From the NCBI GenBank assembly GCA_964291405.2, contig OZ219926.1:2880001-2944000 (forward strand): 64,000 nt of DNA, given 5' to 3'. The stretch's first letter is position 1. The number at the start of each line of letters is the position of its first letter. Both the position numbers and the translations under genes were made by a program. Positions 1 through 64,000 of the stretch are shown one piece after another. Under the pieces are notes generated by a model that did no database searches, was not told where the DNA came from, and was given only the letters and a program-made list of their open reading frames with translations. This stretch comes from Thermodesulfobacteriota bacterium. GTDB taxonomy: Bacteria > Desulfobacterota > Binatia > Bin18.

Positions 1-660
1 GAATAACTCCACCGTGCAGGAAATGGGCGCAGACAGCGTCCGCCACCGGACCAGGGCGGCTTGATAGTCCGCCTGGGTATTCATATTGAGGAAACTCAGC
101 CCCTCGGGGTCAAAGCGTTTGATTTCCGCTGGCGACACTTTTCGGGTTGGCACGGTGTCGTACAAATAGACCGGCCGGAGGCGTTGGGCGGCGAGCTGTT
201 CTTGCAAATGGGGAACGACACGCCGACGATACACGGCGTGCAGCGGCTGAAGCCGGTCCTGCCAAACGGGGACGACCACATCATAGGCACGGCCGTTGTG
301 ATCGAGCTGCGAGACGAGATAGTCGATGAACGGCAACTGGAGAAAGGGCACGTCGCACGACGTGACAAAGGCTGCCGTACCGCGGATCGCTCGCAGGCCG
401 TAGTATATGCCTCCGACCGGACCCTGATAGGCCACGGCATCGTGCACCAGCGTGACCGGCAAGGACGGCAATGTCTGGTCCGGTGCGGCGACCACCACGA
501 TATCGGAAAAGCGTTGGGACAGCCGCTGAACCAAGTAAGAGATAAGCGGCTTATCGTCAAAGGGCAGCAGCGCCTTCGGTCTCCCCATGCGCGAGCTTTT
601 TCCTCCGCTCAAAATAATCGCCGAAAGGGCAGGACTACGGGTCGAGGCTTGCGTATCCAT
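1..660 (-). CDS. mobA: Molybdenum cofactor guanylyltransferase, runs off the left edge; possibly fused to a C-terminal MoaD/ThiS-like domain
   Basis: Not in the ORF track because there is no stop in the window. Manual translation from ATG 660: SAIILSGGKSSRMGRPKALLPF...GPVGGIYYGL...FVTSCDVPFL...LQPLHAVY...FLNMNT; the frame continues as ISCTVELF at the edge. Confidence 0.85.
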   Translation of the reverse strand, partial: MDTQASTRSPALSAIILSGGKSSRMGRPKALLPFDDKPLISYLVQRLSQRFSDIVVVAAPDQTLPSLPVTLVHDAVAYQGPVGGIYYGLRAIRGTAAFVTSCDVPFLQLPFIDYLVSQLDHNGRAYDVVVPVWQDRLQPLHAVYRRRVVPHLQEQLAAQRLRPVYLYDTVPTRKVSPAEIKRFDPEGLSFLNMNTQADYQAALVRWRTLSAPISCTVELF

Positions 661-859
661 GCTGTACCAAAGCGCCGTACCAGGTTGGAATCCATTCAGA
701 ACAAAAATGCTATCATCTCAGCAGTAGAGGAACAATGAATTCTTCGGTCTTCCCTCTTTCCTTTTTTATTGTAATCAAAATGAGAATTTGCTACCTTCCA
801 CCTCCACCTCAGGATCGACAGGGTAGATAAGATGAAACGGCACGAGAGGAGACATATTT

Positions 860-1486
860 TTGGCTGTTAAACTATACATTGGCAATCTCCCCCCCATGCT
901 CTGCTTTCCCGAGCTTGAAGACTTATTCACCCCATTTGGGAGCCTTCAGTCTGCCGAACTCATCACCGACCCGGCCACCGGTCTGTCGCGGGGGTTTGGT
1001 TTCATCGAAATGGAGACGGAAACTGCCGCCCAGGCGGCCATCTCAGACCTGAACGGCAAAGAAGTCGATGGGCAGTCCCTCACTGTCAATGAGGTCAAAC
1101 CCGGTCGGGGTGGTCCCTCACCCATTCGGGATAGCGGACGTGGCAGACCTTCCCCGGTTGCGAATCGCCCGCCCTCACAGCCCCGTCAGCCATCCGGCAC
1201 GCGACTCTTTGTCGGCAACCTGCCCTATTCCGCGGGCAACACCGACCTGGAAAAAGTCTTTGCCGAGGTTGGCACGGTCAGTTCGGTCAGCGTTGTCACC
1301 GACCGCTTCTCCGGGCAATCAAAGGGCTTCGCCTTTGTCGAAATGGGCTCGAAGGAAGAGGCTGACGCGATTATTGAAAAATTTAACGGCCAAGAGGTCC
1401 TTGGTCGGGTCCTGAAGGTCAACGCCGCGCGCCCACCGGAACGACGGCGATTTGGCGGCGGTGGCGGCGGCGGCCGACGATTCTGA
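860..1486 (+). CDS. RNA-binding protein with two RRM domains and a Gly-rich tail
   Basis: Two RNP2/RNP1 pairs (LYIGNL/RGFGFIEM and LFVGNL/KGFAFVEM); TTG start after GAGGAG. Confidence 0.9.
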   Translation: MAVKLYIGNLPPMLCFPELEDLFTPFGSLQSAELITDPATGLSRGFGFIEMETETAAQAAISDLNGKEVDGQSLTVNEVKPGRGGPSPIRDSGRGRPSPVANRPPSQPRQPSGTRLFVGNLPYSAGNTDLEKVFAEVGTVSSVSVVTDRFSGQSKGFAFVEMGSKEEADAIIEKFNGQEVLGRVLKVNAARPPERRRFGGGGGGGRRF

Positions 1487-1509
1487 GCGGCGTTCCGGTC
1501 CTGATCCGC

Positions 1510-2787
1510 CTAGCTCTGTTCCAGGTGGTAAAACACCAGACCGGTCAACAGCTTGGGATAGAAGTAGGTTGACTTCTGCGGCATGGTCTCGCCGCCTGCA
1601 CAGACCTGTTGAATCTGCTCAAAGGTTGTTGAGCGCAGGAGAAAGGCGGCCTGAGCGTCTCCGGTGCTCACACGTTGCAGCGCCTCGTCGGTATCGCTCG
1701 TATACGAGACGGCCTGCTTTTGGACGGCAGGCGGTAAACCCAGAAAACGCTCGAAGAGCACATCGTGCAACACGGTGACATCCAGCGCCCGCATGGCCGC
1801 CGAAGCGGGCAGGCCCTGCGTGACACGCTCATCGAAGGATAACAGCCAGTCGTGCTCGGCCCCGGCCATGACACAGCCGATACGCCGCTCCGGGCCGGGC
1901 GCCGAAAGGGCATTCAGAAACGCCGGGCGTTGGGCCGGAGCATAACGGGTCAGTCGAAAGTCGCGCTTGAGAACGGCTTGCAGATTGGTCGGGCTGGGCA
2001 GACGGGTCTGCCGAATCAGGCGATGGGTTGGGAGAATAGTCAGGCCGCTATCCTCGGCACTGGTCAAATACGCCAGGACGTAATGAAAGGGCCGGTCCTC
2101 GTCTGTGCCGGTTTCCGCCGTCCGCTCGCGGCTGTATTGCAGCGCGGTTTCATAGCGGTGATGGCCGTCAGCGATAATCAGCGATTTGTCCGAGAGTTGC
2201 GCCGTAATGTCCGCAACGACCGCCGGGTCCCGAACGGGCCACAGCCGGTGGGTGACACCCGCGTCGTCCGCGATCTCAACCGCTGCCGGTTGGGCGAGTG
2301 CATCTCGGAGGGTGTGTTCGAGCGACCAGCCCGCGCCAGCGTATAGACAGAAGATCGAGCTCAGATGCGCCCGGCAGGCGCGCAGCAGGGCAAGCCGATC
2401 TTTTTTGGCTCGCTCAAAGGTGCGCTCGTGCGGGCGAATGACCCCGGACTCGAAATCTTCAACCCGTAGCGCGGCAAAAATACCGGTCCGGCGACGTGGC
2501 TGGCCGTCCTGGAGCGTGTACTCCTGGGTGTAGCAGTAGAAGCCGGGCTCCGGGTCGGGCTGCACAACCTGCTGGGACAGCCAATCCTGAAAAGTCTGAG
2601 CCGCTGCCGTATAGGGGTCGTCCGCCTTGTTGAAGTCGAGATGGGTGGCGTTATACGGACTCTGGAGATGGAGGAGCGTTTGTTGTTCCGGACTGATCAC
2701 GTCGTACGGCGGGGAGACGACTTTTTTCAAATCGCCAACAACCGCCGGATTATAGCACAACGCGCGAAAGGGACGAATCTGTGCCAT
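1510..2787 (-). CDS. DUF1015 family protein
   Basis: IRPFRAL, SPPYDVI, PHERT, IADGHHRYETA, MPQKSTYFYPKL motifs. Confidence 0.9.
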   Translation of the reverse strand: MAQIRPFRALCYNPAVVGDLKKVVSPPYDVISPEQQTLLHLQSPYNATHLDFNKADDPYTAAAQTFQDWLSQQVVQPDPEPGFYCYTQEYTLQDGQPRRRTGIFAALRVEDFESGVIRPHERTFERAKKDRLALLRACRAHLSSIFCLYAGAGWSLEHTLRDALAQPAAVEIADDAGVTHRLWPVRDPAVVADITAQLSDKSLIIADGHHRYETALQYSRERTAETGTDEDRPFHYVLAYLTSAEDSGLTILPTHRLIRQTRLPSPTNLQAVLKRDFRLTRYAPAQRPAFLNALSAPGPERRIGCVMAGAEHDWLLSFDERVTQGLPASAAMRALDVTVLHDVLFERFLGLPPAVQKQAVSYTSDTDEALQRVSTGDAQAAFLLRSTTFEQIQQVCAGGETMPQKSTYFYPKLLTGLVFYHLEQS

Positions 2788-2847
2788 GGTTCTTTTGCCC
2801 CCTGCCCTTTCGGGCTTCCCCCTTAAAAAAAGGGGGGACCTTCGGTT

Positions 2848-4119
2848 TTAGTTTGCCAGTGCTCGTTGACCAATATCCCGCCGGTAGTGCATGTCAGGCC
2901 ACGAAATGCGTTGCACCGCCTGATAGGTCGTCGCAATGGCCTGACGAATATCCGCACCCGTCGCGGTTACACCCAGAACGCGACCCCCATTGGTGACCAG
3001 CGCATCTGCCTGTCGTTTTGTGCCGGCATGGAAAACCGCCCCGTCCTGCCAGTCGGCGAACTGCTCCAGCCCGGCAATCGTTTGCCCTTTCTCATAGCTG
3101 CCCGGATAGCCTCCGGCCGTGAGCACGACACATACCGCGGCGCGGTCATCCCAGTCGAGGCTCACCCGGTCGAGACGTTCGTCAACCACGGCCTCCATGA
3201 CCTCGACCAGGTCCGACTTGAGGCGCAGCATGAGCGGCTGACATTCCGGGTCGCCAAAGCGGACATTGAATTCAAGGACTTTCGCCTGCCCCTGGTGGAT
3301 CATCAGGCCAGCGTACAGGACACCTTTATATACGATATTACGTTGTCTGAGTCCGTGGACGACCGGGCTGAGGATGTCCTGCACAATCCGGTCGGTCAAC
3401 GCCGAGGTGACGACCGGTGCCGGCGAGTAGGCTCCCATCCCGCCGGTATTCGGCCCCCGGTCGCCGTCAAAGACCTGCTTGTGATCCTGAGAAGAAGCCA
3501 GGGGAAGAATATGGGAGCCATCCGTCAACGCCAGAAACGAGGCCTCTTCGCCGCGTAAAAACTCTTCAATCACCACCTGGTCGCCCGCCGCGCCAAACTG
3601 ACGCTCGCGCATAATGGTTGTGATTGCGGCCTGGGCTTCGGCCTGGGTGGCGCATAACAGGACGCCTTTCCCCGCGGCGAGGCCGTCGGCTTTAACCACA
3701 ATCGGCGCTCCGACTTCTTCGATATAGCGGCTGGCTTCGTCCGGGTCGTGAAACACGCCAAAGGCGGCGGTGGGCACGCCCTGCTGCTGCAAGAGTGCCT
3801 TGGTAAAGGCTTTGCTGCCTTCGAGTTGAGCAGCAGCCCGGTTCGGGCCAAACACGCGCAGACCCCGCGACTTAAACAGATCGACGATCCCGAGACTCAA
3901 GGGCAACTCAGGACCGACAACCGTCAACCCGATCCGTTCTTCTTCAGCAAAGGCACACAACCCATCAATATCGTCCGCGGCCAGCGCAACCAGCTCGGCG
4001 TGCTCGGCAATCCCGGCGTTGCCCGGCGCACAGTAGATTTTCGAGACGCGCGGACTCTGGCGAATCTTCCACACCAGGGCGTGTTCCCGGCCGCCGCTGC
4101 CGATCACCAGTATTTTCAT
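2848..4119 (-). CDS. purD: Phosphoribosylamine--glycine ligase
   Basis: MKILVIGSGGREHAL, GPNTGGMGAYSP, EFNVRFGDPE; start trimmed to ATG 4119. Confidence 0.97.
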   Translation of the reverse strand: MKILVIGSGGREHALVWKIRQSPRVSKIYCAPGNAGIAEHAELVALAADDIDGLCAFAEEERIGLTVVGPELPLSLGIVDLFKSRGLRVFGPNRAAAQLEGSKAFTKALLQQQGVPTAAFGVFHDPDEASRYIEEVGAPIVVKADGLAAGKGVLLCATQAEAQAAITTIMRERQFGAAGDQVVIEEFLRGEEASFLALTDGSHILPLASSQDHKQVFDGDRGPNTGGMGAYSPAPVVTSALTDRIVQDILSPVVHGLRQRNIVYKGVLYAGLMIHQGQAKVLEFNVRFGDPECQPLMLRLKSDLVEVMEAVVDERLDRVSLDWDDRAAVCVVLTAGGYPGSYEKGQTIAGLEQFADWQDGAVFHAGTKRQADALVTNGGRVLGVTATGADIRQAIATTYQAVQRISWPDMHYRRDIGQRALAN

Positions 4120-4138
4120 TGCTAACGCCGAGTCATGG

Positions 4139-5725
4139 CTAATGCCGAAAATGCCGCATGCCGGTGACAAGCATGGCCATGCCGTGCTCATCTGCGGCCG
4201 CGATAACATCCTTGTCCCGCAGGCTGCCGCCGGGCTGAATCGCGGCGGTTGCGCCGGCCTGAGCCACCACGTCGAGCCCGTCGCGAAAGGGAAAAAACGC
4301 GTCCGAGCCGACCACGCTGCCGTGGGTGTCCAGCCCGAGGTCGTGTGCCCGGGAGACGGCGATCTTGGCCGAGTCAACCCGGCTCATCTGACCGGCGCCC
4401 ACACCAACAACCTGATCGCTTGAGGTTAGCACAATAGCGTTGGACTTGACGTGTTTGCACACCCGCCAGGCAAAGGCCAATGCCTGGTACTCCGCGTCGG
4501 TCGGCCGACGCTTGGTCACGACCTCGCAGTCTCTGACATTGACCTGGCCGGTATCGCGCTCCTGATACAGCAGGCCGCCGGCAATCGGCTTGGCCTCGTA
4601 GCGGGCCGGCTGGGCGTCTACGATCTCCGGGATTTCCAGCAACCGGATGTTCTGGAGGCGTTTGGACGAGGCCAACATTTCCAGGGCCGGAGCCGCATAG
4701 CCGGGGGCCAGGACAATCTCAAGAAAGCCCTGTTCGTACAGGTTCAGGATTTCCTGCGCGGTTGCCGTATCAACCTCACGGTTCAAACCCACAATCCCGC
4801 CAAAAATGGAAATCGGATCGCAGGCACGCGTCTTCCGAAAGGCGTCGGCCAGAGACTCCGTTGAGGTCGCCACGCCACACGGGTTGGTATGCTTAATGGC
4901 CACCGCGGCAGTTTCATCAAACTCCTGGAGCAGGGCAAACGCGGCATTGGCATCCACAATATTATTATACGACAGCGCCTTGCCCTGGAGCTGTTTGGCG
5001 TTGGCAATACACGCTTCCCGGACGACCGGGCTGCGGTAAAAAGCCGCGGACTGGTGCGGGTTCTCTCCGTAGCGGAGGTCCTGGGCCTTGACGTATTGCA
5101 GGTGCAGGGTTTCACCAAAAGGCCGGCGTTCTTCTCCGTCGAGGCCGCCCAGGTAGTCGGCAATGGCGCCGTCGTAGCGGGCGGTTAACCGGAAGGCTTT
5201 CTTGGCCAGGGCGAGCTTGTGCTCGGCAGACAGGGTGCCGTCTGCTGTGAGCGCGGTCAGAACGGCCGGATAATCGTCCGGGTCCACAACGACGCCCACG
5301 TCGGCGTGATTCTTGGCTGAAGCACGCAACAGGGACGGCCCGCCGATATCGATGTTTTCAATCGCGTCGGCAAAGCCACAGTCCGGCTTGGCTACGGTTT
5401 GTTCAAACGGATAGAGGTTGACCACAACCAGATCAATGGCTTTGAGGTTATGCTGGGTCATAGCCGCAAGATGGCCGGGATCGCTCCGGCGGTGCAGAAT
5501 GCCGGCATGGATACGGGGGTGCAGGGTCTTCACCCGGCCGTCGAGCATTTCGGGAAAGCCGGTAAAGTCTTCGACCGGGGTCACGGCAAGGCCGGCTGCG
5601 GTCAGCGCTTTGGCCGTGCCGCCGGTTGAGAGGATTTCAATATTAAGTGCAGCCAGGCCGCGAGCCAGATCAACGATGCCACGTTTGTCGCTCACGCTAA
5701 TCAGGGCGCGGGTGACAGTAGCCAT
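4139..5725 (-). CDS. purH: Bifunctional AICAR transformylase/IMP cyclohydrolase
   Basis: [40 protein letters not shown]; start trimmed to ATG 5725. Confidence 0.97.
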
Positions 5726-5839
5726 GGGATACTCCTTGGTGATAACGGGTTGGAAAGCTGTCCATCTGGAGGCAGACAGGGGAATACCAGAAGCCTCCTG
5801 GGTTGTAAAGGGAAACCCGTGGGCATATGGTGGGCCGCA

Positions 5840-6043
5840 ATGACACTGCGGCTCAACGGCGACGTGCGGGAGTGCCAAGAGGGCATCACAGTCGCAGCCT
5901 TAGTCGAAGAACTCGGCCTTGGAAACAAGCGGATTGCGGTTGAGGTCAACCGGGATATTATCCCCCGCGACGAGTACGCCAACTGCGAACTGAAAGTGGA
6001 TGACGAGGTTGAAATCGTCCATTTTGTTGGCGGAGGCTGCTAG
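5840..6043 (+). CDS. thiS: Sulfur carrier protein ThiS (ends GGGC)
   Basis: [10 protein letters not shown]...[13 protein letters not shown]; directly upstream of thiG. Confidence 0.92.
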
Positions 6044-6078
6044 TCAGAGCGCGCACAGATCAACACAGTGAGGACGCC

Positions 6079-6861
6079 ATGCCAGGCCTTAAAGACCCCT
6101 TTGTACTCGCAGGCAAGGAATATCATTCCAGGCTTATTGTCGGCACGGGAAAGTATAAGGATTTTGCGGAAACCAAACGGGCGATTGAGGCCTCGGGGGC
6201 CGAGATTGTGACGGTGGCGGTCCGCCGCGTAAATATCACCGATCCCAACCAGGAGAATCTGCTCGACTATATTGACCCCAAGCACTACACTATTCTGCCC
6301 AACACCGCCGGGTGCTATAACGCCGCGGACGCAGTGCGGACCTGTCGCCTGGCCCGCGAGGCCGGGGTCGGCAATATGGTCAAGCTGGAAGTCATTGGCG
6401 ATGACAAGACCCTCTTTCCCGACATTCCGGGGACGCTTGAGGCGGCCAAGACCCTGGTTGACGAGGGCTTTATTGTTCTGCCCTATATTCATGACGACCC
6501 GATCTCCTGCCAAAAACTCGAAGACATGGGCTGCGCCGCGGTCATGCCGCTGGCGGCGCCCATCGGGTCCGGGCTGGGCATCCGCAATCCGTACAATATC
6601 CGTATCATCCTCGAACACAGCAGCGTGCCGGTGATTGTTGACGCCGGAGTGGGCACGGCCTCGGATGCCGCGGTTGCCCTGGAGATGGGCTGTGACGCGG
6701 TGCTGATGAATACGGCCATTGCCGCAGCCAAAGACCCGATTCTTATGGCGGATGCCATGCGCCAAGGGGTGGAAGCGGGAAGAAAAGCCTATCTGGCCGG
6801 GCGCATGGGCAAAAAGCTGTACGCCACCGCCTCCAGTCCGCTCGACGGGATGATCGCCTAG
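6079..6861 (+). CDS. thiG: Thiazole synthase
   Basis: [46 protein letters not shown]. Confidence 0.97.
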
Positions 6862-6929
6862 CCAATCACCACCCCCTCTTGGGAGAGGTGGCCGAAGGCC
6901 GGGGCAGAGTTCCTCAGGCCGTCCGACCG

Positions 6930-7541
6930 ATGCTCAACTTCCGCCTGTATTTCGTCACCGACCGTCAACAAACCGCCAACCGGCCCCTCACCGATGTCGT
7001 GCACGCCGCTCTCGACGGTGGGGTGCAGGCCGTCCAACTCCGAGAAAAAGACCTCGAAGGCCGCGAGCTGTACACATTGGCCGAGCGGCTTCGGGCGCTG
7101 ACCCTGCGCTACCAGGCGCACCTGCTGATCAACGACCGCCTCGACGTCGCCCTGGCGGTTGAGGCCGACGGCGTCCATCTCGGACAGCACTCCTTTGCGG
7201 TCGAAGACGCGCGCCGTCTGCTGGGAGCCGGGAAACTCATCGGCGTTTCAACCCATTCCCGGCACGAAATCACCGCGGCCCAGGGGGCCGATTTCATGGT
7301 CTTCGGCCCGGTCTATTACACGCCCTCAAAGGCCGCCTATGGCGAGCCGCAGGGGCTCGACCGCCTGCGCGCAGCGGTTGCCTACAGTGCGGTACCGGTT
7401 TTTGCGATTGGCGGTATCAAGACCGAGCGTGTGGCTGAAGTCCTGGAGACCGGCGCGCATGGGATTGCCATGATTTCGGCCATCAGCGCGGCAACCAACC
7501 CCACTCAGGCCGCGCATGAGTTATTGCGGCAGCTCGACTGA
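6930..7541 (+). CDS. thiE: Thiamine phosphate synthase
   Basis: VQLREK, INDRLDVA, GVHLGQ, IGVSTH, AIGGI. Confidence 0.95.
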   Translation: MLNFRLYFVTDRQQTANRPLTDVVHAALDGGVQAVQLREKDLEGRELYTLAERLRALTLRYQAHLLINDRLDVALAVEADGVHLGQHSFAVEDARRLLGAGKLIGVSTHSRHEITAAQGADFMVFGPVYYTPSKAAYGEPQGLDRLRAAVAYSAVPVFAIGGIKTERVAEVLETGAHGIAMISAISAATNPTQAAHELLRQLD

Positions 7542-7596
7542 AGCGCATCGGGCTTGCCCCGCGGTTCGCCTCACTGGTAGAATCCCCGCAATCTAC

Positions 7597-7669
<73 letters not shown>

Positions 7670-7675
7670 CTGCCC

Positions 7676-7705
7676 AAGCCCTTGTGTCTGCAAGGGCTTT
7701 TTCTT
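7676..7705 (+). terminator. Rho-independent terminator after the tRNA
   Basis: AAGCCCTTG-6nt-CAAGGGCTT followed by a T-rich tract. Confidence 0.75.
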
Positions 7706-7776
7706 GCTAAACTTCCCCCGACTCGTTGGGTTTGATTCATTCTTTTGCAGCGTTGTTCACGTGTCAGGGGGAGGCT

Positions 7777-8841
7777 ATGCCGAACGAGCGGGGAGAGCCA
7801 AAATTGCGACTCGACCATTTAGCGGTCTGGGTAGAAGACATCGATAAAACGGTTGCGTTCCTGACCGAGACGGTTGGCTGGAAGCACCACCCCATGGTGG
7901 TTGAGGTCAGCACGGAAGACGAAACAACGGGTGGCATGAAAGCGGCCTTCGTTCATGGCGGTGGCTTGTGGTTGGAGCTGGTTTTACCAACCTCCCCCGG
8001 ACCCGGCATGGACATATTGAAAGAGGTTGGTCAGGGCGCCATTGTTGAGGTGAATTTTGAAGCGGTCGATGCGGACTATCGAAAAGTGCTTGAGGAGATG
8101 GACGCAAAAGGCATTCAGATGCTCAGCATGGACGGCTCTCCACTCAAAGATGGTGGCAGAATCCAGGAAAGCGTACGTGGGGATGCGGCGACCGCGGCGA
8201 CCGGACAGCTCATTGCCTACTGGCCGGCAGACGTCAGTTGTGGGACGACCATTGAAGTCTACGAGCGGCGGCTGGACGATGCGACCAACCTCCTAAACAT
8301 TCGCGACGAGGCATGGGCGAATGAAAAACCCAGGCCGCATAGTCCGCGCATTGATCGCGTGTGCATTCTCGTCGAAGACCTGTCGAAGACGGCGGAATTC
8401 TATACCGAAGTCATGGGGCTCAAGCGCCATCCCGCCGAATTTCGCCTTGACGGGGGTGCGCACAACCTTGGCGATATGCAGTGCGCGTTTATTGAGGCCA
8501 ATGGCGTTTGGGTGCAATTGGTTCAGCCGACGTCAGCCGGGTATGTGCTGGATCTTCTCAAAGAAAAAGGTGATGGCTATGCCCTGGAAGTGGCCGCTGA
8601 AGTGGACGACCTCGATGCGTTCTACGACCACATGGCGGCCAAGGGCATTACCATGGTCAACGGTGATGGGACTCCGTTGGCACCTGGAGCGAAGGGGCTC
8701 ACGGTCGAGCCGTCCGGTGACCGGCATCACTATTTCCCGTTGAACGAGAGTCAAGGGATGCGGATTATGGTATATGAACGTGGTCCCCGTCATACCAGTA
8801 TGCTGCATCGCCGTGATGACATTTGGGCGCGCGTTTCCTGA
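7777..8841 (+). CDS. Tandem two-domain VOC (glyoxalase/epimerase-like) protein
   Basis: Two homologous halves: LDHLAVWVED..LELVLPT and IDRVCILVED..VQLVQPT. Confidence 0.8.
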   Translation: MPNERGEPKLRLDHLAVWVEDIDKTVAFLTETVGWKHHPMVVEVSTEDETTGGMKAAFVHGGGLWLELVLPTSPGPGMDILKEVGQGAIVEVNFEAVDADYRKVLEEMDAKGIQMLSMDGSPLKDGGRIQESVRGDAATAATGQLIAYWPADVSCGTTIEVYERRLDDATNLLNIRDEAWANEKPRPHSPRIDRVCILVEDLSKTAEFYTEVMGLKRHPAEFRLDGGAHNLGDMQCAFIEANGVWVQLVQPTSAGYVLDLLKEKGDGYALEVAAEVDDLDAFYDHMAAKGITMVNGDGTPLAPGAKGLTVEPSGDRHHYFPLNESQGMRIMVYERGPRHTSMLHRRDDIWARVS

Positions 8842-8876
8842 CCGGAACATACATGCAGGTGGACAGTAAGCCTGGT

Positions 8877-8975
8877 CAGAAAAAAACGCAAAAGACAGCC
8901 AAGCAAGACATTGAAATCGGCCAGCAGCGATATCGAATCGTGCAGCGGCATCAGCAAGCTCGAGAACGGGGGTAA
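8877..8975 (+). pseudogene. C-terminal remnant of a RelE/HigB (Gp49-like) toxin
   Basis: Manual translation QKKTQKTAKQDIEIGQQRYRIVQRHQQARERG*, ending 4 nt before the antitoxin; no N-terminus. Confidence 0.7.
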
Positions 8976-8979
8976 GGTC

Positions 8980-9267
8980 ATGAGTGTCACACGAGGCCAG
9001 GACAATGTCTTTGAGGACCTGGGGTTTGATGCAGAAGAAGCGGCCAACTTGAAAGTCCGCGCCGACCTCATGCTCGACCTACGGCAATACATTCAAGACC
9101 GGGACTGGACACAGGCTGAAGCCGCGGCCTTCTTTGGTGAGACTCAGCCTCGTATCAGCAATTTGATGAAGGGAGAGATTAGTCGCTTTAGCATCGATAA
9201 ACTGATCAACATGTTAGCTCGGGCCGGCTTGCGTGTCCGGTTCGAGATCGAAGCAAAAGCGGCTTAG
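8980..9267 (+). CDS. XRE-family HTH antitoxin (HigA-like)
   Basis: NVFEDLGF...TQAEAAAFFGETQPRISNLMKG..FSIDKL. Confidence 0.88.
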   Translation: MSVTRGQDNVFEDLGFDAEEAANLKVRADLMLDLRQYIQDRDWTQAEAAAFFGETQPRISNLMKGEISRFSIDKLINMLARAGLRVRFEIEAKAA

Positions 9268-9282
9268 CCGGACAGTCAAAAT

Positions 9283-9552
9283 ATGGAACGGATTGACAGC
9301 TTTCCTTCCGCGCGTCATGCTGAGGCAACCGAATCCGAACAATTGCTCCAGGCGCTGGTGGACCATACCTGTCAGCCGCCGCGCGTCTATCATCACCGGT
9401 GGACGGTCGGCGACGCCGTGCTATGGGACAACCGCCGCCTGCTGCACCAGTCCTGCCCCTGGGACATGACCGAAGCACGGGTGATGTACCACGCCCGAAT
9501 CGCCGGCGACCCCGCGTCCGAATTCGCCGGCCCCGGTTCTCCCAGCCTGTAA
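9283..9552 (+). pseudogene. C-terminal fragment of a TauD/TfdA dioxygenase
   Basis: YHHRWTVGDAVLWDNRRLLH motif; N-terminal part missing. Confidence 0.75.
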
Positions 9553-9868
9553 TAGCATCTCTCCCACCCTTCTCATCCCCTCTTGCCGGAGGGAAAGAGG
9601 AAACGGTCCATCTTTGCTTTGCCAAATGGAGGACCGTCGGGCATGTACCGAACGCGCGCCCGCGGGGTGGGTTCTCTAGCCGGCCCAGCACACAGCCCGG
9701 CCCGTGCCAACCGCGTCAACGCCTCCGTAATCAGCCGCACCGCCTCTTCAAGGTCTGCGTCGGTGGTGCCAAAGGCGAGGCTGGACGGATTGAGCTTGCT
9801 GCGGATGCTAGAAGACTGTTGGCAAGGCATCAATTCGGCTATAGACCTTCCATCGTCGTCTTGCGATT

Positions 9869-10844
9869 GTGAACCGTAACGAATTTCTTCAGAAGCTCGG
9901 CCAGGTAAAATTCTGGCGGACGCGCGGACAGCGCGCGCCACATAAGCCGCTACTGGTTCTGCTCGCGCTTGGCCGGGTCGCTCAGGGAGAGAAGCGCTTA
10001 GCTCGCTACGAACAGGACATTGAACGTCCACTGACAGACTTGCTGGAGCGCTTTGGACCGCCTCGCAAGAAAATTCACCCTGAGTATCCGTTCGGCCGTC
10101 TGAAAAATGATGGGCTATGGGAAATCCCGGACGGAGAATCGTTACCCACTACCGGGAAAGGAGATTTACACCGAAGTGGACTCATTAAACACTCTGTGAC
10201 GGGCGGTTTTCCCGAGCCAATCTACGAACTGCTCTTCTCCGATTCCGAACTCGTACAGCAGGCCGCTCAAGCGCTCCTCTACGAACATTTTCCCTATTCA
10301 CTACACGATGACATCCGCACCGCAGCCGGTTTCCCTACTGAATTTCTAGTACAGGAGTCCCCTAGTCCTCCTTATGGCTTGGTGGTGCCACGCCCTCCTG
10401 CCCGCACACGAGACCGGAACTTTCGTCACGCCGTCCTCCGCGCGTACGAGTGCCGTTGCGCTGTGTGTGGATTCGATCTCCGCCTGGAAAATGAACTCCT
10501 TGGATTAGAGGCCGCGCATATCAAGTGGCATTCGGCTGGTGGCCCGAGCAAGGTTCCGAACGGGTTGGCGCTATGCAGCATGCAACCATCATAAGGCGCT
10601 TGATCGGGGGGCACTCGGCTTGGCACCGGTCGCCAGGGGGTTCAAAGTACTCATTTCGGCCAAAGTCCACGGTGAAAGCGATGCGACGCGGTGGTTCTGG
10701 GATTGTCACAATGCGCCGCTCAGCCGTCCCCGCAGTGGTGAGTTCAAACCGAAAGCCGAGTTCGTGAAATGGCATACACGCGAGGTCTTTCGTAAAGGGC
10801 CACCACGGGATTCGTCGAGCCAGCCGACTGATGGCAGTTCATAG
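9869..10844 (+). pseudogene. SBD-HNH endonuclease (phosphorothioate-DNA-reader type), frameshifted near 10585
   Basis: RAPHKPLL and PEYPFGRLKNDGLWEI (SBD-like), CAVCG, EAAHIKWH, NGLALC; continues in another frame as HHKALDRGAL...WHTREVF. Confidence 0.75.
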
Positions 10845-10950
10845 ATACATATGCTGCTGGACTCTCCCGTCCGATTACAGTTTTGGAAGAACACAGAGGA
10901 GATACAGTGTTCGATTACCTAGCGGACGCAGTAGTCGAGATGATGGAAAG

Positions 10951-11235
10951 CTAACAAGTGCGGACGTGTGACAGATGACGGCGGGCATGGGTCATATCTC
11001 GTCGAAGCTCTTCGTCCGACAGGTCGAAGGTATCGACGCCATAGTCCGCCAGTTTTGTCAGAAATAATGGCTTGGGTACACCGGCAAACTTCGCTGCCGC
11101 ACCGGTGGATAATCGACCCATCTCATAGAGCTTGACGGCGATAAGAATCTTCGCCTCTTCGCGGAACTGGTCTGGCGACAGGCCAAGCGCCAACAAAACC
11201 TCATCGCCATAGTCAATGGTCAGGGACCTCGTCAT
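10951..11235 (-). CDS. UPF0175-family antitoxin
   Basis: AVKLYEMGRLSTGAAAKFAGV..FLTKL; overlaps a stub MPAVICHTSAL (ATG 10988) resembling a DUF3368 PIN-toxin start. Confidence 0.8.
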   Translation of the reverse strand: MTRSLTIDYGDEVLLALGLSPDQFREEAKILIAVKLYEMGRLSTGAAAKFAGVPKPLFLTKLADYGVDTFDLSDEELRRDMTHARRHLSHVRTC

Positions 11236-11406
11236 CTCCTGCTCCAGGCTGATGCCAAGTGAATATGAGAGAGCCTAGCAGAATATGCCTTTACGTACCA
11301 TGTCGTCTCGTCCAAATGGAAATAATCAGGATACTCACTTACTCGCAGGCATGGAAAAATCCGTATTATCTCGGTACAGGTTCCGTAGAATAGAGGTTCC
11401 TCATCT

Positions 11407-11648
11407 ATGAAAGCTAAAGAGTTCGACAAGAAATTCGACGATGGAGCGGTCGATATTGTCCAAGATTTGGACCTGACAACCGCACGGCGTCCGAATCAGC
11501 GCCTAGAGTAAGGGTCAACGTTGATTTCCCCGTGTGGATGATAGCCTCACTCGATAAAGAAGCGGCGCGCATTGGCGTTACTCGTCAATCCCTTATCAAG
11601 CTGTGGTTGGCGGAACGCCTCGAACAAGCGGCCCACAAGGCCCGCTAG
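11407..11648 (+). pseudogene. BrnA-like (CopG/RHH) antitoxin, frameshifted near 11510, preceded by degraded BrnT remnant
   Basis: Manual: MKAKEFDKKFDDG..DLDLTTARRPN / RVNVDFPVWMIASLDKEAARIGVTRQSLIKLWLAERL; upstream TRRHGKIRIISV at about 11341-11376. Confidence 0.75.
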
Positions 11649-11697
11649 TCAGACGACCGTTTTTGCGTACAGGATCAGGTTACAGAGACATCTGGCG

Positions 11698-12033
11698 CTA
11701 TAACGACCCCTGTTGGCCTTCAACCTCGGGCTTGCCGGGGAAGCGTTCGACCTTGATCGCGCTTTCCCTTTGTCGAGCCTGGGCAATATCGTAGCTATTC
11801 TGCATTCGCATGAGCGTGTCCATGCCAACACCGAAAGCCTTCTCGATACGCAGAGCCATTTCCGGGGAAAGCGAGGCGCGCTCGTTCAGAAGTGCCGAGA
11901 GCGCGGGCCGCGTGACGCCCAGCGCCCTTGCGGCTTCCGTAACGGAGAGCTTGAGCGGCTCGATAATTTCGGTTTTGACAAATCCACCCGGATGAGGCGG
12001 ATTCTTCAGCCTGTGGTTTTTGGATGTCTTCAT
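11698..12033 (-). CDS. higA: HigA-family addiction module antidote
   Basis: KNPPHPGGFV..LSVTEAARALGVTRPALSALLN..LSPEMALRIEKAFG. Confidence 0.9.
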   Translation of the reverse strand: MKTSKNHRLKNPPHPGGFVKTEIIEPLKLSVTEAARALGVTRPALSALLNERASLSPEMALRIEKAFGVGMDTLMRMQNSYDIAQARQRESAIKVERFPGKPEVEGQQGSL

Positions 12034-12046
12034 TGGTTTCACCCTT

Positions 12047-12145
12047 TCAGTGGTAGTCCTCGTAGTCGAGGTCAACAATAGCGGTTTTTGTCTGGTCGAT
12101 CCGAAAAGTAATGCGCCAATTGCGAGAAACGAAGAGGCTCCAGGT
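12047..12145 (-). pseudogene. C-terminal remnant of HigB toxin
   Basis: Manual translation TWSLFVSRNWRITFRIDQTKTAIVDLDYEDYH*; the N-terminal part is replaced by the adjacent methyltransferase gene. Confidence 0.8.
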
Positions 12146-12153
12146 GAGCCAGC

Positions 12154-13632
12154 CTAACGCGCAGCCTGACGCATCAGCCGATGTCCGGCCAGACGGAGGC
12201 CGCGAGCGGCCAGGGCGGTCTGCCAGCCTTCTCGGGTGCCGATCAACTCGGGCTTTTCGTACAGTCCCTTTTTCTCCTCCTGGCGGGTCAGGCGGGCGAA
12301 TTTTTCATGCAGGGGATGGTCGGTGGCGATAAAGGTTTCCTTGCGGTGCAGAATCGGCGGGTTGGGCGACTCCCGGTAGGTGCGGTAGCGAATCTTGAAC
12401 GTCTGCAAGGGCACGAGCAGCGAGCTGGCCAGGGCCGGATGGGGGTCGCGCTCGAAGTCCGGGTACGAAAGATAAGAGACCTGGGGCTGGTCGCGGTGCA
12501 GTTTGATGATATTCGCACCCTCCACCACCCCGATATACGCCCGCGCACACCCCTCAAAGGCGCGCAGAATGGGCGGGAGTTGAGACAGGGCCGATTCGTG
12601 CACGTATAAGGCCTGACGCGTCAGTTTGCCGACAGCGGCGCTCCGGCAGGCCTGATCGACCGCGACACGGTCGCCGGCGGAGAACAGCAGATCGTCGGCC
12701 AGCGAGCAGGCCCGGTTATAGGACGAGAAAAACACGCGCACATCCCGCTGGAGGTCGCGCGGGAGCTGGGTAAAGCGCGGGCGGCCCTCGAAGCGTACGA
12801 GCGCGAGATAGAGGAGCAGGTCCTGCTGGCGCTCGGCCCGGATGCTGTTCCACTCCTCATCGCCGGTGACGCGGCGGATGATGCCATAGGCCCGTTTGAG
12901 GCTGCCCAACGCCTGGCAAATCGCGTCGGTCTCGGGCAGCTCGGTGTCCTCGGGTAAGCGCCCGCGGGTGGTCAGGAATCCGATCAGCGGCTCCAGGAGT
13001 TCCTTGTGTTGCTCGAACAGAACCTCGCTGAGACGCTGGCGCGGCACCGTAAACTGGCGTCGATAGCGCGCGGCGGCAAAAGACTGGCGTTGCTGCGGGT
13101 CCCGGAACACATAGAAAATCCCCGGTCCGGCCGGCACGCTCGAAGCGCCGAGTACAGTGTCGATCCACTCGCGGAGTTCCTGCTGTTCAAAGAATTTCTG
13201 GAAGGTCCCGCGACGGGTAATGCCGCCGTCGGTGTGGGGGGTCAGCGTATCGAGCGCCGCCTCCAGGCTGAGGCGGGCGGACACGATCAGCACTTTGCGG
13301 GCCAACGCCCAGGCCCGCCGCAGAGCGTCGGTGCGCTCTCTTGGGTTTTCGATCACGTTGACCACATAGCCCAGATTCACAATATCGGCCCGTGTTCGCT
13401 CGTTGTCCGGGAAATAGGCCGGGTCCCAACCCTGGCAGGCAATCTCCCGATGTTGGAGATGCAGGATATCCGTGCCCCGCCCGCAGCCATAATCAAAGAC
13501 GCTTGTCTCTCGGGTGATGAGGCCGTCCTCAAGCGCGAGACGGACCGGACGGGAGAGGTCGGTCCGCGTGATTGCGGTACGGTGTCGCTCAATCGTGGGC
13601 GCTGCCATCGGCTCGTCGGCTGCTCGCGACAT
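12154..13632 (-). CDS. DNA phosphorothioation-associated putative methyltransferase (TIGR04096-like)
   Basis: IERHRTAITR..LSRPV..FDYGCGRG..GWDP..VNLGYVVNVIE..TFQKFFEQ..SYLSYPDFERDPHPAL..NPPILHRKE; start ATG 13632 or 13608; the upstream part of the 724-aa ORF is antisense shadow of the cupin gene. Confidence 0.85.
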   Translation of the reverse strand: MSRAADEPMAAPTIERHRTAITRTDLSRPVRLALEDGLITRETSVFDYGCGRGTDILHLQHREIACQGWDPAYFPDNERTRADIVNLGYVVNVIENPRERTDALRRAWALARKVLIVSARLSLEAALDTLTPHTDGGITRRGTFQKFFEQQELREWIDTVLGASSVPAGPGIFYVFRDPQQRQSFAAARYRRQFTVPRQRLSEVLFEQHKELLEPLIGFLTTRGRLPEDTELPETDAICQALGSLKRAYGIIRRVTGDEEWNSIRAERQQDLLLYLALVRFEGRPRFTQLPRDLQRDVRVFFSSYNRACSLADDLLFSAGDRVAVDQACRSAAVGKLTRQALYVHESALSQLPPILRAFEGCARAYIGVVEGANIIKLHRDQPQVSYLSYPDFERDPHPALASSLLVPLQTFKIRYRTYRESPNPPILHRKETFIATDHPLHEKFARLTRQEEKKGLYEKPELIGTREGWQTALAARGLRLAGHRLMRQAAR

Positions 13633-13782
13633 GAATTGCCGAGCAGAGTTCTCCGGCTGGTCACTATAATCCTGGTCCAACACGTTCTCAATATCGCGCT
13701 GTTGCTGCCTGACCCCTTGCACACTTTTGTCCGGCCTGACTACAATGGCTAACCGAATCGAGGAGCAAAGGAGGGACTCGGA

Positions 13783-14298
13783 ATGGCAAAAGCGAAACAA
13801 GTATTTGATGCGTTGGATGCGGCCCTGGTGCGGACCGATGCAGAAGAGTGGATTCAGAGCGGCGACGGGAATCAGTTCAAGGTGCTGCGGATCAGTAAAG
13901 AGACGGGTGCCTGGAGTGCGCTTATCAAGGCCGACAAGGGCCAGGTGAATCCGCCCCATACGCATCTGGGCGCGGCCGACTTCTACGTCATCTCCGGGGG
14001 CTTCGACTACCGGGGCGGGTCTGCGCGGGCCGGAGACTGGGTCTACGAACCGGCCGGTGCGGTGCATGAAGCAACTTCCCATCCGGTTGATACCATCTAT
14101 CTGGCCAACGTCTATGGGCCGGTCGGCTTCCACGACGAGAACGGCAATATCGCCCATGTGCTGGACTGGCGGACGATTCAGCTCATGGTTGATGAGGCCA
14201 AAAAGAAGCGGACTAAAGCCAAGGCCAAGCGGAGCACCAAAAAGCGCGCGACCGCGAAAGCCGCCAAAACCACCCGGAGCCGGAGAAAAGCCGCCTAG
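13783..14298 (+). CDS. Cupin protein (ChrR/2,4'-dihydroxyacetophenone dioxygenase-like) with Lys/Arg/Ala-rich tail
   Basis: PHTHLG..YVISG..AGDWVYEPAGAVH. Confidence 0.8.
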   Translation: MAKAKQVFDALDAALVRTDAEEWIQSGDGNQFKVLRISKETGAWSALIKADKGQVNPPHTHLGAADFYVISGGFDYRGGSARAGDWVYEPAGAVHEATSHPVDTIYLANVYGPVGFHDENGNIAHVLDWRTIQLMVDEAKKKRTKAKAKRSTKKRATAKAAKTTRSRRKAA

Positions 14299-14321
14299 CA
14301 GACAGAGAAGCAGAGGAACAC

Positions 14322-15959
14322 ATGGCAACGTCTTCTCACGATCCGCAGCCCGTCGGCACCCAGGCGGCCGATCAGTTTGACGCCATCGTCATCGGGGCCG
14401 GGGTGGCCGGTCTGTACCAGCTCTACCGACTGCGGGAGCTGGGGCTCTCGGTACGGGTGTACGAGACCGGCACCGGTGTGGGCGGGACCTGGTATTGGAA
14501 CCGCTATCCGGGCGCGCGTTTCGATTCCGAGAGCTATACCTATGGCTATTCGTTCTCGGAGGAACTCTTGCAGGAGTGGGACTGGAGCGAACACTTTGCC
14601 GGCCAGCCCGAGACCGAGCGCTATCTCAATCATGTGGCGGACAAGTTCGATCTCCGCCGCGACATCCGGTTCAGCACCCGCGTCACTGCGGCAAGCTATG
14701 ACGAGGCCACACACTGCTGGCAGGTCCGGACCGACACCGGCGAGCGGGTGCAGGCGCGATTTCTGATTACCGCCATCGGCGTCCTGTCCGCGCCGTATAC
14801 TCCCGACTTTGCGGGCCGTGACAGCTTTACCGGCCCGAGTTTCCATACGGGCCAGTGGCCCAAGGAGCCCCTGGACTTCAGCGACAAGCGGGTGTGTGTC
14901 ATCGGCACCGGTGCGACCGCCGTCCAACTCATCACCGAAGTCGCCAAGAATGTAGGCCAGTTGACCGTGTTCCAGCGCACGCCCAATTACTGCGCGCCGC
15001 TGAGGAACGGACCGATAGACCCCGAGACCCAGCAGCAAATCAAAGCCAACTATCCCGAGATTTTCAAACGCTGCCGGGAGACCTTTGCCAGCTTTCTGCA
15101 CGACTTTGATACGCGCTCGGCGCTCGAAGTGTCCGAGGAAGAACGGCTGGCGCGCTACGAAGAGCTGTGGGCCCAGCCCGGTTTCGCCAAATGGTTCGGC
15201 AACTTCGGCGACACCATGTCTGACCTGAAGGCCAACGCCACCATGACGGAGTTTGTCCGCAATAAGATCCGCGAGCGGGTCAACGACCCGGTGGTCGCCG
15301 AAAAGCTGGTGCCCAAGGACCACCCCTGGGGAACCAAGCGCGTCCCCTTAGAGAGCGGCTATTACGAGGCGTATAATCGGGACAACGTGGTCCTGGTTGA
15401 CCTCAACGAGACCCCGATCGAACGCATCACCCCCACGGGCGTCAAGACCAGCGACGCCGAGTATGCGTGCGATGTCATCGTGTACGCCACGGGCTTCGAT
15501 GCGGTCACCGGAGCGTTTAATAAGATCGATATTCGCGGGGTAGGCGGCCGGACGCTCAAGGACAAGTGGGCCGACGGGCCGCGCACCTATCTCGGCTTGC
15601 AGAGTGCCGGCTTCCCCAACCTGTTCACGGTTGTCGGTCCTCACAACGGGGCCACCTTCTGCAATATCCCGCGCTGTATCGAGCAGAACGTCGAGTGGGT
15701 GACCGATTGCCTGCGCTATATGCGCGAGCACGATTATGCCCAGATCGTTGCGACCCCGGAGGCCGAAGCCGACTGGACGGCTCACGTCGATGAGGTGGCC
15801 CAGGACACGATTCTACTCGATACCCCCTCCTGGTTTGTGGGGGCGAATATCCCCGGCAAAAAACGGACCTTCCTCATGTATGCCGGCGGCTCCCCGGCCT
15901 ACCGGAAAAAATGCGACGAGGTTGCGGAACAGGGCTACGACGGGTTTGTGTTGAAATAA
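14322..15959 (+). CDS. Baeyer-Villiger monooxygenase
   Basis: GAGVAG, GGTWYWNRYPGARFD, BVMO fingerprint FTGPSFHTGQW, IGTGAT, ATGFDA. Confidence 0.93.
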   Translation: MATSSHDPQPVGTQAADQFDAIVIGAGVAGLYQLYRLRELGLSVRVYETGTGVGGTWYWNRYPGARFDSESYTYGYSFSEELLQEWDWSEHFAGQPETERYLNHVADKFDLRRDIRFSTRVTAASYDEATHCWQVRTDTGERVQARFLITAIGVLSAPYTPDFAGRDSFTGPSFHTGQWPKEPLDFSDKRVCVIGTGATAVQLITEVAKNVGQLTVFQRTPNYCAPLRNGPIDPETQQQIKANYPEIFKRCRETFASFLHDFDTRSALEVSEEERLARYEELWAQPGFAKWFGNFGDTMSDLKANATMTEFVRNKIRERVNDPVVAEKLVPKDHPWGTKRVPLESGYYEAYNRDNVVLVDLNETPIERITPTGVKTSDAEYACDVIVYATGFDAVTGAFNKIDIRGVGGRTLKDKWADGPRTYLGLQSAGFPNLFTVVGPHNGATFCNIPRCIEQNVEWVTDCLRYMREHDYAQIVATPEAEADWTAHVDEVAQDTILLDTPSWFVGANIPGKKRTFLMYAGGSPAYRKKCDEVAEQGYDGFVLK

Positions 15960-15999
15960 AGTGGCGCTGTCAGATTCTCAAACGAGGCCATTGAACACC

Positions 16000-17175
16000 T
16001 CAGTGCGGAGAGTCTGCTGTTCGCTCGGCTCCTGATTGTTGAGTGGTTGGGGGTAGGTGTACCCCATCAAGATACACCGCCACCGGCCGGGAAAGCGTCA
16101 GAAGATCGCGTTCAGGGTCTGCGTCGAGAATGAGAAAGCTGGCGGCGTGCCCGGCGGCGAGGGTACCAAGACCGTCCCCGAAACCCCAAAATTGTGCTGG
16201 TATCGTCGTCCCGGCAGCGAGAATTGCTTCATTATCAAGACCGGCCTTGCCCAAGAGTTCGAGCTCCTGGGGATTAATCCCAGGGAAGGTCGTATAGCCC
16301 ATGTCCGTACCGTACAGCACGGTGGCCCCGCCGGCCCGCAAACGGCGCAGGTTCTCCGCCGGCTCGGCTAAATCGGGGAAGGCGGCCAGGGTGGAAATGA
16401 CCGCGCGTCCGGACCACGCCTGCACTGTCGGATCGCTGAGGGGGTCGGTTGGGGTATGTGCCAGCACATCGACCCCAGCCACCGCCGCTCGCAGCACATC
16501 AATATCATTAAGCGCGTGCGCGACAACGCGCATGCCATATGAATGCGCTTGGTCGGCAATGGCCTTCATTTCCTGATCGCTGAGTATGGAGGGGTTTTTC
16601 GCCATTGAGAGGGCGCCCCCACCTGTTGCGTCGCCAACCGGCAGCTTGATAACCCGCGCTCCTGCCGCATGCAGGTGGTCCACCGCTGCTCGGGCCGCCT
16701 GCACCCCACTAATTTCCATTCCGTAGCCATCGCTTCCCCAGCTCCGGGTTGGGTAGCCGGTGAGGGCGGTCACCATCGGGCCGGCAAGTAGTGTTTGGAG
16801 CGGACTCAGATTTTTGGTCAGGAACGCAATCGGAGCGGCCAAATCAACCGCCGCCGCGATACCCCCACGCGCGAGTTCAGGAGCACTGAAGCGGTAGGCT
16901 AAATGCACGTGGCTGTCGATAAAGGCGGGCGCAAGATAACGGCCGGTGGCGTTCACGGTGCGTAGAGTATTGCTGGGCGCTGCCGATGTAATCTCTTCGA
17001 TGCGGCCAGCCCGAACGACCAGCGTTGCTTTCCCGTGGCCCACAATATGTCCACCGACCACCGCAAAGGTTGGGGTATTTTCTTCGTGAGGGGATACGCG
17101 CTCGTCAGCCAAGAGCGTGGACGCCATCATCAGAGCACTCAAGGCAGCATAGAAGATTGCTGCGTACATAGACAA
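16000..17175 (-). CDS. Amidohydrolase family protein, probably secreted (start uncertain)
   Basis: PAFIDSHVH, VVAHA, YGTDMG, GTLAAGHAASF. Confidence 0.82.
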   Translation of the reverse strand: MSMYAAIFYAALSALMMASTLLADERVSPHEENTPTFAVVGGHIVGHGKATLVVRAGRIEEITSAAPSNTLRTVNATGRYLAPAFIDSHVHLAYRFSAPELARGGIAAAVDLAAPIAFLTKNLSPLQTLLAGPMVTALTGYPTRSWGSDGYGMEISGVQAARAAVDHLHAAGARVIKLPVGDATGGGALSMAKNPSILSDQEMKAIADQAHSYGMRVVAHALNDIDVLRAAVAGVDVLAHTPTDPLSDPTVQAWSGRAVISTLAAFPDLAEPAENLRRLRAGGATVLYGTDMGYTTFPGINPQELELLGKAGLDNEAILAAGTTIPAQFWGFGDGLGTLAAGHAASFLILDADPERDLLTLSRPVAVYLDGVHLPPTTQQSGAERTADSPH

Positions 17176-17243
17176 AAACCTCTGCCTTTCAAGCGGACGG
17201 ATGGAGGGATGCCGGCCTGCATCCGCTCGCAGAGCGAGGGCGT

Positions 17244-18026
17244 CTATCGGCGATCAATGAAGACGCGCTCTTTGGCTATCCACATGGCCGAGCGCGGAAA
17301 ATCAATGAAGTGGGACTCATCCTCGACCGCGATCTCCATGGCCCGTTTGGCTTCCGGGATGTTGGCCAGCGTGGCCAGGTCGGCCCGGTTGAACCAGGCT
17401 TCGGCGTGGCCGGTGTAGGGTGGGGTGGTTGTCCCGCGGCTGGCCCGCAGCTGGTCTTCCAACTCGTCTGCGTAGTAGTGCACCTGGAAATAGCGCTGCA
17501 TGCCCATGCCCTGGGCTACGCCTCGAATGACCGGGCCGTGGTTGGTACGCCAGTAGAGCTGGGCCTGTTCGAGGCTGAGATGCTCCGGATGGCGCAAACA
17601 AAAGAAAATTTTCACCAACGGGCCGGATTCTCGGGCCACCATTTCTTCCGGTATCGGGTTGACCTGCGGGTATTCGTAGTTGAACCACAACGGCGAATGG
17701 GCCAGGTCGATGAAGCGCGCCTCATCCTCGACGAGTTCTTTTGCCGCGGCCCGGCCGTCCGCGTTGTCCAGGCCTGAGGTGAGCGCCGCGCGGTTGGGCC
17801 ACCACACCTCCGCCACGCCGTCATAGGGTTCCTCCATGCCGCCTCGGGCTTCCGCGAGCTGGTCGTTAATGGGGTCGTCCAGGGTGTGCACCTGGACGTA
17901 GCGCAGCATGTTCAGCGCGGTGGAACTCTTTGCCACTAGGGGGCCGTGGACGTTACGCCAGTACTCTTGGAATTCGGCCCGTGACATCTCCGGTTTGCGA
18001 CGCAGGACAAAGGTCAAACGAATCAT
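17244..18026 (-). CDS. Tandem EthD-domain protein
   Basis: Two repeats: EFQEYWRNVHGPLV..YDGVAEVW..DEARFID and LYWRTNHGPVI..YTGHAEAW..DESHFID. Confidence 0.85.
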   Translation of the reverse strand: MIRLTFVLRRKPEMSRAEFQEYWRNVHGPLVAKSSTALNMLRYVQVHTLDDPINDQLAEARGGMEEPYDGVAEVWWPNRAALTSGLDNADGRAAAKELVEDEARFIDLAHSPLWFNYEYPQVNPIPEEMVARESGPLVKIFFCLRHPEHLSLEQAQLYWRTNHGPVIRGVAQGMGMQRYFQVHYYADELEDQLRASRGTTTPPYTGHAEAWFNRADLATLANIPEAKRAMEIAVEDESHFIDFPRSAMWIAKERVFIDRR

Positions 18027-18152
18027 GTGATACCTCCTTTTTTTGGTCAGGACAGCGGAGCGTCGAGTGGTGAGTCGTCACCTGGGCCGCCGGTGTCCAG
18101 CCGCCGTCATAGCGCGTCGGACCGGGGCCGTAAAGCGTTGGGCGAGTCCGCC

Positions 18153-19418
18153 TCAACCCAGCAGGTCCTCATCCCGGCGTACATAGAGGTCTGCCGCTGC
18201 CTGGACCTCGGCCTGATTATCGGGTCGGCCGTTGCTCACCAGAATCGGCGAGTCGCCGGTGCTACCGAGATCGTTGGCAAGCACACGGGCGGTGACCTTA
18301 TTCCGGCTGGTGTGACTGTGCGCCGTTCCGCCTGCGCCCTGCATGACAACGGCCGGAGACTTGCCGTTGAAAACATTCCGGGAGAGCGTCGCGACAACCT
18401 CGTTGTCCGTGGTCTCGACGTTGTCCAGGCCGGACCCACCGACCAGACGGACCGCGTGTGCCTTCCAGTCGGCGATCTCATTCCGATCAATCACAATGCG
18501 ACAGGTGTTATGCCGGGCCTCTCCCAGCGCCCCGTGAACGGCGATGCCCACCGGACTGTTGGTAATCGTATTGCCCGAAAGCAGGGCGGTGAGCTGGCCG
18601 TGCTGGGGTACTTTCTCCGCCAGGGGAATGGCGGTCAGGATGTTGATACCAAACTGCTTGTTACCCCGGAGGGTGTTGTCCGCGACGGTCAGCGCCTGCC
18701 GATTGGACGACGGTCCGAAAGAACACGAGAACAGCAGGCCGCCCCGTTCACAGTCTTCAATCGTATTGCGCAGGATCGCGGCGTCAAAGGACACCGCGTC
18801 CGGTTCGGGAAAGAAACAGATAAAGGCGAGACCGTCGGCAAAGCAGCGGCGCATGGTATTGCCGGTAATGAGGAGATGGTTGCGCTGGTCGGCCCGGGCT
18901 TCGGCAAAAATATGGTGGCCCTGGCGCGCGCCCGTTCCGCGCGGCAGGGATGGCTCGAAGCGTTCCAGTCCGTTGTCTGAAAAATCACAGTCTGTTATGG
19001 TCGCCGCAGTGACCCCGCATAAGAAAATACCGTGATCCCCGTGGTTGCTGATCGTGCACGCGCGAACCGTAACCGAGGCGGACGGGGGAACGCCAATTCC
19101 GTGCCCACCGCCCTGGGTGACGGTCACGCCACTCAGACTCGTCCCGTCTGCGAGGACGACGACCGACTGCTCCGGTTGGATCGGATGAAAGGACGGGGCG
19201 AAGTGTCCCTCTCCGTCAATAATGCATTCCTGTCTGGCAGCGCCTTGAACCCGGACGCCGGGCGGAACGGTTAAGGGCAAACGCTCTCCGGTCAGAGACG
19301 GGGAGTAGCGGCCGGGCTCGATCAGGATAACATCGTCCGGCTGAGCCTGCCGGAGGGCTTCTGAGAGCGAACGCGCATCGGCATGAGCCGCGTGAGGCGA
19401 GACAAAAATCGTCTTCAT
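18153..19418 (-). CDS. Right-handed parallel beta-helix protein (DUF1565-like)
   Basis: SLSEALRQAQPDDVILIEPGRY N-terminus; repeated N..GI/GNT strands. Confidence 0.75.
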   Translation of the reverse strand: MKTIFVSPHAAHADARSLSEALRQAQPDDVILIEPGRYSPSLTGERLPLTVPPGVRVQGAARQECIIDGEGHFAPSFHPIQPEQSVVVLADGTSLSGVTVTQGGGHGIGVPPSASVTVRACTISNHGDHGIFLCGVTAATITDCDFSDNGLERFEPSLPRGTGARQGHHIFAEARADQRNHLLITGNTMRRCFADGLAFICFFPEPDAVSFDAAILRNTIEDCERGGLLFSCSFGPSSNRQALTVADNTLRGNKQFGINILTAIPLAEKVPQHGQLTALLSGNTITNSPVGIAVHGALGEARHNTCRIVIDRNEIADWKAHAVRLVGGSGLDNVETTDNEVVATLSRNVFNGKSPAVVMQGAGGTAHSHTSRNKVTARVLANDLGSTGDSPILVSNGRPDNQAEVQAAADLYVRRDEDLLG

Positions 19419-19490
19419 CGTTCTTCCTTAAAGGTGCCGGTCGGCATGAAAAAGGTACTGAAACGCCTGGAAAACATACGGAGAAGGGTC

Positions 19491-19521
19491 AAAAAAAGGC
19501 CCGAATGAAAACATCCGGGCC
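19491..19521 (-). terminator. Minus-strand intrinsic terminator
   Basis: Minus strand reads GGCCCGGATG-TTTT-CATTCGGGCC-T7; its G-U pair forms only on this strand. Confidence 0.75.
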
Positions 19522-19612
19522 TAGGGCTCAAGACGGCGGGGTTCCCACACTCCGGACGTCTCTACGCACCCAGCACCCTAGCGAACTCCACCCCCAGGGT
19601 CAATACCTGAAG
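19491..19612 (-). ncRNA. Candidate small RNA of about 120 nt
   Basis: 5' hairpin CTTCAGG/CCTGGGG, CTAGGG/CCCTAG and GAGACG/CGTCTT stems, terminator; the 5' end is an estimate. Confidence 0.5.
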
Positions 19613-19782
19613 ATTCACAAAAAGTATTGTTTGTGTCGCATTGGTCCAGAGCTGCGGGGCGAATTTAGAACATTCTGTTATTTTGGGACAGCTATTTTTA
19701 ACAACACCATTTTAAGTTGACGAACTCCTTATTTCAAAAGGACTTTTTTTTGAAAAAACTTTTCCAAAATGCCATTTGGTTA

Positions 19783-19811
19783 TTGACGCTTTTCTGTTGT
19801 TTTGGTAAAAA
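19783..19811 (+). promoter_or_regulatory. Sigma70-like promoter
   Basis: TTGACG-17nt-TAAAAA in an AT-rich tract. Confidence 0.6.
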
Positions 19812-19816
19812 ATTGT

Positions 19817-20047
19817 TCCAGAAAGAGCTTTGCCTAGGGTTCACGGTCAGGAATGGGGTTCCCAACCAAGAATGGAAGTCGTTGAAAATGAGCGTAAGGG
19901 AGCGAATGCGCTTCCCTAGCGGTTCTTTGAACTTCCACACTCCGGACGCGGACGCTACTGCGAGGTAGACAGGATCAACCCGGAAGTTGATCCACAGGCG
20001 AGCGAATTCAAACGAGGAAGGCCCTGTGAAGGGCCTTCCTATTTTTT
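19817..20047 (+). ncRNA. Candidate structured RNA or leader of about 230 nt
   Basis: Lies between promoter and terminator; helices GGAAGT/ACTTCC, GGGAGCG/CGCTTCCC, GGATCAAC/GTTGATCC; no convincing ORF. Confidence 0.55.
20015..20047 (+). terminator. Intrinsic terminator
   Basis: 11-bp perfect stem AGGAAGGCCCT-GTGA-AGGGCCTTCCT followed by ATTTTTT. Confidence 0.85.
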
Positions 20048-20059
20048 AGGTAGTAACTC

Positions 20060-20443
20060 ATGGCAACCGATCCAACCGAAAAGCTTCCCAAAATCAAGGT
20101 CTCCAGCGCCTATCCGGGCGAGTGGTATATCGTTGAGGTAGACGGTGGCGATGGTGACTTATCCATGGAGCTGCGTCGTCCGGTGGGTGAGGAGGACTCA
20201 GATGTCTTCCACCTCACGATTACAACAACGGCGCGGCCGTTTGATGTCAAAAGCGCGCGTGACGGCGGAGAGGCGCATACCCACGAAGGCGCTCATTCGA
20301 CCCACCTGACCTTTACCAGTCCCCAGGCGGTCTGGCCGGATTTTGTCCGCTGTGTGCAAGCCCTTGCCAGCATCTTTGATACGCTGGCAACCACGCCGCT
20401 CGACCGCGAAAAGGTCCGCGAGAATCTGCTGAAGAAAAAATAA
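20060..20443 (+). CDS. Hypothetical protein
   Basis: 127-aa ORF with ATG and plausible codon usage; no recognised motif. Confidence 0.65.
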   Translation: MATDPTEKLPKIKVSSAYPGEWYIVEVDGGDGDLSMELRRPVGEEDSDVFHLTITTTARPFDVKSARDGGEAHTHEGAHSTHLTFTSPQAVWPDFVRCVQALASIFDTLATTPLDREKVRENLLKKK

Positions 20444-20475
20444 TGGGGCCGAGCCGTCCGTCTCCGTCGCGCTAT

Positions 20476-20531
20476 AAAGAGTAAACGTGTCCAGCATTAT
20501 CCATGCTCATTGGAGGACACGTTCACTCTTT
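20476..20531. repeat. Palindromic element of about 55 bp, family AAAGAGTAAACGT (copy 1)
   Basis: AAAGAGTAAACGTGTCC...GGACACGTTCACTCTTT. Confidence 0.85.
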
Positions 20532-21675
20532 ACTCGGCCACGTAGCCCTTTTGCGTGCGGATCACGACGTCGGGCCGGGTGCTCTCTACGCGGACACTCC
20601 GGTACTGATTGCCACTCCCCGAGGACACATAGCCGAGGCTGTACTGGAAGCGGAGTTCGCGCGAGATCGTCTGGGTCGCCGTATCAAGCACGGTTCTGCT
20701 GCTGAGCACATCCCGGGTATTGAGCAGGAAGTGGCGTCCGCCGGTTTCATCACTCAACCGCCGCAACGTTCGTGAATCCACCCGCTCATCATGCCCACCA
20801 ACGACAACACCGAATGGACCGATGGCGAAACCGCTTCCACCGGGCGTGAGGCGATGGTGCGGATTACCGATCCCAATCGTGTAAATCAGCACGCCGGCCC
20901 GTTGCGAGACGGCAATCGTTTGCGCGAGGGAGGACAGACTTGCGGTATCCATGCCGTCTGTCATCACAATCAGGGCTTTCTTGCGGTGTTTGCCCTGCCG
21001 CATCCGTCGCAGGCCGGTGAGAATCGCGTCGTACAGGGAGGTCCCGCCCCGTGGACGGAGGAGGCCGATGCCCTGGGCCAGGAGCATCCGACTGTCAGTG
21101 AAGTCTTGCAGCACAAACGGCTGGGCGCTGAACCCGACCAGGAAGCCCTCATCCTGCGGCTTAATCGAGCTGATAAACCGCTGTAGGGCGTGGCGGGCAT
21201 GCCCGATTTTATTCTGCATACTGCCGCTCGAATCCACGATTAAGCCCAGACTGACCGGTTCATTCTCACCGGTATTGAAGTAGGTAATCTCCTGGCGCGT
21301 ATCGCCCTCGTACACCACGAAATCGCCCGTTTGCAGGCCGGGCACGTAGCCGCCGTTTTGATCTGTCACGGTGACGGTCACGAGTTGCTTGGGAGGCGGG
21401 CGGAGGGGCTGGGAACGCGGCGGAAGACTCGCTTGCTGACTCGGCGGCGGCAGGGCGGGACGTTGGGGCTGAACGGGAATTTCGAGCACCTGCTTACCGG
21501 TGGGAGCCAGCCGTTGGGGGGCTGGAGTGGGGGTTCGCTGCTCCACAGGCGGTGGCCGCTTGCCTTGCCAGCCTTCGGTTTGCAGCGTTCTCTCCTGGGT
21601 GAAAACCTGGGTCGCGCTCAGGAGGACAAGTCCTGCCCCACACACGAGGCTAGCGAAAAGAGAAGTCCGGCTCAT
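20530..21675 (-). CDS. Secreted VWA-domain protein (VWFA-related Acidobacterial type)
   Basis: Signal peptide, Pro-rich linker, VTVTD, MIDAS DSSGS, GTSLYDA, TDGMD. Confidence 0.85.
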   Translation of the reverse strand: MSRTSLFASLVCGAGLVLLSATQVFTQERTLQTEGWQGKRPPPVEQRTPTPAPQRLAPTGKQVLEIPVQPQRPALPPPSQQASLPPRSQPLRPPPKQLVTVTVTDQNGGYVPGLQTGDFVVYEGDTRQEITYFNTGENEPVSLGLIVDSSGSMQNKIGHARHALQRFISSIKPQDEGFLVGFSAQPFVLQDFTDSRMLLAQGIGLLRPRGGTSLYDAILTGLRRMRQGKHRKKALIVMTDGMDTASLSSLAQTIAVSQRAGVLIYTIGIGNPHHRLTPGGSGFAIGPFGVVVGGHDERVDSRTLRRLSDETGGRHFLLNTRDVLSSRTVLDTATQTISRELRFQYSLGYVSSGSGNQYRSVRVESTRPDVVIRTQKGYVAE

Positions 21676-21830
21676 GGTACGCCTGCTTTCGTCTCTGTGT
21701 TTGACCTTAAACTCTTCTCTACACGGGAACAAGAGGGAATGGGGCATGGACTGGCCATCCCGCCATAGGCCAGTCTCCTTGACCCAGGGTAAGGCAGCGC
21801 TTAAGACGATCCGACAGAACGGAGAGGGCT

Positions 21831-22349
21831 ATGATTATCACACACCACGGGATGACCCCTGAGATCGATTCCAGCGCCTATATCCAGCAGAGTGCCCAGA
21901 TTATCGGCGATGTTCGGATCGGTCCGGAATCCAGTGTCTGGTTTAATGCCGTGGTCCGTGGTGATGTGTGCGCGATCCGCATTGGGGCACGGGTTAACAT
22001 CCAGGACAACACCACTGTTCATGTCTTTAGCGGTGGCATCCCAACTATTCTCGGGGACGGCGTGTCGGTCGCCCATAATGTCGTGGTCCATGCCTGCACC
22101 ATTGGTGATTTTACCCTGGTCGGCATGGGCGCGATTGTCCTGGACGGGGCTGAAGTGGGGAAAGAGTGTCTGATTGGCGCCGGCGCGGTGGTTACCCCGC
22201 GAACGAAGATCCCACCCCATTCGTTGGTACTTGGGAATCCGGGTAAGGTCGTACGTTCACTCACACCCGAGGAAGTTGCCTCGCTCCACCGCTCGGCGAA
22301 TAATTATGTCCGGTTTTCCCGTGAGTATATTGAGCAGGGCATTGCCTAG
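21831..22349 (+). CDS. Gamma carbonic anhydrase family hexapeptide-repeat protein
   Basis: IIGDVRIG..VVRGD..NIQDN..H..H, IGAGAVV. Confidence 0.92.
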   Translation: MIITHHGMTPEIDSSAYIQQSAQIIGDVRIGPESSVWFNAVVRGDVCAIRIGARVNIQDNTTVHVFSGGIPTILGDGVSVAHNVVVHACTIGDFTLVGMGAIVLDGAEVGKECLIGAGAVVTPRTKIPPHSLVLGNPGKVVRSLTPEEVASLHRSANNYVRFSREYIEQGIA

Positions 22350-22396
22350 CGGTTTCTTTATACAAGACATCTGCGCCGCGGCCTGGTTACAGAGGC

Positions 22397-23071
22397 TCAA
22401 CGGAGGCGAGAGCGTCGAACCGGCAAAAGCAGAAGTGCCCCGACAGCAAAACCACCGACGTGTGCCCACCACGCTACCCCGCCGCTTATGTTGACGGTTG
22501 CAGTAGTCAGACCCTGCACCAACTGTACCAGGAACCACAGTGCGAGAAAGATGACAGCCGGGACCGAGATGATCTGAAAGAAGAAAAGAATGGGAATGAG
22601 GGTCACCACGCGGGCACGAGGGAAGAGCACGAAATAGCCGCCCATGACGCCGGCAATCGCCCCGCTCGCGCCGACAACAGGCAGGTGGGAGTCCGGTGCG
22701 GTCAGCGCGTGCAAAGAGGTCGCGGCCACGCCGCAGCCGAGGTAATAGGCCAGATAGCGTCCTTTCCCCAGGCGATCTTCAACATTGTCGCCAAAGATCC
22801 ACAGCATCCACATATTACCGATCAGGTGCAACCAGCCGCCGTGGATAAACATGGCGCTGAACAGCGGGCCAAAGCGCGTCAGGAGATTCCACGGTTCGGT
22901 TTCGGAGAGATAAAAGTAGCGGACGGGCACAAAGCCGTACACGGCGATAAATCGTCCCAGGCTTGTCCCCAACCCCAGCTCATAGACAAAGACGAGAACA
23001 TTCAGACCGATACAGCTGAGGGTCACCAGGGGAAACGATTGGGCCGGGACCGTGTCACGGAGCGGAATCAT
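22397..23071 (-). CDS. Rhomboid intramembrane serine protease
   Basis: MIPLRD, FIHGGWLHLIGNM, GASGA, AWWAHVGGF. Confidence 0.93.
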   Translation of the reverse strand: MIPLRDTVPAQSFPLVTLSCIGLNVLVFVYELGLGTSLGRFIAVYGFVPVRYFYLSETEPWNLLTRFGPLFSAMFIHGGWLHLIGNMWMLWIFGDNVEDRLGKGRYLAYYLGCGVAATSLHALTAPDSHLPVVGASGAIAGVMGGYFVLFPRARVVTLIPILFFFQIISVPAVIFLALWFLVQLVQGLTTATVNISGGVAWWAHVGGFAVGALLLLPVRRSRLR

Positions 23072-23197
23072 AACACTATCACTTCGGTCTACAGTGCGTG
23101 AGAACGACCGGAAAAGAAAGCCTCCGCTGGCGGGCAATGATGCTTCTGTGTCACTCTCCCCACTACCCTCCGATGGAAGAGGTGGTAAGGTAACGGC

Positions 23198-23752
23198 ATG
23201 CCGGATGTGTCTGCTCTCACGCTGTTCCTGAGCCTGTGCTTTCTGGCCATCAGTATTGGCCTCGTTTATCTCTTGGGCAAGGTTTTTCTAGGGGGATTCC
23301 GTGCTTCCTTTGGCGGCCTGTTCGAACGGGCGGCTTTTCGCCGTCAGAGTCTGCGCTGTCAGCGCGGCGATGAACTGCTTGAACAAGGCGACCTGACCGG
23401 GGCGGCCCAGGCGTTTGGGAGCGCCTTTTTTCTTAAACCCATCCGCCAAGACGCGTCCCTGCTGACCGAAGTCGGCAAATACCACACCGGCTTACTCAAC
23501 CGTTTGCTGACTGTTGCGGATGAACTGGACACTGGACGCCTCAGTCTGCCCGCCTTGGCGGATACGGATCGTTTACTTGCCGAGCGCCTGGAAATCCAGC
23601 TCGACGCCTTCCGGGAGCGAGCCGGAGAGAGCCGACCAAGTGCTGACGTAGAGCCTCGGCTCAAAGAGAATGAGCGCCAGCTTCGGATCGCCATTGACCG
23701 CCTACTGAGTGCCATTACCTCGTCCGGTGAAGAGCGCGTGGTGTATCATTAA
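23198..23752 (+). CDS. Hypothetical membrane-anchored helical protein
   Basis: N-terminal TM segment followed by a helical/TPR-like region. Confidence 0.6.
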   Translation: MPDVSALTLFLSLCFLAISIGLVYLLGKVFLGGFRASFGGLFERAAFRRQSLRCQRGDELLEQGDLTGAAQAFGSAFFLKPIRQDASLLTEVGKYHTGLLNRLLTVADELDTGRLSLPALADTDRLLAERLEIQLDAFRERAGESRPSADVEPRLKENERQLRIAIDRLLSAITSSGEERVVYH

Positions 23753-23842
23753 AGTCAAGCTGCGCATGGTCTTTATTGACAAATGCGTCGAGCCAACCGA
23801 TGGTGGGCGAAGTTTGACAGCACTGGTGCTTTGGGAGGGCGT

Positions 23843-25060
23843 ATGTTTGACGTAAACGCGGTACGCACGGATTTTCCGGGAACAACGCAACAGGTCTATC
23901 TGAACGCTGCCGGGATTGGGCTGCCGCCGAAGTCGGCAACCCAGGCCGTCCAACGCGCAGCGACTCTGCTCGGTCAGGGGCCGGCCGAGATGGGTTACCC
24001 AGCCTATTATCAGGCGCTCGGCAAACCGAGCGTTCAGGCCAGACAGGAAGCCGCTCGGCTGCTCAGGGCTCAGCCCACGGAAATCGCCTTTACCGACGAC
24101 ACCACCATGGGGTTGAATACCGCCCTGGCCGCCATCCCTTTTGCCCCTGGTGACAATATCGTGCTGTGCGACCTGGAGTATCCGCAGGTTGCCATCAGCG
24201 CCGCCCACTCCCAGAAGCACCAGGCGGTTGAGGTTCGGGTTGCGCGTCATCGGGACGGCTTGATTGGTGTGGATGACTATGCCCGGTTGATAGACCAACA
24301 TACCCGCGCGATTGTGGTGAGCTCGGTGCAATGGATCAACGGCCTGCGTATGGATCTGGCCGCGTTTTCACACCTGGCCGAAGAGCGGGGCTGTTTTCTG
24401 GTGGTGGATGCCATTCAGCAGTTGGGCGCCCTGCCGCTCGATGTCTCCACGCTACGCGTCGACTTCCTGGCCGCGGGTGCCCAGAAATGGTTGAACGCGC
24501 CGTTTAATATCGGGCTCTTATACATCCGTTCGGAGGTCCAGGAGCAGGTCGAACCCGGATTGGCTCATGGCCTGTTCGCGCTGGCCGAGCCGCCGGAAGG
24601 GTGGCTTCGCTATCTTGGCGACCCAGGGCTGACGCCCTTTATGTCCCTGCCCCTGGCCTCGGACGCCCGCCGGTTTGAGGTCCATGGCATGCCCAAGAAC
24701 CTTGGGACCGCAGGCCTGGCAGAGTCGCTGGCCTATGTCAATCAACTCGACTCGACCGCCGTCACCGAGCATATTCTGTCGCTGGGCGACTTTCTGATAG
24801 AAGAGCTGAGACGCCGCGACATCAAGGTCTGGACTCAAGAGGCGCACGCGCTGCGCTCGGGCATTGTTACCTGCGAGCCGTTTCCGGACGCGGACCGGGT
24901 CCATCAACTCAACCAGGCGCTGGAAGCCCGGAACATCTATCCGACCGTGCGGTACTGCTCCGGGGTCGGCGGGCTGCGGGTCTCGATTCATTACTATACC
25001 AGCCGGGACGATATTGACGCCTTACTGACCGCGCTGGACGAGATACTGAAGACGGCCTAG
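23843..25060 (+). CDS. Class V aminotransferase / cysteine desulfurase-like PLP enzyme
   Basis: YLNAAG, VDAIQQLG, AGAQKWL, LRVSIHYY. Confidence 0.88.
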   Translation: MFDVNAVRTDFPGTTQQVYLNAAGIGLPPKSATQAVQRAATLLGQGPAEMGYPAYYQALGKPSVQARQEAARLLRAQPTEIAFTDDTTMGLNTALAAIPFAPGDNIVLCDLEYPQVAISAAHSQKHQAVEVRVARHRDGLIGVDDYARLIDQHTRAIVVSSVQWINGLRMDLAAFSHLAEERGCFLVVDAIQQLGALPLDVSTLRVDFLAAGAQKWLNAPFNIGLLYIRSEVQEQVEPGLAHGLFALAEPPEGWLRYLGDPGLTPFMSLPLASDARRFEVHGMPKNLGTAGLAESLAYVNQLDSTAVTEHILSLGDFLIEELRRRDIKVWTQEAHALRSGIVTCEPFPDADRVHQLNQALEARNIYPTVRYCSGVGGLRVSIHYYTSRDDIDALLTALDEILKTA

Positions 25061-25064
25061 CCGG

Positions 25065-25772
25065 ATGGATATTCGCGTTGTATTTTTTGACGCCGCGGGC
25101 ACGCTGTTACGCGTCAACGGTTCGGTCGGCGAGACCTACGCTCGGCTGGCCCGTGAGCACGGCAAGGCCGTCAGTGTCCGGGCCCTGGAAGACGGCTTTC
25201 GACGCTGCTTTGCCACCGCGCCGCCCATGGCCTTTCCCGGTGCGGAAGCGGACCAGATTCCACGACTGGAGAAAGCCTGGTGGCACGACGTGGTCCAGCA
25301 GGTCTTTGCCCCGCTCGGCCCGTTTCCCGGTTTTGAAGCCTACTTTAACGCCCTGTACGATTTCTTTGCCGAACCGCAGGCGTGGCAACTTTATCCGGAA
25401 GCCCGCCGGACGCTGGCGGCCCTGCACGCGCGTGGGTATCGTCTCGGGGTGATTTCAAATTTCGACGCCCGCCTGTTTGGCGTGCTTAACGGCTTGGACA
25501 TCGGCCACTTCTTCGACCCTATTATTGCCTCGACGCGCGCCGGGGCGGCCAAGCCCGAGCCCGCCATCTTTCAGAAAGCACTCACGGAGTGTGATCTTCG
25601 CCCGCAAGAAGCCCTGCATATCGGTGACAGCTATGAGCTGGATATTGTCGGGGCGCAGCAGGCCGGACTTACCCCGGTCCTGATTCACCGCTCCGGCCGC
25701 CAGCAGAGCACCGACGACTACCACGTTGTCCGCGGTTTGGACGAGCTGCTGACGGTGCTTGAATCCCTCTAG
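25065..25772 (+). CDS. HAD-superfamily hydrolase (REG-2-like)
   Basis: FFDAAGTL, ISNFD, KPEPAIF, HIGDS. Confidence 0.9.
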   Translation: MDIRVVFFDAAGTLLRVNGSVGETYARLAREHGKAVSVRALEDGFRRCFATAPPMAFPGAEADQIPRLEKAWWHDVVQQVFAPLGPFPGFEAYFNALYDFFAEPQAWQLYPEARRTLAALHARGYRLGVISNFDARLFGVLNGLDIGHFFDPIIASTRAGAAKPEPAIFQKALTECDLRPQEALHIGDSYELDIVGAQQAGLTPVLIHRSGRQQSTDDYHVVRGLDELLTVLESL

Positions 25773-25861
25773 AGAAGACCGCTCCTGAGCGGAAGCGTCC
25801 ACTACAAGCGCTGCTCCGGCTCCGCTATAACAACGGCATATTCCAAAAAAGGAGGGCGAGT

Positions 25862-26800
25862 ATGCCTGGACGCGAAGCCATACCAAAAGTCTCAAACTGG
25901 GGTCGGTGGGGAACGGATGATGAAAAGGGGACGGCCAATTTCATTACGCCGGAGGTGATTGTCGCCGCGGCCAGACTGGTTCGCAAGGGGCAGGTCTTCT
26001 GCTGCTGCATTCCGATTGATCAGGATGGACCGGTCTTTCCTACCCGCACCCCGCCCCAGCGGTTTATGTCGATCCTCAACGTCCCGGTCAAGGAAGTCGG
26101 TCTGGCGGGTTCCGCCATTGCCAACGACGACTATATCACCATGTATCTGCAAGGCTCGACCCAGTGGGACAGCCTGGCCCATGTGGGCTACGACGGCAAG
26201 TATTACAACGACGTGCCGGCCAGCGCCATCACCGCCCACGGTGGGGCGTCCAAGAACGATATTGGCAAGCTCTACCAGTCGTTTGTCACCCGAGGTGTGC
26301 TGCTCGACATGGTCCGCTACAAAGGCTGCGAAGCCGACGGACATCTCCCGGCTGATTATCCGATTACGGTCGAAGACCTGGACGGCTGCTGCCGGGCGCA
26401 GAACGTCGAGGTCAAAAGTGGCGACGCGCTATGCGTGCGTACCGGCTGGGTGCCGTATTGGTATACGCTCGAAACACCGGAACAGAAGGAAGCCTACTTC
26501 CACGCCCAGCCCGGCGTTTCGGTCTCAACCGCGGAATGGATACATCGGAAGGAAATTGCCTGCATTGCCGTGGACAATATCGCCGTCGAACGGCTGCCGT
26601 CCGAAGTGGACGACGAATTCATCCCCTTTCATCAGGTCGCCATCCGTGACCTCGGTCTCTCGCTGGGTGAGATTTTTACGTTCGAAGCCCTGGCAGAAGA
26701 CTGCGCCGATGACGGCGTGTACGAATTCCTGTGGGTCGCCCCGCCGCTCAACATCCCCAACGCGGTCGGCAGCCCGCTCAACCCCTTGGCGGTGAAGTGA
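25862..26800 (+). CDS. Cyclase / kynurenine formamidase-like metal hydrolase
   Basis: NWGRWG..DEKG, TQWDSLAH, RGVLLD, RTGW, GSPLNPLAV. Confidence 0.88.
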   Translation: MPGREAIPKVSNWGRWGTDDEKGTANFITPEVIVAAARLVRKGQVFCCCIPIDQDGPVFPTRTPPQRFMSILNVPVKEVGLAGSAIANDDYITMYLQGSTQWDSLAHVGYDGKYYNDVPASAITAHGGASKNDIGKLYQSFVTRGVLLDMVRYKGCEADGHLPADYPITVEDLDGCCRAQNVEVKSGDALCVRTGWVPYWYTLETPEQKEAYFHAQPGVSVSTAEWIHRKEIACIAVDNIAVERLPSEVDDEFIPFHQVAIRDLGLSLGEIFTFEALAEDCADDGVYEFLWVAPPLNIPNAVGSPLNPLAVK

Positions 26801-26862
26801 ACGACCAAAAAAGGGCAGCCATACAAGGCTGCCCCTACATATGATCGTGAAAATCGAGGCCG

Positions 26863-27714
26863 TTACGCCATGCGTCCGGACATCGCCCGCAGCCGTGCGA
26901 TACGCTCTTCCAGCGGCGGATGGGTGGTAAACAGCCCTGCCATGGACCGCCCGGACAGCGGGTTGACGATAAAGAAGTGGGCCGTCTGAGGCGAGGCCTC
27001 CATGGGAGTGCGCTCGGACGCGAAGCCGAGCTTTTCCAGAGCTGAAGCCAGACCCTCGGGGTCGCCGCTCATCTGGGCGCCGCTCCGGTCCGCGGCGTAT
27101 TCGCGCGTGCGAGAGATGGCCATCTGGATAATCGTGGCCGCCAGCGGCGCCAGGATGGCCATCAGAATGAGACCCAGCATCCCGCCGCCGCCTTCGTCGT
27201 CATCGCTGCGGCTGAACCCGCCAAAAATAGCGGCCCACTGGGCCATGTTGGCAATTATCATGATGACCCCGGCCAGGGTCGCGGCAATGGAACTGATGAG
27301 GATGTCGCGATTCTTCACATGGGCGAGTTCATGCGCCAGGACGCCGGTCAACTCGCGCTCATTCATGACACGCAGAATACCCTGGGTGACCGCCACGGCC
27401 GCGTTTTCGGGATTCCGACCCGTAGCAAAAGCGTTCGCCCCCTCGGAGGGGATAATATACAGCTTGGGCATGGGCAGCCCGGCCCGAACGGTCAGGGCGT
27501 GAACAATGCGGTGGAGTTGCGGGGCGTCGGCTTCCGAGACCTGCTGACCGCCGTACATTTTGAGGACGATCTTGTCCGAAAACCAGTAGCTGCCGAAGTT
27601 CATGATGACGGCAAAGATAAAGGCAATGGTCAGCCCCTGAGAGCCGCCGAAATACTGTCCGATCAGCATGATCAGGCCGGTCAGGGCACCGAGTAAAAGC
27701 GTGGTGCGTAGCAT
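26863..27714 (-). CDS. htpX: Zinc metalloprotease HtpX
   Basis: [32 protein letters not shown]; GGAGG RBS before ATG 27714. Confidence 0.95.
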
Positions 27715-27818
27715 GGCTGTCTTCTCCTCCGCGCTCAATTTCAGCCGAGGCGAGCGCTCACTAGTCGTATAAGTATACGCTAAGTCTGCCCGGAGGTGAT
27801 GTCAATTCCACGCCGCTG

Positions 27819-28733
27819 CTAGCCGACGAAGCGGCTGAGCAGGAGACCGACAATCAGCAGGGCGCCGTATTCGAGGTGCAGCTTTGCCGTCTGCTCGTCT
27901 ATACCGAGCAGTTCGTCTTCTTGAAACACGCGCCGCACCGCCGGAATCGCCAGCCGAACGGATAAAAACGTCAGCACAATCGACCACGGCGCATAGCCGG
28001 AAAAGACGAGGAGCCCGGTCAGGATGAACGCGCCATAGATCAAGACGGCGAGTTCCCAGTTGGCCGCGCGACGCCCGACCAGCGTCGCCAGCGTATTTTT
28101 GCCGTGGGAGGTGTCGGCCTCAATGTCTCGGATATTATTGGCCTGTAAAATGGCGGCAACCAGACAGCCGACCGGCAGCGAGATCAGCACCGGAGCCAGG
28201 GCAAACGCCTCACGCTGGACATAATAGGCGCCGATAATAATCACCGTTCCCATGAAGACAAACACGGTGGCTTCACCCAGCGCAATATAAGCGAGCGAGA
28301 GCGGCCTGGCCGTATAAAAATACCCGGCCAGCACGCTGGCCACACCCAGGGCGAGAATGGGCCAGCCACACAGCCAGACCAGCGCCAGACCGAAGACACT
28401 GCCAAGGACAAAGGCGATAATCCCGCCCCAATACATTTCGTCGGGCGAGAGCAATTGGCGCGGCAGGACCTGACTGCCGCTCTGGGATGCCAGCGTATCC
28501 ACGCCGCTTTGATGGTCGTAGTAGTCGTTGACCATATTGGTCCCAATATGAATAAAGAGCGCGCCACACAGCGCCACAAAAAAGCGTCCCCAGGAAAAAG
28601 GGCCGTCCAGCGCGCCCAAGACCGATCCGATCACCACGGGCGTCACAGAAGCGGTGAACGAAAAGGGACGAGAGGCTTCAATCCAGACTTTAAGTCGGCT
28701 TGGGGCCGGACCGCTCGGCAGGGCATGCTCCAT
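27819..28733 (-). CDS. menA: 1,4-dihydroxy-2-naphthoate polyprenyltransferase
   Basis: RPFSF, NDYYD..G.D, NNIRDIEAD..GKNTLA. Confidence 0.88.
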   Translation of the reverse strand: MEHALPSGPAPSRLKVWIEASRPFSFTASVTPVVIGSVLGALDGPFSWGRFFVALCGALFIHIGTNMVNDYYDHQSGVDTLASQSGSQVLPRQLLSPDEMYWGGIIAFVLGSVFGLALVWLCGWPILALGVASVLAGYFYTARPLSLAYIALGEATVFVFMGTVIIIGAYYVQREAFALAPVLISLPVGCLVAAILQANNIRDIEADTSHGKNTLATLVGRRAANWELAVLIYGAFILTGLLVFSGYAPWSIVLTFLSVRLAIPAVRRVFQEDELLGIDEQTAKLHLEYGALLIVGLLLSRFVG

Positions 28734-28896
28734 AGGTCGGTCTCCTTTCGCCCGCATTATGGACCAGCCGCGGGGAAACAGTAAAGGGGAAAAGCGCGGC
28801 GTACCTCTCTTGCCTTCAACGGTCCAAACACGCTACACCCTCTCCGAGCGCGGCAGGCGTAAAGCCTGTCCTGAGCCTAGTCGAAGGGGAGGAGCC

Positions 28897-29346
28897 ATGG
28901 CAGAGGACAGCCCACCACTTGGCCGGCTGGATCACGTCGGCATTGCAGTGCGCAGCATCGAACAGGCGCGGACGTTTTTTGAGGGGATACTCGGGGCAAA
29001 GTTCGTGTTTGAACGTGTTGAGCGCAGCGGCACGTTTCGCTTTATGGTTTTTGACCTCCAGGGCTTCACGATCGAACTCCTGGAGCCGATCGATCCGGAT
29101 GGCTTTCTCGCCAAATTCCTCGAAAAGCGGGGTGAGGGCATACATCATATCACGCTCCAAACCCCGGACCTCAAAGAAAAAGTTTCGTTTCTCGAAGGCA
29201 AAGGGGTGCGTGTGGTCGATAAGCATCTGGACGAGTCGGATTTCCGTGACGCCTTTATCTCGCCGAAAAGCGCGTGTGGCGTGCTGTTTCAACTCAGTGA
29301 CACCAAACCACCGCTCGATACCGAGCCGTATTGGGAAAAAGAGTAA
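28897..29346 (+). CDS. VOC family protein (methylmalonyl-CoA epimerase-like)
   Basis: LDHVGIAV, IELLEP, FLEKRGEGIHHI. Confidence 0.85.
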   Translation: MAEDSPPLGRLDHVGIAVRSIEQARTFFEGILGAKFVFERVERSGTFRFMVFDLQGFTIELLEPIDPDGFLAKFLEKRGEGIHHITLQTPDLKEKVSFLEGKGVRVVDKHLDESDFRDAFISPKSACGVLFQLSDTKPPLDTEPYWEKE

Positions 29347-29391
29347 ACGTATCCTCCAATACCCACTGAGATGTTGATACGTTTACTCTTT
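29338..29391. repeat. AAAGAGTAAACGT palindromic element (copy 2)
   Basis: AAAGAGTAAACGTATC...GATACGTTTACTCTTT; supplies the stop codon of the upstream gene. Confidence 0.85.
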
Positions 29392-29402
29392 CAAGGAAAA
29401 TT

Positions 29403-29459
29403 GTAGGGGCAACCCCCCGTGGTTGCCCTGTTTGGGCAGGCACAGGAGCCTGCCCCTAC
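29403..29459. repeat. GTAG-family REP doublet (REPIN-like); a half copy lies at 26813-26838
   Basis: GTAGGGGCAACC..GGTTGCCC..GGGCAGGC..GCCTGCCCCTAC. Confidence 0.75.
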
Positions 29460-29465
29460 CCGGTT

Positions 29466-31589
29466 ATGAACGTCAAACGCGCCTTGATTCTGACCCCCCT
29501 GATACTGCTTGTGCTCTTGTTGCAGTCGTACTTCTGGGTGCCGAGCTATGAAAAGCAGTCGGTGGGCAATCCGGCCCGGCTGCGCACCTATATCGAGGGG
29601 TCTATTGCCGACGCCAAGATTCTGAATCCCATTCTGAACGCGGATGGGGCGAGCAGCCGCATTACGGATTTCGTCTTCGACGGCCTGCTCGATATGGACG
29701 AAAACCTGAACCTGCGCGGCCGGCTGGCGACTGACTGGTCGATTACCGAAAAAGCCTACCTGCTTGCCCGGCCCGAGATGACCCTGCCGGACGGGAGCCC
29801 TGCGACTGGGGAGCGGCTGATTGAGGTCCTCTCCCAGGCGCAGGCGAACGGCAGCCTGCCCGAACTGGACGGCCTGCTCCTCTCTTTCCAACTCCTGCCT
29901 GCCGAGGAAAAAAACGAGACGCTCACCCTTGTGGAACCGGACGCCCAGGGAAACCCGTCTCCAACCCCGGTTGAGGTGACGATTCGGACTCCGCAGCGGG
30001 TCGAGTTCATCCTCAGCAGGGTGGACCAGGACTTCTTTACGCGCCTGACCCCGCTCCTGGGTGCAGCCTATTTCCAGGATTTCCCCTACGCCGATCACAT
30101 CACGCTTGCCGATGCCGCCCTGCGCGAGAAAGTGCAGCCGCAGTTTCCGGCATTATTGCCCGTGGCGGAGCATAACCCGATCATTTTGTTTCATTTGCGA
30201 CAGGACGCCCGCTTTCATGACGGCCATCCGTTCGACGCCGGCGATGTCAAGTTCACGTATGAAGCCATTATGAACCCGCGCAATATCTCACCCCGGACCT
30301 CGGACTATGAGCCGATTAAACGGATTGACATTCTCGATCCCCATACGGTCCAAGTCACCTATAAGCGCCTGTATTCGCCGGCCATTAACGCCTGGATGAT
30401 GGGAATTCTGCCCGAGCATTTGCTGAATGAGGCGGCAATGGAAAAAGAAATGGCCGAGCGCGGGCTGTCGGACGCGGCACGCGCCAGTTTTGGAATGCGC
30501 GACAGCCAGTTTAACCGTCAGCCGCTCGGGACCGGTCCCTTCCGGTTTGTCGAGTGGCAGGGAGATGAGTTTATCCATCTCGTTCGTAACGAAGATTACT
30601 GGGAGCGTGCCCCCGAGTACGAACACTATTATTTCCGCGTCATCCCCGAGCTGCTGACCCAAGAGGTTGAATTCAAGAGTGGCGCCATCGACGCCTACGG
30701 CGTGCAGCCGCACCAGGTGGCCCGATACAAACACGAGGAAGCGTATCAGTCGTTTTCCAGCCTGGGCTTTGGCTATTCCTATATCGGCTATAATAATCGC
30801 AACCCCTTATTTGCCGATAAGCGGGTGCGGCGCGCCCTGGGCATGGCCATTAATGTCGATGAGATCATTACCTATCTGCTGTACGGAGAAGGCGAGCAGA
30901 TCACCGGGCCCTACCCGCGTCAGACCGAGTGGTATAACCCGACGATTCCTCCCATCCCGTATGACCCGGAGGGCGCGCAACGCCTGCTCGAAGAAGTGGG
31001 CTGGCAACGCAATAGCGAGGGCTGGCTGGAGAAAGACGGGCAGGTGTTTGAATTCAATCTCATCACCAACAACGGTAACCTGATCCGTGCCAATATCATG
31101 ACCATCGCTCAGGACGCCTGGAAAAATATCGGGGTCAAATGCAATACCCAGGTCTTTGAGTGGGCGGTTTTCCTCAAGGACTTCGTCAATACCGGCTCGT
31201 TTGACGCGGTTGTCCTGGGCTGGAGTATGGGCATCGATCCCGACCTGTATCAAATTTTTCACTCCAGTCAGGCCGGGCCCCAGCAGTTGAATTTTGTCGG
31301 CTATACCAGCGCAGAGGCAGACGCGCTGATCGTCCGTATCCGCCAGGAGTATGACCTCGACCAACAGCGCGCCCTGTCCCATCGCCTGCACCAGGTGATT
31401 GCCGAAGACCAACCCTACACCTTTCTGTACGTCGGGCTGGCAACTCGCGTCCTGGACAAAAAAATTGTCCTGGTCGAAAGAGCGACCGACGGTCGTGAGC
31501 GCTATGAAAAAATCTACCCCACCAAAAGCGGCAGCATTGCCTTTTATTTCAACAAGTGGCGTAAACTCGAATTTACGCCCGACTTTTAA
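29466..31589 (+). CDS. ABC peptide/nickel transporter substrate-binding protein (family 5) with an internal insertion
   Basis: LNPIL, FDGLL, LATDW, FHDGHPFDAGDVKFT, GTGPFRF. Confidence 0.9.
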   Translation: MNVKRALILTPLILLVLLLQSYFWVPSYEKQSVGNPARLRTYIEGSIADAKILNPILNADGASSRITDFVFDGLLDMDENLNLRGRLATDWSITEKAYLLARPEMTLPDGSPATGERLIEVLSQAQANGSLPELDGLLLSFQLLPAEEKNETLTLVEPDAQGNPSPTPVEVTIRTPQRVEFILSRVDQDFFTRLTPLLGAAYFQDFPYADHITLADAALREKVQPQFPALLPVAEHNPIILFHLRQDARFHDGHPFDAGDVKFTYEAIMNPRNISPRTSDYEPIKRIDILDPHTVQVTYKRLYSPAINAWMMGILPEHLLNEAAMEKEMAERGLSDAARASFGMRDSQFNRQPLGTGPFRFVEWQGDEFIHLVRNEDYWERAPEYEHYYFRVIPELLTQEVEFKSGAIDAYGVQPHQVARYKHEEAYQSFSSLGFGYSYIGYNNRNPLFADKRVRRALGMAINVDEIITYLLYGEGEQITGPYPRQTEWYNPTIPPIPYDPEGAQRLLEEVGWQRNSEGWLEKDGQVFEFNLITNNGNLIRANIMTIAQDAWKNIGVKCNTQVFEWAVFLKDFVNTGSFDAVVLGWSMGIDPDLYQIFHSSQAGPQQLNFVGYTSAEADALIVRIRQEYDLDQQRALSHRLHQVIAEDQPYTFLYVGLATRVLDKKIVLVERATDGRERYEKIYPTKSGSIAFYFNKWRKLEFTPDF

Positions 31590-31609
31590 GACAGACGGCT
31601 GAGACAACC

Positions 31610-32572
31610 ATGTGGGTTTTTCTGTTGCGTGCCATTCTCCAACGCCTGGTTCTGCTGGTCGTCATTTCGATGATCGCCTTCTCGATCGTCCATCTCGCGC
31701 CCGGTGAACCCAGCGAGGTCGATCCCGCCAACCCGCGCATGAAACCCGAGGACATCGCACGCATTCGTGCCGCCTTCCATTTGGACGAACCCCTGTCCGT
31801 GCAGTACGTTTACTGGCTGCGCGACCTGGCAACCGGCGAGCTGAAATCATTTAAGGACAGCCAGCCGGTGCTGCCAAAAATCTGGCGCCGGTTTCTCAAC
31901 TCCCTGCCGCTCTTCATTTGTGCCACGCTGATTGTGTGGAGCCTGTCCTTTCCGACCGGCATTCAGGCCGCCATCCAGCGCGGCTCTCCATTTGATCGCA
32001 CCACGACCTTTGTGGCCTACGCCTTCATATCCATCCCCGGCTTCTTTCTGTCCTACCTTGCCATTCAATGGGTCGTGGAGCTCTTCAACGTCCCCATCAT
32101 CGGCATGCGCACCTTTGGTATGGAAAACGCGCAGCCGGTCTTTCGCTGGATGGACCGGTTATGGCATCTGGTCGTGCCGTCCGTGATGTCGGCGATTGCC
32201 GGCATTGCCATTCTGTCCCGCTACGTCCGGTCTCAGATGCTCGAAGTGGTGCGCCAGGACTATGTGCGCACCGCGCGGGCCAAGGGGTTGCCCGAAGAAA
32301 GTGTGATCTACCGCCACGCCTTGCGTAACGCCCTGCTGCCGTTTGTGACGATGTTCGGCTTTTTGTTGCCGGGCCTGATCGGCGGCTCGGTGATCTTTGA
32401 GCAGATCTTTGCCTGGCCGGGACTCGGGCGACTGGGCTATGAAGCGATTCTCGCCCGGGATTTTCCCGTTATCCTGACGATTAACTTTATTGCCGCCACG
32501 CTGACACTGGCCGGTACCCTCGTCTCGGACATCCTCTACGCCGTGGTTGATCCACGTATCCGGTTGCAATGA
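31610..32572 (+). CDS. Opp/Dpp ABC permease B
   Basis: DYVRTARAKGL, HALRNALLP, DPRIR. Confidence 0.93.
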   Translation: MWVFLLRAILQRLVLLVVISMIAFSIVHLAPGEPSEVDPANPRMKPEDIARIRAAFHLDEPLSVQYVYWLRDLATGELKSFKDSQPVLPKIWRRFLNSLPLFICATLIVWSLSFPTGIQAAIQRGSPFDRTTTFVAYAFISIPGFFLSYLAIQWVVELFNVPIIGMRTFGMENAQPVFRWMDRLWHLVVPSVMSAIAGIAILSRYVRSQMLEVVRQDYVRTARAKGLPEESVIYRHALRNALLPFVTMFGFLLPGLIGGSVIFEQIFAWPGLGRLGYEAILARDFPVILTINFIAATLTLAGTLVSDILYAVVDPRIRLQ

Positions 32573-32583
32573 GCGAGGAAACA

Positions 32584-32695
32584 GGGGTTAGGGACTAGGG
32601 ATTTGGGGTTAGGGACTAGGGATTAGAGGAACGGAAAGAGTTCATGGCAACTGCTCGCACTACCCAACCCCCAACCCCCAACCCCCAACCCCCCC
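32584..32695. repeat. Heptamer tandem repeats: G-rich arm and C-rich arm around a start codon; similar unit at 34617-34694
   Basis: GGGGTTA/GGGACTA repeats then (CCCCAAC)n. Confidence 0.8.
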
Positions 32696-33642
32696 TGGGG
32701 GAGGCGGAGCTGCCGAAGCCCGAAACTCCGCTGCAGGAAGCCTGGCGCATCTTCCAGAAAGATCGGCTCGCCCTCAGCGGCCTGGTCGTACTTGTCCTGC
32801 TGGTCGCGATGGCCGCCGCCGGGAAAGTGTTGACCGAGTGGGTGGTTGTTTTCGATCCGGCCACCGTTCGCTTGCCGGATAAATTCCTGCCGCCTTTCTC
32901 CTCTGTCTCCCAAGCCCTCATTCCGGCTGCCCAGCATCCGCTCGGCGGGGTCTATCTGCTCGGGACGGACGAGCTGGGCCGGGACGTGTTTGCACGCATG
33001 TTGCAGGGCTCGTTTGTGTCCTTATCGATCGGCTTTATTGCGGTCGGCATCTCGGTCACGATCGGCATTATTCTCGGCGGCCTGTCCGGTTTCTACGGCA
33101 ACGTCAAGCTCGGCCTGATCTCGGTCGATACGCTCATCATGCGTTTTACCGACATCATGCTGTGCTTTCCGACGTTTTTTCTGATTCTGACCGTCGTGGC
33201 CCTCCTCCCGCCGAGCATTTACAACATCATGATCGTGATTGGTCTGACCAGTTGGATGGCGACGGCGCGTTTTGTGCGGGCCGAGTTTCTCGCCCTGCGG
33301 GAACAGGACTTTGTGGTGGCCGCCCAGGCCCTGGGCTTACCCGAGAGCCGGATCATCTTTCGGCATATGGTCCCGAACGCCATCGCCCCGGTACTGGTCT
33401 CGGCCACTATCGGCGTGGCCGGTGCCATTCTGACCGAGTCGGGTCTCAGCTTTCTCGGGTTTGGGGTGCAGCCGCCGTATGCGACCTGGGGCAATATCCT
33501 GTCCAGCGGCCGCGGATTTATCTTCGATGCGCCGTGGTTGTTCTTTATTCCCGGCCTCGCCATTTTTCTCGTGGTTCTGGCGTTTAATCTGGTTGGCGAA
33601 GGACTGCGCGAGGCCCTCAACCCGCGCCTGCGGAACCGCTGA
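32644..33642 (+). CDS. Opp/Dpp ABC permease C
   Basis: LGTDELGRD, ESGLSFLGFG, GEGLREALNPR. Confidence 0.93.
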   Translation: MATARTTQPPTPNPQPPLGEAELPKPETPLQEAWRIFQKDRLALSGLVVLVLLVAMAAAGKVLTEWVVVFDPATVRLPDKFLPPFSSVSQALIPAAQHPLGGVYLLGTDELGRDVFARMLQGSFVSLSIGFIAVGISVTIGIILGGLSGFYGNVKLGLISVDTLIMRFTDIMLCFPTFFLILTVVALLPPSIYNIMIVIGLTSWMATARFVRAEFLALREQDFVVAAQALGLPESRIIFRHMVPNAIAPVLVSATIGVAGAILTESGLSFLGFGVQPPYATWGNILSSGRGFIFDAPWLFFIPGLAIFLVVLAFNLVGEGLREALNPRLRNR

Positions 33643-33647
33643 ACGCC

Positions 33648-34632
33648 ATGGCCCAGCCACACTCTCACTATTTCCGATCTGCACGTCTCATTCTTCACCG
33701 AGCACGGCGAAGTCCGGGCGGTCCGGGGAATCGACCTTGAGATTCAGCCGGGCCAGACTCTGGCGCTTGTCGGTGAGTCGGGTTGTGGCAAATCGGCTAC
33801 GGCCTTGTCGATTATGCGCCTGATCGAATCTCCGGGGCGGATCGTCAGCGGCTCCCTGATGTACAACGGCCGTGACCTGGCGCAGTTATCCGAGGCAGAG
33901 CTGCGCTCCATCCGGGGAAAGTCCATCGGTATGATCTTCCAGGAGCCGATGACCTCGCTGAATCCGGTTTTCACTATCGGTCATCAGATCGGCGAGGTGT
34001 TTCGACTTCATCAGGGACTGTCGGTACGCGAGGCCAACCAGGAAGCCGGGCGCTTACTGGAAACCGTTGGGATTCCTTCTCCGCGGCAACGACTCGAACA
34101 CTATCCGCACGAGCTGTCCGGTGGAATGAAACAGCGGGTGATGATCGCCATGGCGCTGGCCTGTCGTCCGGACTTGCTCATTGCCGACGAACCGACCACT
34201 GCTCTGGATGTCACGGTTCAGGCGCAGATTCTCGATTTGCTCACCCGGCTCCAGGACGAGCTGGGTATGGCCATTCTGCTGATCACGCATAACCTCGGGG
34301 TGGTGGCGCAGTTCGCCCAGGATGTGGCGGTCATGTACGCGGGAAAAATTATCGAACGCGCCCAGGTTCGTCCGCTGTTTCACAACCCGCTGCACCCCTA
34401 CACCCAGGCGCTGCTCCACGCCGTGCCGCGTCGAGGTCACCGCTCCGAACGTCTGGCCGCGATCACCGGCAGTGTGCCTTCGCCTTTACAGTACCCGCCG
34501 GGTTGCGCCTTTGCCGCCCGCTGTCCGGCAAGGCTCGATGACTGCCCGACCAAACAGCCTTCGCTGGGCGTGATAGAGCCCGGTCACGAGGCCGCGTGCT
34601 GGTTGCATGAGGAGATAGGGGTTGGGGATTAG
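33648..34632 (+). CDS. Opp/Dpp ABC ATPase D; apparent one-base frameshift near 33660
   Basis: ATG 33648 is out of frame with [33 protein letters not shown]. Confidence 0.85.
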
Positions 34633-34657
34633 AAATCGGAGAAACGGAAAGAGCGCC

Positions 34658-35674
34658 ATGCCAACGGACAACACTCCCCAACCCCCAACCCCCCTCGTGG
34701 AACTCCGTAATCTCAAGAAATACTTTCCGGTCCGCAGCGGAGTCTTCTCGCGGGTCTCGGCCTGGGTCAAGGCGGTGGATGAGGTATCGTTTACCATTCA
34801 GCCCCGAGAAACGTTTGGTCTGGTCGGCGAGTCGGGCTGCGGCAAAACGACAGTCGGCCGGACGCTCCTGCGACTCATCGAACCCACCGGTGGTGAGGTG
34901 TTTTTCCAAGGTCAGGACTTCTGCCGGTTTTCTGGCGTACAGGTGCGTCAGGCCCGGCAACAGATGCAGATGATCTTCCAGGACCCGTACAGCTCGCTGA
35001 ATCCGCGTATGACGGTCGGCGCGATTATCGGCGAGGCGCTCAAGGTTCACGGTCTGGCGCAGGGAGAGGCGTTGGACCGTCAGGTCGGCGCGCTGTTGGA
35101 GCGGGTCGGCCTGTCAGCAACATATCGGTCCCGCTATCCGCACGAATTTTCAGGCGGACAGCGGCAACGCATCGGCATTGCGCGCGCGTTGGCCCTGGAG
35201 CCGCAGTTTATCGTGTGTGACGAGCCGGTCTCGGCGCTGGACGTTTCCATTCAGGCCCAGATTCTGAACCTGCTCCAGGACCTGCAAAACGATCTGGGAC
35301 TCTCGTATTTATTTATTTCCCACGACCTGAACGTAGTCGAATATATCGCCGACCGTGTGGCCGTGATGTACCTTGGCAAGCTGGTCGAGGTCGCTCCGGT
35401 CGACGAACTCTTTCGCAACCCCCAGCACCCGTACACCCTGGCGCTTATGTCGGCCAATCCCGTCCCCGACCCGACGGTCCAAACCCAACGGACCGTCCTG
35501 ACCGGCGATGTACCTTCTCCCCTGAATCCGCCATCAGGCTGCGCCTTTCACACCCGCTGTCCTCAGGCCCTGGAGCGCTGCAAGACTACACCGCCGCCGC
35601 TCGTCCGCAGCGGGCAGGGGACGGCTGAGCATAGCGTCTGGTGCCATTTATACGGGGAGGGAGCGACCGAGTAG
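34658..35674 (+). CDS. Opp/Dpp ABC ATPase F
   Basis: [32 protein letters not shown]. Confidence 0.93.
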
Positions 35675-35679
35675 GGTGG

Positions 35680-36300
35680 CTACTTGCCTTTCTTATCCCC
35701 TTCCTCGTCGCCATCTTTCTTGCGACTGGAAATGACCTCGTCAATCACGCCGTAATCCAATGCCTGCTTGGAGGTCATGAACATATCCCGGTCTGTATCT
35801 TTTTCAATTTTCTTCATGGTCTGACCGGTATGCTTCATCAGAATGTTGTTGAGCTCTTCCCGGATGCGCAGCACTTCTCTGGCATGGATGTCGATGTCGG
35901 CCGCCTGTCCCTGCACGCCGCCGAGCGGTTGGTGCAACATGATCCGGGAATGCGGCAGGGCAAACCGTTTCCCCGGTGCTCCGGCGGTCAGGAGTACCGC
36001 GCCCATACTGGCCGCCTGGCCGACACACATGGTAGACACGTCGGGGGTGACGTATTGCATGGTGTCGTAGATAGCCAGCCCGGCCGTCACCGAGCCGCCC
36101 GGCGAGTTCACATACAGGTGAATATCCTGCTCGGGGTCTTCGGATTCGAGGAAAAGGAGTTGGGCCGCAATCACATCGGCAACCGCATCGTTGACCTCGG
36201 AGCCAAGAAAAATAATCCGGTCTTTCAGCAAGCGGGAATAAATATCATAGGTCCGTTCACCCCGACCGGTCTGCTCGATCACGTATGGTACATAGTTCAT
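35680..36300 (-). CDS. clpP: ATP-dependent Clp protease proteolytic subunit
   Basis: [27 protein letters not shown]. Confidence 0.97.
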
Positions 36301-36387
36301 GATAGACGCATCCTAATCATTTATAGGTGTCAGAGCAACTTCCCTGTCATTAGCAAAGCAGATGATCGAAGATTACAGGAAACGTCA

Positions 36388-36564
36388 ATGAAGGAGGCAT
36401 TTGACAAGATTATAGGCAGGCTGAAGGATGCCCGTGCCTACTTGAACGGCAAGCACGACGGTTTTGTGGTGCCTGAAGTCAAAGTGCCAGAGCCTGACAT
36501 GGCCACCATTTGGGCCACATGCAGGTGCAGACGACCGCGCGCTGTATGGACGACGGACAATTAG
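36388..36564 (+). pseudogene. N-terminal remnant of an HTH antitoxin, preceded by a toxin-like tail
   Basis: MKEAFDKIIGRLKDARAYLNG..EVKVPEPD; ATGA overlap with ..QMIEDYRKRQ*. Confidence 0.5.
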
Positions 36565-36670
36565 GTCTACCCATTCAGCACTTTAATAAAAAATACGATT
36601 TAAACGAAACTCTCTTGATATTTTTCACTATAATATATATTTTCATCGTGTAATGAAAGTTGGATAAACA

Positions 36671-37765
36671 GTGAAAGAAATAGAAATCATGGTGGTGGAC
36701 GCTGTCCGCGACTTGCTCGGCCTTGTGCCGAACATAGACATCAGCGAGGTTCGCCAAGAGCAGATTCTGGCGTCCGACTACAGTATTTACCAGATTGATG
36801 AGTGGATTGCTTTTAGCCATGGCGGTATAAATTATGCGCTCGTCATAGAGATCAAAGCAAATGGGTCACCGCGCTTTGCCCGATCTGCCGTCTATCAACT
36901 CGAGAGCTTTATGGCGCGTTTGCATCGATCCGATCTCCAGGACGTCACCCGGCAGTTCATCCCAATGCTGGTCAGTTCTTACCTGTCTCCGGAGTCGCGG
37001 TCGATCTGCACCGATCACAATGTCGCTTATCTCGATCTTGTCGGTAACGCGCGCCTCTCTTTCGACAACGTCTATATAGATCGATCCGTCGCAGACAGAC
37101 CAAAGTCCGAAACCCGTGCTCTGCGGTCAATATTCACCCCGAAGGCAGCCGCTATCTTGCGGGTTCTCCTGCGAGATCCAGACCGGGCATGGCGTGTCAC
37201 CGACTTGGCCGAAGCAGCCAATGCGAGCCTCGGCCACGTGAGCAACGTTCGCAAAGCCCTGCTCGCACGGGAATGGATCGAAAAACAGCACGACGGCGTC
37301 GTCCTTGTCCAGCCGAATGCGCTATTGAAGACATGGCGCGAGAACTACCGCCAGCCGGCTGGTCAACGCATCAGCGGATATACGCATCTCCACGGGGAAC
37401 AACTCGGCAAGCGGTTGTCGGGAAAACTAAATCCACACCCACAGCATCCCCGCGCAATCTACTCGTCAAATTCGGCCGCTCAATGGCTTGCGCCTTTTGC
37501 CCGGAGCGGCACACATAGTTTCTACGGCGACGAACCCGGCGTTCGCATGCTGAAAGAGACGTTGAAGCTGACTCACACCGCAAAGGGGGCGAATGTCATC
37601 CTGCGTATCCCGAATGATGAGAGTCTGTTCGAAGACGCCGTTCAGCCGGTACCGGGCATTTTCTGCACCAGTCCGATCATTACCTACCTCGATCTGTGGA
37701 ACGGCAACGATAGAGACCGTGAGGCCGCCGACCATATAGCCACAAAGTGCTTTCCATGGTTATGA
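36671..37765 (+). CDS. AbiEi-like (type IV TA) antitoxin/regulator with central wHTH
   Basis: LAEAANASLGHVSNVRK HTH, ANVIL, SPIITYLDL..RDREAA. Confidence 0.7.
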   Translation: MKEIEIMVVDAVRDLLGLVPNIDISEVRQEQILASDYSIYQIDEWIAFSHGGINYALVIEIKANGSPRFARSAVYQLESFMARLHRSDLQDVTRQFIPMLVSSYLSPESRSICTDHNVAYLDLVGNARLSFDNVYIDRSVADRPKSETRALRSIFTPKAAAILRVLLRDPDRAWRVTDLAEAANASLGHVSNVRKALLAREWIEKQHDGVVLVQPNALLKTWRENYRQPAGQRISGYTHLHGEQLGKRLSGKLNPHPQHPRAIYSSNSAAQWLAPFARSGTHSFYGDEPGVRMLKETLKLTHTAKGANVILRIPNDESLFEDAVQPVPGIFCTSPIITYLDLWNGNDRDREAADHIATKCFPWL

Positions 37766-38613
37766 GAGAACCTCAATCCGCCGCTGACTACGATGACCGA
37801 ACGACAACGGCGGTTAAATCCGTATTAATCGAGATCGGCCAGATCCTTGGCAGCTTTGAAGGCAAGTTTGCGATCATCGGCGGCGCTGTTCCCTGGCTGT
37901 TGTTGAGCGAGGCTGACATGCCCCATATCGGCACTGGTGACGTGGACCTCAGTCTTGACGCGTCTGCCCTGGGTGACGGCGAATACGCTCGACTTGTCGA
38001 GGCCCTTCAGGAACATGGATACAATCAACGGAGCAATTTACAGCGCTTTCAGCTCGTTCGCACCGTGCCCGCCAGAGACGACGGGCTCGACATCGATGTC
38101 GTCGTCGACTTCCTGATGCCACGCGACGCTGAAATCACAAAAAATACTCCACCGCTTATCAGCCAGTTTGCCGTACAGCGTGCCGACGGCGCCGACCTGG
38201 CGCTCAGGTTCTATCAGATGGTCGCCATCGAAGGCGATATGCCCGATGGTGGCAGCAATCGCGTTCGTATCGCTGTGGCGTCTATTCCTGCTCTGTTGGC
38301 CATGAAAGGTTACGCCATCACCAATCGCCTGAAACGTAAGGACGCTTACGACATCTACTACAGCATCCGAAATTTTCCGGGTGGCGTCGACGATCTCGTC
38401 GACGCCACCCGGTCATTTCTTAACGTTGAAACGGCCAGGCAAGGCTACTGTCTGATCTCGGACAAATTCCGCAACGTTGATGATTTCGGACCGACCAGTG
38501 TCAGAATATTCGTGGAAGGTTCCGACGTACTTGGTGATCGCACAGCGGATCAGTGGCAGCAGGACGCCTTTGGACAGGTTGACGCTTGGCTCAGAGGGCT
38601 TGGCTTGAGGTAA
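37762..38613 (+). CDS. AbiEii-like nucleotidyltransferase toxin
   Basis: IIGGAVP..GTGDVD, MKG..R.KRKDAYDI; ATGA coupling to the upstream gene. Confidence 0.72.
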   Translation: MREPQSAADYDDRTTTAVKSVLIEIGQILGSFEGKFAIIGGAVPWLLLSEADMPHIGTGDVDLSLDASALGDGEYARLVEALQEHGYNQRSNLQRFQLVRTVPARDDGLDIDVVVDFLMPRDAEITKNTPPLISQFAVQRADGADLALRFYQMVAIEGDMPDGGSNRVRIAVASIPALLAMKGYAITNRLKRKDAYDIYYSIRNFPGGVDDLVDATRSFLNVETARQGYCLISDKFRNVDDFGPTSVRIFVEGSDVLGDRTADQWQQDAFGQVDAWLRGLGLR

Positions 38614-38734
38614 TCCCTGCAAAAGGCGTCAAATAGCAGGATACGTAGTATGGACATGCCGATCATCGACAGGGTGTTCGGTTATGGAAGGCGGCTTTGT
38701 GCTCAATTTTTCCGATAGGCCCTCTTCTTCTCCA

Positions 38735-39664
38735 TTACTGCCATTCTCTCGTTCTCACATAACGAATTGCTGCAAGGGCGGCTGTGGCGCCATCGCCGGC
38801 CGCGGACACGAGTTGCCGTGAGGAATCGCTGCGGACATCGCCGGCGGCCAGGACGCCGGGCGTGGCCGTCCGCATCCAGAGATCGGTCATAATCTGCCCC
38901 TTCGCATTGAGCGGAACCAGGTCTCCCAGAAATTGCGTATTGGCCGTCAGGCCAATGTAAAGAAAGACGCCAGCGACATCCAGACTGGAAGGCTGCCCCG
39001 TTGTCACGTCTTCGAGCTGTATCCGTTCGACACCGGTGTCACCTTCGATCGCCCGCACGACACTGTTCCAGCAAAAGGAGAGCTTGTCGTTTGCCTGTGC
39101 CCGCTCCTGTAAAAGCTGACAGGCGCGCAGCGTCGCGCGCCGATGAATGACCGTGACGTGCGAGGCGTATTGGGTGAGATGGAGTCCTTCGTCAATCGCG
39201 GCATCCCCTCCTCCCACAACAGCCACCGGCTGGTCCATAAAAAACGCGCCGTCACAGGCCGCGCAGTGCGAGACGCCTTTACCGACAAATTCTTCTTCAC
39301 CCGGAATGTCGAGCGCTGAAAAACTCGATCCGGTGGCGACGATCAGTGCTTTGGTGTGCAAGGTTCCGCTGTCCGTTTGCAGCACGAGTACTTCGCCGTC
39401 CCGCCGGACGGCGCTGACCTCCGTCAGTTGCATCTCAAGCCCGAGGCTGGTGGCCTGCTGTTGCAGCAGCGGCCCTAGGGTATAGCCGGCGACGCCATCC
39501 GGAAATCCCGGATAGTTCTCGATATGCTCACAGTTGAGCACCTGCCCGCCGGCAGAAAAACGTTCGAGCAGAAGCGCCCGACAGCGGTCACGCGCCGCGT
39601 ACAGGCCGGCCGTGAAGCCGGCCGCACCGCCGCCAATGATAATGATGTCGTAGGGCTGTGGCAT
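38735..39664 (-). CDS. trxB: Thioredoxin reductase
   Basis: IENYPGF, GVSHCAACDG, GGGDAA, AAGDV, AAGDG. Confidence 0.9.
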   Translation of the reverse strand: MPQPYDIIIIGGGAAGFTAGLYAARDRCRALLLERFSAGGQVLNCEHIENYPGFPDGVAGYTLGPLLQQQATSLGLEMQLTEVSAVRRDGEVLVLQTDSGTLHTKALIVATGSSFSALDIPGEEEFVGKGVSHCAACDGAFFMDQPVAVVGGGDAAIDEGLHLTQYASHVTVIHRRATLRACQLLQERAQANDKLSFCWNSVVRAIEGDTGVERIQLEDVTTGQPSSLDVAGVFLYIGLTANTQFLGDLVPLNAKGQIMTDLWMRTATPGVLAAGDVRSDSSRQLVSAAGDGATAALAAIRYVRTREWQ

Positions 39665-39747
39665 GGGTGTCTCCTCAAGTGTCGCGGTCAAAAAAGTGAC
39701 GGATATCATAGCTGAGCGCTTGGCGTTCAGCTATCTACTGAATATAA

Positions 39748-40031
<284 letters not shown>

Positions 40032-40032
<1 letters not shown>

Positions 40033-40406
40033 TGCGCTTTAAGGGTCGTTTTCGGCGTGCGATGGCGCATGCGTTTGCTACTGACCAGGCGGCACCATCA
40101 CTCTCTCCGCAGGACCTTCAGCTCCTGCAGAAAGTGGCCGACGCCATTGTGAGCCGGAGACTTGAGACGCCGGCGGTCCTCTTGCTAGAATCCAGCGAAC
40201 CGCTCAATTTTTTGAGCAGCCAGATCGTTCACGGGCTGCGGCCTTTTCTTGATCTGGTGTGTGCACCGACGGAAACGGAACGCTTGGCCGGCATACTGGA
40301 GCGGAGAGATGCCGTATCCCGGCTCGTTGGGCTTATTCACGCGGGGTCCACCCCGCCACGTTCAACCGGGAAATCCATCCCTCTGAAAACCGGGGTGTCA
40401 TCCTGA
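40032..40406 (+). CDS. Small hypothetical protein heading the membrane cluster
   Basis: KVADAIVSRRLETPAVLLLESSEPLNFLSSQ; begins MRFK. Confidence 0.65.
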
Positions 40407-40429
40407 CAACGCAGAACATCCCGGCCAGC

Positions 40430-41731
40430 ATGGGTATCTTGTTCAACACCCCTGACCCTTCTACTGGACCCCGGTACCGAAGCAATCACCCCGGTTCGCT
40501 TCTACTCTTTGGATTGGTGCTTGTCTTTTTGTTGGAGACGGGCTCGCTGGCCGCCAATCCTCTCCTGACCGGCGAAGCCTTTGATATGCCGGGAGACGGC
40601 GGGGGCAGCATCGGCCTGCGCTGGCAAGGAGATTTTGAAGAGACGGGAGAGGCTCATTACCAGATTGTACTCAGCGACCGGGAGCAGGGCGTATTTCAGC
40701 CGGTCGCAACGATTCCGGCCAATACTCACCACGAAAAGGACCGTGCGGCTCCGTGGTGGGTGATCGGCACCCCACAACCGCGGGTGCATTTCTTTCAGGT
40801 CAGCACGGTCGCCGATAGCCCGCTACTGGATGGGACGCGCTACTTTGTGAAAATCCGTGCGCTCATTGGAGACGAGCAACTCGAGAGTCCGGTGTTCTCC
40901 GCCGTGCCTCAGCCGAACTGGTTTCAGTGGGCCAAGCTCAATAATTTTCTCTTCATGCTCACCTTCGGTGCGGTCGTCCTGTTCTCGATTCGCTCGGCCC
41001 GGACGCAGCCCACGCTCTTTCTCCGCCGTATTCCCGGCATTGATGCCATTGAAGAAGCGATTGGCCGGGCCGCGGAAACGGACCGCCCGATTCTCTACCT
41101 GACCGGCAGCGGCGAGTTAACCGGTCGCGGCGACGCGTCCAATATGTCGACGATTGCGGCCACCGTTCTGCTGGGCGAGGTAGCGAAGCGGTCGGCCGTG
41201 TCCGGGACCGCCATCACAGTCCCGCACCGCTCGCCCATTGTCATGGCCATTGCCCAGGACATGGTCAAAGACGCCTACCGGACGGCTGGTCGACCGGATG
41301 CCTATGCTGACGAGAGCAATTTTTTTATTGCCGCCGACCAGTTTGCGTATACCGCGGCGGTTGACGGCATCATGTTGCGCGAGCGGCCCGCAGCGAATTT
41401 TTTCATTGGTTATTATTACGCGGAGTCGCTGTTATTGGCCGAGACCGGCGCCGCAACCGGCGCGATGCAGATTGCCGGGACGGATGCCGAGCACCAGTTG
41501 CCGTTTTTTGTTGCCACGTGTGATTACACCCTGATCGGTGAGGAGCTGTACGCTGCCAGCGCGTATCTTTCGCGCGACCCCGCGCTGGTCGGCACGCTGC
41601 GCGGCCAGGACTTGGGAAAGGGCTTCTTGCTCGTCGGTCTGGTGGTGGGAACAGGGCTGCTCACCCTCGGCGAGGTGACTGGTATGACCATCTGGGAGAC
41701 GGCCGTGCAGATATTGCACGATTTTCGTTAG
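40430..41731 (+). CDS. Membrane protein: FN3-like domain plus DUF6754-like domain
   Basis: IGLRW..YFVKIRA; RRIPGIDAIEEAIGRA.E, AESLLLAE, QLPFF..CDYTLIGEELYAASAYL; start uncertain. Confidence 0.7.
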   Translation: MGILFNTPDPSTGPRYRSNHPGSLLLFGLVLVFLLETGSLAANPLLTGEAFDMPGDGGGSIGLRWQGDFEETGEAHYQIVLSDREQGVFQPVATIPANTHHEKDRAAPWWVIGTPQPRVHFFQVSTVADSPLLDGTRYFVKIRALIGDEQLESPVFSAVPQPNWFQWAKLNNFLFMLTFGAVVLFSIRSARTQPTLFLRRIPGIDAIEEAIGRAAETDRPILYLTGSGELTGRGDASNMSTIAATVLLGEVAKRSAVSGTAITVPHRSPIVMAIAQDMVKDAYRTAGRPDAYADESNFFIAADQFAYTAAVDGIMLRERPAANFFIGYYYAESLLLAETGAATGAMQIAGTDAEHQLPFFVATCDYTLIGEELYAASAYLSRDPALVGTLRGQDLGKGFLLVGLVVGTGLLTLGEVTGMTIWETAVQILHDFR

Positions 41732-41741
41732 GTTTGGAGAG

Positions 41742-41796
41742 AAAGAGTAAACGTATCCAGCATCTGCATGCCTAGTGGAGGACACGTTTACTCTCT
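41742..41796. repeat. AAAGAGTAAACGT palindromic element (copy 3)
   Basis: AAAGAGTAAACGTATCC...GGACACGTTTACTCTCT. Confidence 0.85.
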
Positions 41797-41803
41797 GAGG
41801 AAT

Positions 41804-42445
41804 ATGCGCTTCTGGCAACAGACCCTGCCCCTCTTGATCACGTTTGTGTTCGGGCTGGCGTTGGTTCTGCAATACTATGTGCCTCATCCGGCTTCGGAGC
41901 ATTTTCTGCAGGAGATTTCGCTCTGGAGTCAAATTATTGCCGGATTCGCCATTGTGCTTGGCGTCGGGAGCTTGCTGTCAGCCCACTACCAAAAAATTGC
42001 GCGTCAGGAGGCGGGCTGGGGCTATAGTGCCGTGCTGTTTGTGTCGCTGCTGACCGTATTCGGGGCCGGGCTGTGGGCTGAGGGAAAATCCGAGGGAACA
42101 TTCTTCGGCTGGCTGTACGACTATGTTCTGGTTGCGCTCCAGGGAACGATGTTCTCGCTGCTGGCTTTTTTTGTCGCGTCCGCGGCCTACCGGGCCTTTC
42201 GGGCGCGCACGCTTGAGGCGACGATTCTGCTCAGCGCGGCAGTCCTGGTTATGGCAGGTCGGGTGCCCCTGGGTGAGTCGTTACTCCCCGGGGTCGGCGC
42301 GCTTGCCGACTGGATCATGACTGTGCCGAACACGGCGGCACAACGCGGGATTCTGATTGGCGTCAGCTTGGGCGCCATTGCTACCTCGATCAAAATCATT
42401 TTTGGGATCGAGCGCGCCTATCTGAGCGGGGGTGACGATGCGTAA
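41804..42445 (+). CDS. Polytopic membrane protein of unknown function
   Basis: About 6 TM segments; TMFSLLAFFVASAAYRAFR. Confidence 0.75.
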   Translation: MRFWQQTLPLLITFVFGLALVLQYYVPHPASEHFLQEISLWSQIIAGFAIVLGVGSLLSAHYQKIARQEAGWGYSAVLFVSLLTVFGAGLWAEGKSEGTFFGWLYDYVLVALQGTMFSLLAFFVASAAYRAFRARTLEATILLSAAVLVMAGRVPLGESLLPGVGALADWIMTVPNTAAQRGILIGVSLGAIATSIKIIFGIERAYLSGGDDA

Positions 42446-43262
42446 GTTTGCCGCCCGTCTGTTGCAATTGGACCGGCGTTTCATCTTTGTACTGATGAGC
42501 GTAGTGACCTTGCTGCCTCTGCTCTACCCGCTTGGTCTGCCCGTCCGCATTTCACCGGAAACGCAGCAGCTCTACGATACGCTGGAGCGCCTGCCCGAGC
42601 GCTCGGTGGTGCTCTTGTCGCTGGATTATGACCCTGCCTCAAAGCCCGAACTCTACCCCATGACCGTTTCTCTCCTCCGCCACGCTTTTGCCAGAAACCT
42701 GCGCGTTGTGGCCCTGACCCTGTGGCCGGCGGGCACGAGTATGGCGGAGTCTGCAGTCACGCACGGCGCCGAGGAGGCCGGAAAAACAGACGGGACGGAC
42801 TACGTCTTCCTCGGTTATGGACCTGGAGAAGCCAATGCCATTATCAGTTTGGGGCAGAGCCTGACCAATGCCTTTCCGACCGACTATGCGGACCGAAAAA
42901 CCGAAACGCTACCCGTGCTCGCAGGGGTCCGCAGCTTGCGTGATATTGACTACGCCATCAGCCTCAGCGCCGGCTTTCCCGGCCTCGACACCTGGTATGT
43001 CTACGGCAAGGAAAAATATGGCTTTGAGCTGGGCGGGGGCTGTACCGCGGTCAGCGCACCCAAGTTTTATCCCTTACTGCAAACCGGCCAAATCAACGGC
43101 CTGCTCGGCGGGCTCCGCGGCGCGGCCGAATATGAAACCCTCCTCAATCAGACCGGCAAAGCGACCGCGGGCATGGACGCGCAGTCAGCTACCCATTTTC
43201 TGATTATCGGTCTGCTCATTGTCTGTAACGTCTGCTACCTGCTGGGCGGGAGAAAAGAGTAA
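42438..43262 (+). CDS. Membrane-anchored protein of unknown function
   Basis: N- and C-terminal TMs; DYVFLGY, GGLRGAAEYE, MDAQS. Confidence 0.75.
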   Translation: MRKFAARLLQLDRRFIFVLMSVVTLLPLLYPLGLPVRISPETQQLYDTLERLPERSVVLLSLDYDPASKPELYPMTVSLLRHAFARNLRVVALTLWPAGTSMAESAVTHGAEEAGKTDGTDYVFLGYGPGEANAIISLGQSLTNAFPTDYADRKTETLPVLAGVRSLRDIDYAISLSAGFPGLDTWYVYGKEKYGFELGGGCTAVSAPKFYPLLQTGQINGLLGGLRGAAEYETLLNQTGKATAGMDAQSATHFLIIGLLIVCNVCYLLGGRKE

Positions 43263-43308
43263 ACGTGTTCTCCACCAGACGTGCAGATGCTGGACATGTT
43301 GACTCTTT
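43254..43308. repeat. AAAGAGTAAACGT palindromic element (copy 4)
   Basis: Opposite internal orientation to copy 3; supplies a stop codon. Confidence 0.8.
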
Positions 43309-43317
43309 AGGGCGCGT

Positions 43318-44064
43318 ATGACTCCTGAGACTCTGTGTGGTGCCTGGGTGGCCGCAGGTTTAAGCCTGTGTATCTATTCGTTTCTGTACCGGGATAATCC
43401 GTTCTTTAAGCTGGGCGAGCACATCTTTGTCGGCGCGTCGGTCGGCTATCTGCTGGTCATTACCTATCATGAGGTCATGCTCAAAAAGCTCGCCGTGCCG
43501 CTTATCGAGCAGCACGAATGGCGTCTGGTCATACCACTCGTCCTCGGCCTGTTGATGTTAGCCCGGTTTGTGCCCCGTCTCGCCTGGACCAGTCGTCTGG
43601 CGTTTGCCTTTATTCTCGGCGTGAGCTCAGGGGTCGCGATTCCACGCCTGCTATCCTCGTTCGTGCTACAGCAGGTCCAGGGGACCTTGAAGCCCCTCGT
43701 TGCGACCGGTCCCACAGGGGTCAGCTTCGGCCTGGCCGAATTGAACACCGTCCTCATCCTGATTGGTGTTGTCAGCGTCCTCGTCTATTTTTTCTTTTCC
43801 CTTGAACATACCGGGAGCGTGCGTCGCGTGGCCCGCCTTGGGATGTATTTTCTCATGATCTCCTTTGGCGCGGCCTTCGGCTACACTGTTATGGCGCGGA
43901 TGTCGCTGCTCATCGGTCGGTTTGACGAGCTGATTCTGTATGCGACGCCGGAGTATGGCCATGCAACGGTCTGGCTACTCGGCCTCGTAACGGGCGGGCT
44001 GGTCTGGTGGCAGCGACGTGTTCGCCAGGCGCAGACCCAGGCGCCACCTGACGGCGTGGAATAG
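43318..44064 (+). CDS. Polytopic membrane protein of unknown function
   Basis: SFLYRDNPFFKLGEHIFVG, FGAAFGYTVMAR. Confidence 0.75.
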   Translation: MTPETLCGAWVAAGLSLCIYSFLYRDNPFFKLGEHIFVGASVGYLLVITYHEVMLKKLAVPLIEQHEWRLVIPLVLGLLMLARFVPRLAWTSRLAFAFILGVSSGVAIPRLLSSFVLQQVQGTLKPLVATGPTGVSFGLAELNTVLILIGVVSVLVYFFFSLEHTGSVRRVARLGMYFLMISFGAAFGYTVMARMSLLIGRFDELILYATPEYGHATVWLLGLVTGGLVWWQRRVRQAQTQAPPDGVE

Positions 44065-44104
44065 ACAGATCGGCGGACACACGCGGGCCCGTCGCGGGCA
44101 AGGA

Positions 44105-44542
44105 TTATTTCTCGGCTTCTTCGGACTGGTCCGGTGTCTGCGCTTTTTCAGCCAGGGCAATGACCTCGCTCGTCGCGCCGACCTCGGGCGTTTGGAGACG
44201 GGTACCTTTGATACGGGCCGCCTTACCGGAGCGTTGACGCAGATAGTAGAGCTTGGCCCTCCGGACCCTTCCCCGAGCGATGACTTCGATCTTCTCAATG
44301 CGCGGGGAGTGCACGGGAAAAATACGCTCGACCCCGACCCCATAGGACACTTTCCGAACCGTAAAGGTCGCCCGGTTGCCCTTGCCGTTCGAGCGGCTGA
44401 TGACCGCTCCCTCAAAGACCTGAACCCGTTCTTTGTCGCCTTCAATAATCTTGGCATGGACGCGAACGGTATCCCCTGCCTTAAAATCCGGAATATCAGT
44501 CTTCTGCTGTTTGGCCTCAATGGCGGCAAGTAGGTTACTCAT
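44105..44542 (-). CDS. rplS: 50S ribosomal protein L19
   Basis: [30 protein letters not shown]. Confidence 0.97.
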
Positions 44543-44640
44543 GATGCTGTTCTCCTCCGCGCTCTTTGCGTACACTGTGCGGCAGGTGGGACGAACGATG
44601 AAGCTATGCCTCACCTGAGACAGAGAGGTGTAGTATTGCT

Positions 44641-44697
44641 AAAGAGTAAGCGTGTCCTCCAAATCATCGTGTACAAAGCTGGACACGTTTACTCTTT
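44641..44697. repeat. AAAGAGTAAACGT palindromic element (copy 5)
   Basis: AAAGAGTAAGCGTGTCC...GGACACGTTTACTCTTT. Confidence 0.85.
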
Positions 44698-44772
44698 ACA
44701 GCCGTGTGTTTGCTGAGTACGGACGGCGAGGGCTTACTGCTCTTTTTGTACTACCCTGCTGCTGGCAGACGG

Positions 44773-45336
44773 TCAAGATGGCGTCCCCAGCAGGCGGTCA
44801 AGCATAATGGCCGCGGCCGCACGAACGGACAGATGGTTATACGCTTTACACCCTTGAATTGGCTCAAGAATTGCCTCTGCCTGGGCAAACACCTCCTGTG
44901 TCAGCCCCCAGCCGGTCCCCAAAAGCAGGAGGATGGGGCACTGCTCGCGTTTCAGACTTTCACGCAGGTCAGCAAAAGTCAGGCGGTCTTTTCCGCCCTT
45001 TGCCGATGTCGCAATAACGCGCGGCGGCTGGCCTGCGCTCCGGGTAATGACCGCCCGAACCTCCTCAAGAGAGTCAGCCAGAGAGACAATGGACAGAGCG
45101 TCTCTACGGGTCTCGTTATACACGCTGCCATGCCCGCTCTGCCAATGGTCGAGGATTTTCTCCGCCAGGGCCTGAAGCGCCCGGACCGGATGGACCACGA
45201 AATACCGTTTTACTCCGTAAGTTAAGGCCGACCGGGCAATATCGTGAATATCCATATTGGTAATGGAAGTGGTCACGACTTTCTGCGTTTTGTCGTACAC
45301 AGGGTGATGAATCAGTGCGATATAGACGTCGGCCAT
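44773..45336 (-). CDS. SPOUT RNA methyltransferase, trmD-associated
   Basis: ALIHHPV, TNMDIHDIAR, GTGWGL, YNHLSVR. Confidence 0.88.
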   Translation of the reverse strand: MADVYIALIHHPVYDKTQKVVTTSITNMDIHDIARSALTYGVKRYFVVHPVRALQALAEKILDHWQSGHGSVYNETRRDALSIVSLADSLEEVRAVITRSAGQPPRVIATSAKGGKDRLTFADLRESLKREQCPILLLLGTGWGLTQEVFAQAEAILEPIQGCKAYNHLSVRAAAAIMLDRLLGTPS

Positions 45337-45374
45337 AAGCGCCTTCGCTGTGTGGTGCAGATCGGTCTGGGTTT

Positions 45375-46106
45375 CTACGTGTCCGTATCATCCATCTGCG
45401 TGAGCCAGCGGCGTTCTTCGGGGCTCAGGTCAGCCTTTTTAAGCAGGTCCGGCCGACGTGTACGGGTCCGGATAAGCGACTGTCTGCGTCGCCACCGGGT
45501 GATGTTCGCATGATGGCCGGATAACAGTACGTGTGGAACCGACATCCCGCGGAACTCTTCCGGCCGGGTATACTGCGGATATTCGAGCAGTCCCGTACTA
45601 AAAGACTCGTCTTCGGTTGATTCTTTCCGCCCGACCACACCCGGAATGAGCCGAGCAACGGCATCGATCAAGACGAGGGCCGCCACTTCTCCCCCGCTGA
45701 CAATATAGTCTCCAATGGAAATCTCTTCATCGACAAAGGCCAGAACCCGTTCGTCTACCCCTTCATAGCGGCCACACACCAGGACCAATGCTTCGCAGGC
45801 CGCCAGCTCGGCCGTTTTGGCCTGGGAAAGCGGCTGTCCTTGAGGAGAGAGGAAAATCCGCCTCGGATTGTTGAGGGGCACACTCACCGCTTCGATCGCA
45901 TTGACCAGGGGCTCAGGGGTCATCACCATACCCCATTCTCCACCATAGGGCGTATCGTCCGTTGAACGATGTTTGCCCGGTGCATAGTCACGCAGATTGT
46001 GCACGCAAAACGAGAGGATAGCCTTGTCCTGGGCTTTCTGTAACAAGCCGGTCGCCAGCGGCGAGGTAAACCATTCCGGGAAAATGGTAATAATGTGAAA
46101 CTGCAT
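45375..46106 (-). CDS. trmD: tRNA (guanine-37-N1)-methyltransferase
   Basis: [32 protein letters not shown]. Confidence 0.97.
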
Positions 46107-46114
46107 ATGGCTAT

Positions 46115-46168
46115 AATGAGTAAACGTGTCCCCCAATCATTTATCAAGGCTGGATACGTTTACTCATT
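46115..46168. repeat. AAAGAGTAAACGT palindromic element (copy 6, compensatory variant)
   Basis: AATGAGTAAACGTGTCC...GGATACGTTTACTCATT; supplies the rimM stop. Confidence 0.8.
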
Positions 46169-46702
46169 TTCGAGCAATCCCTCGGGCGGGTCGATAATGA
46201 CCTGGCGATCTTCGATGGCGATCGTCCGTATCACCTCTTCAACAACCGGGATCAGGTATTCTTTTGCTCCATTCCGCACCACGAAGACATCATGGCCCGG
46301 GGTCGTAAGAACCTCCGCAATAGTCCCGATAGATTCTTGCGTCAGAGTTCGGATAGGCAGTCCGATCACCTGATAGTGGTAGAACTCACCCGCCTGAAGG
46401 TGGGGTAAGTCTGTCTCGTCCGCAAACAGGCTCGACCCGCGCAGTGCTTCGGCCCGATTGCGAGACTCTACCCCGACAAACTTCAAGAGGAGACAAGATG
46501 CGTGCGGCCGGACCTGTCTCAGTTCGAGGCTCTCTTCCGAGGCGTCCGTCTTTCGCAGCGTGACCCACAGGCCGGGCCGTAGCGTCGGGCAGGGGGAGGA
46601 GTGGGGGAGGAAGCGAACCTCTCCCCGAACACCATGCGTATTGACCACACGACCAAGTTCAATCCGTGTGGCTGGGCTCGGGCGACTATTTTTCTTCGAC
46701 AA
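46160..46702 (-). CDS. rimM: Ribosome maturation factor RimM (start uncertain)
   Basis: GRVVNTHGVRGEV, EFYHYQVIG, DPPEGLL. Confidence 0.9.
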   Translation of the reverse strand: MSKKNSRPSPATRIELGRVVNTHGVRGEVRFLPHSSPCPTLRPGLWVTLRKTDASEESLELRQVRPHASCLLLKFVGVESRNRAEALRGSSLFADETDLPHLQAGEFYHYQVIGLPIRTLTQESIGTIAEVLTTPGHDVFVVRNGAKEYLIPVVEEVIRTIAIEDRQVIIDPPEGLLENE

Positions 46703-46922
46703 TCTCAAGGACAACTTTGCGGTTTGTACGGGAAGCCGCCGCATTGAGCAGGGTCCGAATCGACTTCGCCGTACGCCCCTGTTTGCCGATAATACGGCCC
46801 AGGTCTTCCTTAGCCACGCGCAACTCAAGGATGGCCGCGGTTTCTCCTTGGATTTCTGAGACCTCGACTTCATCCGGGTTGTTCACCAGCGCCTTGGCGA
46901 GGTATGTAACAAGGTCTTTCAT
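46686..46922 (-). CDS. khpA: KH-domain RNA-binding protein
   Basis: DLGRIIGKQGRTAKSIRTLL; between rpsP and rimM. Confidence 0.92.
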   Translation of the reverse strand: MKDLVTYLAKALVNNPDEVEVSEIQGETAAILELRVAKEDLGRIIGKQGRTAKSIRTLLNAAASRTNRKVVLEIVEEK

Positions 46923-46945
46923 AGTCTTCTCCCCGTACCCCAGAT

Positions 46946-47194
46946 TCAGGTTTCTTGTGCGCGCCCTGCCTTCTTGATGAGTCGAGCAACCGTCTCGGTC
47001 GGTTGAGCCCCGTTCTTCAGCCACTCTGTCAGCCGGTCCTGCTTAATCTCGATCAGCGCCGGGTCCTGAGTCGGATCATACGAGCCGAGCCGTTCGAGAA
47101 ACCGCCCGTCCCGGGGCGACCGTGAGTCCGCAGCAACAATACGATAGAAGGGGCGCTTTTTCGCCCCGTGCCGAGCCAGTCGAATTTTTACCAT
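46946..47194 (-). CDS. rpsP: 30S ribosomal protein S16
   Basis: [20 protein letters not shown]. Confidence 0.97.
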
Positions 47195-47200
47195 AGTTTT

Positions 47201-48559
47201 TTAGTGTCCCCAGGCCGGGAGGGAAAGGCGTTTCTTCATTTTCTTTCCTCCGCCGGCCCCGGAAAGCCTCCTCATCATCTTTTTCGCTTCGAGATATTGC
47301 TTGAGAAACCGATTCACTGCAACCACCGAGGTACCGCTGCCCTTGGCAATCCGTTTGCGGCGGCTGCCGTTCAGGAGCTCCGGCTTCCGACGCTCTTCTT
47401 TTGTCATGGAGCTGATGATTGCTTCAACATGTTTGAACTCTTTTTCTGCCCCGTCCATATCGGCACCCTTGAGCATTTTCTTCGCGCCAGGCAGCAGGCC
47501 CACCAAATCCGTGATGGAGCCCATTTGTCTGACCATGCGCATCTGCTCTTGAAAATCTTCCAGGGTAAACTGATTTTTCCGGAGTTTCTTTTCCAGGACC
47601 TCGGCCTGCTGTTGGTCGTAGACCTTTTCGGCCTTTTCGACCAACGACAGCACATCACCCATGCCGAGGATACGCGAGGCGATACGGTCCGGGTGAAAAG
47701 GTTCCAGGGCGTCGAGTTTCTCCCCAATACCGGCAAACAGAATGGGCGCGCCGGTGACGGAGCGTAAGGACAGGGCGGCCCCACCCCGGGCATCCCCTTC
47801 AATTTTGGTCAGGATGATGCCGTCAATGGAGAGCCGCTGGTGAAAGCCCTGCGCGACATTCACCGCTTCCTGGCCGGTCATGGCGTCGGCCACCAGCAGG
47901 GTTTGATGCGGCTGGAGCATCGTTTTCATCCGTTCCAGGTCGGCCATCAACTCGGCGTCGACCTGCAGACGACCGGCGGTATCAACCACCGCAACATCAC
48001 AGCCCCGTTTTTGCGCTTCGGCAATCCCGGCTTGGGCAACGACAATCGGGTCGGGAGCCGAGCCGTCGTTCGGGGTTGGATAGACCGGAACGCCGAGCTC
48101 TTGGGCGAGAATGGTGAGCTGATCGATAGCGGCCGGACGAAAGGTATCTGCCGGAATCAGGTAAGGAGTACGCTTCCGTTCGAGGGTCAGATAGCGGGCG
48201 AGTTTCCCCGCCGTCGTCGTTTTTCCGGAACCGTTCAGGCCAACGAGCAGAATGACGACCGGGGGTCGGGCCGACAGATTCAACTCGGTCTGCTCTCCGC
48301 CCAGGAGCGCGACCAACTCGGCATTGACGATTTTAATGAGCTGTTGGCCGGGCGACAGGCTGGCGAGCACGTCCTGACCAAGGGCCTGCGTCCGAATCCG
48401 TTCGATAAAGTCTTTGACCACGCGAAAATTGACATCGGCCTCCAGCAGGGCCAGCCGCACTTCGCGCAGCGCTTCATCAATGTTCTTTTCGGTCAGTCTG
48501 GTGTGTCCGCGCACCCGGCGCAACACCCCATCCAGCTTTTCTCCCAAGGCCTCAAACAT
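47201..48559 (-). CDS. ffh: Signal recognition particle protein
   Basis: ALLEADV, GSGKTT, DTAGR, DARGGAAL, RILGMGD. Confidence 0.97.
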   Translation of the reverse strand: MFEALGEKLDGVLRRVRGHTRLTEKNIDEALREVRLALLEADVNFRVVKDFIERIRTQALGQDVLASLSPGQQLIKIVNAELVALLGGEQTELNLSARPPVVILLVGLNGSGKTTTAGKLARYLTLERKRTPYLIPADTFRPAAIDQLTILAQELGVPVYPTPNDGSAPDPIVVAQAGIAEAQKRGCDVAVVDTAGRLQVDAELMADLERMKTMLQPHQTLLVADAMTGQEAVNVAQGFHQRLSIDGIILTKIEGDARGGAALSLRSVTGAPILFAGIGEKLDALEPFHPDRIASRILGMGDVLSLVEKAEKVYDQQQAEVLEKKLRKNQFTLEDFQEQMRMVRQMGSITDLVGLLPGAKKMLKGADMDGAEKEFKHVEAIISSMTKEERRKPELLNGSRRKRIAKGSGTSVVAVNRFLKQYLEAKKMMRRLSGAGGGKKMKKRLSLPAWGH

Positions 48560-48681
48560 GCTGATTCACACCATTTTGTCCAATCTTCCCCACATACAGA
48601 AACAGGGGTGGAAAGTCAAATCAAACGCGCCTTACGAGGGCTTTGCTTGCGCAGGGTCTCGAAATCGGTTAGCTGTGAGGC

Positions 48682-49110
48682 ATGGCAGCAAAGCAAAGCA
48701 AATTCCTGATAGGAGCCCTGCTCATCGTCGGCGCGGTTGGCTATCTGATCTATACGAGCATACAGGAAACCAAAGTATATTACTTCACCATAGACGAGTT
48801 TCTCCTGAACCAGGAGGCGATGACCAATACCGACGTCCGGGTTGCCGGTCGGGTGCAGGCTGGCTCTATCCAGTGGGACCCGGCGGCGCTCACTCTGACG
48901 TTCAGGCTGACGCCCATTGAGCCGGGCACAATTCCCGTCGGCGCCATCCCGACAGGGGTTGCGGTTTCCTACCAGGGAATTTTGCCGGATATGTTTGCAG
49001 AGGGTCGAGACGTGATTGTCGAGGGCCTGTATACGCCGGACCAGCAGCTCGTTGCGTCGACGATCATGACGAGCTGTCCATCAAAGTATGAGCCTGAAAT
49101 CGAAGCCTGA
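48682..49110 (+). CDS. ccmE: Heme chaperone CcmE, CxxxY variant
   Basis: YQGILPDMFAEG..TSCPSKY. Confidence 0.88.
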   Translation: MAAKQSKFLIGALLIVGAVGYLIYTSIQETKVYYFTIDEFLLNQEAMTNTDVRVAGRVQAGSIQWDPAALTLTFRLTPIEPGTIPVGAIPTGVAVSYQGILPDMFAEGRDVIVEGLYTPDQQLVASTIMTSCPSKYEPEIEA

Positions 49111-49186
49111 GCACTCTCTCGGCACCGAGCGACCGCGGTCCCTATTTTTCCGTTTCCAGTCCGGTCCCCTATAGAATAGTTTATCC

Positions 49187-51184
49187 ATGACCCATATTGG
49201 TACCCTTGCCCTCTATCTTGCGAGTTTATTAGCCGTCTACGCCATTGTAACCAGCCTGTGGGGCGTTCGGACACGGAGGACGGCGTGGATTGCCAGCGGA
49301 ACCCAGGCCGCCTATGCGGTCGGCGGTTGCGTGGTCGTGGCGTCAATCGCCCTGCTGCACGCCCTTCTGACGCGGGATTTTAACGTCGAATACGTGGCGA
49401 GCTACTCCAGCTCCACCCTCCCTCTGCATTATACGGTCGCCGCGTTTTGGGGCGGGCAAAAGGGCTCCCTCCTGTTTTGGGCGCTGATTCACTGCCTTTT
49501 TTCGGCGATCGTTCTCTTTCAGAATCGCACCAGAAACCAAGAGCTGATGCCGTATGTGACGGCGACGCTCATGATCATTGCCTTATTTTTCCTCGGCCTG
49601 TTGTGTTTCATTACCCCACCGTTTGAACGGCTGTCTTTCATCCCGGACGAGGGCTCGGATCTCAACCCACTACTCCAGAATTACTGGATGACCATTCATC
49701 CTCCGGCCCTGTATTTAGGATTTATCAGTGCGTCTGTCCCGTTCGCTTTCGCCATAGCCGCCCTGGCCACGGGGAAACTGGGTGACGTGTGGATCAGGAC
49801 CACCCGGCGCTGGGCCCTGACCTCCTGGTTTTTCCTGTCTTTGGGCAATTTGCTGGGCGGTCGTTGGGCCTATGAAGTGCTGGGATGGGGTGGCTATTGG
49901 GCGTGGGACCCGGTTGAGAACGCGGCGATTATGCCCTGGTTTACCGCAACCGCCTATCTCCACTCGGTCATGATCCAGGAAAAGAAAGACATGCTCAAGG
50001 TCTGGAATATGACCTTAGTCATCCTGACCTTTGTGCTGACGATTTTCGGAACCTTCCTGACGCGCAGCGGTGTGATCTCGTCCGTCCACTCTTTTACCCA
50101 GTCCGGTCTGGGACCGTATTTCCTGACCTTCCTGGCCTTTATCCTGACCGTTTCAATCGGGCTGCTGCTCTATCGTCTGCCGGACCTGAAGAGTGAGAAT
50201 GAGTTCGACTCCCTGTTATCCCGCGAGGCGGCCTTCCTGTTTAATAATCTCATCCTTGTCGGTCTTGCCTTTGCCACGTTCTGGGGAACCATTTTCCCCA
50301 TCCTGTCCGAGTGGGTCCGGGGCGTAAAAATTACGGTCGGTCCGCCGTTCTTCAATCAGGTGAACGGCCCGCTCGGGGTGCTGTTATTGTTCCTGACCGG
50401 TATCGGGCCGATTATTGCCTGGCGGCGGGCAAGCTGGAGCAGCCTCAGACGGCAGTTTGCCATTCCGCTTGTGGTCGGACTGGCCCTGGGCGGCCTGCTT
50501 TTTATGCTGGGCTACCGCAACTACTACGCGGTCGTGATTTTCTCTCTGGCCGGATTTGTCCTGGCCGGTATCCTGGCTGAATTCTCCCGCGGAACACGTG
50601 CCCGACAGGTGATGCTGCACGAAAGCCCGCCTCAAGCCCTGGGCCGTCTGGTCGGCAAAAACCCACGCCGGTACGGTGGCTATATTGTGCATGTTGGTGT
50701 GGTCCTGATTTTTTTCGGGGTGGCGGGCGCGCTCTTCACCATTGAAAAACAGATTACCGTGAGCGCGGAGCAGTCTTTTGAGGTGGGTCGCTATACCCTC
50801 CTCTACACGGGGATCACGGAACGGGAAGATGCGCATATTGCCGCCCAGGTTGCTACGGTAAACATTCTGGTTGACGGACAGCAGATCGATACCATGCATC
50901 CGGAAAAACGCTTCTACAAAAAACAAAACCAGCCTACCACCGAAGTCGATATTCGACCGACCCTGGTGGAGGACCTCTACCTGGTTCTCGGCAGCTACGA
51001 TGAGCCGTCGGGCCTGGCAACCTTTCAGGTCTTCATTAACCCGCTGGTGTCCTGGATTTGGATTGGGGGGCTGATCCTGATTCTGGGCACCTGTGTCATC
51101 ATGGCCCCGAATCCGGCGGAACGACAAGCCTTTGCCCTGGCGCGGGCATCGGAGGACATACGGGGGCAAGCCGTTGCGGAATAG
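49187..51184 (+). CDS. ccmF: Cytochrome c heme lyase CcmF
   Basis: IHPP, WGGYWAWDPVEN, TRSG..SVHSF. Confidence 0.95.
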   Translation: MTHIGTLALYLASLLAVYAIVTSLWGVRTRRTAWIASGTQAAYAVGGCVVVASIALLHALLTRDFNVEYVASYSSSTLPLHYTVAAFWGGQKGSLLFWALIHCLFSAIVLFQNRTRNQELMPYVTATLMIIALFFLGLLCFITPPFERLSFIPDEGSDLNPLLQNYWMTIHPPALYLGFISASVPFAFAIAALATGKLGDVWIRTTRRWALTSWFFLSLGNLLGGRWAYEVLGWGGYWAWDPVENAAIMPWFTATAYLHSVMIQEKKDMLKVWNMTLVILTFVLTIFGTFLTRSGVISSVHSFTQSGLGPYFLTFLAFILTVSIGLLLYRLPDLKSENEFDSLLSREAAFLFNNLILVGLAFATFWGTIFPILSEWVRGVKITVGPPFFNQVNGPLGVLLLFLTGIGPIIAWRRASWSSLRRQFAIPLVVGLALGGLLFMLGYRNYYAVVIFSLAGFVLAGILAEFSRGTRARQVMLHESPPQALGRLVGKNPRRYGGYIVHVGVVLIFFGVAGALFTIEKQITVSAEQSFEVGRYTLLYTGITEREDAHIAAQVATVNILVDGQQIDTMHPEKRFYKKQNQPTTEVDIRPTLVEDLYLVLGSYDEPSGLATFQVFINPLVSWIWIGGLILILGTCVIMAPNPAERQAFALARASEDIRGQAVAE

Positions 51185-51665
51185 ACGCCTGTTCCGGGTA
51201 TGCCCGCCCGTTTGGGTCGCACTGATCGTCTGGAGTTTTTCCGTGGCCCAAGCGGCTCCTCCGACGAATCAGGAGATGGAGGCTGCGCTCACCTGCCAGT
51301 GCAGCTGTGGCCTGACCGTGCATAGCTGTAACCACTTGCAGTGTGGCTTTGCCATTCCGGCCAAAGAGCAGATTGCCGAGCAGCTTGAACAAGGCGCATC
51401 CCGCGAAGCCATTCTCGCCTCTTTTGTGACGCGGTATGGAGAAAAAGTGCTGTCCGCACCAACGGCCACGGGCTTCAATCTCACTGCCTGGGTAACACCT
51501 TTTCTGGTCGTTCTGATTGGCGCCGTGAGTATTGGCTTGATTGCGCGCCGCTGGACAAAAAATCGGCCCTCAGTCCAGGCTGCATCGTCTCCAGCCACCT
51601 CCGCACCAACCCCGAACCCGTATCAGGAACGACTCAAAAAAGAGCTTGAGACGTTCGAGAGCTAA
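51174..51665 (+). CDS. ccmH: CcmH-like protein with an expanded Cys motif
   Basis: LTCQCSCG..CNHLQC, FVTRYGEKVLSAP; TTG start inferred. Confidence 0.7.
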   Translation: MRNRRLFRVCPPVWVALIVWSFSVAQAAPPTNQEMEAALTCQCSCGLTVHSCNHLQCGFAIPAKEQIAEQLEQGASREAILASFVTRYGEKVLSAPTATGFNLTAWVTPFLVVLIGAVSIGLIARRWTKNRPSVQAASSPATSAPTPNPYQERLKKELETFES

Positions 51666-51675
51666 ACGGAGAGCC

Positions 51676-52020
51676 ATGACCTTTGTGCTGTATGCCGCCG
51701 GAATTGTTTTGGTCGGGCTGATTGCCGTTCTGGTTGCCTGGCCCTTACTGGCTGCGCAGACAGAGTCCGTCCAGCCTCTCCCAGCCGCAGAGCACATCGT
51801 CCGCTGGGAAAAACAAAAAGCGGCTGCCTATGCCGCTATTAGAGAAGCGGAATTTGACAAACAAATGGGAAAGCTCACGGACGAAGATTATCAATTCATC
51901 CGGCAGAAATACGAAGCGCGAGCAGTTGAAGCGCTCGCGCGGCTCGACCAGCTCGCCGGGTCTATGGAGTCTATTGGGTCTATGGAGTCGGTTGAGTCCC
52001 GACCCAAAGAACCCAAATGA
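51676..52020 (+). CDS. Small membrane-anchored ccm-associated protein (CcmI N-terminus-like)
   Basis: TM then AIREAEFDKQMGKLTDEDY. Confidence 0.65.
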   Translation: MTFVLYAAGIVLVGLIAVLVAWPLLAAQTESVQPLPAAEHIVRWEKQKAAAYAAIREAEFDKQMGKLTDEDYQFIRQKYEARAVEALARLDQLAGSMESIGSMESVESRPKEPK

Positions 52021-52736
52021 CTCAACCGACCCAACAGACCTCTTGGGTTGTTGAGGCGCGAAATCTCCACAAGACCTTTGCGTGGACGCCGGTTCTCAAT
52101 GACATATCGTGTCGCATTGCTCCTGCCGAGGTGGTCGGCATATTTGGTCCGAACGGGGCCGGCAAGACCACGCTGTTGCGGCTCTTGGCGACGCTGCTGA
52201 CACCCACCTCAGGCAGGCTGACCCTCTTTGGCTCAGCCTCTTCCGAGCTGGCGGTCCGGCGAAAAATAGGTTTTCTCGGCCACGAGAGCTATCTGTATCC
52301 TGACCTCACCCCGGAAGAGAATCTCACCTTTTACGGTCGCGCCTATCAGGTCCCGAACCTCAAAGACCGCATTGCCCAACAATTGGAATACGTCGGCCTC
52401 CAGGACTGGCGGACAATGCCGGTCCGTTATTTCTCGCGTGGGATGGAACAGCGCCTCAGCTTCGCCAGAGCCCTCCTGCACGACCCCACTCTTTTCCTCC
52501 TTGATGAGCCCGACACCGGCCTCGACCCCAGAGGGCTCTCGACCCTGCATGCCACCCTAACTCAGGCAAAAGACCAGAAGAAAACCGTTATTCTCACCTC
52601 GCACGATTTTGAACGCAGTCGGGAGCTGTGTACCCGTGCCCTCATCCTGCACCGCGGACGGATTGCCTGGCAATCCGAGGAAGCCCTCCCGTCTCCGCAA
52701 GGGTTTGTCGAACTCTATACCGCGTGTACGCGCTAG
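52017..52736 (+). CDS. ccmA: Heme ABC exporter ATPase
   Basis: GPNGAGKT, FSRGMEQR, LDEP. Confidence 0.9.
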   Translation: MTQPTQQTSWVVEARNLHKTFAWTPVLNDISCRIAPAEVVGIFGPNGAGKTTLLRLLATLLTPTSGRLTLFGSASSELAVRRKIGFLGHESYLYPDLTPEENLTFYGRAYQVPNLKDRIAQQLEYVGLQDWRTMPVRYFSRGMEQRLSFARALLHDPTLFLLDEPDTGLDPRGLSTLHATLTQAKDQKKTVILTSHDFERSRELCTRALILHRGRIAWQSEEALPSPQGFVELYTACTR

Positions 52737-52744
52737 GCTGTCCC

Positions 52745-53398
52745 ATGTGGGCGATTCTTTGGAAAGATCTTCTCCTTGAACTGCGCACCAAAGAACGGGT
52801 GTCCTCTCTGCTGGTCCTGGCCCTGCTGATTATCCTGGTGTTTGTTTTTGCCCTCACTCCGGAGCAATTGCACCAGCCCGCCTTTGGCTCTGCCCTGCTC
52901 TGGGTCGCGCTCGTTTTTGCCGGCATGTTGAGCATCCAGCGTGCGTTCATTCTTGAACAGGAACGCAACTGCTTTGCCGGCCTCCTACTCTGTCCGATTG
53001 ATCCCGGTCAGGTGTTTTTTGCAAAGTTCCTGAGCAATGTCTGCTTTCTGGTTATAGTGGAAGCCGTTGTGGCACCACTCACGCTTGCGCTGCTCGGTCT
53101 GTCCTTCTCGGTCTCTCTGTTTGGGCTGCTGCTCGTCCTGCTGTTCGGTATTGTGGGCTTCTCAGCCTTGGGGACGCTGTGCGCCGCGATTGCCGTGCGG
53201 ACGCGAGCGCGGGAAATCATTCTGCCGCTCATGCTCCTCCCTCTCCTGGTTCCACTCTTCATTGCGGCGGTGAATGTCACCGGAGCACTCCTGGCCGGAG
53301 AAGTCTGGACGGGGACGTGGTTCCGTGTGCTGGTGGCGTTTGATGTTATTTTTGTGGTGACCGGCTGGCTGACGTTTGGTTTTGTTGTGCAAGAATAG
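52745..53398 (+). CDS. ccmB: Heme exporter protein B
   Basis: WKDLLLELR, LPLMLLPLLVP; operon context. Confidence 0.9.
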   Translation: MWAILWKDLLLELRTKERVSSLLVLALLIILVFVFALTPEQLHQPAFGSALLWVALVFAGMLSIQRAFILEQERNCFAGLLLCPIDPGQVFFAKFLSNVCFLVIVEAVVAPLTLALLGLSFSVSLFGLLLVLLFGIVGFSALGTLCAAIAVRTRAREIILPLMLLPLLVPLFIAAVNVTGALLAGEVWTGTWFRVLVAFDVIFVVTGWLTFGFVVQE

Positions 53399-53424
53399 GA
53401 GAGCCGCCTGTGGATGGAGTGCGT

Positions 53425-54107
53425 ATGAACACGGTGACGTCTCGTTCGGAGTTGGTTGACTCTTTTCTGCCGTGGCTGACGTGCGTGGCGATGTTGGCCG
53501 CTCTGGCCATGGTTTTTCTGTACGTCCCCAACGAACGGGTGCAGGGCGAGGTGCAGCGTATTTTTTATTTCCATCTGCCGTCAGCCTGGATGGCGTTTCT
53601 CGGCTTCTTTATTGTGGCCGGGGCGAGTGCGGCCTTCTTATGGCAAGGCAAGCGCTCGGCTGACCTGCTGGCCCGGGCCGCCGCCGAACTCGGCATGGTG
53701 TTCTGTTCGCTCGTCCTGCTGACCGGCCCCCTCTGGGCGCGTCCGATCTGGGGCGTGTGGTGGACCTGGGACCCCCGCCTCACCATGACGCTGGTGTTAT
53801 GGTTGATTTATGCCGCCTATGTTCTGCTGCGTGTTTTTGCCGGGGATAACGAGACGGTCGCGCGATATGCCGCCGTCCTGGGCATCGTTGGCGTGATCGA
53901 TATCCCGCTGCTCTATATTTCCATTCGTCTCTGGCGCGGCATTCATCCCAAGGTCGAACAGATGGCGCCGGAAATGGCCTGGACGCTGCTGGTGTGTACC
54001 GGGGCGTTTGTGTGTGTGTTTACCTGGTTGCTACGGCTCAGGTTACGCAGCTGCACTTGCGCGACGAAATCAGAGCCCTGCGCCAGTACGTGGTGGCGGC
54101 CTCATAG
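53425..54107 (+). CDS. ccmC: Heme exporter protein C; apparent one-base deletion near 54041
   Basis: RIFYFHLP, WWD domain WARPIWGVWWTWDPRLT, IHP; the alternative frame gives TQLHLRDEIRALRQ..* at 54107. Confidence 0.88.
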
Positions 54108-54108
54108 T

Positions 54109-54132
54109 CCCGTCCTGAGCCGAGTCGAAGGG
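54109..54132. repeat. CCTGAGC..GTCGAAGG small dispersed repeat; second copy at about 28865-28888
   Basis: GTCCTGAGCC(G/T)AGTCGAAGGG at two loci. Confidence 0.7.
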
Positions 54133-54144
54133 AAAGGAAAAAAT

Positions 54145-54294
54145 ATGCCGTATTTGTTTGCCGCGTTCAGCGTTGTGTGGCTTGTGATTTTTCTGTATGC
54201 GCTGTCGATCTCCCGCCAGCAGCGGGAGCTGTCCCGGGAGGTTGAAACGCTCCGGCGGATGACGGAAGAGAAGACGAATACGGAATCGTCGTGA
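54145..54294 (+). CDS. ccmD: Heme exporter protein D
   Basis: MPYLFAAFSVVWLVIFLY..RQQREL; own AAGGA RBS. Confidence 0.8.
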   Translation: MPYLFAAFSVVWLVIFLYALSISRQQRELSREVETLRRMTEEKTNTESS

Positions 54295-54684
54295 GTGTGA
54301 GTCTACTATGAGCCGGAGGAGCCCTTGAACAAGATTCAGGCTACGGTGATCGACGCATTCCATACGATCTTAGGCGCAAAAAAAGCTCAGGCGCTCCTGC
54401 TAGAGTTTGACCTGTCACGGTTGAGAAATTCGATGAAGAAGTAGACGCCTGCCATGCAAGTCGGTGTGCCTCGCCGCCTTTGACTGCCGGCTCTGAACTT
54501 TGTAGGGTTTACCAGGGTCGCGGCTATGACAGCGGCGTTGATACGCCGGAGGGGACCGTGAAGTCTTGCTCCCGCCTGGCGCACCTCGGCCCAGGGCTGC
54601 GCTACGTTGCGCCCGCCGCCCTTGACTGTGGAGCCTCTTTTTTTGCTTTCCGGGTGAGCATATTGTGTCCGGAAGGAAGACGGT

Positions 54685-54894
54685 ATGGAACACGAAATCA
54701 TCACCGCGTGGGCGGGGGTCGGGATTGGGGTCGGGCAGTTGTTGCTGATCGCCTGGGGCTTGCGGCAGATAGGCAAAGCCTCCCAGGAGCGGAACCGACA
54801 ACTAGACATCATGGAGGCCGCCCAGCGCCGCCAGGGTGACGCGCTTGAGCGGCAAGGCGAAGTCTTAGCCGAGCTGTTACGGCGCACCGCCTAG
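54685..54894 (+). CDS. Small TM plus coiled-coil hypothetical protein
   Basis: 69 aa, hydrophobic N-terminus, RQGDALERQGEVL repeat. Confidence 0.6.
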   Translation: MEHEIITAWAGVGIGVGQLLLIAWGLRQIGKASQERNRQLDIMEAAQRRQGDALERQGEVLAELLRRTA

Positions 54895-55077
54895 CCCCTC
54901 CCCACACCCCTGAACATTACCGGGGTTTCTGGCGGGGTATCAATCATGTTGCTGGGGTGTTCCCACGAGCCCAAAAGAGCCTTCTTTCGGGTATGATAGT
55001 CCTCTGCTTACAGGATTCGAGATTTTCCTAGCTGCCTGTACGGCAGTGAACACGTAGATTGTATCGGCATTCAACTT

Positions 55078-55114
55078 GTTTCAATCCTCACTGGCCCGTT
55101 AGGGTCGGTGCTTC
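55078..55114 (-). CRISPR. Solitary 37-nt CRISPR-like repeat of a different family
   Basis: Minus strand GAAGCACCGACCCTAACGGGCCAGTGAGGATTGAAAC with an internal hairpin and ATTGAAAC end. Confidence 0.65.
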
Positions 55115-55167
55115 CCTGTACGGAGTGAGAACGACCCTTTTCCCCCAGGAAAAGGGAGGATACGGGA

Positions 55168-55463
55168 GTGCTCAACGCCTTACGGCATCTGATAGGTCGT
55201 TACGAATATCAAGGCCAACCAAGACGGCGCGGAGCTATTAGTGCTCAACGCCTTACGGCATCTGATAGGTCGTTACAACTCCTCAAGAACGAAATCAAAG
55301 CCCTCGAAATAGTGTGCTCAACGCCTTACGGCATCTGATAGGTCGTTACTTCGGCCATTTTCCGTGCCTGAATTGTCGCTTCCGGTGCTCAACGCCTTAC
55401 GGCATCTGATAGGTCGTTACGCGAGAGTTTTTGTCGGACGGAACGCGAGCAATGTGTGCTCAA
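55168..55463 (+). CRISPR. Orphan CRISPR array: 4 identical 36-nt repeats plus a truncated 5th; spacers 37/37/35/35 nt
   Basis: GTGCTCAACGCCTTACGGCATCTGATAGGTCGTTAC at 55168, 55241, 55314, 55385; GTGCTCAA at 55456; orientation inferred. Confidence 0.95.
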
Positions 55464-55508
55464 GAAAATCGAGCATCAGGGAGACACCCTCGAATATCCC
55501 CTTGAAAG

Positions 55509-55590
55509 TTACAATTGGCCGACCCCCAGCCTTACAATTGGCCGACCCCCAACCTTGCAATTGGCCGCCTATCACGCTTACAATTGGCCG
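55509..55590 (+). repeat. Four direct repeats TTRCAATTGGCCG with an exact 23-bp period
   Basis: Units start at 55509, 55532, 55555, 55578; the last one abuts ATG 55591. Confidence 0.9.
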
Positions 55591-56839
55591 ATGGCCACGA
55601 CTCCCCTCTACCCACGCTACGCCGAACGCCCTCTCACCGAGGCGCTGGCGGACTCGCCGGCGGTGCTTATCCACGGGCCACGCCAGTGCGGGAAGACCAC
55701 CCTGGCCCGCATGGTGGGCGAACCCCGGGGATACGCCTATATCAGCTTCGACGACAACGTGGCCCACGAGGCCGCCAAAGCCGACCCCGCGGGTTTTGTT
55801 GGCCGGCTGCCGGAGAGGGTCATCCTGGACGAAGTGCAGCGTGTGCCCGCCCTCTTCACCGTCTTGAAAACAGCAATCGATCGACGGCGCGTGCCGGGCC
55901 GATTCCTGCTGACCGGCTCTGCTCAGGTGCTGCTGTTGCCCCGTCTGTCCGAATCGCTGGCCGGCCGGATGGAAATACTGCGGCTGCATCCGCTGGCCCA
56001 GTGCGAGTTGGAACGGCAACCCCCAACCTTTCTTGACGCGCTGTTCTCAGGTGGATTCAGGACCATACACAGCGACCGGCTGGCAGACACGCTGGCCGAG
56101 CGGGTCGCGGCCGGAGGCTACCCCGCGGCCCTCGCCAGAAAAACCGGACGGCGACGAGCCAACTGGTACCGTGACTACGTTGACGCCCAGCTACAGCGGG
56201 ACGTGCGGGATATGGCCCGCATCACGGCCCTGGACGTTCTGCCGCGTCTCCTCAGCGCGGCGGCCTCACAGACGGCGAGACTGTACAACCTGTCCACCCT
56301 CGCTGCGCCCTTCCAACTGAGCCGCCCGACCATTGGCGATTACGTTGGACTCCTGGAGAAGGCCTTTCTCATCGACCGGCTCCCCCCGTGGCATAGCAAC
56401 CGACTCAGCCGCTTGGTCAAAACGCCCAAGCTGCACCTCGGAGACTCCGGCCTGGGCTGCGCTCTGATTGGGGCCGATACCGCGACCCTGACAAAGCACC
56501 GCTCCCTGTTGGGGCAGTTTCTGGAGACCTTTGTGTTGCAAGAGTTGAAGCGGCAGGCCAGTTGGCACGACGCGGCCCTGGCGTTCTATCACTTCCGGGA
56601 CAAGGACCGGGCCGAGGTGGATATCGTCATCGAACGCGGCGCGCTGGCGGTAGCCGGTGTTATCACGCTTACAAGTGAAAGCCGCGGCGACCGTAACGCC
56701 CTCCGACTTCGGCGGTCTGCGCAAGCTGCGAAAAGCTGCCGCCGAACGCTTCAGCAGCGGCGTGGTGCTCTACGACGGCGAGATTGGAGCCAGCTTCGGC
56801 GACGGCCTGTACGCTGTGCCGTTCGGAATGTTGTGGTAA
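55591..56839 (+). pseudogene. AAA+ ATPase (AAA_14 + DUF4143-type, C-terminal PD-(D/E)xK-like); frameshifted near 56661
   Basis: GPRQCGKT, ILDEVQ, LTGS, GGYP, KTPKLH..DSGL, EVDIVIE; continues in another frame as VKAAATV..GVVLYDG. Confidence 0.85.
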
Positions 56840-56935
56840 AAGTAACCCGGCCCAACAGGTCGGCACACCACAAACGACAATTGAAAATCTCTATATCGAA
56901 GGAGTAACCACTCAGCCTACGCCAAACCGCCAAGC

Positions 56936-57883
56936 TCAACTCCCGCTGGAAAGGGAGGCCAGGTGAGGCTCAAGAAACTCGAGCATCAGGGAGACGCACG
57001 CCTCCGGCTGCTCAAGTTGGAGAAAATGGGTCGTGTCGGGGATGAAGTCGTAGTCGAGAATGATGAGGTCGCTCAGGTCCACACTTGGTAAAAACGAGAA
57101 CGGCTGGGTGGGGTCGGCTCCGATGGCCTTGGTGGGACAGGAGAGACGGTCAAGGTTTACGGCGCACGCCCATTGATACCCCTCCTCGGATACCTGGGCT
57201 TCGTATTCGCGCGGGCAACGTAATGCGTACCCCGTTCCGTCGGCGTCCCGACGGAGCGTCGTCTGCGCGATCAGGTCCGCCACGCCGGGCCGCAAGAGCT
57301 TGAAGGTGGGCGTGCCACGGATACGCTCGGCGAATTCCTCCTGCGTCTCGAATCGTTCCTGACGCCTCCGGGCCGCCTTGCCCAGCCGGAGCATCGTCGC
57401 CTCCAGCTTCTTCAGGTCTTGTGGAGGCCGACCGGGCGGGCAGAGGACCGGATCGAACAACACCAGAACCGAGAACACCGCTCGCTCCGCTGCTTGCAGG
57501 ACTGCCGTCTGTGCCGACACCGAGTGAAAAATACCAATTTTTGATTTTGCACCGAAGTGCTGATCGATGCCCTGCGCGATGTGCTCGGTGTCCTGTACGA
57601 AGGTGGGAATGGTATGCGCTTTTTGCTCGCCGGTCGGGTTCCAACCGTGGTTACGAAGATCGTACAGGACCACGTCGAACCGGTCGATGAGCAGCGACCA
57701 GAACGGAAAGTAGGCGTCCGCAGAAAATCCGTTCGCGTGGCTGAGGACGAGCCGCGGCCCCTCCGGGTTGCCGTGCCGTCTGAGGATGATAGGAGTTCCG
57801 TCGGCCATGCGGACCTCGGCCACGGCCAGCGGCTCGGGGACCTCCCAGCGCCCGGAGTCGGTGGGGGAGGGGGATTGATTCAC
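56936..57883 (-). CDS. Alpha/beta hydrolase
   Basis: SHANGF, YDLRNHG, FHSVS, THFLQLE. Confidence 0.8.
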   Translation of the reverse strand: MNQSPSPTDSGRWEVPEPLAVAEVRMADGTPIILRRHGNPEGPRLVLSHANGFSADAYFPFWSLLIDRFDVVLYDLRNHGWNPTGEQKAHTIPTFVQDTEHIAQGIDQHFGAKSKIGIFHSVSAQTAVLQAAERAVFSVLVLFDPVLCPPGRPPQDLKKLEATMLRLGKAARRRQERFETQEEFAERIRGTPTFKLLRPGVADLIAQTTLRRDADGTGYALRCPREYEAQVSEEGYQWACAVNLDRLSCPTKAIGADPTQPFSFLPSVDLSDLIILDYDFIPDTTHFLQLEQPEACVSLMLEFLEPHLASLSSGS

Positions 57884-59367
57884 TTCGATAAGGCCTCCTG
57901 CCCGAAGCGCTCAGTAGCCTCCAGGGTCTCACGCACATCGTTCCAGGTCGTGGTGTGGTTGAGTATGCACAGCCTGAGCGAAAACATTTTCCCGACGAGC
58001 GTTGATGACATGAGCGCGCGATCTTCCCAAAAGACACGGGCGAGCACATTCCGGTTGATCTCTTCCAGGACTTTCTCGTCGAGGTCGGTGCCCGTGGGGT
58101 TGATCCGGAAACATACGATTCCCAGCGATACGGGGGTCAATATCTCCAGGGTCGGGCTCTCCCGGACGTACGCCTCGGCCCGGTCGGCCAACTCCATCCC
58201 CTTTGAGACCGCCCGCCGGAACGCGCCCAGCCCGAAGGTCTGGATAGACATCCAGACCTTCAAAGCCCGAAGCGAGCGACTCAGTTGCAAGCCGCGATCT
58301 GCGAAATTGGGATGGTCCGCGCCCCATATCGTATCCTGGAGAACATCGTGATGGACCTCGAACGCGCGCTCAAGCGTGCGGCCGTCCTTCACCAGCAGGC
58401 AGCCCGCCTCGTAGGGCTGAAAGAACCACTTGTGCGCGTCCAGCCCGATCGAATCGGCGCGCTCAATTCCATGCAAGAGCCCTTTGCCCTGTTCGGTCAC
58501 GATCGCGAAGCCACCGTATGCGGCGTCAACATGCAGCCAGATTCCTTCCGCCTCACAGAAGTCCGCCATGGCTTCAAGCGGATCAATAGCCCCGGTGCTG
58601 GCCGCCCCGGCGTTGGCGCACACCGCGATGGGACTGAACCCCGCAGCGCGGTCCTCAGTCACGGCACGTGTGAGTGCCCCCATGTCCAGACGGGTGTGCG
58701 GGTCGCTCGGAACCATGCGAATACACTCCGGTCGGACACCGATAATCATTGCCGCGCGGCTGAGTACGCTATGGCTCTGGTCGCTCATATACACGGTCGC
58801 GCGCTCAGGGTGGCCGGCCGCCTCCCGGGCAGCAACGAGGGCGTCAAGGCTGGCAGCCGCACCCCCGCTCGTGAAAAGTCCGCCGGCGCTCTCGGGATAA
58901 TCGAGCCAGCGCCGAAACCAGTCGATGACAACCAACTCAAGCTGGCTCGGACCGCTCGCGACCAGCCAGGTGACGGTGTTGATGTTATATCCGGCGGCCA
59001 TAAAGTCGGCCAGCACACTCGGCCAGGTAGGGGACGACGGGATAAACGCGAAGCAACGCGGATGATCCAGGCGCGTCGCGAACGGGAGGACCTCACGCGC
59101 GACCTGTTCAAGGACCTCCGCCGCCGGTCGGCCGTCCTCGGGCGGGTCCTTCAGCAGTTCCTCCTCAAGCCCCTGCCGAAAATCCCCCTCCCAGGCATCT
59201 TCTCCGGGCAAGCGCTCATTCCGCTCGACCAGTATCTCCGCGGCCTTGCGGGCGAGATCACGCATCAGCTCGGGCGACATCTGGAGGTCGCCGCCCGCTC
59301 CCGACTCTTTCTCGCTCTCCGTTAGGGCGGAAGGTGTTTCTTTGCTTCTTTTTGAGTCTCCCGCCAT
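57880..59367 (-). CDS. Group II PLP-dependent (aromatic amino acid-type) decarboxylase
   Basis: HPRCFAFIP, GAIDPL, WLHVDAAYGG, DAHKW. Confidence 0.9.
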   Translation of the reverse strand: MAGDSKRSKETPSALTESEKESGAGGDLQMSPELMRDLARKAAEILVERNERLPGEDAWEGDFRQGLEEELLKDPPEDGRPAAEVLEQVAREVLPFATRLDHPRCFAFIPSSPTWPSVLADFMAAGYNINTVTWLVASGPSQLELVVIDWFRRWLDYPESAGGLFTSGGAAASLDALVAAREAAGHPERATVYMSDQSHSVLSRAAMIIGVRPECIRMVPSDPHTRLDMGALTRAVTEDRAAGFSPIAVCANAGAASTGAIDPLEAMADFCEAEGIWLHVDAAYGGFAIVTEQGKGLLHGIERADSIGLDAHKWFFQPYEAGCLLVKDGRTLERAFEVHHDVLQDTIWGADHPNFADRGLQLSRSLRALKVWMSIQTFGLGAFRRAVSKGMELADRAEAYVRESPTLEILTPVSLGIVCFRINPTGTDLDEKVLEEINRNVLARVFWEDRALMSSTLVGKMFSLRLCILNHTTTWNDVRETLEATERFGQEALSK

Positions 59368-59435
59368 TGATATGCCCCTCTTTCTGATCTCCCTGTCGTG
59401 AGGGAGCCTGTATGATAGGGAGGGTAGCGGTCTTG

Positions 59436-59692
59436 GGTAGTGTCTCAGTTTACCATTTGTTCTTCATCCGCGTCCGGTCCGCCCTTCCCTCTCGTCTCAG
59501 GGCCTGCGGTGACCGGGCAGTCTTGCTCCCGCCGGACGTCCCGCGGCCTGGGGCCAAGCCGGAGCGGGGTCGCCCATCCTCATCATTTGCTCATAAATTA
59601 CTAGGTTTACTCAGAAATTACTAGGGACAACTGGCGCAGGTCCGATGGTCAAACTCCATCGTCTAGTTGTGGCTGGACCGTATCTGAAACAC
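59436..59692. mobile_element. Degenerate MITE-like element
   Basis: Left end GGTAGTGTCTCAGTTT; internal TTACTAGGGACAAC shared with 63835; right end degenerate. Confidence 0.45.
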
Positions 59693-59693
59693 G

Positions 59694-60350
59694 CTAGCCC
59701 CTACCGGCCTTGGCGTTTTCCGCCCACTCCTGCATGGATATGGTGCCGCCCGCCTTTTCCGTCCGGCCCTGATCTTTCGGCGGCAGGACGTCCTGTAGCA
59801 TGTCGATACGTTTCCATTCCGCGAGCGGGGTTTCACCCGCCGCTCGCGGAACGTACCGGGACGGAGAAACTTTCTGGTAGCGATGGACATAGCGGGGACA
59901 GTTGGTCCAGATTTCGGACACCTGCACCCGAACGATCAGCTCGGCCTCTTTGTATTCGGCCATCAGCGCATCATCGGCCGAGACGCTTGCCCGGCCCTGC
60001 AGGCGGACCCGGTTCGGCGTCTCAAAGTCGATGAACAACAGGCCGACTTCGGCGTTGCCCGCGATATTCCCCATCGAGAAAAACATGCCGTTGCCGTCAT
60101 AGCTGGGGAACACGACCGTCTGCTCGTCAATCGCTTTGACAAAGCCGGGGTCGCCGCCTTTATACGAGACCGTGGGCCGGCCCTGATGGTCAATGCTTGA
60201 GAGGAAAAACATATCCCGCGACTCGATAAAGGCTTTATCGCCCTTGCCGATTGCGGTCTTGACCACCGCTTCTTCCACCCGGTCCGCCAGCTTGCGCGTT
60301 GCAAACCGGTCTTGCAGGGCGCGATGCCGCTCGCCGTACAGTCGGCTCAT
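59694..60350 (-). CDS. Pyridoxamine 5'-phosphate oxidase-like FMN-binding protein
   Basis: SYKGGDPGFV, YDGNGMF.SMGNI, NCPRY. Confidence 0.88.
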   Translation of the reverse strand: MSRLYGERHRALQDRFATRKLADRVEEAVVKTAIGKGDKAFIESRDMFFLSSIDHQGRPTVSYKGGDPGFVKAIDEQTVVFPSYDGNGMFFSMGNIAGNAEVGLLFIDFETPNRVRLQGRASVSADDALMAEYKEAELIVRVQVSEIWTNCPRYVHRYQKVSPSRYVPRAAGETPLAEWKRIDMLQDVLPPKDQGRTEKAGGTISMQEWAENAKAGRG

Positions 60351-60423
60351 CGTGTTTCTCCTCTCAAGAGCTGTGGCACCTTACTCAGGTATCGCCGTGA
60401 GCGCCCCTCGTGCAGGGAACGCC

Positions 60424-61308
60424 CTAGAGATTCGCCGCCGGTACCACAATCTGTTCGGCCAGTTTCTCAATATCGCTCTTGACGGCGTCCGCACTTTCGG
60501 GAAATCCCCCAACAATGATCTGATGCACGCCCAGGTCGCGGAACTGTTTGACCTCATCCAGGGTAATCGGCATGCCAATACCCGTGGAAACGGCATAGTG
60601 AAACTGACTGTGGTCGCGTCCGGCCGCTTCGGCATAGCCTTGCATCCGCTCGATATGCTCCTTGGCCGCTTCGGGTGTGACATTCACTCCAAACCAGCCA
60701 TCACCGACCTCTCCGACGCGCCGCAGAGCGGGTTTGCTCTCGCCCCCGAAAATAATCGGCGGATGCGGGGTCTGGACGGGCTTTGGGTAGGAGCGGACTT
60801 TAGGGAAGCTGCAAAACTCACCGCTGAATTCAGACTCTTCTTCGGTCCACAGCATTTTCATAACCTTGAGATACTCACGCGTGCGTTGCGCCCGGCGTTC
60901 CCAGGGGACGCCCACCGCGGTGAACTCTTCCGCCAGCCAGCCCACACCCACGCCGAAATCAAACCGTCCGCCCGACAGCTTATCCAAGCTGGCGACTTCT
61001 TTTGCGGTGACGACCGGATTGCGCTCGGGCACCAGACAAATGCCGGTTCCCAGGCGGATCGTTTTCGTTTGCGCGGCGGCATACGTCAACGCGGCAAATG
61101 GATCGAGAATATCGATCTGCGTGGTTGGCATGGGCAGTCGACCATCGGCTGAATACGGGTATTTCGAAGTGTACTGGTCGAGTAAAACCACATGTTCGGG
61201 TGCCCAGAGGGAATGAAAACCAGCTTGCTCAGCGGTCCGCGCCGTCACGCCGACCACCTCCGGGTCTGCACCCAGCCCAATACCAATCGCGAAATATCCA
61301 ACTTGCAT
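60424..61308 (-). CDS. LLM-class (putative F420-dependent) oxidoreductase
   Basis: EHVV, DPF, RNPVVTAK..LD.LSGGR..GVGVGW..EEF, PKPVQ. Confidence 0.9.
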   Translation of the reverse strand: MQVGYFAIGIGLGADPEVVGVTARTAEQAGFHSLWAPEHVVLLDQYTSKYPYSADGRLPMPTTQIDILDPFAALTYAAAQTKTIRLGTGICLVPERNPVVTAKEVASLDKLSGGRFDFGVGVGWLAEEFTAVGVPWERRAQRTREYLKVMKMLWTEEESEFSGEFCSFPKVRSYPKPVQTPHPPIIFGGESKPALRRVGEVGDGWFGVNVTPEAAKEHIERMQGYAEAAGRDHSQFHYAVSTGIGMPITLDEVKQFRDLGVHQIIVGGFPESADAVKSDIEKLAEQIVVPAANL

Positions 61309-61474
61309 ATCTGCTGTCCTCCTTTGTGAGATTCGAGCGCATGCTATACTAGGCCGCTCATTAGGCGCAAGGCGCGCGGCGATTGGCCTCTCAGATGAGT
61401 GTGGAGAGCAATATCTCCTTCCGGCATGGACTCTCAAATTCCGTGCCGGAGTCCCGCACTTCGTTTGTGACAGA

Positions 61475-63742
61475 GTGCTTTCGGCTATGCTCTCGACTCT
61501 CTCAAATGTTCACGCGCGTCCATCGAAACAATCGGATGATCGCCCGACTTCACGCGTCGGCCTGCGTCTGATCTCACTCGGTGTCTTCCTGCTGCTGGGA
61601 GCTGCCACGTTGCCGGCGCCAACACATGCTCAGGATTTCGGCAAACCTGACCCGGCAAAAGGGGTCACGCGGCTGAAAGATATCCTTGTGACCGCCCAAA
61701 AGCGGGAGCAACTGATCCAAGACGTACCGCTACCGATTACCGCCTTCGACGCTGACCAGCTTGAGACTCTCAAGGTCCGTGACCTGGGTGACCTGACGGT
61801 TGGTATCCCCAATGTAGGGCTTGATGAAATCGGTACGTCGCGCGGGACGGCAAATTTTTCAATACGCGGCCTGGGCATCAACAGTTCGATTCCAACGATT
61901 GACCCGACGGTCGGCGTGTTCGTTGATGGCGTGTATATGGGGACCAACGCCATGGTGCTGTACGACGCATTCGACCTTGAAGGTATAGAGGTGTTACGTG
62001 GCCCGCAGGGCGTCCTGTTTGGTCGCAACGTCATGGGCGGTGCCGTTCTGCTGAACACCAAGGCTCCGACCGACCAGTATGAAGCGCGGGTACGCAGTGC
62101 CGTGGAAGGCGGCGGGAAGGCCCCCAATATATATGTGTCGGGCACGCTCAACGCCCCGCTGACCGACACCCTGCGCGCCCGTTTCACGATATATTCCAAT
62201 CAGGATCAGGGCTGGTTCGAGAACGAATACGACGACCGGGCGTTCGGCGCGCAGGACACCATCATGCTGCGGCCGGTCCTCTCCTGGCAACCTCTGGACA
62301 CGTTGAGTCTGACAGTCCGCTACGAGTATCAAGACCGCGACGGCGATGGCGCCGCGGTCCAGAACACCGTCCGCTTCGACCGCCGGAGTCATGACTTCTC
62401 CGTCAACAACGATGGCTTCCTGGACACGAGGACTCACGTTTTGAGTACGAGACTGGACTGGGACGTACCGTTGGGCAACGGGACCGTGACCAATATCTTT
62501 GGCTGGCGGGACGTGCAGGCCGACGCCCTGAGCTCCGTGGATGAGTTGGCTTCTACGACAGCCCTGCGCAACTTGGAGACCCTGCTCCGGGCGGAACAGT
62601 TCAGCAACGAGCTGCGCTACACCGGTGTGTTTTTCGATCGCCTGCAACTGGTCACCGGGTTATACTATTTTACCAATGCGAGCGATTACCATGAGCGGCG
62701 TCAGTTGGCGGACGATCCCCCAGGCAGAGCCAGAGTGCAGAACGGTGGTGGCCTGTACGATGTGGACACGCTGGGGGTGTTCATAGCTGGGGACTACGAC
62801 CTGACCAACTGGTTGACGCTGAACACCGGGCTACGCTTCAGCTATGAGGAGAAGGAAGTCAACGTCACCACCATTGCCCTGGACCTGGCCACCTGCAATA
62901 TCGTGCACGGTCCGGCCTGCCCGAGCGATTTCAAGGACAAGGAGAGCTGGCATACCCTGTCACCCAAGGTTGGGCTGAGCTATCGATACAACGACACCTT
63001 GCTCTATGCCCACTGGACGCGCGGCTTTCGTTCCGGCGGCTATAATCTACGCAACACCCATCCCGATATCGGCCCCGGTCCCTTTGACGAAGAGCAGATT
63101 GACAACTACGAACTGGGTTTCAAAAGCACCATCGGCGGACGCGCCCGCCTCAGCGGTGCTCTTTTCTTCAGTCAGGTTGAAGACATGCAGCGCGAAGTCG
63201 CATTCGGCCTGCCTGACGGAGGCTTCGCCCAGGTGGTGCGCAACACCGCGGACACCGACATCTTCGGTCTTGAACTCGAAGGCTCTCTTGTGCTGACCCA
63301 AGACCTCATGCTGCGCGCTGCGATGGGCTATATTGACACGGAATATACCGAGGTGAAATTCGACCTGAACCGCGATGGCGAGGTGGACCGGAAAGACAAG
63401 GCCCTGGAGCCGCCGCGCGCGCCGACCTGGACGTATAGCCTGGGTTTGCTCCACACGCTGGATATCGGCAGCCGCTACCGGTTGGTCTCTCGGGTCAATT
63501 ACGCCTACCGGGATAAGGAATATAATATCGACAGCAATCTCGGTTTCAACCGACAGTTGAAAATGCTGAAGGCCGGCGTGGATCTGCATGTCAACGACGG
63601 CCAGTGGGTGGTCGGCCTGTACGGTAAGAATCTGCTGGGCCAGGTCAGGCACGGCATCAATGGGCTAGGGGGCGCCTTCTCACCGTTGTCAAAAGGCCAG
63701 GTATATGGCCTGGAACTGACCTATTATTTTACAAGCGGCTGA
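61475..63742 (+). CDS. TonB-dependent receptor (start uncertain)
   Basis: ILVTAQKRE, IRG, IEVLRGPQGVLFGRN, GFRSGG, YELGFK. Confidence 0.92.
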   Translation: MLSAMLSTLSNVHARPSKQSDDRPTSRVGLRLISLGVFLLLGAATLPAPTHAQDFGKPDPAKGVTRLKDILVTAQKREQLIQDVPLPITAFDADQLETLKVRDLGDLTVGIPNVGLDEIGTSRGTANFSIRGLGINSSIPTIDPTVGVFVDGVYMGTNAMVLYDAFDLEGIEVLRGPQGVLFGRNVMGGAVLLNTKAPTDQYEARVRSAVEGGGKAPNIYVSGTLNAPLTDTLRARFTIYSNQDQGWFENEYDDRAFGAQDTIMLRPVLSWQPLDTLSLTVRYEYQDRDGDGAAVQNTVRFDRRSHDFSVNNDGFLDTRTHVLSTRLDWDVPLGNGTVTNIFGWRDVQADALSSVDELASTTALRNLETLLRAEQFSNELRYTGVFFDRLQLVTGLYYFTNASDYHERRQLADDPPGRARVQNGGGLYDVDTLGVFIAGDYDLTNWLTLNTGLRFSYEEKEVNVTTIALDLATCNIVHGPACPSDFKDKESWHTLSPKVGLSYRYNDTLLYAHWTRGFRSGGYNLRNTHPDIGPGPFDEEQIDNYELGFKSTIGGRARLSGALFFSQVEDMQREVAFGLPDGGFAQVVRNTADTDIFGLELEGSLVLTQDLMLRAAMGYIDTEYTEVKFDLNRDGEVDRKDKALEPPRAPTWTYSLGLLHTLDIGSRYRLVSRVNYAYRDKEYNIDSNLGFNRQLKMLKAGVDLHVNDGQWVVGLYGKNLLGQVRHGINGLGGAFSPLSKGQVYGLELTYYFTSG

Positions 63743-63758
63743 TGGGGGTGTGGCGGTA

Positions 63759-64000
63759 GGTAGTAGTTCAGTTTGCATTTCTTTTTTCGCCGAGTTCGTC
63801 CCGCCCAGAGGTGCCGGTGCCCTTTCCTATAATTTTACTAGGGACAACCGGCCGGAGATGAGGTATGGAGAGGCCGGGAACATTGACAGGCAAGCTGCGC
63901 TTGGCTAGGCACTTTCGGATGCAAACAGCATGCATTATAGGAATAGTACAGAGAGGCTGTTGTTTGTCCTGGTCAGCATTTTTCAAACTGAGACACTACC
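63759..64000. mobile_element. MITE-like element of about 240 bp with terminal inverted repeats
   Basis: GGTAGTAGTTCAGTTTG ... CAAACTGAGACACTACC; non-coding interior. Confidence 0.55.

Follow-up and report, generated by a model that had tools for sequence, protein, structure and literature searches.

A candidate small RNA diverging from an ORF-less paralogue of its predicted H1-like target mRNA in Candidatus Binatia

Introduction

With respect to the predicted target, the closest described system is the IhtA sRNA of Chlamydia, which is described as repressing translation of hctA, coding for the small, strongly basic and DNA-binding histone-like protein Hc1, by means of a hairpin loop that occludes the start codon (PMC4355289, PMC8343073, PMC3469542). 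The locus presented here is similar in that the predicted target is a K/A-rich H1-like mRNA and that the loop and one arm of the sRNA are predicted to lie over the ribosome site and the AUG. Unlike IhtA, to which it has no homology in sequence or structure, the sRNA adjoins a paralogue of its own target, and the predicted pairing amounts to 13-15 bp plus about 12 bp, compared with 6-7 nt for IhtA. IhtA is presumably an Rfam family, whereas the sRNA described here has no Rfam match.

The layout of the locus recalls another class of systems. The zorO/orzO and dinQ/agrB loci are divergent type I toxin-antitoxin loci, and the toxin of a type I system is a small, hydrophobic protein, typically under 60 aa. 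The class is defined in PMC11264685, and for tisB a standby site is described which precedes the ribosome site by 100 nt (PMC7708055). An earlier note on this DNA, made from the sequence alone, compared the layout with tisB/istR, and the comparison is apt: in what appears to be the ancestral arrangement a small ORF and the sRNA diverge from a shared intergenic region, complementarity to the sRNA is found in the 5' UTR, far upstream of the ribosome site, and the structured mRNA shows 5'-3' pairing. Our locus differs from tisB/istR-1 in that the peptide, which is found in sister genera, is polycationic and not a hydrophobic membrane peptide, that the copy in the window has no ORF, and that the sRNA also has a strong predicted trans target elsewhere.

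Sponges and antagonists of sRNAs, mRNA-derived and cis-encoded ones included, are described in PMC8687705 and PMC12721325. Like these, the large RNA of the locus carries the target sequence of the sRNA and could titrate it. Unlike them, the decoy proposed here is a complete paralogue of the target gene minus the ORF; it has a promoter of its own, adjoins the sRNA gene, and has an inserted hairpin dividing its complementarity. A full-text search combining 'Binatia' and 'small RNA' found no literature.

The locus and its repeated blocks

The window is a stretch of 64,000 nt from Thermodesulfobacteriota bacterium (Binatia; Bin18), assembly GCA_964291405.2, contig OZ219926.1, positions 2,880,001-2,944,000 of the forward strand, and the locus occupies positions 19491-20047 of it (Table 1). 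The earlier note had claimed a divergent pair of structured RNAs here, with four same-strand blocks in common. Three of these blocks were found where it had placed them, as were the plus promoter, the two hairpins and the terminators of both units.

Table 1. Features of the locus and of its predicted target (window positions unless a genome contig is given)
Feature	Position	Strand	Remarks
Beta-helix protein gene	18153..19418	-	Pfam Beta_helix 1.3e-20; downstream of sRNA terminator
sRNA, ~78 nt	19491..19568	-	5' end inferred from promoter, 3' end from terminator
sRNA terminator stem-loop	19497..19522	-	11 pairs, 7 of them G-C, then T run (terminator scan)
sRNA pairing region	19538..19558	-	loop and 5' arm of stem-loop 1 (blocks 2 and 3 on plus strand); complementary to H1-like 5' UTR site and to blocks 2 and 3
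sRNA promoter	19575..19603	-	-35 TTGACC 19603-19598, 17-nt spacer, -10 TAGGGT 19580-19575; block 4 overlaps the -10
Fast-evolving spacer	19612..19660		mean pairwise identity 0.66 (18 genus loci)
Shared control region	19661..19818		family-wide boxes TAGAAC..CTGTTA and CATTTTAAGT, A/T tracts; plus promoter
Plus promoter	-35 TTGACG 19783-19788, -10 TAAAAA 19806-19811	+	TTGACG-17-TAAAAA, read from sequence
Large RNA, ~229 nt	19818..20047	+	apparent ORF-less paralogue of K/A-rich sORF / H1-like mRNA
Block 1	19832..19843	+	GCCUAGGGUUCA; predicted to pair with sRNA linker; also 5' strand of 5'-3' closing helix
Block 2	19855..19864	+	GGGGUUCCCA; family-wide core complementary to sRNA loop
Inserted hairpin closed by GGAAGU/ACUUCC	19865..19934	+	identity 0.71; sequence variable, stem kept
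Block 3	19935..19948	+	CCACACUCCGGACG; complementary to 5' arm of sRNA stem-loop 1
Large-RNA terminator	20015..20047	+	stem 20015-20040, 11 pairs, T run; ends 12 nt before 127-aa ORF
127-aa ORF	20060..20443	+	always downstream of plus unit; synteny in 42 loci
85-aa H1-like ORF	G000:C3:1557362-1557619		K/A/P-rich repeats; 1.34 Mb from the locus

A repeat search gave, always on the same strand, block 1 as GCCTAGGG(C/T)TCA (11/12 nt, 19519/19832), block 2 as GGGGTTCCCA (10/10 nt, 19538/19855), block 3 as CCACACTCCGGACG (14/14 nt, 19545/19935) and block 4 as CCCTAGCG (8/8 nt, 19576/19914). Blocks 1-3 are made complementary between the two RNAs by the opposite directions of transcription, just as had been proposed. 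Block 4 could not be upheld as a shared functional block; we ascribe it to chance because four other exact 8-nt two-copy families occur in the same 701 nt. Its small-unit copy overlaps the -10 of the sRNA promoter; the other copy, within the variable hairpin of the large unit, is unconserved. As a matter of sequence statistics, a 14-mer, a 10-mer and a 12-mer in shared order within 560 nt are far beyond chance. Shared ancestry would explain the origin of this similarity, and its conservation argues for function.

Folding recovered the GAGACG/CGTCTT hairpin of the small RNA, its loop and the adjoining positions being occupied by blocks 2 and 3, and in the large RNA the GGAAGT/ACTTCC hairpin that separates block 2 from block 3. 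The author of the earlier note had recognised no Rfam family, and neither RNA matches one: at the gathering scores a tRNA and a CRISPR repeat were the only matches of Rfam 15 over the window, and at E<=10 the best match in 19380-20120 has an E of 0.35, the alignments shown covering the terminator hairpin only.

The small RNA

The small unit had been put at about 120 nt. Its internal promoter motif implies ~78 nt instead, though one RNA contig shows a longer read-through transcript. The sRNA is laid out as a 5' tail, stem-loop 1 (GAGACG/CGUCUU and CGG/CCG, with loop AGUGUGGGAAC), the linker UUGAGCCCUAGG, an intrinsic terminator and a U run, and its single-sequence fold has an energy of -34.7 kcal/mol (z -3.6). 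One stem pair of the terminator covaries: among 25 sequences it is G-C in 10, A-U in another 10 and G-U in the other 5. The pairing region UGUGGGAACCCCG has variants in only 3/25 aligned sRNAs, one position each.

The promoter motif, TTGACC-N17-TAnnnT, is present in 38/38 loci (36 by regex, 2 by eye); the spacer varies in sequence and is fixed in length, and T1, A2 and T6 of the -10 are invariant. The consensus promoter scan left it uncalled. We also considered 19569-19611 as structured RNA; no consistent helix was seen by eye, and the spacing together with the invariant T1, A2 and T6 favours a promoter.

A covariance model of the sRNA, R1, scores 106 bits at the copy in the window. Strong matches (67.8-106.1 bits) were found in 37/55 genomes of the family, one per genome with the exception of G010, which has two. 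When a sample of 151 genomes of the class was searched, all 12 strong matches fell within the sRNA's own family of Candidatus Binatia. Most of the R1-positive genomes in that sample (30/42) score 24-33 bits; the nine inspected were terminator hairpins only and were discarded. Within the genomes sampled, the sRNA was found only in this one family. Its own conserved promoter, the covarying terminator pair and the strong R1 matches indicate that the minus unit is a real sRNA gene. No Hfq gene was found in the window's genome (97.5% complete), which fits a long pairing that is independent of a chaperone. Chlamydiae are not known to have Hfq either.

The control region and the large RNA

Identity of the control region is 0.90 within the genus, and its boxes are kept across genera. 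About 40 nt of the neighbouring spacer are deleted in one locus (L023). The plus promoter read in the earlier note was located at 19783-19811, and its spacing is kept in 31/31 related loci (regex); the promoter scan did not list it. That scan gave a second sigma-70-like site on the minus strand at 19737-19709. A by-eye search of the control region for a sigma-54-like or repressor-box reading turned up nothing supportable.

The large RNA is built from a helix closing its 5' and 3' ends, a 5' hairpin with block 2, a variable middle hairpin, three small 3' hairpins and the terminator. The fold has an energy of -90.3 kcal/mol (z -4.3), and the consensus structure contains 58 pairs, 7 of which show compensatory changes; for the terminator compensatory changes were seen in three stem pairs. 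The 5' part has an identity of 0.93 and the 3' part one of 0.88, compared with 0.66-0.79 for the neutral proxies (0.66-0.67 in adjacent spacers, 0.79 at third codon positions), and by this comparison of sequences the large RNA is under purifying selection in the window's genus.

The core of block 2, GGG(T/C)TCCC, is present in the plus unit of 30/30 loci having one, at 276-346 nt from the copy in the sRNA gene; the shortest distance belongs to the locus with the spacer deletion. Block 3 is the best local duplex site in 11/13 genus loci tested and is partial in the two deepest members of the genus (L015, L016). The inserted hairpin is absent in the sister genera, where ~10 nt part the two pairing segments. 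As the condition which would speak against its reading, the earlier note had named a simple local duplication with an insertion of about 70 nt flanked by CCA. This is the probable origin of the large RNA; the blocks are nevertheless co-conserved and under purifying selection.

The splint geometry proposed for the two RNAs was reproduced, as RNAcofold pairs nt 2-50 of the sRNA colinearly with blocks 3, 2 and 1 and leaves the GGAAGU/ACUUCC hairpin as a side arm. The co-fold has a ddG of -23.0 kcal/mol; 30 shuffles of the sRNA body gave -4.2 +/- 3.5, with -14.1 as the best. When sRNA and plus RNA were put through RNAduplex at whole length, the duplexes were sprawling and z ran only from +0.3 to -3.1; windowed duplexes and co-folding replaced this uninformative comparison.

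The statement that there is no toxin peptide holds for the plus unit of the window, where a coding reading was rejected: the ATG at 19890 is ATA in 4/19 aligned genus loci, and indels of 1-2 nt break the frame. No K/A-rich ORF of 12-45 aa was found anywhere in the window's genome. The statement does not extend to the sister genera, in which the plus unit has a strong ribosome site and a Lys/Ala-rich ORF of 18-22 aa, of the MAAKKAAAKKPAKKAPAKKK type, polycationic and non-hydrophobic; alanine is the only hydrophobic residue of the peptide and there is no hydrophobic segment. All 15 loci bearing this sORF have it back to back with the sRNA, and the ribosome site of the sORF is preceded by the sRNA site at a distance of ~90 nt. 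The same peptide is specified by differing DNA in five loci, and 161 synonymous versus 60 non-synonymous codon differences were counted in 24 same-length pairs, some of them misaligned; these sequence data show the sORF to be a true coding sequence. In the window's genus the sORF is lost and the RNA kept. The large RNA and the sORF units have the same promoter, 5' blocks, 3' motif and terminator, and judged by these the large RNA is a paralogue of the target mRNA without its ribosome site and ORF. Two genomes (G003, G009) have sRNA and target but no large RNA, so that the function of the sRNA does not require it.

The 127-aa ORF which follows the large RNA has no Pfam or NCBIfam match, and an AlphaFold2 model from 20 sequences was unusable (mean pLDDT 53). 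Where both RNAs are deleted (G013) the plus promoter abuts this ORF. Its expression probably depends on the plus promoter and on read-through of the terminator.

A predicted target far from the locus

The earlier note thought of a possible two-RNA system. The pair is not a closed one; the best-supported partner of the sRNA is an H1-like mRNA 1.34 Mb away. When the whole genome outside the locus was compared with the sRNA complement, the longest match was a perfect one of 15 nt, GGGGTTCCCACACTC. It lies in the 5' UTR of the 85-aa ORF, 7 nt before AGGAGG-TCACT-ATG, and complements the sRNA loop. A 15-nt match is not rare alone, with an estimated ~0.3 expected by chance in a 4.9-Mb genome; the site combined with the ribosome-site and AUG context occurs only once in the window's genome.

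The best sRNA/mRNA duplex consists of the same four parts in 22/22 cognate pairs: loop with site, UCC with GGA of the ribosome site, GAC with GUC, and GCGUAG with CUAUGC, which includes the AUG. The first part is 12-15 bp without interruption in 20 pairs, and 10+4 with one mismatch in G003 and G005. Duplex energies are -39 to -55 kcal/mol compared with -21 to -29 (sd about 4) for shuffled mRNA, and the co-fold of sRNA and H1-like mRNA has a ddG of -24.6 versus -7.1 +/- 3.1 for controls. The predicted occlusion of the start codon depends on the inferred 5' end of the sRNA; with a downstream start the AUG pairing would be lost.

Likeness of the target to Hc1/Hc2 is compositional only. The 85-aa ORF stays below the cut-off both for Pfam HC2 (E 0.034, 14.7 bits, cut-off 40) and for NCBIfam hist_H1_lk_Burk (E 4e-4, 20.7 bits, cut-off 80), and a protein database search gave no match at E<=0.001, probably owing to the composition. 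A match of the form GGGTTCCCTCCTTT..AAAGGAGG which recurs in other genera was considered as a ribosome site and rejected, being a nested palindromic repeat element.

Co-occurrence, co-loss and co-variation

Among the 55 genomes, sRNA and site occur together in 33, the sRNA only in 4, the site only in 4 and neither in 14; these counts are phylogenetically non-independent, and the four site-only genomes are all at most 83% complete. The sRNA without a detected site is seen in G165, G136, G176 and G179, the last being 98% complete. Within the genus, all five near-complete genomes lacking the sRNA are without an intact site: in G012 and G016 the site has diverged and the H1-like gene is intact, in G022 the site has decayed and the ORF is cut to 22 aa, in G019 the gene is a pseudogene, and in G013 it is deleted. 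On a single-gene tree these co-losses are at least four separate events.

The sRNA and its site also change together. The window's genus has GAG-UGUGGG in the sRNA and CCCACA-CUC in the target, where other genera have GAGUUGUGGG and CCCACAACUC, and this matched indel of 1 nt points to direct base pairing. G166 shows A->G in its sRNA together with the matching U->C in its target.

Transcripts

The RNA evidence is a handful of assembled metatranscriptome contigs for which strand and ends are not reliably given. One contig of 194 nt covers exactly 19825-20018, within the large RNA, and stops before the 127-aa ORF. X17, the sole RNA contig to span the sRNA in full, begins ~100 nt upstream of it, at 19672, and continues past the sRNA terminator into the beta-helix gene, and a low-depth contig from X15 (19400-19550) also crosses this terminator. 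Since these two contigs cross it, the sRNA may also, or instead, belong to a long 5' leader of the beta-helix gene. Run X15 has in addition pieces of depth 2-3 at 19273-19550 and 19583-19785, to which no transcript was assigned. Run X18 was set aside as expression evidence; it covers the whole stretch, promoters included, in a DNA-like manner.

A model and its alternatives

Our best explanation, to which we give a probability of about 0.6, is a base-pairing sRNA which represses H1-like mRNAs, together with an ORF-less paralogue of its target that serves as decoy and/or leader. Conservation, complementarity, co-variation and co-loss come from comparison and computation; repression, titration and any effect on termination are what we infer. 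The model hypothesizes that an sRNA of ~78 nt, independent of a chaperone, would pair through its loop and 5' arm with lysine/alanine-rich H1-like mRNAs. The pairing would cover a site upstream of the RBS, the RBS itself and the start codon, and so block translation. The sRNA gene would be a partial copy of the target's 5' end, transcribed antisense; the ancestral target would have been the neighbouring, divergent K/A-rich ORF of 18-22 aa, and the coding target left to the window's genome would be the 85-aa paralogue. The large RNA would descend from the neighbouring target by loss of ribosome site and ORF, and would still be transcribed from the conserved promoter. With three blocks (12, 10 and 14 nt; 36 nt total) complementary to the sRNA it might act as a decoy or sponge which by titration sets the level of free sRNA, a role suggested by complementarity, conservation and modelled co-folding. 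It is possibly also a leader of the 127-aa gene, because its terminator lies 12 nt before that ORF, and may then affect termination.

Tentatively, and as something possible rather than probable, the model can be taken further to a three-RNA circuit derived from one H1-like polycation gene. An antisense partial copy of the gene's translation-initiation region would have become the sRNA, and a second full copy without the ORF a dedicated decoy, diverging from a shared and highly conserved control region; the ratio of the two promoters would set the amount of a nucleoid-condensing protein from a gene 1.3 Mb away. Such a circuit would resemble a type I toxin-antitoxin locus in which the 'toxin' is a histone-like polycation and the toxin mRNA has been exapted as anti-antitoxin.

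The reading closest to the earlier note is a self-contained device of two RNAs, in which the sRNA splints blocks 2 and 3 (and 1), remodels the large RNA and controls the terminator before the 127-aa ORF, that is, an antisense-controlled attenuator. The co-fold reproduces the splint, and block 1 being the 5' strand of the closing helix beside the terminator, binding of the sRNA would free the 3' strand. The intrinsic terminator lies directly upstream of the 127-aa ORF, which starts 12 nt after the T run and is syntenic with the plus unit in 42 loci, and the genome without both RNAs (G013) keeps the plus promoter directly before it. Yet no antiterminator pairing was seen in the consensus fold, the ORF lies 60-400 nt beyond the terminator in sister genera, the one clean RNA contig ends at 20018, short of the ORF, the sRNA persists in G003 and G009 where the large RNA is missing, and the sRNA has a better-supported trans target. 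We regard this device as unlikely by itself; it is compatible with our best explanation and the two are not exclusive. A toxin-antitoxin module of type I, of the tisB/istR-1 kind, with a polycationic K/A-rich peptide or protein as toxin, the sRNA as antitoxin and the local toxin ORF of the window inactivated, would account for the divergent, adjacent genes, for the sRNA site that in sister genera precedes the sORF ribosome site by ~90 nt, in resemblance to the standby site of tisB, for the 5'-3' closing helix and for the absence of the sRNA from G013, G019 and G022, genomes whose target is lost or decayed. It is quite unlikely when one considers that the peptide has alanine as its only hydrophobic residue, that the H1-like gene is still intact in G012 and G016, which have no sRNA, and that the plus unit of the window has no ORF.

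The two remaining readings dispense with pairing between the two RNAs of the locus or with RNA pairing altogether. The large RNA might be a decaying relic of the sORF unit, its blocks owed to common descent and occasional gene conversion, and would then play no part in RNA-RNA pairing. In favour of this, sRNA gene and plus leader are diverged direct repeats, block 3 followed by a tandem CGGACG resembles a converted patch of the sRNA gene, the deletion in G022 lies between two copies of GGGGTTCC as expected from recombination, and the ORF was lost in the genus; the block similarity may be kept partly by gene conversion. A relic is hard to reconcile with identities of 0.93 and 0.88, which exceed those of adjacent spacers and third codon positions, with a fully conserved promoter, with helices kept through 7 compensatory pairs, with a discrete metatranscriptome contig and with block 2 in the plus unit of 30/30 loci across genera whose flanks have diverged, and we find this reading very doubtful. 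That the blocks are instead DNA operators for one DNA-binding regulator is hardly to be believed. They do lie on the same DNA strand, and the control region between the genes is strongly conserved; but they are placed inside transcribed regions, downstream of the promoters, and the distal copy sits between promoter and ribosome site, flanked by sRNA complementarity over ribosome site and AUG. Moreover, the distal site has decayed where the sRNA gene itself is lost, and the matched indel is what base pairing predicts.

Implications

Candidatus Binatia are uncultured, and the locus provides a first, well-constrained candidate sRNA-target pair for this group, with the co-losses, at least four of them independent, as a natural set of knock-outs. 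Annotation of these genomes needs the sRNA, the non-coding plus RNA and the K/A-rich genes of 18-88 aa, which gene callers may miss. If the decoy role is true, a target gene would have been turned into an antagonist of its sRNA by loss of the ORF, and the same locus would also show the origin of an sRNA from an antisense copy of the start region of its target. The parallel with IhtA and Hc1 is an independent one, and it suggests that control of histone-like polycations by sRNAs is a recurrent solution.

The locus and the small RNA

The window (G000:C3:2880001-2944000, G000 being its genome) is part of a 4.95-Mb assembly, and 71-91% of its sampled words are present in runs labelled sponge or coral metagenome. 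The RNA pair sits between two divergent genes, and the 581-nt stretch with both RNAs was found in 23 of 28 genus genomes.

Features of the window and the proposed target gene outside it
Feature	Position	Strand	Remarks
tRNA gene	7597-7669	plus	70.1 bits (Rfam)
Beta-helix protein gene	18153-19418	minus	Pfam Beta_helix, 1.3e-20
Small RNA (sRNA)	19491-19568	minus	~78 nt, from putative promoter
Control region	19661-19818		
Sigma-70-like site	19737-19709	minus	within control region
Large RNA	19818-20047	plus	~229 nt
127-aa ORF	20060-20443	plus	without family
Long inverted repeat	20470-20530		aaagagtaaacgtgtcc ... ggacacgttcactcttt; just 3' of 127-aa ORF, before convergent VWA-domain gene
CRISPR-DR4 match, single	55024-55051		40.2 bits (Rfam); a CRISPR array is therefore probably near
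H1-like gene (L098/L099)	G000:C3:1557229-1557699		85 aa, K/A/P-rich; downstream of enolase

An earlier note gave the small unit a length of about 120 nt. The unit is real and conserved, and its length has to be revised. Inside it TTGACC, exactly 17 variable bases and TAnnnT (TAGGCT, TAGGGT, TACCCT, TACGCT or TAGTCT) are found in 38 of 38 loci. Read as the sRNA promoter, this pattern would give a transcript of ~78 nt starting at 19568, with a short 5' tail, stem-loop 1 with the loop AGUGUGGGAAC, a linker and a terminator. The terminators of both units were recovered by a terminator scan, the two hairpins that had been described recur in computed folds, and Rfam gave no matching family at gathering score or E<=10, the note likewise having recognised none.

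A covariance model (R1) built from 25 sRNA sequences (alignment A2) matches strongly, at 67.8-106.1 bits, in 37 of the 55 family genomes, once in each except G010 with two such matches, and in a 151-genome class sample has none beyond this family. The G010 assembly carries two differing copies of the whole locus (L007 on C4, L024 at the start of C1); it has 5% contamination and one copy lies at a contig end, and the pair may be a strain mixture and not a true duplication. The Hfq profile (PF17209) has no match in G000, which is 97.5% complete, and matched in the control genomes where this was expected. In an sRNA-less clade (L056, L057, L060, L061) the short intergenic region before the 127-aa ORF homologue has ..GGAGTGTGGCAGGTTC.. 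on the plus strand, resembling the sRNA loop region in reversed orientation and followed by a conserved GGGCCTTTTCTTTTT.

In an oriented alignment of genus loci the small unit and the promoter region are very conserved, the spacer evolves fast and is deleted in one species, and the large unit consists of conserved 5' and 3' parts flanking a variable hairpin. Mean pairwise identity over 18 genus loci is 0.94 for the sRNA, 0.66 for the spacer, 0.90 for the control region, 0.93, 0.71 and 0.88 for the 5' part, middle hairpin and 3' part of the large RNA, and 0.79 for third codon positions of the 127-aa ORF. From these values we conclude that both RNAs are under purifying selection.

A histone H1-like gene as proposed target

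The sequence complementary to the sRNA body was looked for throughout the G000 genome. The longest match beyond the locus, the 15-nt GGGGTTCCCACACTC at C3:1557329, ends 7 nt upstream of the AGGAGGTCACTATG of an 85-aa ORF with AKK/PAKK repeats; after this ORF come the 3' motif and terminator that the short-ORF units discussed below also have. The likeness of the ORF to H1-like families is weak, with scores under their cut-offs, and gain and loss of repeats give lengths of 22-88 aa among relatives. The locus was detected in 42 of 55 family genomes, and GGGGTTCCCA is intact just 5' of the ribosome site in 21 of 21 aligned 5' UTRs, all from genomes which have the sRNA or are incomplete.

The sRNA has further complementarity, in its 5' arm and tail, to the target's ribosome site, spacer and AUG, and the best duplex in 22 of 22 cognate pairs has four parts (loop:site, ribosome site, spacer, AUG). 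For the cognate duplexes dG is between -39 and -55 kcal/mol, where shuffled targets give ~-25 +/- 4, and the co-fold ddG is -24.6 against -7.1 +/- 3.1 in controls. The site in this ribosome-site/AUG context has no second instance in the G000 genome. Within the H1-like mRNA, UCCGCCU of the 5' UTR could pair with AGGCGGA of the 3' UTR, as is predicted for the window's large RNA.

The sRNA and the site occur together in 33 of the 55 family genomes and are both absent from 14; 4 have the sRNA alone and 4 the site alone, the latter all <=83% complete. None of the five near-complete sRNA-less genus genomes has an intact site: it has diverged in G012 and G016; in G022, where the sRNA locus shows a deletion between two copies of GGGGTTCC, it has decayed and the ORF is a 22-aa stump; in G019 the target is a pseudogene carrying mutations in site, ribosome site and ATG alike; and G013 has lost it by a deletion between enolase and the gene that follows. 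These co-losses would represent at least four events on a quick tree of one short gene, the 127-aa ORF. In the window's genus loop arm (GAG-UGUGGG) and site (CCCACA-CUC) are each 1 nt shorter than in other genera (GAGUUGUGGG and CCCACAACUC), and G166 has A to G in the sRNA together with the corresponding U to C in the site; mismatches are also found, for example in G005, G003 and G002. At L174-L178 (G044, G184, G186, G187) there is a nested palindromic element in multiple copies, …CCCCCTTT..AAAGGGGG.. GGGTTCCCTCCTTT..AAAGGAGGG.., which resembles a REP or MITE; its GGGTTCCC also occurs in the sRNA site, through either chance or common descent.

The large RNA and its descent

The fold of the large RNA has a z of -4.3, and its consensus consists of a 5'-3' closing helix and five hairpins, with compensatory change in 7 of 58 pairs. 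A 194-nt contig in one metatranscriptome spans exactly its positions 19825-20018. Four same-strand blocks had been said to be common to both units. A repeat search found all of them in place; block 4 is unsupported, as four other exact 8-mers repeat equally well within the same 701 nt and it is not conserved. Blocks 2 and 3 form the contiguous pairing region of the sRNA, and are separated in the large RNA by a 70-nt hairpin absent in sister genera, several of which have a weaker second pairing segment ~10 nt past block 2. The best local duplex of sRNA arm and loop is with block 3 in 11 of 13 genus loci tested, and with block 2 in 2 of 13 and in 11 of 11 loci of other genera; local duplexes with the plus unit have z from -0.6 to -6.0.

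Co-folding of the two RNAs predicts colinear three-block pairing, the geometry of the "splint" by which the sRNA was proposed to bridge two segments across the hairpin. For the role of the large RNA we infer that of a decoy for the sRNA. It may also be a leader or attenuator of the 127-aa ORF, which starts 12 nt past its terminator and in G013 retains the plus promoter alone. G003 and G009 have sRNA and target without the large RNA, which is thus dispensable for sRNA function.

The plus unit of sister genera shares promoter, 5' blocks (CCGCCTAGGGCTC ... GGGGTTCCC), 3' motif and terminator with that of the window, and additionally has AGGAGG, five bases, ATG and an ORF of 18-22 aa of the MAAKKAAAKKPAKKAPAKKK type. 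Judged by its codons this short ORF is coding: an identical peptide is encoded by differing DNA in five loci, and 161 differences are synonymous against 60 non-synonymous (24 same-length pairs, some indel-shifted). Ribosome site and ORF are missing in the window's genus, where the alignment of loci holds no conserved reading frame in the plus unit, and in one other lineage (L052).

Control region

The control region has boxes conserved across the family's genera, TAGAAC-N3/4-CTG(T/C)TA, CATTTTAAGT and long A/T tracts; a site for a regulator, or a third start, may lie in it. One RNA contig, which belongs to a relative (~93% identity), extends out of the beta-helix gene across the sRNA terminator as far as 19672, where adapter sequence begins. 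It points to another start further upstream and to read-through of the terminator, in which case the sRNA region could serve as a leader too.

Comparison with known systems

In layout the pair is like divergent type I toxin-antitoxin loci, of which it is not a member. In Chlamydia, according to PMC4355289, the loop of the sRNA IhtA occludes the start of hctA, the mRNA of a histone-like protein; the predicted mode of action is alike, and the present system is not a member of this kind either. Sponge RNAs are an already described kind. That the locus forms a circuit of a gene-derived sRNA and an ORF-less decoy is a tentative reading, to which we would give a probability of roughly 0.3.
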